Positions 1-64,000 of a stretch of DNA of 64,000 nucleotides are shown piece after piece. The position numbers were made by a program, and so were the translations under genes. How positions within the stretch are numbered: the first letter of the stretch is position 1; each line of letters opens with the position of its first letter. The notes below the pieces were generated by a model that searched no databases, had not been told where the DNA came from, and saw nothing but the letters and a program-made list of their open reading frames with translations. The DNA is from Eledone cirrhosa. Its lineage: Eukaryota. Where the stretch lies: positions 361,212,001 through 361,276,000 of the forward strand of contig OZ024743.1 of the NCBI GenBank assembly GCA_964016885.1, in the 5' to 3' direction.

Positions 1-69
1 TGGCCTGAATAGGTGAGGATTTGAAATTGTGAACAATCTATGGTATCCCTATATGCTAATGAAATAATA

Positions 70-720
70 TACCTATGAACATACGATCTAGATAATCATA
101 TGCGATTAGTCCGTAATCACATTGGCACATTTGGGATATCTCGTCGGTACATGTCAGAAAGTTGGTACTTTCTGATCAACATCATGAGGCTTTTGTACCT
201 CCCGTGTTTCTATCCACTACCCCCACACAATCCCAGCGTGTCCAAGTCACCGTTCCAGTACCCACTAGTAATGGATGAGATGTTCCTAAAAAGGCTTCCA
301 GAAGCCTGAAGAATTCCGGCCGTCCAGCTACAGTCGGGGCGTTGACGGACCCCGCTTCATAGTCACCACCATCATTATTGCTCGCGGTGGATTGGCATTA
401 TCGGTAGAGGGTCGGATGCCATGCTTTCCAGCATAGTTACGTCCCTTTACGATCTGAGTTCAAATCCCGCCGAGGTTGACTTTGCCTTTCATCCTTACGG
501 GGTCGATAAAATAAAGTACCAGTAATACACTGGATAATTGCTGGCCTTGTGCCTAAGGTAGAAACAATTATTGCTCATGCTCCGGACCACCAACTTACCT
601 TACGGGTCCAGGAAGATCGTCCATACCTCGAGCTCCAGACATTTCCTAAACAGCCCAGTATAACGAAGAGATGCGTAAATAGATCTCAAAGTCGTCTGGA
701 ATGGTTGTTAGAACACGCGT
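70..720 (-). pseudogene. Decayed AP-endonuclease fragment of a Tx1/L1-like LINE, interrupted by a SINE
   Basis: Minus-strand reading gives APTVAGRPEFFRLLEAFLGTSHPLLVG...IRKYQLSDMYRRDIPNVPM...YLDRMFI, resembling the YAP, L(S)D.YR and R.D.I motifs of L1/Tx1 endonuclease; frameshifted; ends approximate. Confidence 0.6.
384..571 (+). mobile_element. tRNA-derived SINE (octopus OK-like family), full length with TSD
   Basis: B-box-like GAGTTCAAATCC; body GTCGATAAAATAAAGTACCAGT shared with other copies in the window; 10-bp TSD ATTATTGCTC at 374-383 and 567-576. Confidence 0.9.
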
Positions 721-1422
721 GTCTAAATCCCGCATGAAATGTACAGTTGAATAAGGTAAATATACGTCAACATATATATAGAAAACGGGAACACAAACAC
801 ACGAAAAACTCGTCAATGCTCTTCCAAAATTCCACCACGGAGACTCTATATAATGCATCGAGCTAAAAGCCATATTCACAAAGAACTGGTAGGGCAAATT
901 GAGAAAGCTAACCATATAACAGAAAATAAACCCATCTACAATAGAATGGAATAGCAACAATCCCACAAACTAGCAACTGATGACAACTATGTTATAATAC
1001 ATAGGGAACATACATAAACCTATCATCGATAACATGCAGAAATAGATTAGTAACAGTTTTGCACTGATACGAGAGAGAAAGAAAAGAAAAAGGATGAACT
1101 AGAGATTCGAACGAGTGATATATATAGATATGAGTATTGGCAAGTAAAAATACACGAAGGTTAGTGGCTGATAAAGCTGAACATCCACAAATATTCAGTT
1201 GAAAAAGTATGGACACACACACAAAACCTTACGAGAGAATCAAAACAAGACATAAAGACATATAAAATACACATGCATGCACACACATTAATGGATATAT
1301 ATACACACACAGACATTTGCATGCCAAACAGAAAAAAATATTGCAAAAGTAGTAGAATAAAATACACACACACACACGTACACACACACACACAGACACA
1401 CATATATTATATATACATATTA

Positions 1423-1480
<58 letters not shown>

Positions 1481-1840
1481 TGCATGCACATAGCAAATGG
1501 TAAGCAACAGAAAGAAAATATAATGAACTAAATGAAACGGAAGCGAGACAAAGAGAAGCAAGAAGAGTCGTAGTGAAGGGCAGATAACGTATGACAAAAT
1601 AGGTTTGACAAGTGAATGCAATTAATCTATCATCCATTTACTAAACTAACCAAGGATTGGATTAGTTACATGTCTAATAGTATAACAGAAGTCGAACTCA
1701 AATTACGCGTGTATTTTTTTTTTGTTTCATATATGTTGGCAGCTTTTCCTATGCAACATATAAAAATATCGGTTTCAGAACATAATTTAACATCATGTGT
1801 CGCAAAACAACGACAAACACCATAGACCTTTTCTTTTCCT

Positions 1841-1874
<34 letters not shown>

Positions 1875-2484
1875 CTTAGAGTTTAGACTCAAAGGGGTCA
1901 TTTACAATCATTTCAGCTCTAGGAATCGCTTCTGAGCAGTATAAATTAATATTTGAGGAACATTTACATGTTTTAGTTGCAATTGACTAATAAGATCGCT
2001 AGAGTGAAAAATCTTAATTCAACAACATAAGGTCTGCCTGTACGATCTAGAAAATAATAAATCAATACTCACAGACTCATATGGGCAAAAAGCCTTGGTA
2101 CCTAGACACGTTTAAAATTCAAAATACAAACTTTTTCCGCAGATCGGTCAGAACTTCAAACTTCAAACATGTTTCACAAAGGATGGTATAATAGTAAAAT
2201 AATTAACTAATTAGCAGTGAGTTAATCAACTTTTTCTGTGTTTATCAATAGGTACCCAGATAAAAATAAAAAAAAAAAATATATATATATATGAACGCAC
2301 ACAAAAACAAGATGGCGTAGGACAGAACAAAGGTGAGGCACAAAAATAAAGAAAATAATCCCCAGTCACTGAAGAGGTCACAGAATGTGTGAGGAGAGAA
2401 CTTTGACAATATATGAACAATCGTCTGGTTGTGGAACCAACCAGCTAACCGGAAATTTATAAATTCCTAAATTTTTAAATTTAA

Positions 2485-3402
2485 TCTATATATATAAAAC
2501 TGTGGTTGTCTGTCTCTCTATCGATTTTTGGCACACATCTCCTCTTAGAATCTCTCACGGAATTGCACCGAAATTGCTATACTTGTACATTGAGCCCTAG
2601 CGAAGACATCGGAAAAAAAAATTTCAAATTGACCCACCCTATGTGACGAAATCGAATATAATGTATCGATTTTTGAGCGTAAGTTATCAGTTATTTCCCT
2701 TTGTTCTGTTTACATTGAGCGTCTTACGTAAAAAATTACGCTGGCTTTCTCAGCGTTTAAAATGACATTAACACATTCATCAGTTCGAACACTAAGTTTC
2801 CGTTTTGCTTCATTTCCATTTAAAAGCATTTTAAAACAATATTTAAAGACTACGTAAAACAAGCAAATATTTCGTCATTAGGCGTGTAGACAGACAGTCG
2901 TGCAGACAGACAGTCGTGCAGAGAGGTGATGTACGCGTGCAGACAGACAGTCGTGCAGAGAGGTGATATAGGCGTGCAGACAGACAGTCGTGCAGAGAGG
3001 TGATATAGGCGTGCAGACAGACAGTCGTGCAGAGAGGTGATATAGGCGTGCAGACAGACAGTCGTGCAGAGAGGCGATATAGGCGTGCAGACAGACATAA
3101 CTGATAATTTGGTTACGCTAATGTTTTTCTCTGCGTTGCAGTGTTTACATTTTCGATCTTTGTTAATAAATAACCAGTGCAGTTTCTATCCCCAGCATCC
3201 TCTTTTGTTATAACATTCGGGTTATCGTTATGTTTTCTTAACTTCATAAGGCATATTGTTGGTTGAGGGAATATTAATCAAAAACATCACATGCAAGTCT
3301 GCACAGTAGACACTACAGTTTTTAAGCCAAGAAAGAAACTTAACATTGTAACTTTAACACAGCTACTGAGCGACCCCGAGCAACGCCGGGCTTTACTGCT
3401 AG
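2485..3402 (+). mobile_element. Non-autonomous Helitron
   Basis: 5' A|TC start (TCTATATATATAAAA), 3' hairpin CCCGAGCAACGCCGGG then CTAG|T; inserted between A and T. Confidence 0.8.
2876..3097. repeat. 37-bp minisatellite inside the Helitron
   Basis: Unit TGATATAGGCGTGCAGACAGACAGTCGTGCAGAGAGG repeated about 5-6 times. Confidence 0.9.
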
Positions 3403-3546
3403 TTTATAATAAATTGAAGTGAATTCCTCTGGTGCGTGTGTTTGTTATTGGCAACATGACCCTCCCAAAGCATAACAATATCGGTTTCAACACACGTTTT
3501 CAGATAAAGAATCTTGCTAAACAAAGTCAGAAACGAAATATCTATA

Positions 3547-3738
<192 letters not shown>

Positions 3739-3912
3739 AAGAATTCATATCTAGTAACATATATATACATACAGATGCATATCAATCAATGCTAGCAAAT
3801 ATATAGGTTTTGTCTTAATAACATTGGGGTTCAATGCATGGGGTTGCAGAACAATAATAGAAGAGACGTAAAATAAGAAAATTATAAAATTAACTTGCTT
3901 ACTAAAATATCA

Positions 3913-3992
3913 CTTCCAACTAATTAGTTTCTGGAATGGAGTAAATATATTTTCCGAAGAAGATATTGACAAACATTCCGTCGTCAGGGAAG
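3913..3992 (-). ncRNA. Type I hammerhead ribozyme (array A, inverted copy)
   Basis: Reverse complement: CTTCC-CTGACGA-cGGAATG...CATTCCa-GAAAC-TAATTA-GTT-GGAAG; core intact. Confidence 0.8.
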
Positions 3993-4936
3993 TCTATTCT
4001 CATATAAGTTTCCAGGCAAAGCGAGGAGTCTGGAAATTTATTAAAAAATAATTCAGTGGATAGGAAATAGCAAAGCGTGGACTGAATTCCTAGCCATTGA
4101 GAAAATCACTGCCTCTGCGCCTGTGGCAAATTCAAAAAGAATCGAACACGTAACATCGAGGTCAATCAGTGGAAAGTGGTTTGCTAATAAGACAGCGGCC
4201 TGCCTACTACCATAGCAGCAGTCATGGCCAATATTGCTGGACAAATAATTTGGAGATAATAATAAAGAATTCATATCTAGTAATATATATATACATACAG
4301 ATGCATATCAATGCTAGCAAATATATAGGTTTTGTCTTAATATCATTGTGGTTCAATGCATGGGGTTGCAGAACAATAATATAAGAGACGTAAAATAAGA
4401 AAATTATAAAATTAACTTACTTACTAAAATATCACTTCCAACTAATTTATAAAACTAATTACATACTTTTCTTATTTTACTAATTAGTTGGAAGTGATAT
4501 TTTAGTAAGTAAGTTAATTTTATAATTTTCTTATTTTACGTCTCTTATATTATTGTTCTGCAACCCCATGCATTGAACCACAATGTTATTAAGACAAAAC
4601 CTATATATTTAATAGCATTGATATGCATCTGTATGTATATATATGTTACTAGATATGAATTCTTTATTATTATCTCCAAATTATTTGTCGAGCAATATTG
4701 GCCATGACTGCTGCTATGGTAGTAGGCAGGCCGCTGTCTTATTAGCAAACCACTTTCCACTGATTGACCTCGATGTCACGTGTTCGATTCTTTTTGAATT
4801 TGCCACAGGCGCAGAGGCAGTGATTTTCTCAATGTCTAGGAATTCAGTCTATGCTTTGCTATTTCCTATACACTGAATTATTTTTTAATAAATTTCCAGA
4901 GTCCTCGCTTTGCCTGGAAACTTATATGAGAATAGA

Positions 4937-5016
4937 CTTCCCTGACGACGGAATGTTTGTCAATATCTTCTTCGGAAAATATATTTACTCCATTCCAGAA
5001 ACTAATTAGTTGGAAG
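4937..5016 (+). ncRNA. Type I hammerhead ribozyme (array A)
   Basis: Stem I CTTCC/GGAAG, CTGACGA, stem II GGAATG/CATTCC, GAAAC, palindromic stem-loop III ACTAATTAGT, GUU triplet. Confidence 0.8.
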
Positions 5017-5454
5017 TGATATTTTAGTAAGTTAATTTTATAATTTTCTTATTTTACGTCTCTTATATTATTGTTCTGCAACCCCATGCATTGAACCACA
5101 ATGTTATTAAGACAAAACCTATATATTTGCTAGCATCGATATGCATCTGTATGTAAATATATGTTACTAGATATGAATTCTTTATTATTATCTCCAAATT
5201 ATTTGTCGAGCAATATTGGCCATGACTGCTGTTATGGTAGTAGGCAGGCCGCTGTCTTATTAGCAAACCACTTTCCACTGATTGACCTCGATGTCACGTG
5301 TTCGATTCTTTTTGAATTTGCCACAGGCGCTGAGGCAGTGATTTTCTCAATGTCTAGGAATTCAGTCTACGCTTTGCTATTTCCTATCCACTGAATTATT
5401 TTTTAATAACTTTCCAGAGTCCTCGCTTTGCCTGGAAACTTATATGAGAATAGA

Positions 5455-5534
5455 CTTCCCTGACGACGGAATGTTTATCTGTATCTTCTTCGGAAAATAT
5501 ATTTACTCCATTCCAGAAGCTAATTAGTTGGAAG
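5455..5534 (+). ncRNA. Hammerhead ribozyme, probably inactivated (array A)
   Basis: Same fold, but GAAAC is mutated to GAAGC at 5516-5520. Confidence 0.7.
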
Positions 5535-5976
5535 TGATATTTTAGTAAGTAAGTTAATTTTATAATTTTCTTATTTTACGTCTCTTATATTATTGTTCTG
5601 CAACCCCATGCATTGAACCCCAATGTTATTAAGACAAAACCTATATATTTGCTAGCATTGATATGCATCTGTATGTAAATATATGTTACTAGATATGAAT
5701 TCTTTATTATTATCTCCAAATTATTTGTCGAGCAATATTGGCCATGACTGCTGCTATGGTAGTAGGCAGGCCGCTGTCTTATTAGCAAACCACTTTCCAC
5801 TGATTGACCTCGATGTCACGTGTTCGATTCTTTTTGAATTTGCCACAGGCGCAGAGGCAGTGATTTTCTCAATGGCTAGGAATTCAGTCCACGCTTTGCT
5901 ATTTCCTATCCACTGAATTATTTTTTAATAAATTTCCAGACTCCTCGTTTTGCCTGGAAACTTATATGAAAATAGA

Positions 5977-6056
5977 CTTCCCTGACGACGGAATGTTTGT
6001 CAATATCTTCTTCGGAAAATATATTTACTCCATTCCAGAAACTAATTAGTCGGAAG
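5977..6056 (+). ncRNA. Type I hammerhead ribozyme (array A), GUC triplet
   Basis: CTTCC-CTGACGA...GAAAC-TAATTA-GTC-GGAAG. Confidence 0.85.
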
Positions 6057-6105
6057 TGATATTTTAGTAAGTAAGTTAATTTTATAATTTTCTTATTTTA
6101 CGTCT

Positions 6106-6154
<49 letters not shown>

Positions 6155-6156
<2 letters not shown>

Positions 6157-6535
6157 TTGAGCACTTTAACTACTCGTATGACCTCAGCCACCGAGAGAGA
6201 TTACTCACCGCTCCCTGATGCATCTAGGATGTGGCAAATCCGCTGGGGAGGATGGAATCCAGCCCGAGATGTTGAAAGCCTTAAATAGAGAAGGTATTAT
6301 CTGGCTAACTCGTGTTTGTCTGGTGGCTCGGTTCTCTGGAAAGGTACCTAACCAATGGCAATGGAGAGTGATATTTCCGATTTTCAAAAAAGGAGTCAAG
6401 AGAGTTCTAATTATAGAGAGATCACCTTGTTATCCCTTCCCGGTAAAGTATATGCAAAGTCTCTGGCAAAGAGATGCAGGGAGATCGTTTAGTCCAAGCT
6501 GGCTGATAAACAGTGTGCTTTTTGCGCCGGACGTA
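6155..6535 (+). pseudogene. LINE reverse transcriptase N-terminal fragment
   Basis: GKSAGEDGIQPEMLK...W..IFPIFKKG, then frameshifted NYREITLLSLPGKVYAK. Confidence 0.85.
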
Positions 6536-6579
6536 TACATACACAAAACTTTACACATGAGAGAGAAAATACACATACG

Positions 6580-7345
6580 GATATCCTCTGGGACTGAGTC
6601 TACATCATGTTCCTTAGAGCTCATATAAACATTGAACGTACAATAGCTTTGACCTCAAAGTGATCACAACCATCATAAACTAGACGTCTCCAACCAGATC
6701 TACTCCCTGCCTCGTCTTCCCAATCCTTAAGAGTAATACAAAATCTCTTCAGGTTTCCTTTGACAACGCCCTGAAGGGCTTCTTTGGCGTTTATCAAGAG
6801 TTAACTCTCCATACCAAATTCACTTCGGCAACCTCTAATATCCAATCTGCCCTATATGCTCCCAACGCATTTGGTTTCGAATAAGCAGTGTTTCTGTGTT
6901 TGATGTATTGGCCGGCAACGGAACAAAAGAGTCAGGTTTAAATGACTGCCACATAATTTTCAAAATACTCCTGAGGCATATTTTGTGGGATCTTTCTGAT
7001 GTCTTGTTATGATGCCGGTGTGTTGTTCAAGTCTCAGAGCAATACAAGAGAGTAGTCGGGGCACAGGATTGTAGACGATTATCTTAGTGCCAAACGAGGT
7101 GACTCTGTCCGACCAGACTCAGACTTCCAGCGTGCCCAATGTTTTGCTGGCTCTCTCTATCCTTAATTCGCTTGCGGAGTCCAATGAACTATCTCTGGAG
7201 AGAGCACTACTGAGGTGAACAAATATATCAACAACCTTCAGCCTCTAACCCTGAACAAAGATGTTAGTATCGGCTTAATGTTGCTCAGGGGGTGATGTAT
7301 GCATGAGCCTGGTATTTTCTGTCTTGATAGTAAGCCCTAAATCAG
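6580..7345 (-). pseudogene. Old RTE-clade LINE RT C-terminal fragment
   Basis: Minus strand GLTIK..T, RIERASK, ICLRSILKIMW, QMRW, RLPK..WYGEL; many stops. Confidence 0.7.
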
Positions 7346-7391
7346 TGCGCGCGCACACAAGCACACACACACACGAACATGTGTATATATT

Positions 7392-7468
<77 letters not shown>

Positions 7469-7686
7469 ATTATTATTATTATTATTATTAGGTTATGCAA
7501 GGAATGCTTAGGAGTATCCTGAATGCAGTAATGGTTAATTACTACACTAGATAGAGTCGACGTACGGTGAGGGGTTACTCAACGAGTTATAAAAGAACAG
7601 TTGAAGAAACATTTGTAAACACTTGGAATAAATTACCTTTTTCTGATGTCTACCTGTTTTATTAATCATTCTTTATATATATATGT

Positions 7687-7724
<38 letters not shown>

Positions 7725-8354
7725 GTGCGTGTGTATGTATATATATGTGTGTGTTTGTGTGTGTGTGTATGTGTGTGTGTTTGTGTGTGTGTGCGTACGT
7801 GGGTGTAAGTGTGTGTATGTAGCTATATAGATGGAGATATAACTACTAGCCAACATCTTACTATCTACGTATCAGTTATTCTGTGTTTATTTTGTCTCCG
7901 TATGTATAAATATTCATATCCGTCATACAATATTTGACGTAAATGTCAAACATATGCGTGTTTTTGACAACCCAAATAATTTCACTTAAGTTCTGCTTCG
8001 TTTTAGTCTTATAAATTACACAGGCATAGAATTTAACAACCTTGTTAGGCACTGTCATGGCAGATAAGACAACAGTACTGTAGGTAAACATCAAAACTGT
8101 CTGAAACTTTTTCACTCTTTCAACAGCCGATGACCACAAAGATTTTGTATGTAATGGCAATGATGCAACATTATCATTTACACACCAACACCAACTCTTT
8201 CATTGACTGAATTGCTAACTATATAACTGATCAGGCAGTCAGCAAATATGCAAATCAGGCCGATCAGTCACTGTACTTTTTTTTTTTAAATGTCATATTT
8301 TCACTAGCTTTTTTAAATGTCATATATTTTCACTAGCAGTTGGCAGGTAAGCAG

Positions 8355-8397
8355 TATACTGATGAAGGGTAATCACCCAGAAACATTAGTGTCTGCA
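8355..8397 (+). ncRNA. Minimal type I hammerhead motif, slightly decayed (probable Penelope pLTR remnant)
   Basis: TATA-CTGATGA-aGGGTaatcACCCa-GAAAC-attagt-GTC-TGCA; stem I has one mismatch. Confidence 0.6.
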
Positions 8398-8568
8398 GTT
8401 CTGTTTACATGCTAACACAAGAGCAATAATGTAGGGGTCATTCAACTGATATGACTTAAAGAGTCTGTTTGCATAATTGCAAACGAATCGAAAATTATTA
8501 ATTATTAATATTCGAAAATATCAGATTACATATATTGTATTCAGCCATGTAGAGCGATAAACTATTTG

Positions 8569-8610
<42 letters not shown>

Positions 8611-9307
8611 AGTGTAACTTGGAGTTACTGCAGGTTCACCTCGGGTGTGCACTCGATGTTTAGGTTCACTTCTGTGTTGAGGTGTAGAGCTATACAGAGT
8701 GTATTGAAAGGATAACAAGGACGATTGGTTACTCCTTCATTACATTTATTGTTAAGTGACGCGCGTTTCGCCACTGATCAGCTCAAGTTTCGATCTGCAT
8801 CGATATTACCCGACTCATTAATCGGCAGCACGACGGACCCTTTAAAATGGTATAGGAAAATGAATACATGCTATGTGATAAAGTCAGAAGTTCATAAGTT
8901 GTACAATATGATTTTTTATGATTGGTGGAAAAGACAATGGGAATGTACTGGCCTGTAGTGTATGTGGGGTTGGATGTGGTGATAAGATGTTGGTGTCGGT
9001 CGCTGGTTGCGATGGGCTGGGTGTGGGGGTGGCGGATTGACTTCCGCCTGGAGTGTATGTGGGGGTGGCTGTGATGATAAGATGGTGGTGACGGTCGCTG
9101 ACTTGGATGGGCTGTGGTTTGGGGGTAGAGTATTGTCGGTAGACAGTTTGGCGTATATTTGTGGCTGGTTATTGTGTGGGGTGTGGTTGCCACAACAAAC
9201 CATTACCACAACCCAGAACGAAACCACATACACAACACAACCGCCCGCATGCCAGCTCCACACAGAACGCCACCAACCGGCAACGTGCCACCACACCGGT
9301 AACACCC

Positions 9308-9763
9308 ACCTGAAACTGCAAAAAACGGGCTGAATACCCACTAAACGGGGAGTGCCTCGTTAAAAATATTGTTTACCAGTGTGATGTCACAGCCGGCAAT
9401 AAAGAGTACTCAAATATAAGTGCGACCTCCACTACATTTAAGGAGCGCTGGTATAACCATAGAAACTCCTTTAAACATAGGCTGAAACTATCCCAAACCA
9501 GACTGGCCGACTTGATCTGGGACCTCAAGGCCAGGAACATCGAATCCCAGGTCACTTGGTCAGTCAAAAGACGCGTAACGCAACTCCCCAGTGACAGAAA
9601 ACACTGCAGATTATCCCTGGCCGAGGCGGCAGAAATAATTAAATTAAAATCTGCCATAAACTATAGGACGGACATAATTTTCAATTGCAGACACACCAGG
9701 CTGCACACATTTTCCGCACAAACATTCGGCGGAGGGCCGCACACTAACCATGACCCAGCATAA
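9308..9763 (+). pseudogene. Penelope GIY-YIG endonuclease domain
   Basis: T*NCKKRAEYPLNGECLVKNIVYQCDV...SATSTTFKERWYNHRNSFKH...LIWDLK...TWS...CRLSLAE...CRH. Confidence 0.85.
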
Positions 9764-10693
9764 TAATAACCACCTCTGCCCCGTCTCACCATCCCTCATC
9801 TCAGTGAATTTATGTTATTGTACTGCATGTAACCATTTGTAAGCCCGTATTTTGTATATCATGCCGCATACATCACCCCCACCAAAATTCACATCGCCAT
9901 ACACCCCTCATCTTTGCAACATTGTGTTCTATCTGTCCTCTCTGTCAGGTTTTACCTTGCAAACCATAGTAATATCTGATCCTGTAAATATAATGTCGAT
10001 CATATCACCCCATCGTTACCACCACCACCACCACCACCGCACACATCGTTATATGTCTACCATCCCACACCCGCAACCTTACTCCCCCATGTTCCCTCTG
10101 TCTACCCTAACTTACAACCCCACGCAAAATTCGATCCTGTAAATGTACTGTTGCACGCACCACCACCGCCCCCACTAGATACATCCACATACTTCAACAA
10201 TCACTAACATCATTAACATCACCAACACATATCCCTCACTCACAGAACGACTGTGTTACATCTGCCCTCTCCGTATGCTTTACCCTGTAACCCACCGTAA
10301 CATCTGATGATGTAATCTTATTGTTGAACATATCACCCCATCACCACCACCACCACCATGACCACAACACACATCGCTATACGCCCACAAACTTTTTCCC
10401 CCGTGTTCCCTATGTCACCTTTTATCCAGTAACCGATCGTATTATTCGATCCTGTATATTTGTGTCGCTCACAACTCCACCACCGACACCACAAGGCACA
10501 ACTCCATACCTCAACATTCATTAACTTCATTAGCATCGCCAACACATACCTTCCCTCTCAAACCAACGCAAGTGTGTGTGTCTGTGTGTAAGTATTTATT
10601 TGTGTATATATGTGTGCGCATATATATACATATATATATATATAATATTAATTCAAAATATTAACAAAATAGATATTCTTGTGATCAAGTATA

Positions 10694-10748
10694 TTTTATT
10701 ATACATATTTCAGAGTTAACTTCAACAGTACGTCCTCATCAGATAAAA
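10694..10748 (-). ncRNA. Type I hammerhead motif
   Basis: Reverse complement: TTTTAT-CTGATGA-ggacgtactgttgaagttaactct-GAAAT-atgt-ATA-ATAAAA; stem II weak. Confidence 0.55.
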
Positions 10749-11535
10749 ATAAGATGATGCATGACATACCCTGACATATCTGTGTGTACGTGTATGTGTG
10801 TATATCTATATGTGTATGTGTGTGTATGTATGTGTATGTCTATATGTACAACAGCATCTCCGTTGGCTCGCACCCTCCCTCTATCTTTGTACTACGCCAC
10901 CCCCAAAGATACTCCCACCTCTATATATATATCCACACGCGCGCATGCACATATATGTGTGTGTACATATGCATATAGATATATGTACCTGTGGATGTAT
11001 GTGGGCGCGTGTATGTGTGTGTATATAAATGTGTATGTATATATGCCAGTACATATGCTCATGTATATGTATACAACGTATTTGTCAGACTAAGAGTGTC
11101 TAGATATGTATCTCCCCATGGACTTGACACCACCAACACACCCACCACACCACCACAAACACCACTACCATAAACAACAACACCACAACAACACCCCACG
11201 CAAATAACCGGCCACACATATACGCCAAACTGTCTACCGACAATCCACGACCCCAACACCACAGCCCATCCAAGTCAGCAACCGTCACCACCATCTTATC
11301 ATCACATCCACCCCCTTATACACTACAGGCAAAAGTCAATCCGCCACCCCCACATCACAGCCCATCACAACCAGCGACCGTTACCAACATCTTATCACCA
11401 CATCCACCCTCATTACACTACAGGCCAATACATTCCTATTGTCTTTTCCACCAATCAAAACAAATGATATTGTACAACTTATGAACTTCTGACTTTATCA
11501 CATAGCATGTATTCATTTTCCTATACCATTTTAAA

Positions 11536-11622
11536 GGGTCCGTCGAGCTGCCGATAATTGAGTCAGGTAAGATCGATACAGATCGAACCTTGAGCTGATC
11601 AGTGGCGAAACGCGCGTCACTT
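11536..11622 (+). ncRNA. Hammerhead-like fold with variant core CCGUCGA in the Penelope pLTR
   Basis: GGGT-CCGTCGA-long stem II (GCTGCCGAT...ATCAGTGGC)-GAAAC-GCGC-GTC-ACTT; inverted copy at 8754-8840 has CCGTCGT. Confidence 0.45.
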
Positions 11623-11689
11623 ACCAATAAATGTAATGAAGGAGTAAACAATCGTCCTTGTTATCCTTTCAATATATATATATATATGT

Positions 11690-11782
<93 letters not shown>

Positions 11783-14326
11783 CGTGTGTGAATGTGTGTG
11801 TGTGTGCGCGCGTGTGTGCGTGTGTGAATGTGTGTGTGTGTGCGCATCTACATGTTGTTTGATTGGTACAAGAGAAAAAGTACACTCATAACGAGAATAG
11901 AAGATTATTGTATGATTTGAGTTAATTATTCTATCATTACATCAAATTCAACGAACGCTGGACCATTCACGTGGCGTCAACTTGAAATATTATCGAGCAT
12001 TTTCTTTATTGCATCTTTATTGAATACCGTGAAAAATCAATTATGACTCATTGTTGTGACTTTTATGGTTTCTACGGTGGTAAATAGAATACTAATTCAG
12101 TACTGTAGAGGGTTCGTGCCTCATTCACTTTCCCTCTGAAAACGTCAGATGTATGCAAACAGATGATGTGCAGTGTAAACAGTTGTATGTTCCGTTTGTG
12201 GGATTAAGAATCCTCAACAATTGAGGGCGGATACACACTCACAAACACACACACAAAATTAACATATTCAGGCGTTCACACGCACACACATATATATGAG
12301 TATGTGTATGCGTGAGTGTGATTGTCAGTGTCAATGTACATACATACAGGTTTGTAGATGTATATTCGATATAGTACAGCCAAACTCTACCTCAGCAATG
12401 TTTGAATCTACTTTGTCAGCTTATCAATAAACTAAAATTGACAATTGTTATTATGTAGCTTTTCCTTCTTTAATCCATAGGAGTGATGTTTCTATATGCT
12501 CAACTAACTGGCAATTCCAGTATCATCTACCACAGATTCTTTACTGTGTATCCCACCAACTAGAAATTGATATATATTTGGAAGATTGTGGAACATTTAG
12601 ACAAGTAGAATAGAATTACATGTTTACCAGAGATACAGCTGATCTATTCTGTTAACGCCACTAAAAGAAATTGAAATTCAAACAGAGATAAACATTCTTT
12701 TTCAAGCTGGTTACTCATGTCATTATATTTATCTCCGGTATGTCTTATACAGTGTTAACATACACGTCAATACATGAAAATCCTTTCTAAGAGTTTGCAT
12801 TGATTTATTTCTCGTAGAACTTGTATACTTTATTTCGGATCAAATTAGTGACTATGTTAAGTCAACCGTGCAAAGCACCTGCTTTTCGCTTTTCTATGAG
12901 AATGATACTCTGAAACATGTTATCAGGAAAATGATAATATTGATGTATGCTGAAACAAGTCTGATGGGAAATGCTTTCTGGATGAATACTTGTCTCAATA
13001 AGTTGGTTTGTCATTGTCACATTTAATAAAGCATAAACATAGAATTTACTATGAGAATAATCTCCAACATATTACATTTTACTGCGCTTATGTCATCCTA
13101 GCTAGCTACCTGAAGTGTCGATAGATCGTATTATGTTAACGCTACTCGGCTGTAGTCATAACTAAATCACTAAATATTTGTTGATTCACACAAAGAAATG
13201 AGCCTACTCGGTAGCTCAAACTGATTGAAGCAGCTGCTAAATCACCATCAACACATTTTTTACAGTTATTTGATAAAGATTTGGATACGCAATCTAGTCT
13301 GTCATTGGCGGAGATAGGAACGCGGGCTCTCATGTGGTAAAAAAGCAATAACACCAGCGCCTGTGGCCCATTTAAATTCAAAGAAATATAATGCAATTCC
13401 TCAACGCTCCATCAAATTTAAGACCAAAATAATCCCAGTTAAAAACAATTGCATTGTTACATTATGTGATCAGTATTGACTAACAGCTTAAAAGTGAATA
13501 GACTGAAGTATATTTATTTTACTTTATAAAAGTGCCATGAATAATTTCGTTTATTTTACAAAACAACTAAATTAACAATTCTAAAATGTTTCGAATAGGT
13601 ATATATGAATATTGCTGAATTCTTTTTATCAAATGGTTCCAACTCGGCACTGAAAATTAAATCAGCAGTTATCGAAGTTGCATGCGGTAACCATGATCCA
13701 GTAACTCTATTATTAAAATTGTTTTATCTATCTCATAATATTCACAGATATAATTAGATGAGATTATACTGTTTCTTTTCTGATTATTCTAGCAGCTAGA
13801 GAGATTACATAAACCCTCTTTTATTGGCTTATGTCATATATATGTATACATGGCAGCTCAATATTAGGGTTATCTATTTCACTGGCATTAACTATCCAAC
13901 ACAGACTGATGGACAACAGTAAATGGCAAACGACTGACAGACAATTTACGCACACTTCACTGATATTGAATGTGAGTTTTATTTTATTACCTTCTGTGCA
14001 AGAAGACCAAGGATCAAGGACTTTCCAGGCGTAACTATCATATCGATTTTCAGACTGTGTATGTAGGGCAATTCTAACCTATGCAGTATTTCTTTTTATG
14101 ATAACGTAGTGAGATTTCATAGAGATCTCTGTGTTATTTCTAGAAAACTGTACAACTAAATAGATATTTCATTTTTACTCCCAGACATCAGGCTTAGTAG
14201 AAGACATAGATAACTGCTAGCACACACACGAAGAATATTACCCAGACAAAGAGAAGCAGACGATATACAGATAAATTTCACTTAATATTATATATAATGT
14301 ATAGTGTATACTGTGTGGTTCAATGT

Positions 14327-14476
14327 AATTGTTTCTATTTTTGGCACAAGGCCAGCAATTAACCAGTGCATTACTGGTACTTTATTTTATCGACCCCGTA
14401 AGGATGAAAGAAAAAGTTAACCTCGGCGGGATTTGAACTCAGAGCGTAAAGGGACGTAACTATCCTGGAAAGCATG
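14327..14476 (-). mobile_element. tRNA-derived SINE, 5'-truncated
   Basis: Reverse complement of the 384-571 family; near-duplicated TGGTTCAAT(G/A)TAAT flanks. Confidence 0.85.
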
Positions 14477-14764
14477 GTTCAATATAATATTAGGATTTGA
14501 TACTCGTTGGTGTATATTTTCGGAATATCACATCCATCCACGCTAATTTAGGTTTTGCACCTGTACTTGATTCTCAATTATGACACTATTATGTCATTCA
14601 TAAAAATACGAATTTCGTGAAAATCAACACCATAACCATCATAAATATCTGTGAAGATATAACACATCCTCTCATTTTGTGTAGTAGGATGCTTCAGCAA
14701 AATAGAAATACTTTAATACTTGGAAGCAGCTTGGGAAAATATTCAAGGGTGTGCTTCATAATTA

Positions 14765-15050
14765 TGACTCGGGTTCGGCCCTACTGAGTGGCATCTTGAG
14801 TTGGCCCATGCCTTGTGGCGGAGACCGGATAGACAGAAACTGTTTGGGAACTCGTCGGATGGACTCTACTTGTAATCAAAAGGGCCAGCCCTGTCCCACA
14901 CTATGTCACAATGAATCTTACTGAGAAATTCATTAAGAGAACATGTTTATATGGAATGCTCAGCCAGTTACACGTTCATTTTATGAGTTGTGTGCTTCTG
15001 CAATTGAAGAACTAGAACACACATCACCAAGACTGACGGGGGTCCATTCC
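14765..15050 (+). mobile_element. Decayed SINE-like repeat of a second family
   Basis: B-box-like GGGTTCGGCCC followed by a body (GTCACAATGAATCT...GCTCAGCCAGTTACACGTT) recalled as resembling conserved SINE central domains; not verified. Confidence 0.4.
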
Positions 15051-15559
15051 ACTTTCTCTTACACACATAATATTACAGCTGTACGGTCTCTATCGAAAGA
15101 GAGGAACTTATGTATGTGGGTTCCCTAAGTAGCAGTTCAAATCCCGATTCCAGAACCACATGTACACCTTTACACACACAAGCAAGTGATCCAACACTAG
15201 TCTTGCCAAGTGCGTGTTGAGGCTCAAGGATGAGAACGGGAACTTCAAACTGTGGCGTAATATTTTCCGTCTTGCGGCCACCCGGTAGCGAGGGTTGTCA
15301 GCTCTGTGTATGTGAGAGTGTGGAGATCCTAAAGTTACGTGGGTGGGCGATCACCTCTAGGTTGGATATCCCGAGTAATTGTATGCATCGAAGGACCCAT
15401 CTGTTCGCCCATCTTGCAGGTGTGCGCACCGTGAGGGTCTGATGTCTTACTTAGGAGGCTACCGATCCTGTTGTGTCACGGTAGCCCCATTACTCGTCTC
15501 AAAACACAAACACCCTTTTTCTTGCATTTGTGTGAGTGTATTTTTGTTTTCTGTATCTG

Positions 15560-15663
<104 letters not shown>

Positions 15664-15688
15664 AAAAAAAAAGGAAAAGTAGTTCTAA

Positions 15689-15912
15689 ACAATTTGATTT
15701 AATTTTATATTATTATGATTTGGTAAATCTGGTAAGTTCTTTGTTAACTTCAGTGGGAAGATGTTTAAAGATACCTGGGTAACTTTCCTGGAGAACCTTC
15801 TCGCATTCGTCGACGAATGTGAGAAAGTTAACTGGAAATCTTCTCACCGAGGTTAAGAAAGAACTTACCAGATCTACCAAATCATAAGATTATAAAATTA
15901 AATCAAATTGTT
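15689..15912. repeat. Imperfect ~80-bp inverted repeat (MITE/foldback-like)
   Basis: AACAATTTGATTTAATTTTAT...GGTAAGTTCTTT vs AAAGAACTTACC...ATAAAATTAAATCAAATTGTT. Confidence 0.8.
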
Positions 15913-15985
15913 AATAACTACAAGTGAAGACATTCTTTTCCTTTTTTTACATATACATAACTGTACCAAGGAGTTCACACATTTT

Positions 15986-16280
15986 CAAACAAGCATATAG
16001 AATGACCAAATACGAGCCTAGAACACAACGGATATACCGATCTCGAGCATTACAAGAAAAACACGTATACACGATCACACACATACACACACGCATGCAT
16101 AAAATGCCTACACACACACACTCTCTCACACGTAGAAATCGTACAAGTACATACATATACATACCCACATCCATGCACACACCCACATATGCATATGAAC
16201 GGTTTTTTCTTGTAATGCTCGAGATAGGTACGTCCGTTGTGTTCTAGGTCGGTGTTTGGTCATTATATATGCTTGTTTGT
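15986..16280. repeat. ~85-bp inverted repeat around a CA-rich spacer
   Basis: CAAACAAGCATATAGAATGACCAAA...CTCGAGCATTACAAGAAAAA vs TTTTTCTTGTAATGCTCGAG...TTTGGTCATTATATATGCTTGTTTG. Confidence 0.8.
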
Positions 16281-16559
16281 GTCTGGATGGTTCCTCCACA
16301 GATTTGATGTGATTTTTTGTTGTGTTAACACTGATCTCAGTATGAGACAGTCTTGGAGTTTGGAGTGGGGTGCCATCACAGATCACGAGCCAACTGCTTG
16401 GGAAACATTTGTAACCAGGATTAAACAATAAATCTCCTATGTAACATCTCGACTTTATTTAAATTATTTAAATTTATCTAGCGTCTAAATATAACGATCT
16501 TTTTCAACTTTACATTACCCTCATTAACATATTCATCCTAAGATTTGAATTTCTTTCAC

Positions 16560-16908
16560 TATTCAAACAGAATTTAAAACGATAAGTTCTTGTTCTTGAA
16601 TATGTCACTATCTATAAAACAACTTTTGTATTTTATCTGATGAGTACGTACCAAAAAATGTTGGTATCCTTTAAATATATACAATAAAATAAATATGGTT
16701 TTATAAAGATAGTTTCCATTTATATATAAAATATAAGATAAAATAAAGTAACAGTAATGCACTGGGTAATTGCTGGCCTTGTGCCTAAAGTAGAAACAAT
16801 TATATATATTTCAAGGATACCAACATTTTTTGGTACGCACGCATCAGATAAAATACAAAAGTTGTTTTATAGATAGTGATATATTCAAGAACAATTCTGT
16901 TTGAATAT
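16560..16908. repeat. Inverted pair of decayed HHR-bearing segments enclosing a SINE 3' end
   Basis: 16560-16681 is the reverse complement of 16803-16908; CTGATGA...TAAAT in the left arm and CTGATGC...GAAAT in the right arm; SINE tail at 16753-16802. Confidence 0.7.
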
Positions 16909-18647
16909 ATAAATGGCAATTTCTGTCTGTGTGTAGCCAGTTGTCGTCTAAACTAGTGATCCGATCCTGCTGAAACATTACACACATGTTAAGAAACAGG
17001 ATTCGCTAATTGGATTTCAATAAAAATCAATAATGGAACCCCTGCGGACATTAAACCCTCCCTCACATTACTCGCCTTCCTGCTCCCGCAAGTATGTCCT
17101 CCAAAACGATGCAACGACTTATTTATTTTGTTTTTTCTTCATTCTGTAGAGAAAAAGAAAGAGGAGATGAGAGAGAGGAGATAAGAGAGAAAGAGAGGCG
17201 ATGAGAGGGAGAGGATAAGAGAGAGAGATGGATGAAGGAGAGAGAGAAAGAAAGCCAAAGAAAGAGAGAGGGGGGATTAGGGAAGAGAGAGAAGGAAAAC
17301 AGAAAAATGATAGCATAGTTCGATAACTAACATTTATTTATTTATTTTTTAAACGCTTCTTAACTAACTACTTTCTTAGCTTTACTTCTCTTTCTCTCTC
17401 TCTCTTTCACAAAAGTCGTAATGAGACTGTGTGTGTATGTGAGCGTGTTCACGCACGCACGTGTGTCTCGACGTTCTTAAATTAGAGACAGGTGTGTGTG
17501 TGTGTGTGTTTTTATCACCGTACTTAAGTTGGAGACATATATATCCCAGTCTACTGTCTCATGTGTATATATATATATATATATATATGAAGAAAAAAGG
17601 AAAGGTTGTATGTGACACCTCTATCTACTAGTAATATTAACAAAATCCATTTCAAATCACAGCAAAGTCTTACACACACGAACACACACACATGCATGTC
17701 ATGGAAGCCACTATAACTGTTGGTGTATCTAAAAGAAATAGAAAAAAAATCTCCCTCAAACAAGATCCTACTGCCATAGGGGAATAAATTGGTGAAACTA
17801 CAGTGTAAAAATGTTAATTGACCCAAGCTCTGCGGCACTTTGGGCCAAGGAGGGTAACCTTCCCAAATATCGGTCGCTCTCCGACAGGATTGTTGTTGCA
17901 CCCATAGCAATGGAGATTTCTGGTGTCCGTGGCTTTAGGGCTACCTCCCAACTCACCAGCATCGGCACAGAGTTGGCTACCCACAGGGGTGAACCCCGCA
18001 AGCCGGAATGGATTTATCATCGCGTTTCCCCCACTATCCTCTATTCCGACGACCACCGGGCCTGCAGGGCGGCCAGTTCGTGGGCCCACATTTCCTCATA
18101 ATAGTGAATGACGGGGAGTTCGGGAGTGGTGTAGGCAGTGCCAGTAGCAGTTTGCTTTCTGGTGTATATGTATATATTTACCACACTTACACACATTCCA
18201 ATAAACATTACTAAATTACAGAAATGAGTAAGTAGATTCTTCATTAATTCATAAACAAATGTTAAATTTATTATTTTATTTTATTTTATTTATGCTTCTT
18301 AAATAGCCTTCGCATTTTGCTTGAATTTCCTAGGTCCGGATTGTGCAAAAAAAAAAGGATAAATAAAATCAAAATTTCTATCTTTTTTGTTATGCTCTTT
18401 TCACTGACAACATACCTAATGGTTTTTCCAAGTGCGTAGCATTATATATGATGACTGTAATAGGGAGCAGTATTAAACAAATCACCACTGGACAAAACTA
18501 ATATTATTTTAATCTACATTGTTTGCTTTAAACAAACGGCAATAAATATTCTGCTATAATTCCTACTTTAGTTAAAATTCAGATATCATATTTCAATGGT
18601 CAAATATTGTAAACTCAATCACTGGGAATCACTGGGTAGCTCAGCTA

Positions 18648-18648
<1 letters not shown>
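16905..18648 (+). mobile_element. Non-autonomous Helitron with internal insertions
   Basis: 5' ATATATAAATGGCAATTTCTGTCTGTGTG resembles the start of the 2485 element; 3' decayed hairpin plus CTAG|T. Confidence 0.5.
17805..18110 (+). pseudogene. 3' restriction-like endonuclease fragment of a CRE-like non-LTR retrotransposon
   Basis: SAALWAKEGNLPKYRSL...APIAMEISGVRG...IGTELA...GEPR..EW; homologous to 44765-44990. Confidence 0.65.
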
Positions 18649-18711
<63 letters not shown>

Positions 18712-18756
18712 GACGTCAAATAGGAAAATTATAAAAATCAACTTTCTAAACTTTCA

Positions 18757-18837
18757 CTCCAACTAATTAGTTACTGTAAGGGAATAAATATGGTTACCGA
18801 ACGGAACCATAAAGAAAATCCTTACGTCATCAGGGAG
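18757..18837 (-). ncRNA. Hammerhead ribozyme, mutated (array B)
   Basis: CTCC-CTGATGA-cGTAAGG...CCTTACa-GTAAC-TAATTA-GTT-GGAG (GAAAC changed to GTAAC). Confidence 0.65.
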
Positions 18838-19640
18838 TCTATTCTCAGCTAAGTTCCCAGGCAATGCGTGGACACAGGGAACTTATACAAAAATAATTCA
18901 GTGAATGGAAAAAAGCGAGCGGGGACTCAATTCCAGGACATTGAAACAATCACTGCCTACTTGGTCCGTGGCAAATTCAGAAGAATCAATCACGTGACAC
19001 TGAGGTTAATCAGTGAGGAGTGGGGTGCTAATAAGACAGGAGCCTGACTACTACCATGAACCATAGCAGTAATTTCGGCAATTTTTTGCTAAACAAATAA
19101 TTTGGAGATAATTATAAAGAATGATGACGTAAGGATTTCTCTATGGTTCCGTTCGGTAACCATATTTATTCCCTTACAGAAACTAATTAGTTGGAGTGAA
19201 ATTTTAGTAAGTTGATTTTTATAATTTTCTTATTTTACGTCTTTCATATAATCGTTCTGCATCCTCTTGCATTGAACCACAAAGTTAATAAGACAAAACC
19301 TATATATGTACTAGCATAGGTATGCATCTGTATATATATGTTGGTAGATATACTAATTCTTTATAATTATCTCCAAATTATTTGTTGAGCAAAAATTTGC
19401 CGAAATTACTGCTATGGTTCATGGTAGTAGTCAGGCTCCTGTCGTATTAGCACCCCACTCCTCACTGATTAACCTCAGTGTCACGTGATTGATTCTTCTG
19501 AATTTGCCACCGACCAAGTAGGCAGTGATTTTTTCAATGTCCTGGAATTTAGTCCCCGCTTGCTATTTTCCATCCACTGAATTATTTTTGTATAAGTTCC
19601 CTGTGTCCCCGCATTGCCTGGGAACTTAGCTGAGAATAGA

Positions 19641-19721
19641 CTCCCTGATGACGTAAGGATTTTCTCTATGGTTCCGTTCGGTAACCATATTTATTCCCTT
19701 ACAGAAACTAATTGGTTGGAG
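19641..19721 (+). ncRNA. Type I hammerhead ribozyme (array B)
   Basis: CTCC-CTGATGA-cGTAAGG...TATGGTT/AACCATA inner hairpin...CCTTACa-GAAAC-TAATTG-GTT-GGAG. Confidence 0.8.
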
Positions 19722-19867
19722 TGAAATTTTTGTAAGTTGATTTTTATAATTTTCTTATTTTACGTCTGCATCCTCTTGCATTGAACCACAAAGTTACTAA
19801 GACAAGACCTATATATTTACTAGCATAGGTATGCATCTGTATATATATGTTGGTAGATATACTAATT

Positions 19868-19918
<51 letters not shown>

Positions 19919-20079
19919 TATATTTGGGGAGGGTCATGTTGTTATACAATTGCCAGAAATATATAATAAAATACACTCACTGTCTGGTTTGGGCTGGGTT
20001 TTCCTTCCGTATATTTTATGCCACTCTGTTTCAACACATGATTTCATAACATAAACCTTGCAAAACAAATTCATCGACG

Positions 20080-20138
<59 letters not shown>

Positions 20139-20164
20139 CTGTGTGTGTGTGTGCGTGTGTGTGT

Positions 20165-20247
<83 letters not shown>

Positions 20248-22759
20248 TGCGTGCGCGCGTGAATGCGCGTATCTATGTATATTACTATACTTTGGAAGTA
20301 TAGAAGTATAGAATAAAGCCAAATATTAAATGATGTTTATTTACAGTAAGTACTTACGAGTGCGAAGAAATGCAGAAACCATGTAAAAGCGTTAACTCTT
20401 CGTGATAAACCAAGATGTAACATTTAAAATTGTTATAGTCTGTGGAACCTAAAAAATTATTGATATTGTTTTCTCTCTCTTTCTCTTTTTCTCACTCATA
20501 TATAATTTGTGATGTACAACGGTAATATATGGATATAAGAAAGTATTTCTGATAATGTGCATACTATAATATAGTTCAGGGAAGAGAGATTTGAAAGATT
20601 GTTAGTATCTCCCTATATAACATCATCAATGATTCAGTAAATATAAAGGGGAAAATATATCGAAGCTTCTTCCGGAGTCTTCCTTTTGTTGCACCCGAGA
20701 TTGTAATATTAAAATAGAATTTGCATGTAAATAATGCCAAATGAAATAAGTAACACCGTTAAAGGAATGTAACATATGTTGAAATATAAAGACCAATAGA
20801 TAAACAACCTTCTTTTATGTAATAGGTATAGATTTGGAAAATCAATAACAGAATGTTTTAGTTATATCTGGGGATGGTTGCATATATTATATTTTGATTT
20901 AAAATTATCAAATATATAGATGTACAATACTACATGTTTATAATGGATTCCTTAAGGAGGGAAATACAAAGGGTAGTAATGTGTATTACTAAGAGTAGCA
21001 TTGAAAATGTAGTCATTCTTTGGTTCTCAGAGTGAAATAATTCTGAGAGCGTATTTGTGTAACGGTAGATATTTAATTATTAATTTCGGTTTCCAGTCTA
21101 TACTACAAATATGTTGATATCAAAATGTAGTTAGTATAATCTAGATGTTACTGAATGTAAAACGGTAATAACAATCATGATAGATATATTAGAAGTTATA
21201 TTTGGTAAATGAGGTTTTAATTGATGATGTTTTGCAACAAACAGATTTGATTTTGTTTTGTTTTTCTTATATATATATATAAATGGATTCTCATCGTTAT
21301 TATCATTGGAGTTTTTTGGTCTTTGATTTTTCTTCGATATTTTATATGTATTATCTAGATCATCAGAAGTACCAACATTATATTTTTATATAAAGTATTA
21401 GGTATTATTTTTTTATATCATTAATAATGAAGTATTTCTTGAAATGAGTGTATATTTAATATTTATCGTAAAATATGATCTAATGAACGGTCTTGCTAAA
21501 ATTAAAGGATATTTTCGAAAACAGTATAACCAACATGTGGAATTAGTATAAATAGCGTGACGTAAAAGTTGTTTTGACATAAAATGTTTTTGCTGATTTA
21601 CTTTCCAAAGCGAACGCACTTTCATGATATATACTGTAGAGCGAGAGCGAGTATACTCAAATTGTTAGATGATTAAATTGAAAGAGCTTTTGTCAGATTT
21701 CCTGTAGTACATAGAAATACGTCACTTCCCTGGCATCTACTCAAGATATCATGGATGTTTTTTTTTTCAGAATATACTTGAAAGGGGTGATTTATGTACG
21801 ATTTAAGGTTTCTACTTGAGATAAAATATATCATAAGTTGCAAGTTTGATACAAATAAAAACAATTCAAATATATCTTTTCATTTCTTTTCTTTTTTTGT
21901 TTGTTCGGTACCTGATCAAACGTGATTCAGCGGACATGATCAAACGCATGACAGCCGTGTCCACCTGGTCATGCTATGTGTATATATGAATACGTTTCAC
22001 TGCTACTTCTAGCACGTTGATCATACAGATACAGACCCACTCACTTTCATAGATCCAACTAGCCAAGACTGTGATGTCATAAAATATAAATCATTCCGGC
22101 TATGACTATCCTGACTTTATTTGAAAATATCTATCTCAAGCTACATTATCTGATGTACGATGAATTGATTTGAGGCAAACGTGGCTGCTACATCTAACGT
22201 TTATTTGTTCTTACTCTCATGCTTAGTTTTTATTTTATTTGTTGTTATCAATGGCTATTCATATATGGAATCTTAAAATGCCCTATAATATTTCTATGTT
22301 CCGTGTTTAAATACCGATGGGGTAGACTTTCTGTTTCCTCATCTTGGGTGCGATAAAACAAAGTACCAATCAAGCAATTGAGACATGTTTAATGGGTTTC
22401 TCCTCCAACCTCAAAACACTAGCCCTGTGCCTAAATTATAAACCGCTATTATGATTATTAGATTTATCGTTTTCAATTCTATTACATTAGGTTTAGACTT
22501 TTGCAGTTTATGATTAACAATAATTTATTGTTAACATACCAATAGTGTCAGTGATAGTCGAATTATTACCTTTCTCATCACTATGATTTCCTTAGGCATG
22601 GAACATCGTAAATGGTGCTATGAGAGGCAATGTATAATATTAATAATTAAACAACCCCACGATAATCAGCAATCAAGTGTCACTGTCTGATTTTAAAAAT
22701 ATTCTGTGTAGGAGACCAATAATTATCTTTATTGATATTTCTTTAACAATTCGGGTTGA

Positions 22760-22990
22760 ATAGACAGAGTCGTTTGAGCGTCGGCTAAAAATGCATAGCT
22801 GTATTTTTGTCTGTTATTTGCGCTTTGAGTTCAAACCTTGACGGGCTCAACTTTACCTAATATACTTTTCTGATCAATATAAAAGTACCAGTAAAAGCTA
22901 GTGAGTTGCCGGAATTGTTAGAGCATCTTGTATGATACGTTGTAGTATCTCCTTGGGGCCTTTTCGTTCTGAGTTCGCCAACAAGGTAAC
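22760..22990 (+). mobile_element. Two decayed SINE fragments
   Basis: GAGTTCAAACC...CAACTTTACC...AAAGTACCAGT, then a second tRNA-like head ending TTCTGAGTTC. Confidence 0.55.
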
Positions 22991-25654
22991 AAGAGGTATC
23001 GGTCTTTGTCTTTCCCGTGGACAATATCGTTTATGTGTAGACAGAAGTCCTACATGCATGCTCGACGGCCGATCCTTTACATAAAATACTTGCATTTACT
23101 TGTAGCTTGGAGATTAAAATTCCAAATAAAATCTCTAAAGTTATGACCGAAGGCTTCACAAAAATTCGTCTTATTCTCCATCCCACTTACATATAATAAT
23201 ATGAAATAAGATTGAAAATGGCGAGGAAAAAATATTAAGAAAATGATCGTAATTTTATTGTAATATAATATCATTGTTAAAAATGGGTGAGGGGAAAAAC
23301 TTTCATCTTGGTGGGGTCTAGTATTTTTCAGATAGTCCTCCTGCTTTTATGACAGGAATTATACTATTTTCCTTTTTATTACTCTTCATCTTCGAATTAT
23401 GGAATTTAGCCGTCTCATATTTTCCGAGTTATTTCACTGCACTACAATATAGGGGAAATTATTTTTTGTACAGTTTATCATATTGATGGTACTCTGTGCT
23501 TTATGTGCGTAGTTTTTCGTAATATGTTTTTCTGTATTGTCAGAAAAAATGATTTGCGTTATTAGTTCTGATTTCAAATCCCGTTGTAATATGAATTAAG
23601 TATCATAGAAAGGGTGCATTTGGTTTTAGTGGACATCTCTGGATGGCTAGGCTTTCAATTAAAGCATCACTTGATGCATTATATTTGCAAGACAATGACA
23701 GAATTCCCTTATGTAGCACGCGACTTCTGCTGTCAACCATATTACGGAACACAAGAAGGGGAGCAATGAATTTATCGAGTTTGTCACAAATGTATAAAAT
23801 AGGTATATCTATGTTTGTATAAATATTTTTAATTTTTAAGTGGCATACTGTTTATGTTAATGAGCTTCACCTATATATATCAATCACTGATGAATATAGT
23901 AATCAGTGCTCATGAATGCATTTCATATTTTGCAATAGTCCATAATATTACTAAGTTGAACAAGTTGAAATTCACAGCTAAGGTAGAGAAGCAGGTGTCT
24001 TGTGGATATACCATTTGATATACTACACGAATATTTACAATAATATATAATAATAATAGTATATCCATTGTTATACAAATGGCTAGATTATAAGTCGTAA
24101 TAGAAAATATGTTGCTGCGGCTGTTGTGGCTGTTGCAAGTGTTATTGAAATTGAAATCGATAAGAAGAAAACAAAGAAGAAAATACAACAAAACCAACAA
24201 CAAAGAGAAGAATAACAATAACAAAAAAAACAACAAAAAACAAAGATAATGGTGATAACGACAACGACACCTCGACGATAATGATTCCTGGTAACAAAAT
24301 ATATGAACATTGGTGAGACAACTGCAGTATGCTTCTCAAAGTTGTTCAAACAACGACCCTCTTCAAGTTCATTCAATCTGCTAGAAATAGCTTACAAACC
24401 TCACTCATATCCTAACGTCTACATAATGGAAAGATACATTGGATAATGTACTTTTCGATACACTATTTCTTCAATAATGTCTGGAATGATCATGGCTGGA
24501 ATATGTTTATTTTTCTCATGATAATCCTGTTCTGGTGCAAAATAACAGCATGAATTAAAAAAAAAACGACGTCTATAAAAGGTTATACATTCCTTCATTT
24601 CTCGAAAGAAAATGTTCTTATCTGAGAACCGTCATAAATATTTAAACATTTGTGAATTTATTCTAGTCATTATTTTAAATTTGCAACATTAACAAGAGCG
24701 GTTTACTTCTTATATTCTTCAATTCGAATTTCTGAAATATTTTATTACTAAATAAAATTATAAGCAATATTCATTTCCTATTTAAAGATATATAGTTTCC
24801 TGTATATTTATCGGTGAGATTTAGAATAAAATAGTCAATAAATATATTTGTCACCAAAGGATAAAACCTTAAGTTGGAATCCTTTGTAATATCAAATAAC
24901 ATTAGCTTAAGAAATATTGCCCTACGATACAATTTAAAGTATGTTGTCTAAAAATATATGAAACTAGGTAAACAATTTATCTTTTTGTTCTAATTATAAT
25001 GTAAGAATTATTTCTACCTTTTGAATTATTCTTTAGAAATATTCACAAAAAAGCGGGAATAAATTAAAAATGGATATATTAACAATTTCTAATAAATCAT
25101 TTTCCGAAATATATTAAGGAAATATATTTTTAAATTGACCAAATTCTAGTAGTTGGACATCATACACTATTTCTTGCTGAATTTATCCGATGCTTTTGCA
25201 GTAATTCCAAGCGTATCTCTTACATTTGCAAGATGTAATAGAATTTCATTGATTAGGTTATATTTTTGTAGTGAAATATTTATCTATAAATATATTTCAC
25301 ATAATTATCTGAGATAAGTTAAAATTGATTTTTTAAGTTTTCTAAATTTGTAATTATTGTTTAACACAAAACCAATGAATGTGAAATATACAAAACAGTA
25401 GATGACATATACCTTAGTATATGACCAGTGCTCTTGTATCTACCACGGCGGGAAAGAAACACGACTTTGGAAGCACTGGTGGTTTTGTGTACATAATGTA
25501 TTATGTGTGTATCTTTCCTAGTGTATAACTTCATATTGTCGAAATATGCAATTGTAAACTGTAAAACCGATAGACCGGTGTTTTCGGCCGGAATTACCTC
25601 ACATTATCGGTAAAGTGTCGAACAACATATTTTGCACCATGTATTATGTCCTTT

Positions 25655-25985
25655 TAAGTAATCGCGCCGAGGTTAGCTTTGCTTTTCATCATTACGGGGT
25701 TGATTTAATAAAGTACCAACTGGGGTCGAGTTAATCGAATTTCTCATCCCCTAAAATTATTGGTCGTGTGCCTAAATCAAGAACCCCAATCGGTTGGATG
25801 CCGGACAACATGATTTTGTAGCATAAAGTTACAGCCTTTTACGTTCTGATTTGAAATCACTTCGATGTTAGCTTTGCCTTTCATAAATTATAGGGTAGAT
25901 AAAATAAAGTATCAGTAACGCACTGTGGTCAATTTAATTGACTTTACCCTCCCTGAATACTGTGCATAAATCAGAAAGCATTATT
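25655..25985 (+). mobile_element. Two older SINE copies in tandem
   Basis: Repeated GTTAGCTTTGC.TTTCAT...AATAAAGTA.CA...GGTC body. Confidence 0.7.
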
Positions 25986-25998
25986 TCTCCATCATCAA

Positions 25999-26190
25999 GG
26001 GCGGTGGATTGGCAGTATTGGTAGAGGGTCGGACGCCATGCTTTGACGCATAGAGTTACAGCCCTTGCCATTCTGAGTTCAAATCCCGCCGAGGTTAACT
26101 TTGCCTTTCATCCTTACGGGGTCGATAAAATAAAGTACCAGTAATACACTTGGTAATTGCTGGCCTTGTGCCTAACGTAGAAACAATTAT
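25999..26190 (+). mobile_element. Young tRNA-derived SINE with 19-bp TSD
   Basis: TSD ATTATTTCTCCATCATCAA at 25980-25998 and 26186-26204. Confidence 0.92.
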
Positions 26191-27976
26191 TTCTCCATCA
26201 TCAACACCGAGTTACGGAGATATTGTTTTGTCGCTCATATCCTCATAAATATTACTTGTTTCATTGGAAAATAGGAAACAGCGAAATTACCTTTTCACAT
26301 AATAGGATATAAAATAAATATAATTAAAAATATAGCATTAAGTGTAGTGTTCTACAGCCGTAACAATACTTATTTCATAGCCCGTGTCCCTGCATAATGA
26401 AGTAGTGTTTCCATTTTACTTTACATTAAATCACAATTAGCTAGTGAATGAAAATAAGATTGAATAGACAAATTAGTGTGAATTTAATATACACAACTAT
26501 CGTTTCTTATCATGCATATATATATATTAGTGCGTTTGAATTTAATTTCATACATCTAAACTCAGTAATGGAATATATAGTGCCGTGTTTTTGTAAGATA
26601 CACTAAAGCCATAAATATATTAAAGATTGAACGATTTACGAAACCCTTTCTCTTCTTGAGATATAGAAGGTGATGGAGGAAGTGAAGCTTTCTGAAAAGT
26701 ATTTTTGGAACTCATTCTTTGAATAAATCTGATATTTTAAACCACATTTCTGTCTCAACATAAATACTGTTTTATATGTTCCTGTGGCCATGTGTATATC
26801 AGGAAATATTTGTTATAGGTCCATCTATAACGCCACATCTTTAAATAAACTACAGTATTTCACATACGTTAATCAATAAAATATTGTGGGTAGTATTTCC
26901 ATATGTGTAAAGGTCTTTCAAGGGTGTGCTATATCTTCCTCCAGGACGGTGTTATATTTAACCATTTATTTACAGAATATCTTTCGCTCTCAGAAGCCAA
27001 TCCTGTAGTCCTTCTAAAATAGAAATCATTAAACTATCATTAAATGGGGAAACGACATATACATTAGTTTAGTAAGAACAACTTTCAAGCATATTAATGT
27101 TAAGGTTAGACCCATGCGATACCACAAATATCCATAAGATGAGCCTTAATCAAGTATATCCTTCAACATTGCGACACATATTCTCATAAAAGCACTCAGG
27201 TACAATTTTATACTCTATTCGGAGTTAGATAATTATTAAAAACTGAACATATCAGATATTTATTAGGGTATAACTAACATGCGAAAGTATAGATACGGTA
27301 AAAACAAGAATATTTTTAAAGCATCCATAGAGTATACTTAAGTTGATTACCAAATTTTACCAAGTACACTGTTTTGTAGAATTTTCAATAACATTCCAAT
27401 TATTCTCTGTAAGAACTGAGAACTCATAATTGTAACCCCATTGAACATTGCCACGTAGAAAAATTATGATTCTATATTTTGTATATGAGTCCTGAATAGG
27501 AGTGAATTTATAATTTGAACCTGTTTGAATTTCGTTCTATAAGAAGCGCCACCCTTTTCCCTGACGTCACACAAAATATGTGTACTTGTTATAGCTTAAT
27601 TGCTAAAAATTAAAATTTTGTCTTTCGCCTCTTACTCTAGTTGACAACGTTTGGTTTGTGTCAGACGCTGTAACCCCGAATGAAATAGGAGTACGTTGTT
27701 AGGGGTCGGAACTATCAAAGTTTATTTCAACGGCCGATGAACCTGGAGTTATGTGTCTATCGTTTGTATTTTGATTTTTTTTAAATCACACAGATTTTTA
27801 AGGTTCCCATTAAAAAATTGCTTTTCGTTTTCCCTTGTGTTCATTCGTTGTCTTGACTTCTATATTAATTATCCTAATAAGTTACTATGTGTTACAGCAT
27901 TTATATAAATTTGTATCGAGTACTATCACGATGTTGATCTTTTGAAATGTGTACGTTTTACACAAACACACACCAA

Positions 27977-28074
<98 letters not shown>

Positions 28075-28080
28075 ACATTA

Positions 28081-45829: not shown

Positions 45830-46475
45830 TTTCAGTCAGGTCTCTTTGGGGGCTAGTGGCAACATGTAACCCAGTACAATTTGTTCCATGGTTGGGTCGT
45901 CGGCGGTTAAACCGGCAACGTCACCAGGCTTGCTTCGTGAAGAGGGTGGCTATGGATATCCTGCAGGAGAAAACCAAAACCTGTCTCAAAGAGCAGAGGA
46001 ACTTATGTGAGTCAACGGCCACATATTAGTATGCACATAGGTGGGTTGCAGTCAGCTCTAGTTGTTCTGGTTTTCCTGGATTTGCTTGCTACTGGCTACC
46101 ATGTAACCGAGTACTAACTGCCACATTTGGCCAGATGGAGGTCGTTAGCCTTGGTGGGTAGTCTATCTAGGAGAAGGAAAACTCTGAATCCAAATCTCGA
46201 CTTCCTTTCGGTGATATCCAGTCATGGGAAGGCTTCAGGAGTAAATCTCTTGTGTGAAAATCCAGAGTGTGAGCCATTAAGGCAGTTCGTCGTTGATTAC
46301 AACTTCCTTCTGACAGCTCCTGTGACAGCGCTGCTGCCAGACTGTTGCAGACTCGCTGCTCTTTTAGAGAGGGGGTGCTCGTTGTGGAGAGGGTTGACAT
46401 GCTGCATGTGCAACATCCTATCCTTCAAATCACATTGCCTACGCTTGTATCCAGCCACTCCATTCACTCTTATTT
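45830..46475 (+). mobile_element. RTE-like LINE 5' region
   Basis: Homologous to 37180-37442; contains CTAGGAGAAGGAAAACTCTGAAT and a GC-richer leader; no ORF2 follows. Confidence 0.55.
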
Positions 46476-46479
46476 GAAA

Positions 46480-47330
46480 CATTTCTTTGTCTTAAAACAC
46501 TGCACCCGAAGTCATCTTTTTTTCAAAATGTTCAAGTATTGTTATGCAGTTGGCGTTTCGTGTAACCTATGTAATTGTCTTTGCTCACGCAGGTTAACTT
46601 ATACACTAAATGTTCTCTCAAGCATGTTGAATGTGTATTGTTGTTGTTAATTCTTGTTGTAGTATATTCCATGACAGGGCATGTGTCTGAAATAAGTGTC
46701 TTCTTCGATGGTCTGTATGAGGTACTGGCTCAACAGCGTGCGGTTTTGGCTCAACATACTTGTTACTCATACTGAGAGGCCTGTTCTTCTGATATAGTTT
46801 CTAAGACAAATTTCTCCTTGCTATGGCAGACCAATGTAGATCCAGGTTTTATCTTTGTTCTCTCCTTTCTTTCACTCTTTTCCTTTCTTCTTGTTGGTTT
46901 TGTTGTATTTCGTGGTTGTTGTTGGTCTGAGAGTGATTATGGCTGCTATCAGGATTAAAGGTAGAGGTTGATGTGGAGTGTGGTGTCTGTGACTGTTTCT
47001 GTTGGTCTTCTCCCTTTATTCTCTCGATAATGTTTATTTCAAAGCATTGATCATCGCCTCTTTTAAAAATAAATTTTGCTTGGTAGGTCACGTCGCTTTT
47101 GTCCGTGCGGCGTATAATTTGGTTCCTGACCACATGGTGTTTTACGCCTTGTGGATATGGTGACTGTGGGTGGATGAAGACATCTCTCTTGGATTCTTAC
47201 TCATAGAAGCTGATGTTGGCCTTTCCTGAAGCTAAGGGTAGGGTAGTTGAGAAGATATATGGAAACATCTGCAGTTGTATGTTCGATGTCGAACTTGATG
47301 ATGATATATCGTAGTTATATGAACATGTAG
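46480..47330 (-). pseudogene. Penelope-like element fragment (RT thumb to GIY-YIG)
   Basis: Minus strand ISFYE*ESKRDVFIHPQS...VVRNQIIR, then LVYKLTCVSKDNYIGYTKRQL. Confidence 0.7.
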
Positions 47331-47384
47331 ATGTAGTTACGGCATGATCCTCTCATGAATAAGTGGGAGAAGAAGAAAGAAGAA

Positions 47385-47510
47385 GAAGAAGAAGAAGAAG
47401 AAGAAGAAGAAGAATAGAAGAAGAAGAAGAAGAAGAAGAAGAAGAAGAAGAAGAAGAAGAAGAAGAAGAAGAAGAAGAAGAAGAGCAACAACAACAACAA
47501 CAACACCACC

Positions 47511-47542
<32 letters not shown>

Positions 47543-47553
47543 CAGCAACAGCA
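47385..47553. repeat. Compound trinucleotide microsatellite (GAA)n(CAA)n(CAC)n
   Basis: Direct reading. Confidence 0.95.
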
Positions 47554-49689
47554 AGTTGATAGCTTTACATAGGTATATATACATATATACGAACATATAT
47601 ATGTACATACGTGCCTGCATGTGTAAGTATGTGTGTATTCGCATTTACTTTTATATATTTACGTATGCGTATATATATATGCCAATTTACATGCAGCACT
47701 AACAATTCTCCTCTTAAAAACAGAGAGGAAAATGTGTGATAAAGTAGGAATGCGAAGGTAAATATTTCCATTATTATGTCTTGCTTGTTTTAAGAGTTTC
47801 ATTGTAATATTAGATATACATATTCTATGAAGTGCTATGAATACAACCATGACTACCTGCTTACAATGGTTAGAGATCAATCTCATTGCACAGCCTCTCA
47901 TAAATGTATTTTCAACGATAATGTTGTTGACTACGGGGTCAACCATGGCAGCCTACATACAATGGTTAGGGATCACTACCATTGATCAGCCTTTCAAGAA
48001 TGTTTTTTCAATCATAATATTGTGTTGATCAAAGCATCATTCATTAAATTTAATAGACACCTGACAGTTGAACTGTTTCTTTTCATGGGTTATATACCTT
48101 AACAACGCCTGGCTTAAAACCTTCATGTAGTTCTTGCGTGGGTGTAGCAACATACAACTTTTAACACCTTTGCTGTAAGTATAGCAATTCCCTACCGACA
48201 CCAATAATGTAAACCCTGAAATGTTTTTTTGTGGTCTTAACATTAAATCAACATTTTGTTTTAGTGTTGATTCAAAAGTATTTTTTTTGCAATATCACAG
48301 TTTAATTAGATCATCATTGGTGTCCAGGAATGAAAAACATAAACATGATAAAATGTATAGACACTTCTTTATATAGATAGAGGAAATATATATGTAATAT
48401 AGCAGGCGAGATGGGTGGAAATATTGAAAGCGGCTTATATAAAGTCCGTAACGTAAACAAGCGTCAATTACGATATACTCAGTTTCAGTATTTCTCTTCT
48501 TTCCATATCACAGTTGAATTGTTCATGTTCGAGAATTAGAGAAGTAGAGAGATAGCAGATTATGTCACACTTATTCATTGGCTTTCAACATTGATATAGC
48601 GTTACAAACTCTTAACTGCAGTTGTCACTGTTATTTGTTCCTACAGAGCAAACAAATTATGATATGTAAATTTGTCTGCAGACCACATTACTGAAACATC
48701 ATTTCTATGATGAGTCTTATACATGGTTAGAATGATAATAAAACATTAATTTTCTCCAGCTAATATACTTCTACATGGAATACAAAATAGACTAAGTATA
48801 AATAACATTTGTAAACTATCGGTTGCTAGTATTTCTGCAAAGAATTGATTGCTTGTTGATGAAACAATTTTCACTGGCGAATAAACAAACTCAAAGAAGA
48901 ACCCAATAGAAATGAAACAAAAATATAAAAAATAACCCTTAATATGTTTGAAATGGCCTGGTAATCATTACTGTCAATAAGAAGATTACGAAGAGGAAAC
49001 AATCTCTAGTAAATGTGTGATGCATTTTAACATTTCTTGTACTTGTTGAATTCAGAGAATTACACGTACATTTATACATTCGTTTTCCAAGTTTCTTTTT
49101 ATATTATTTAGTACAATTATACTTTATTTTATGCTTATTTCATTTTAAATTGATTATTTATTTTTCGTCTTCTTTTCTCCATTTCCACCGTTATCCATCT
49201 TCGAATTTAATCAAACAAAATAGAGTTCTAGGCATCGCAAATAGAAATGTTTAAAAAAAACTTTCGTTTTCTATGGGTTATTGATAAATAAATGAAGTTC
49301 TTAAGGATGTGTAAGTCAGAAAATGAGTTGTAAATCTAATATTAAAGATATAATCTTTGGAATGTACAGTCAGCAACATTAAAAGATAATAAAGATCCGA
49401 CGCCCGGTGAATTATACGACACCAAATTGGAAGCAAAGTTGTAAAAATGCGAGCTATATGGCCTAGATGCAAAATATTGTGATGACAGCTGAAAATGAGG
49501 GATGTAAAAAAATAACAGAATTACAAAAATATTCCACATTGGTTAAATAAATATGTGCTTAAGCACAGAAAGAAAATGTTAAATATAGTAATATGAAAAT
49601 CTGTAGAGAGGTGACGGTAGCGGACTTCAATGCCTACCTCAACGTCTTACCGCGTCTCTCGACGGCCGATATCTTCAGCCGAAATAATT

Positions 49690-51845
49690 TTTAAGGAAAA
49701 CCAGCAAGGTAGCAGCGTTACCTCGCGTGATCGGGAAGCTGAGGTGCTGGAACAACCAAGCGCCTCCACGAGCATCACCAGTTAGCTCAGTTAGGTGAGC
49801 TGCCAGTGAAGATAAGAATCTCGCTGTCAGTAGCCCGACTCCCCCAAACCTCTCGAACGTCACAGGCTGGAAAATGTAGTTAGCCGACAGAAAGGCCAAG
49901 AGAAGTGACTGGTCCGTGATGGATTTGGAGATTATTCTCCAAATAAAACCAGAATAGCTAAATAACATCCTGGACCCTGTCCGCTTGCAGGATGGTTCAA
50001 CGATGCATTTGATTACTGAAGAATGAACGCCGCACTGCTTCGTCTGCGGTGAAGCAACGCATCTGCGAGCCTTCTGCCTCGGCTGAACATGGCAGGGAGC
50101 CGCAAACCTCCTTTGCTACCAACCACAGTGCCGGGACGGAAAGCTCTACCAACACTGACTCCGGCAGCCCCACCAACAGAAATAAAAGTCGAACCCCCAC
50201 CAAAACCAAATCCAACCCAGGGAAAAAATGAGAAAATCTCTCCCATTCCCGCTCCCGCTCAAAATATACTCATTGACAAAAATATAAAGGCACACAGAGG
50301 CACATATACACTTACAGGCACAGACCAGTTATCTTCCAGTAGTGAAATTGAGGGAAAACCCAAATCCACCAAAAAGCAAAAAAATAAAAATAAAAAACAC
50401 AAAAAGCCAAGCACGAAAACACACACAACACGAAATGCAGACACCTGAGTTAGGACACAAATGCAGTCGCGTAGGTTAGGACATGGTTACTGGAAGCTGA
50501 AAATGTCGTTCCGGCACGTAAGGTTTACAGGGACAGGGACAACAATTTAGTTAAGCAAAGGTTGTCAGAGGGTCGTCAACAACAGGTAGTGGTGGGTTCT
50601 CAAAAGAGAGGTAACAGTATTTTCGATAGGGTTTAGCAAAGAAATAGCGTCAGAGAAAAATAGAAAGGAAGGAGAGCTGGTAGAAGAGGTTATTTGTAGT
50701 GGCATGGCAACTGACGTGCTAGTGGCGAGAGTGGCATTAGACTATTTCTTCAATGCAAAACACAAAGGTTGCATTGTCAAAGCTGAGGTGCGTGCTCTGA
50801 GAAACGATGGAACTAATGCTGTTCGATGGGCCCGCGTGGCAGAGGTGCAGCGTGGTAATAAAACCTCAATTCGGTCTTCGATGGACCGAGACGGACACGA
50901 GCTGAGCGATCCACGCGGATATGTGAAGCCTTTCGCCAGCACATTACTTGGTTGTTGGGGTAATGGCGGCTCAGAGACGGTAGCGGACTTCAATGCCTAC
51001 CTCAACGTCTTACCGCGTCTCTCGACGGCCGATATCTTCAGCCGAAATTTAAGATATCTAAGCGGCTGCACGAGGTGCAAGTCACCCGGTTTGGATGGTC
51101 ATCTCTTTACATAAATATGCTAGACTTCTCTGATCTCCTCGAAGCGCTCTATTGCAACTGGCAACGGAACAGGGGTATCCCCAGTTCTATGAGCCGGGCT
51201 GTAGTGACGCTGATAAGGAAAGACGAGAACAAAAGGGACACTTTCGATAATTTCAGGACCGCAACGTTTAAGATTTTGATCTGAGTGTCAGCGAAGAAGT
51301 TAGCGCTTGTTATTGAGGATATGGTTGAGGGGGCACATACTTGCTCAATCCCGACCTGGTCCGTACAAGACAACCCCCACCTCATGCGATACATGATAGA
51401 GAGGTTAGGGTGTAAACCTGGATTCAGTGGTGCTCTCATCAATTTATATCAATCAAAAACATTCTATAGTGTTGACCATCGGTACATCGAGGCTGTCCTC
51501 AAGGCAGCTGGTTTCGGCCCTGACCGCAGTTGTATGCTGCAATGCACAGTCAAAGTTAATGGCTACCATTCGGAACAGTTTCAGAACTCCCGATCGGTCC
51601 GACAAGTGTGCCCCTTCCCCTCCCTTCTGTACGTATTGACTCTCGAGCCTCTACTGCAGAAGCTGGAGCTGTTCCCGGGAACTGAGACACGGAAAGGCTA
51701 TGTCAGCTTATGCGGTTGACATCACCGTGATGGTGGCGGACACATTGGAAATCGAGGTGACCGGCACCTTATTGGAGGAATATGAAGGTTTGACAGGAGC
51801 GAAGCTTAACCCGGAAAAGTCGTTGGGCTTTCACCTCGGCATCTT
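49690..51845 (+). mobile_element. Decayed Tx1/L1-like LINE (ORF1 zinc knuckle plus RT remnant, endonuclease mostly missing)
   Basis: CFVCGEATHLRAFC (CCHC) at 50036-50077; GHGYWKL, KSPGLDG, KTFYSVDH, RSVRQVCPFPSLLYVLTLEPLL, SAYAVDITV. Confidence 0.85.
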
Positions 51846-52859
51846 CTGATTTGTTGCTACTGCTGCTGCTGTTGCTGCTTCTGGACTGCACACCACACTC
51901 TGTACATTTTGTTGAGTTTCACCAGTTTTTGAAGCGTTTTTCTTTGAAAATATTGTTTCTTTCCGGGGCTAAACCGATCATCTTCCGAGCGAGCTGGTCG
52001 TTTCTTACCCATGGTCTCTAATTTCTTTTGCTTCACTCCCCACAACAACGACAAAATAACATGGCGGATGCAAATGTATCTTCACCTAGTAATCGTGACG
52101 CTGTCATATAGGAAAAAAGCAAAAACGTTACGGCTAACATCACAACTGCCATCACCACTACTACTGACACCACCAATAACAACAGCATTAACTAAATTAA
52201 GAGTGCCGTCATCAACTACACCAGAGCCGACCACAACAACAAAGATAACAAGCAGAACCAAAACCCAAACCAAAAATCATTCCCAACAGAGAATTTGCAT
52301 GAACTTCATTTCCCACCTCTACCAAAGTGCACAATAGTAAACGCCGCAAAACTAACCATCACCATAACAATAAGCACAACCGCAACCAACTCCACTAACT
52401 CCGCCATCACCCCCTACCATCACCAGCAACCATGAAATCTAAAAGAAACTATAACACGAACAAACAACAATAACAAAAGTAATCAACACAATGACGACAA
52501 TAGTAACAGTGACAACATAAATAACAACATAATTAATAAGTAAAATAAGAACAGCAGCAATATGAACAATTACAACAGCAAAAACAATAACAACAACAAT
52601 ACGACCAACAACACCAACAACAAATTCGCAACCACAGCGTCTAAAGCAGCAGAATGATATTAAAAAAAGACGACTAGACGACAAATGCTTCCAAAGTAAT
52701 TAAATAACGAAACAAGAGAGCAGAAATAGTCACCCCACCCTAGGTTTTGGCGGCAAAGGTATATAAGACGCTGATCTACAGAACTATATCTATAAACACG
52801 AGACGGCCGGAAGTGGCAGCACAAAATAAGTGCGAAAGAACACTGATAGATATGCCCGA

Positions 52860-53605
52860 TGTAGATCATATAGCTAGAGCAAAGTAGTACAGGGTGATTT
52901 TAGACCTTTTTGAAACATGTTATGGCCGTAAAAACAATATGTGGTCTCTGTTTGGAGTGACAAATTAATGTTATACAGTTTGCACCAAAGAAGAAACACT
53001 GTAAAGGTCAGGATTACCGGTATCACGTCTGGATTGGATATCTGGTGGATCCTGGCTTGTGTGGTGCGAGAAACTAGTGACGCAGTCTTGGAAGTCAGGC
53101 TTACCAGGAAGGAATGTTTAGAATTCTACTACATATCAAATGTTGAACAATAAAGAACCAAAGAAACATCCTGTATCATTCTAACACACGCATCCACAAC
53201 AAAAGCAGTAGTAAGGAGGACGCGGCTGAAAGGACTAAAGATATACGCTTTCCTCTTTGGCTAAGCCCTCATCAATTTGTTCAAGTTCGACTTGGGAAGG
53301 AACGTAAGTGTGGGGAGGGAGGTGTTGTGGTGAAGATTGCTCGTGTAGAAGGGCCTACTCTGACCATGCGCCAGTAGGCTGGCTGATTTAGAGGGGAAAG
53401 GGGTGTCCTCATTGTGTGCTCTTGGATCGTTGGGTGGTTTAGGCATAGTGGGGTTCCTGAGTCACCACTTGCTGGTACCGCCCCTCCTATTGGGGACTCA
53501 TTTCTATGTAATGTATTGTTTATTGCTGCCTCTAATGATTTTCTTATAGATTTTTTTTTTTTTGTAAAACACCACTGTACCTTTTTTGATATTGTCCCAT
53601 ATTAA
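52860..53605 (+). pseudogene. Further Tx1-like ORF1 and 3'-end scraps
   Basis: RRNTVKVRITGITSGLDIWWILACV and a GC-richer 3' segment; tentative. Confidence 0.35.
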
Positions 53606-53642
<37 letters not shown>

Positions 53643-53643
53643 A

Positions 53644-54760
53644 CGCTTTTGATCCGGTAGATGTTATATCGACACTATGCCAAAAGAGCGAGCCATAGCT
53701 AATTGTCAAAGGCCCTTTGGATTATTCCCCCTCTTTCAACTTCCCAATACCCTCGTTAGAATCCTTTCTGTCCTTAGTAAGGCTGTTTTCTGCAATAATC
53801 CTGTCCTAATGGTAATTTCAGGCTTCTCAAGCCATGCATCTAACATTTTACTAACTGCTCCCAGTGCACCAACCACAATCGATACCACTTTTATGCGTCT
53901 GATTCTCCAAAATTTACTGATTTCTCTTTTCAGTTCCTGGTATTTCTCAACTCTCTCACTTTCTTCTCATTCACCCTGCGTTCTATGGTGAAGCAATATT
54001 CAAAATACATTCCTTGTTACTTTTCTATTCTACGACAACAATGTCAGTCTTTATAGCCACGAAAAATGGCCACAATTGATGTTCAAGACCCGAAAGATAT
54101 TTTTTTCATTTTCAGCCATCCTTTCCGATTGGTGTTTATACCATTTCTCACTTTTGCACATCTTATACCTATGACAGAGCTTCCAATGAATCAACTTGGC
54201 AATGTTGTCATGCCTTCTCTTTTACTCTTTCTGAGCAAGCATCTTATATTCACTAATAATGTGGTTTATTATTTCTCACCACAGTCTACAAAGTAGGGAA
54301 TTCACTGACTTGTCAATATTGAAATTGATACTATTCGTTCTCTGTGCATGTTCTTGGGCTGCAAAAGTAAGAGCCCCAGTTTCAGCTCCTAAGTCACTTT
54401 TCCTAGTCCATTCCCAGTTTCTACATTTTTCAACTCTCTCAGGCATTTCACGTAGGAATTGACCATAACTTTTATTTTACTTTCTTCCAACTATTCAATG
54501 TGCCACTCTCACTGTCTTCTTTAAATTCACGTTTTTCCTTTGCTTCATCACTGTTTAAGACCTTTATCTTTCTTACTCCTTCCATTAATCTTTGAATTAT
54601 TTACATACTATGCCAGCTTATTTGTTTCTGAATTCATACGCAGCTAATGAGGCCCCTTCATCCTCTCTGCTATGATAGATACAACCTGTCTACGTCCAAT
54701 TTGGGATGTAGAGCCCCAATTAATATAATATCCCGCCAATTCGAAGATTTTGAATCTTCA
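53644..54760 (-). mobile_element. R4/Dong-like RLE retrotransposon 3' fragment ending in (TAA)n
   Basis: AAQEHA.RT, CRLCGE, KRRHDNIAKLIHWKLC, DIVVV, EKYQELKREI..FW, IVVGALG, LQKTALL.T.RIL; (TTA)n tract at 53606-53643. Confidence 0.85.
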
Positions 54761-55742
54761 TTGTTATACAGATTTCTCTCAATATCTTAAACCATTGCAA
54801 GGCAATAAAACCAGTACAGTAGTATATCATTCCCATATTTATGAATATCAAATTTCAATTCGTCAATAACAAATATTTATCGACGCTAAGTGTATTATTT
54901 TATTAATATTATTGATAAACATGTTTGGCTTGTATTAGTGCTTGATGTCAAATATCGCATTGTATACATTACTGCAAGCCGTATTAGTTATAAGAACAAA
55001 ACATCTTCTCCAAAGTAACATTGAGTAAACTCTGTTTAAAAATGGTGATATGATAACATTAACGTTTGTTTCACATTTTGATGTTAAAATCGATAGTTTT
55101 TTCTTTTGATTTTCCTTTTGTTGTCGTCGGTGTTTTCAATTGTATTTTTCTTTTGGTAAGTTTTCACTATCATCGAACTATTTTAATTCTAGTTATATCA
55201 TTCTTGGATTTAGGTAAACCTATTAGAAAGTTTAAAAAAATACTAAGTTGCTTAAAGATAACATTGCTTAAGGTAAAGTCAAATCGTTCGTATTAGTTTA
55301 AGCCAAAAAAGTTGAATAAAAGCATTTTACTTTCAGCTCAGTTTATTACGAATGAAAATATATATATATGAATAGAAATATTTCTATAAAAACAAATTTA
55401 GTTTGAATTGAAACAAATTCTTAGTTTGTATAAAAAATGTTCATGAAAATGATTGCAAAGAAAATTGCTGATTCTTTCATTTCATTTCAGATTATTTCTA
55501 TTATATTAAATATTTGAAATTAGAAGTTATACGGAACATTAGTTTATTCGCTATAATTAGTTTTAACTGTTTGAAGAGGATGTTTGGAATGATAATATAC
55601 TTTGACACTGCGGTGAGACGCAAGCCCAACCATATCTGTGTATGCTAGAGAGATAGAACTCCTATCTTAAATGTCTGTGAAACAACGGTAGAAATTACAA
55701 GAATGTCATTCATTCTAATCTTATTATATTATTAACAAAATG

Positions 55743-55931
55743 GGGGTGGATTGGCAGTATCAGTAGAGGGTCGGACGCCATGCTTTCCAGCATAGTTACG
55801 TCCCTTTACGATCTGAGTTCAAATCCCGCCGAGGTTGACTTTGCCTTTCATCCTTACGGGGTCGATAAAATAAAGTACCAGTAATGCACTGGGTAATTGC
55901 TGGCCTTGTGCCTAAAGTAGAGATAATTATT
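55743..55931 (+). mobile_element. Young tRNA-derived SINE with 15-bp TSD
   Basis: Near-identical to 384-571; TSD ATTATTAACAAAATG at 55728-55742 and 55926-55940. Confidence 0.92.
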
Positions 55932-56410
55932 AACAAAATGTACTACCGAAATAATGTTAGGCAGCGAGATTTGTAAGAACATGTTAAAATATTAAGAACG
56001 CGTGAATGTTTATGTATGTATTTATAACTTTGTGTGTTAGTTCCAAATTGGATCTTGTTTTAGTCTCTCTAAATTTTGTTAGGATTTGCAATGTTGCTAT
56101 TGTATACATGCATTCTTGCTTTAACATAGGAAGATTATGTACATGCTTCAAAACTACGAGACGCAAGCATCATCCTGGTATTAACTCAAGAGTGGTTATG
56201 TGTGTTTTGAATATACTAGGTTGCGGCTAATCTTCCATTTGAAGGTTAGTGGTTCCACCAGTAGCAGGTAAGTTCAAATAATGTGAGCATAGATTTTATT
56301 TTATTTTATCCGGGAACTATGAAATTAATGTGGTGTTTTCTCCCTCCACTATGCTCCTTGAAACATGTCAAATCTCCGTCGTTATTCCATTGTCTGAAAT
56401 CATTATAATC

Positions 56411-56594
56411 GATGGATTGGCAGTATTGGTAGAGGGTCGGACTTTGCAGCATAGAGTTACGCCCCAATATAGTCTGAGTTCAAATCCCGGCAAGGTTAAC
56501 TCAGCCCTTCATGTTTACGGGGTCGCTAAAATAAAGCACCAGTAATGCACTGGTATAACTGCTGGCCTTGTACCAAAAGTAGCAACAATTATTA
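56411..56594 (+). mobile_element. tRNA-derived SINE
   Basis: Same family, more diverged; ATTAT(A/T)ATCG flanks. Confidence 0.85.
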
Positions 56595-57000
56595 TCGCTT
56601 CCAAGGCAAGAAATCAATTTTTGTGAAAGAACATATATAATACTGATGAAATGTATTATTCTATTCATAGATTTTGTTTCTTATCCTGGCCATTTTCGAT
56701 TCATTCTTGGATGAAGGTTCGACAACTATGCTGGTTTAAGCTTACCTGAACACGCTGGTAAAGTGCGAGGTGGAATCTGAACAAAAAATGCAAAGAATTA
56801 TTTCGCAACCGCAAATCATCACCTTCGACGCTCTAAAAATTTCGGCATTCTATTGATCTTTAGAAATACGTTAATTATCGAACCTGAAAATATGAAAATC
56901 AAATTTGAACTAATAGAACTGGAACTTATACCGTGAAATTTTCAATTTGATATGCTTTAACGACTACCGTTTACAGATAGTATTATTCTTTTATAAACAA

Positions 57001-59425
57001 CTAGCAGCCGTACCCGGCGTTGCCCGCGTGTAAGTCTACCATTAGTAAATCATTTTTTTAAGAGAAAACAACGTATCATGAACCTCCCCAAAAATCATTT
57101 ATTTTTCACCGTGAGAAGTATGTGTTGTTCGATGTAAAAACGGTAAAATGTTATGGCATATGAAAGGTGAATGAGTGTAAAAGTGTGAGGTTGACGCGGT
57201 TAAGCTCCAAACGCGAACTATGCCACACGGAAGTCAGCAGCCCAAAAGTGAGTCACATGGAATTTATGACAATAATGTGGGATGCTTGGCAATTCCGGGA
57301 CTGAAGTCGTTGCGGGATGACGGAGATAATGTATGGCGACTTTGAGTGAAAGGTACAAATGAGGGAGGGTGCCATACGTTTGCTACAGTAGAAACATTTA
57401 AATTTTTCGTTATGCATTGCGTATATGTAGGCATTGTAATGATTTATGTAGTTTGAAATGCTTACCATTCTGTATAGTTGTGGCTGCCAATAGAAACTGT
57501 GACGTTGCTTTCCTTAGACTGATTGCAGTGACATAGACCAAATATGAAGGACGCTCAAAATTCTTCAACACAAATTCTGCACGAACCTCGATTGCAAAAG
57601 TAACAGAGAATAACGAATAGCGATTATTACGTCAAAAGAAAAATGCTGAAGCAACTTCTATTGCACGAGATGCAGAAAACGAAACGCAACGTTCGACGCG
57701 TCAGCAAATAAATTCTGAGGCAACTGCTGCTGCTTGAGGTGCAGAAAACGATTCTTAACCCTCACTGCGACAGAAGGCAAATATTGTTGGCAACGTCTAT
57801 TGCAGGAGATGCAGAGAACGAACCACAGCGTTCATTACGGCGGCATAGAAATGCTGAGGCAACTTCCGCAGTTCAAGCTGCTTCAACCGAAACAAAGCAT
57901 CAACTGCGGCAGCAAAGAATTGTGAGTCAATGTCTGCTGTTTGAGCTGTATCAACCGAAACACGGCGTCAACTGCGGCAGCAAAGACATCTGAATCAACG
58001 TCTGCTGCACCCGCTGGTGAATCTATGGGAAACTGGCTCAACCAACCAGAGGGGAACGTGCATTTCAATACCGTGAAGCTCAAAGTTGTCACAACGTTTA
58101 CAGTCGAAAATGTATGGTGTTATGAATTTCAAAAAGGCAATATGTCTACAATTTGTTAATTATTGAAAGCAGCGAGGTATTTGATTGTTAGAAGACGGTT
58201 TGTGTCGTCGTGTTGATTACAGAACTTCTTGGTACACAATGTTTGTGGTTTTACCGTTTGGAGCAAATGCATAAAGGTTTCTTTTGCTTCCCACTCTGGA
58301 ACATCCAGCGTATAGCTGACCGTGCGAAAAGCATGGCTCTTCTAGGTTTATTCCCGCGACGGACAATATTTGCCCCTGAGACTTATTTATCGTCATAGCC
58401 AAACTACAACGAACTGGAAACTGGAGCCTCCTAAATGAAAAGGGGATCTCTGATGTTGACGGACAAAGGGGAATCCTTGGGATAAATACATTTTCCCCCT
58501 TTCCACACCTCGAGAGAATCGTCGGCTCGATCAAGTTTTGCATTAGTTTATTTTCTGTAAGGCGCGTGCCGTTGAAGAATGTTGGTGGGTGTAGATTCCT
58601 CAAAAGCATAATTGGGCATCCTTGCTTAAATTCCAATGGATGAGATGGCAACCCGGAGGGTGGGGGTCAATGAGTTAAGAAACTCAATTGGGTAGTTAAT
58701 GGGGTCTGTGACTGTATCGATGGACTTGTATGTACACGATGCTGTAGGAAGATATTAAAGCAGTTGTCCGTTGATTTTTTCGACAGTCCCATTTTTCGGA
58801 GCCAGTATTGCCCTTTCGCACAGCCAGTTTGGATTTTGGTAGTTAGTACTCAACTCAGGGAATACTGCATCTGTCAAGTCGTCAACACTGTCGCCTAAAG
58901 TGCAGACCGGTTCGAGGGAGATTTTTTCATCTTCATCAAGCGGCACTTTGCCGTTCCCAAGTGTCAATAGGTTGGTAGCAAAATTTGATGACACTTGGTC
59001 ACCAAGCATCCCAGCTCTCATGTTCGTAGAGAGCGTTAATGTTGTGACATAACGCCAAAGCGGAAATGACTTTAAGCATGCTCGAATAGCATCAGCCCTT
59101 GTTCCTTTGAGAATAACAGGGAGAGTTTGTCTAAAACTCCGGTTAAAAGGACAGTCACGCCTCCCATGTGATCCTGGGATTCTCTTATGTCTCTTAAAGT
59201 CTTGTCCAGTGCCTCCAAAGCTCCTTTATGACCCATGGTACATTCGTCCCAAACTATAAGTTCACCCCTTTTAAGTAGTTCTGCCTTTTCTGATCATTTA
59301 GTAATATTGCAGCAGTGTGTGCCATTTGCTGTTATATTGCGGGGGAGTTTGAAGGCTGAATGTGCTGTCCTGCCCCCCAGGAAGCAAGGCTGCAATACCG
59401 GAAGACGCAACAGCAAGTGCTATGT
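57001..59425 (-). mobile_element. Helitron 3' part with a decayed RepHel helicase
   Basis: Reverse-complement end GCGGGCAACGCCGGGTACGGCTGCTAG at 57001; helicase remnant upstream. Confidence 0.85.
58217..59425 (-). pseudogene. Pif1-family helicase domain of Helitron RepHel
   Basis: AVASSGIAA, RTAHSAFKLP, IVWDECTM, NMRA, RAILAPKN, PIMLLRNL, RLQFPVR..AMTINKSQGQ, FSHGQLY..CSRV; frameshifts. Confidence 0.92.
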
Positions 59426-59493
59426 GTCTGTGTTGTCGAACCTTGGCAAGGAGAAGTTGTATGACAAAAGTCTTCCCTTATATACATATATAT

Positions 59494-62397
59494 GATGGCT
59501 CCCTTCTGTCTCGATAGACAATGGATTGCGCCAAGGGGGGGGGTAGTTTGATGATAAGCAGCGTCTGCTGTGACTGAACAGCACAATTCTGGAGTGGCAG
59601 TCTTTGGCACAGTTGCTGAACGTGAAGGTCGATGGGTACGCCTGGGTTGTTGCTGCAGGGGCCTTCCTCTCGTCTCGCCTGTTTGACCACAGCAGCGTCC
59701 TCCTTTCCTCACCCGGGGAAACGCCTTTCTTCACTGTCCGATGCCAGGCAGAGCGGTCAGCTGCTGTCTCCTCCCAGGTGTCCACACCGATGTCCGTAGT
59801 CCTCAGGTCGCGTTTGCACACATCTCTGTATCGCAGCTGTGGACGTCCTATGGATCGGGATCCTGTGGTGAGCTCACCGTACAAGATGTCTGTAGGAATG
59901 CCACCGTCTGCATGCGGCGGACGGGCCCGAGCCAGAGCAGTCGCCTCTGCTTGAGGAGGGTGTACATGCTTGGCATATTTGTCTGGTTTAAGACGTCTAC
60001 GTTTGGTACACGGTCCTTCCAGGAGATGCCAAGGATCCGTCGAAGACACCGCATGTGAAAGCTGTTGAGCGGCGTTCTTGTCGGACGTACAGTGTCCAGC
60101 TCTCGCTGCCGTAGAGTAGGGTGCTCAGTACGCAGGCTCGGTACACTGCGATCTTGGTGGTTATAGTGAGCATGTTGTTTTCCCACACTCTCCTGGCGAG
60201 CTTAGCCAAGGCAGCAGCAGCTTTACCGATCCGCCTGTTCAGCTCCGGATCGAGAGACAGGTTGCGAGCGACTGTCGATCCCAGGTAAGTGAACTCATTC
60301 ACCACTTGCAAGCCGTGGAGGCCGACACTGGTGCAGGGGATCTCTCCGACATCCTGGCCCATGATCTCCGTCTTTTTCAGGCTGATGGTAAGCCCGAACT
60401 CTTGGCAAGCGAGTGCCAGGGAGCTGACCAACCTCTGGAGACCTGGCTGGGTCTGGGATGTTAGGGCGGCATCGTCAGCAAAAAGGATCTCCCTGATCAG
60501 CACCTGCCGTACTCTGGTCTTGGCCCTGAGGCGCGTGAGGTTTAATAGCCCTGGTGTGGAGGAACACTCCGTCGTCGGATTTCCTGAAGGCATAGGACAG
60601 GACAAGGGAGAAGACAATTCCGAAGAGCGTCGGCGCCAGGAACAACCCTGTTTCACTCCACTCTGGATGGGAAACGGCTCTGAGGGTGATGCGTCAAACT
60701 GCACCGTCCCCTGCATACCGTCGTCAAAAGATTGATGAGTTTCAGCAGTTTTGGAGGGCAACCGTTCCTCCCCAGAAGCGCCCTCCCCCGCTGACTGAGT
60801 CGAAAGCCTTGGCCAGGTCGACAAAAGCCACATAGAGGGGCTGCCTCTGCTCTCGACGCTTCTCTTGAAGCTGTCTGAGTGAGAAGATCATGTCGATTGT
60901 CGACCTCTCCGCCCTAAAGCCGCACTGGGACTCGGGGTACACACGCTCTGCAAGTATTTGCAACCTCTTCAGGACCACCCTGGCGAATGCCTTACCGATG
61001 GTGCTGAGCAGGGATGTGTCTCTGTAGTTGTTGCAATCGCTTCTGTCCCTTTTGTTTTTATATAGCGTGACAATGTTTGCATCTCGCATGTCCTTGGGGA
61101 CAGAGCTCTCCTCCCAGCACTGGCAGAGCAGCTCGTGGAGGTGGCCCAGAAGGGCTGCCTTCCCACACTGGATGACTTCCGCAGGGATGCCGTCTTGGTC
61201 TGGTGCTTTGCTCCGAGCGAGTGAGTCGATAGCTCTGCTCAGTTCCTCCTTTGTCGGGGGCAGGACAAGCTCCTCCATGAGAGGCAAAGCAGAAATGCCA
61301 GCGAGTGCAGACTTGGTGACCACATTCTCAGTGGAGTAGAGGTTCTGGTAATGCTAGGCCCACCTCTCCATCTGCCTTGCTCGGTCTTTGATGACTTCGC
61401 CATCCTTGGACTTCAGTGGAGTGATCTTGCTGGCAGTGGGCCCGAATGCTTTTTTCATCCCCTCGTACATCCCTTGCACGTTACCACTGTCAGCACAGGA
61501 CTGGATGTTCTGGCATAGGTTCTGCCAGTATGTGTTGGCGCATCGTCTGGCCGTCCTTTGGGCGTTGCTTCAGGCTCTTCTCAGAGTAGCCAGGTTCTTG
61601 TCCGATGAGTCGCGCTTATAGTTGACTAGTGCTTCCCTCTTGGCAGCAATAACAGGCTCCATCTCAGGCAGGTGAGCTTCAAACCAGTCTTGGTTTTTCC
61701 GCTCCTTCTTTCCCAGGGATAACATGGCTATTCTCCAAGTGGTGTTACGGATGAGCTGCCACCTCTCCTCGATGTGGCTGCGTGCTCTTTAAGGGCCTCC
61801 TCCATGCAGTAGGTGAATTCTGAGCGAAGCTCTGGGTTGGTTGCCCTGGCGGCGTTGAAGCGTGGGCGGCTTTTCCCTCCAGTGTGGTGAATCTTCTTTG
61901 GCGCCAGTCGGACCCTGCTGTACACCAGGGAATGGTCTGTATCACAGTCAGCACTGTGGAAGCTGCGCGTGAGAAGCACACTGCCGAGGTGGGCTCGCCT
62001 GGCGATGATCATATCTAGCTGGTGCCTGGCGTTGTGGCTTAGTCCTGAAGAATGTGTTGGAAATGCAGAGTTTCCGGTAAGAGCAAAGCTCTAACAATCT
62101 CTGGCCATTTTCATTCATCTTTCCTACGTCGCAGCGTCCAAGGCAATCTGGCCATGTCCTAAGGTCGGATCCCACCCTTGCGTTGAAATCGCCCAGCAGG
62201 AAGACGGGCTCCGACCCTAGTATCTGGTTGATGGTGGCGTCGAGCTCCTCATAGAACCGGTCTTTTATTTCTTGAGGAGAGCAGAGTCTTGGGGCATAAA
62301 CGCTAACTATGTTTACCTCCCCCGATGATGTTGAAAGGCTAACAGATAGGACGCGCTCCGACCCATTTGAGGGAGGGACTATCATGGGGAGTAGCCG
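59494..62397 (-). mobile_element. RTE (BovB-like) LINE, nearly full ORF, frameshifted
   Basis: VSVYAP, LLGDFNARVG, DTDH, KAPDQDGIPAE, ESQCGFR, GVKQGC, LFADD, FTYLGS, LLYGSE, LYGEL, C-terminal CAKDCHSR..L.SH; (TA)n at both ends. Confidence 0.95.
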
Positions 62398-62430
<33 letters not shown>

Positions 62431-62675
62431 ATACTTTTGGAGGGTCATGTTGCCAATAAGAAACATACACACCAGTTGCTTTCACTCTTATATATATATA
62501 TATTTTCCCAATCTCATACATCAATCTTAATTTATTTTTCATATGTTGATTTGAAACTTCACTATTCACAAGTGTTTTTTAAGCTTCATATCATATCTCC
62601 CTATTTTATCTGATGAGAACGCAGATATCATCCCATAATAAAATTCTTGGAACTCTTTTAACCATCTTTTGATCT

Positions 62676-62750
<75 letters not shown>

Positions 62751-62937
62751 CACTCACGCACGCAAACGCTCAAACGCACGCAAACTCACGCACGCACGTG
62801 TGCACATACACAGACATGTTAATAGATTTAACTCTTACTGCAACGCTGCACGAACACACACACGCGCGCGCACACATGATAATTAGTTATAGCTTTGCTT
62901 CCCCTCTTCCACTGTTATGTATCAAACACACCGTCTG

Positions 62938-62973
<36 letters not shown>

Positions 62974-63833
62974 GCTATCCCCCTCTTTTAGTCCGTCTGT
63001 TTCTTTCACTCTCCCTCTTTCTTTTTCATTTTATAGATATAGAGATTTTTTTCTGTGCAAAGTCGTACCCATAGTCAACTTTATCGATTATTTACCTGGA
63101 CGAAGCGGGAGTCGATCATTCGCAATGTCGTGCCGACCTGCCCTGATACATTTGTGGTTGATTACAAAAAACATTTTGAAAAACGGCCTTGCGGATCAAA
63201 GGTTGCTGCGGAACAGACACACACACAGACAGGCAGACATTTTCATTTTTATAAATATAGATATATGGCAATGAGTCCTTACGTCATGTGTACAACTTTA
63301 CTTGTGATAATATTGAAGTATAACAAAAAGTGAGATAATGACTAATCTTCATTTATCAACTACTATATTAGCGAAACTGGTGAAGTAGTAGAACTTCTAG
63401 AATCCTGGCTATTTGAGAATTTATTTATGTCCCAGTACATTATGAATTCAATTCCCTTTAGACCGAAGTTGACAATCATTTTTCTATGTTCGGTGCGCCG
63501 ACTTATCAATAAAATAGTATTTCCCGAGGAATTTATTCCATTATAAATGGAGTTAACAATTCTTTACTCAAGTTAATATTATAGTAGTGCGGTTAACGAT
63601 ACTGATTATTAATATAGGCATTAACCCTGAATAACGGGGAAGGGATCAAACTCGAACTTGACTGGCATTATATTTTATCGACGCAAGAAATTTGGATTTA
63701 AAGGCAAATTTAACACTATAAATTATAACCTAAAAAGATGTTACTAAATCCTACTACGTATTTTGTGAAATATTTCTCCTACCATTCATGTCATTGCCTG
63801 GCTTTGGCTGATATCAATTGGCTTAATGCCGTA

Positions 63834-63893
63834 TAAATATTTGTAAATATTAGTAAATATTTGTAAATATTAGTAAATATTTGTAAATATTAG
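63834..63893. repeat. 10/20-bp tandem repeat (TTGTAAATAT/TAGTAAATAT)
   Basis: Direct reading; about 6 alternating units. Confidence 0.85.
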
Positions 63894-64000
63894 TACTAGT
63901 CACGTATAGGCTCGATTTAATTGATTAACTTCGGTTCTTATATTTCTGGCCTTGGGCCTTGTGGTAAGTAACTCTCATGAGAGCTTGAGAGAAGGAAGTC

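Follow-up and report, generated by a model that had tools for sequence, protein, structure and literature searches.

An apparent non-LTR retrozyme in Eledone cirrhosa, likely copied by Hydra-clade Penelope-like elements

Two insertions of a hammerhead repeat

The window (the whole 64,000-nt stretch of DNA analysed here) carries two insertions of a tandemly organised repeat, insertion A (3733-6113) and insertion B (18703-19874), whose parts are listed in Table 1. Insertion B is a single insertion between two (TA)n runs and consists of an inverted segment followed by a plus-strand segment; the preliminary description had treated it as a plain array, but it comprises an inverted copy and one whole monomer with partial units on each side. 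The inverted segment ends at the +58 site within (TA)n and its hammerhead core reads GTAA in place of GAAA, while the truncated first hammerhead begins inside the core, without the 5' strand of stem I and the first core base. With one complete hammerhead only, insertion B is probably a dead copy. The repeat and its TA joint at 19250 were also present in sequencing runs X1 and X3, which come from one sample, possibly the source itself, and are silent on expression.

Insertion A belongs to another, related subfamily and has the same inverted-then-tandem build. Its three monomers were mutually 97.1% alike, with some variants shared in pairs, and the A and B monomers of the window showed 81% identity. 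An ATG-initiated ORF of 77 codons in A is absent from B, in agreement with the earlier statement that ORFs are not kept, and a protein-coding role for the repeat was rejected.

Table 1. Features of insertions A and B, in positions of the window
Feature	Position	Strand	Details
Insertion A, inverted 5' segment	3733..4447	-	terminus at the +173 site, in (TA)n
Insertion A, tandem array of three monomers (522, 518 and 522 nt)	4479..6113	+	terminus at the +58 site, in (TA)n
(TA)n target, left flank of insertion B	18649..18707	.	
Insertion B, inverted 5' segment	18703..19122	-	monomer positions 164-525, then 1-58
Insertion B, plus segment	19122..19874	+	positions 454-525, one whole monomer, positions 1-173
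Truncated first hammerhead of insertion B	19122..19192	+	positions 454-525
Whole B monomer, 525 nt	19193..19717	+	q1-q525, counted from the predicted cleavage site
Bulged hairpin of site 1, U-A type (GTTCT...A-TT-GAAC)	19254..19277	+	4 nt past the +58 end (19250)
Long-range helix, 5' arm	19284..19295	+	pairs with 19440-19451
22-pair hairpin between the two 3'-end sites	19303..19352	+	several compensated and wobble changes
Site-2 motif, C-G type (CTCC...G-TY-GAGC)	19371..19390	+	about 5 nt past the +173 end
Variable hairpin	19406..19430	+	remodelled by subfamilies, pairing retained
Long-range helix, 3' arm	19440..19451	+	pairs with 19284-19295
Putative masking segment	19456..19472	+	predicted to pair with q517-524 and q1-6, spanning the cleavage site
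Long hairpin upstream of the hammerhead	19583..19638	+	compensated pairs, some broken pairs
Type I hammerhead motif	19640..19722	+	only complete hammerhead of insertion B
Last partial monomer of B, q1-173 with a 16-nt deletion	19718..19874	+	terminus at the +173 site, in (TA)n
(TA)n target, right flank of insertion B	19871..19923	.	

The complete hammerhead of B contains CTGATGA (19645-19651), an unpaired C (19652), an extra A (19703) and GAAA (19704-19707). Stem I pairs ACTCC (19640-19644) with GGAGT (19718-19722), the counterparts in A being ACTTCC (4936-4941) and GGAAGT (5012-5017), and stem II, which holds an inner hairpin, pairs GTAAGG (19653-19658) with CCTTAC (19697-19702), the counterparts being GGAATG and CATTCC; all of the stems named in the preliminary description were found in both insertions where it had placed them. 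Stem III and its loop are palindromic, and cleavage is predicted after 19717. The core pattern occurs on one strand of the monomer only, and Rfam returned no ribozyme match at the gathering score over the whole window or at E ≤ 5 in 18500-20100. The core, loop III and a monomer length of 525 nt had been described as kept: one complete hammerhead is indeed present in B, but its loop III carries an A>G change and the other B cores are truncated or read GTAA, and monomer length is 518-535 nt in most subfamilies but 543-571 nt in one clade. Directly past stem I, the sequence GTAAGT (19206-19211) is retained in nearly all subfamilies; it resembles the splice donor consensus, and introns are frequent in Penelope leaders.

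Genomic copies, fixed 3' ends and Hydra-type hairpins

The exact stem III/cleavage motif matched 12,847 times (7,856 + 4,991) in the 3.0-Gb genome, a figure that tallies unit junctions and not insertions, against 0 matches for a reversed-pattern control; only 194 matches were found without the C closing stem II. From 269 fetched loci we obtained 151 whole monomers at 110 loci, which formed 19 clusters, 13 of them drawn from at least two loci, and the subfamilies (at least 13) showed 70-91% mutual identity. Monomers were 99.0% alike within an array versus 95.1% between arrays. Subfamilies c7 and c8 have damaged hammerhead cores, as seen in a long diverged array at about 152.49 Mb of G000:C1 (loci L103/L104).

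Among pattern-picked loci, 203 of 224 3' ends fell into two bins, 95 near +58 and 108 near +173; seven further ends lay at the end of the model and include profile misses running on to +58. All 3' ends were downstream of the cleavage site, 5' ends were spread, as after 5' truncation, and an inverted 5' part was found in 97 of 156 complete insertions (median length, 778 nt). The repeat shows the Penelope-like insertion pattern described in passages of PMC8557442, namely fixed 3' ends with a tail, 5' truncation and an inverted 5' copy, and the TA that follows 182 of the 203 main-site ends agrees with the (TA)n target of Hydra-clade Penelope-like elements (PLEs). Since no ORF combining a reverse transcriptase with a C-terminal GIY-YIG domain occurs within or joined to the monomers, we regard the repeat as a dependent of the Hydra clade and not as a member. 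Its units are tandem and non-coding, with a type I hammerhead in each (an extra-A variant without an Rfam match), and, as far as DNA can show, it appears to be an animal non-LTR retrozyme, that is, a non-coding Penelope-type retroelement.

No parent element was found when monomers were compared with 36 Hydra-type loci, when shared flanks were sought over all loci, or in the flanks of nine loci where a PLE adjoins a monomer, the adjoining PLEs being separate insertions. A motif-plus-ATG pattern occurred at chance level (279 versus 328 in the control). Of the >12,000 motif copies, about 300 loci were covered, and an ORF-bearing element carrying the hammerhead did not turn up among them. In some copies (L184, L120, L193, L217, L295, L253, L212, L072, L245) a (CT)n run separates the +173 end from (TA)n, which would fit slippage of the enzyme on CTCT at the start site. 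One inversion breakpoint lies at the stem III palindrome (L175:5262-5390).

Each 3'-end site lies 4-5 nt ahead of a motif, which reads GTTCT-stem-loop-A-TT-GAAC at q62-85 (site 1, in 122 of 151 monomers) and CTCC-loop-G-TY-GAGC at q179-198 (site 2, strict match in 129 of 151). The site-1 hairpin shows a G-C to A-U swap in subfamilies c7-c10; the site-2 motif folds weakly alone (-0.8 and -1.3 kcal/mol) and not as a bulged stem.

Two ORF-bearing families in the genome, H1 (L151; 861 open codons, uninterrupted at L151:2014-4596) and H2 (L175; broken), carry the Hydra marks of PMC8557442, section 11 (R-W-R, DKT, CxCX5C, CxxC and CxH). Pfam matched no family in either Hydra-type protein. Each has two TA-flanked 3' ends 93-105 nt apart, downstream of its own leader. 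In H2, 36 of 38 ends lay 4-11 nt ahead of its two CTCC..GTYGAG motifs; in H1, 12 of 17 ends lay 2-5 nt ahead of its CTCC..GTYGAG motif, at the second end, and the upstream end gave no pattern match. When the whole monomer was aligned locally with the H1 or H2 leader, the highest-scoring match fell on the motif in four of four comparisons; its score was significant against 500 shuffles for H2 (6-7/500) but not for H1 (108-244/500). The leader motif is all that H1 and H2 share with the monomer; the hammerhead and the rest of the sequence are not homologous.

The metagenomic Hydra-like set comprised 78 fetched loci, of which we kept the 61 whose leader reached about 100 nt or more. The one-pattern motif was found in 48 of the 61 leaders; the reverse strand gave 5, ORF interiors gave 0 and shuffles gave no more than 2. 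When both types were considered, 51 leaders had at least one motif and 33 had two, 54-82 nt apart, with the U-A type before the C-G type in 18 of these 33, the order seen in the monomer; 13 of 20 informative metagenomic 3' ends lay 0-8 nt upstream of a motif. Changes within the motif were compensated: the pair over the bulge is U-A in one type and C-G in the other, GTTC/GAAC in the monomer stands for GCTC/GAGC, and three instances have U-A for the closing G-C. In excerpts of published consensus sequences, judged by eye, Hydra-1_Ajap begins at the first motif and contains both and Hydra-1_Amil has the U-A type at its end, while the motif was not clearly seen in the Hydra-1_Obim leader.

From these positions, the motif is a candidate start signal for reverse transcription, with the hairpin presumably recruiting or positioning the Hydra enzyme, and the Hydra clade is the likely helper of the repeat, assigned by signal, target and end pattern and not by descent. 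The signal appears new to print as far as we could find: the hairpins are absent from the covered passages, section 11 and supplement rows of PMC8557442, and no description of the hairpin or of a cephalopod or Hydra retrozyme was found in excerpts of the literature searched, bioRxiv supplements and subscription papers lying outside that search.

Compensated pairing and a putative masking segment

The ribozyme fold of the repeat is under selection, as stem II pairing has been retained through four Watson-Crick pair types and stem I re-established after an insertion. Selection on RNA structure had also been claimed for helices outside the ribozyme, from paired differences between A and B. Because two subfamilies alone provide one event per pair and cannot show significance, we tested 13 subfamilies. 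In an R-scape-like G-test of single pairs with a tree-simulated null (71 monomers, at most 8 per subfamily plus the window copies, one copy with two deletions being left out), one of all pairs reached E = 0.05, and it is located in stem II. Among 141 thermodynamically proposed pairs, none of 127 outside the hammerhead passed versus 2 of 14 within it, the best outside pair being q99-252 (E = 0.13).

In an aggregate, held-out test, the fold of a single natural copy supplied the pairs and the 12 remaining subfamilies served for scoring, against a null that swaps partners among same-letter pairs and retains each column's history. Outside the hammerhead, 14-20 doubly changed, still-paired states were counted versus 4.1-9.5 expected (p = 0.001 in all seven plus-strand source folds, which share data and are not independent). 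Minus-strand folds gave 7-15 versus 3.0-8.3, weaker than plus in 7/7 and with p < 0.02 in 4/7. In a simpler count over 22 copies, 18 of 108 pairs and 57 cells were doubly changed; the shuffles, which take no account of relatedness, gave 12.9 and 19.1. Strand tests showed no G-U excess over A-C in the GU-forbidden pair set (7/7 not significant) and, in union sets, 25 versus 10 (p = 0.008) at one threshold and 32 versus 22 (p = 0.11) at another; a count of 37 versus 4 was disregarded as biased by plus-strand selection. Compensation keeping the structure outside the ribozyme is supported in aggregate, for the pair set and not for any single pair, so the covariation that the preliminary description had proposed to seek in a deep alignment came out mixed, positive over the set but negative for individual pairs outside the hammerhead.

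The B monomer folded more stably than its shuffles as a linear molecule (z = -5.1), and circular folds gave z values of -5.1 (B) and -2.9 (A) on the plus strand and -3.0 (B) and -1.6 (A) on the minus strand, with 40 shuffles each. The long-range helix contains two compensated pairs, q93-258 and q99-252. In the hairpin upstream of the hammerhead (GTTCCC at 19596, GGGAAC at 19620), one pair is compensated as described, but another is broken in the subfamily of B (T.T at q410-427 in c15 and c12). The variable hairpin, TACTGCTATG at 19407 and CATGGTAGTA at 19420, is present in B but was not lengthened there, as had been thought; it was shortened in A, because only c6 (the subfamily of A) and the sister subfamily c12 are without the insert and the tree places A in a nested position. 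The hammerhead region of B (19638-19717) shows 0.89 identity to c14 and 0.88 to c15, the rest of B being c15 (0.90-0.95), and several alignment columns split against the tree. From this mixed affinity and these columns, recombination between subfamilies is likely.

Averaged circular folds predict that q1-6 pairs with q264-269 and q517-524 with q272-279, so that the cut base alone is unpaired, and the predicted circle folds favour this mask over stem I in most monomers. In 14 of the 15 monomers the best junction duplex fell at the mask position, and 0-25 of 200 shuffles matched its strength. When the hammerhead fold was imposed, the cost was 1.8-12.5 kcal/mol in the 14 scorable monomers, of which eight had mask probabilities of 0.77-1.0, while those of c5, c7, c3 and the window's B copy were low. 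In the lineage of A, the 3' strand of stem I changed to GGAAGT, its 5' strand to ACTTCC and the mask to CACTTTCC (47/50 and 44/50 copies). In c12, copies with GGGAGT mostly have the new mask (3/5) and copies with GGAGT the old one (4/6), a wobble intermediate. The mask-junction pair q2-268 is among the compensated pairs, and the mask covariation reflects essentially one lineage's event. This segment, half a monomer away, is predicted to mask the cleavage site, and it could also splint ligation, since it would hold both ends of the cut monomer side by side. Besides a start hairpin that would be clade-wide in Hydra elements and is carried twice by the repeat, the covarying mask over the cleavage site is the second feature that we did not find in print.

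Relation to known elements and a proposed life cycle

The comparisons below refer to excerpts of the cited papers. Like the repeat, animal non-LTR retrozymes (PMC7229834; 10.64898/2026.07.22.740005) consist of non-coding tandem units with one type I hammerhead each in thousands of copies, and their mobilisation by PLEs has been proposed. The unit of 520-570 nt is larger than the about 170-400 nt of Cervera & de la Pena 2020 (PMC7229834) and lies within the 51-972 nt of Li, Clavereau & Pollet 2026 (10.64898/2026.07.22.740005), in which only one of nine predicted Xenopus retrozyme dimers was cleaved in vitro and eight were not. Most animal circles, with the exception of some mussel ones, are predicted to leave the ribozyme free, unlike those of plant retrozymes and viroids (PMC7229834), whereas the repeat has a covarying mask. 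In the portions of these two papers covered, we found no connection of animal retrozymes with a helper clade by way of a common cis signal, of the kind suggested here, and the portion of the Octopus vulgaris repeat annotation covered (PMC13282606) makes no mention of ribozymes. The mobiliser of animal retrozymes and the nature of the Penelope "tail" are stated to be open (PMC7229834; PMC8557442; 10.64898/2026.07.22.740005).

PLE hammerheads (PMC4209133) share with the repeat a long stem II, an invariant G10.1-C11.1, a palindromic helix III, an unpaired base between positions 9 and 10.1 (after A9) and families with compensatory changes; the repeat differs in the extra A between C11.1 and G12, before GAAA, and in covariation that reaches the remainder of the unit. 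Hydra-clade PLEs (Craig et al. 2021, PMC8557442) likewise target (TA)n, show 5' truncation and an inverted 5' copy and have a hammerhead followed by a "tail", and their leader hairpins follow the order found in the repeat and are placed alike with respect to the 3' ends, but the repeat has no ORF and its hairpins are 113 nt apart, versus 54-82 nt in the metagenomic leaders and 92 nt in H2. The one PLE studied in vitro, Poseidon PAc (Frangieh et al. 2024, PMC11167929), begins reverse transcription at two sites inside the template, downstream of the hammerhead, that match the genomic ends and bound the "tail", and the target is AT-rich; its AC-rich stem-loop lies inside the ORF and is non-homologous to the target, whereas the repeat has UAUA microhomology just ahead of a bulged hairpin and sites 115 nt apart. 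In plant LTR retrozymes and hammerhead viroids (PMC4918200), the ribozyme is predicted to be blocked in the circle by a complementary segment, as here, but the repeat is of type I and not type III, lacks an LTR/PBS/PPT organisation, has Penelope-type ends, and its mask comprises only 14-16 pairs.

We consider it likely that the repeat is a non-LTR retrozyme that ends just before two Hydra-clade hairpin motifs and is copied into (TA)n by a Hydra reverse transcriptase-endonuclease, which likely starts at the hairpins. Arrays would be transcribed into multimers, from which hammerheads, probably acting as dimers through the palindromic stem III, would cut out monomers. The segment q264-279 is predicted to pair with both ends so formed, which would keep them in place for ligation and afterwards prevent the circle from being cut again. 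The Hydra protein would nick (TA)n, bind hairpin 1 or 2 and use the UAUA immediately upstream for priming, which would produce the +58 or +173 end, as the end positions suggest. Copying round the circle or along a multimer would produce tandem units, with the observed 5' truncation and inversion, and each amplification round would select for folding, which would be why subfamilies differ by compensated pairs. The identity of only 97.1% among the A monomers argues against one circle copied repeatedly without later change.

A broader proposal, which we offer tentatively, is that a short bulged hairpin, conserved across phyla, positions the Penelope reverse transcriptases of the Hydra clade, the sister group of telomerase, on their RNA so that they start a few bases upstream, and that the retrozyme is a circular RNA parasite carrying both signal copies and a self-made splint that would ligate and then silence its own ribozyme. 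If true, a telomerase-related enzyme with (TA)n as its target would have in the hairpin a compact signal for template recognition and start. In unrelated Hydra-type elements, 3' ends are predicted by a 20-nt motif, of which the non-coding parasite has two copies. The pattern would also be useful for annotation, by assigning orphan repeats to the Hydra clade, and the masking helix would answer, for this retrozyme family, how an animal circle avoids cutting itself.

The same Hydra-dependent element might instead move as an uncleaved linear multimer, with the hammerhead a passenger or protein-assisted, no circle, and the mask keeping the RNA uncut. We judge this unlikely, although several observations fit it: Poseidon PAc inserts in vitro from unprocessed RNA, cleavage being dispensable (PMC11167929), 3' ends that all lie downstream of the cleavage site are equally explained by an uncut multimer, and the monomers of array A differ, with variants shared in pairs. 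The retention of stem II through its four pair types and the restored stem I argue for selection on the ribozyme fold, and related animal retrozymes accumulate as circles (PMC7229834). It is very unlikely that the compensated pairs stem from DNA-level events (template switching, inverted-repeat hairpin correction or satellite-type homogenisation) and not from RNA selection. The element inverts readily, also at the palindrome, the strand tests were mixed and minus-strand folds had some excess too, but compensation spans 150-265 nt (q93-258, q99-252, q2-268), the plus-strand excess was the larger in every fold, the hairpin motif of unrelated elements is strand-specific (48 versus 5 of 61) and the copies are dispersed single insertions with fixed ends. 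The view of the preliminary description, that these are endogenised copies of a viroid-like circle evolving by RNA-to-RNA replication, is extremely improbable: size, fold stability, the many subfamilies, a ribozyme masked in the manner of plant retrozymes and viroids (PMC4918200; PMC7229834) and the RNA-RNA replication raised as possible by those authors would suit it, but the copies are chromosomal insertions with the hammerhead core in one polarity only, the conserved outside hairpins match Hydra-type Penelope signals, and the divergence is ordered in genomic subfamilies with Penelope-type ends and signals, for which retrotransposition alone accounts. Assignment to the hammerhead viroids was also rejected, as these have no DNA form and bear ribozymes in both polarities, whereas the repeat has genomic copies (12,847 motif matches) with the core on one strand, and the Rfam E-value scan was empty for ribozymes.

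Related sequences occur elsewhere in the window. A 5'-truncated H1 element at 8608-11665 contains an inverted segment (8608-9310), a GIY-YIG fragment (9314-9763) and 95-96-nt repeats in both orientations; a first look at the genome gave about 51,500 candidates for the H1 endonuclease. An inverted pair of H2 leader fragments at 16570-16900 is accompanied by another hammerhead-like motif (core 16642), a related motif lies at 10742 on the minus strand, and a further minimal one, likewise with an A before GAAAC, at 8345-8400. LINE-type reverse transcriptase and helicase-like fragments, judged by eye, were located at 35094-37011, 58217-59225 and 59420-62481, all on the minus strand.
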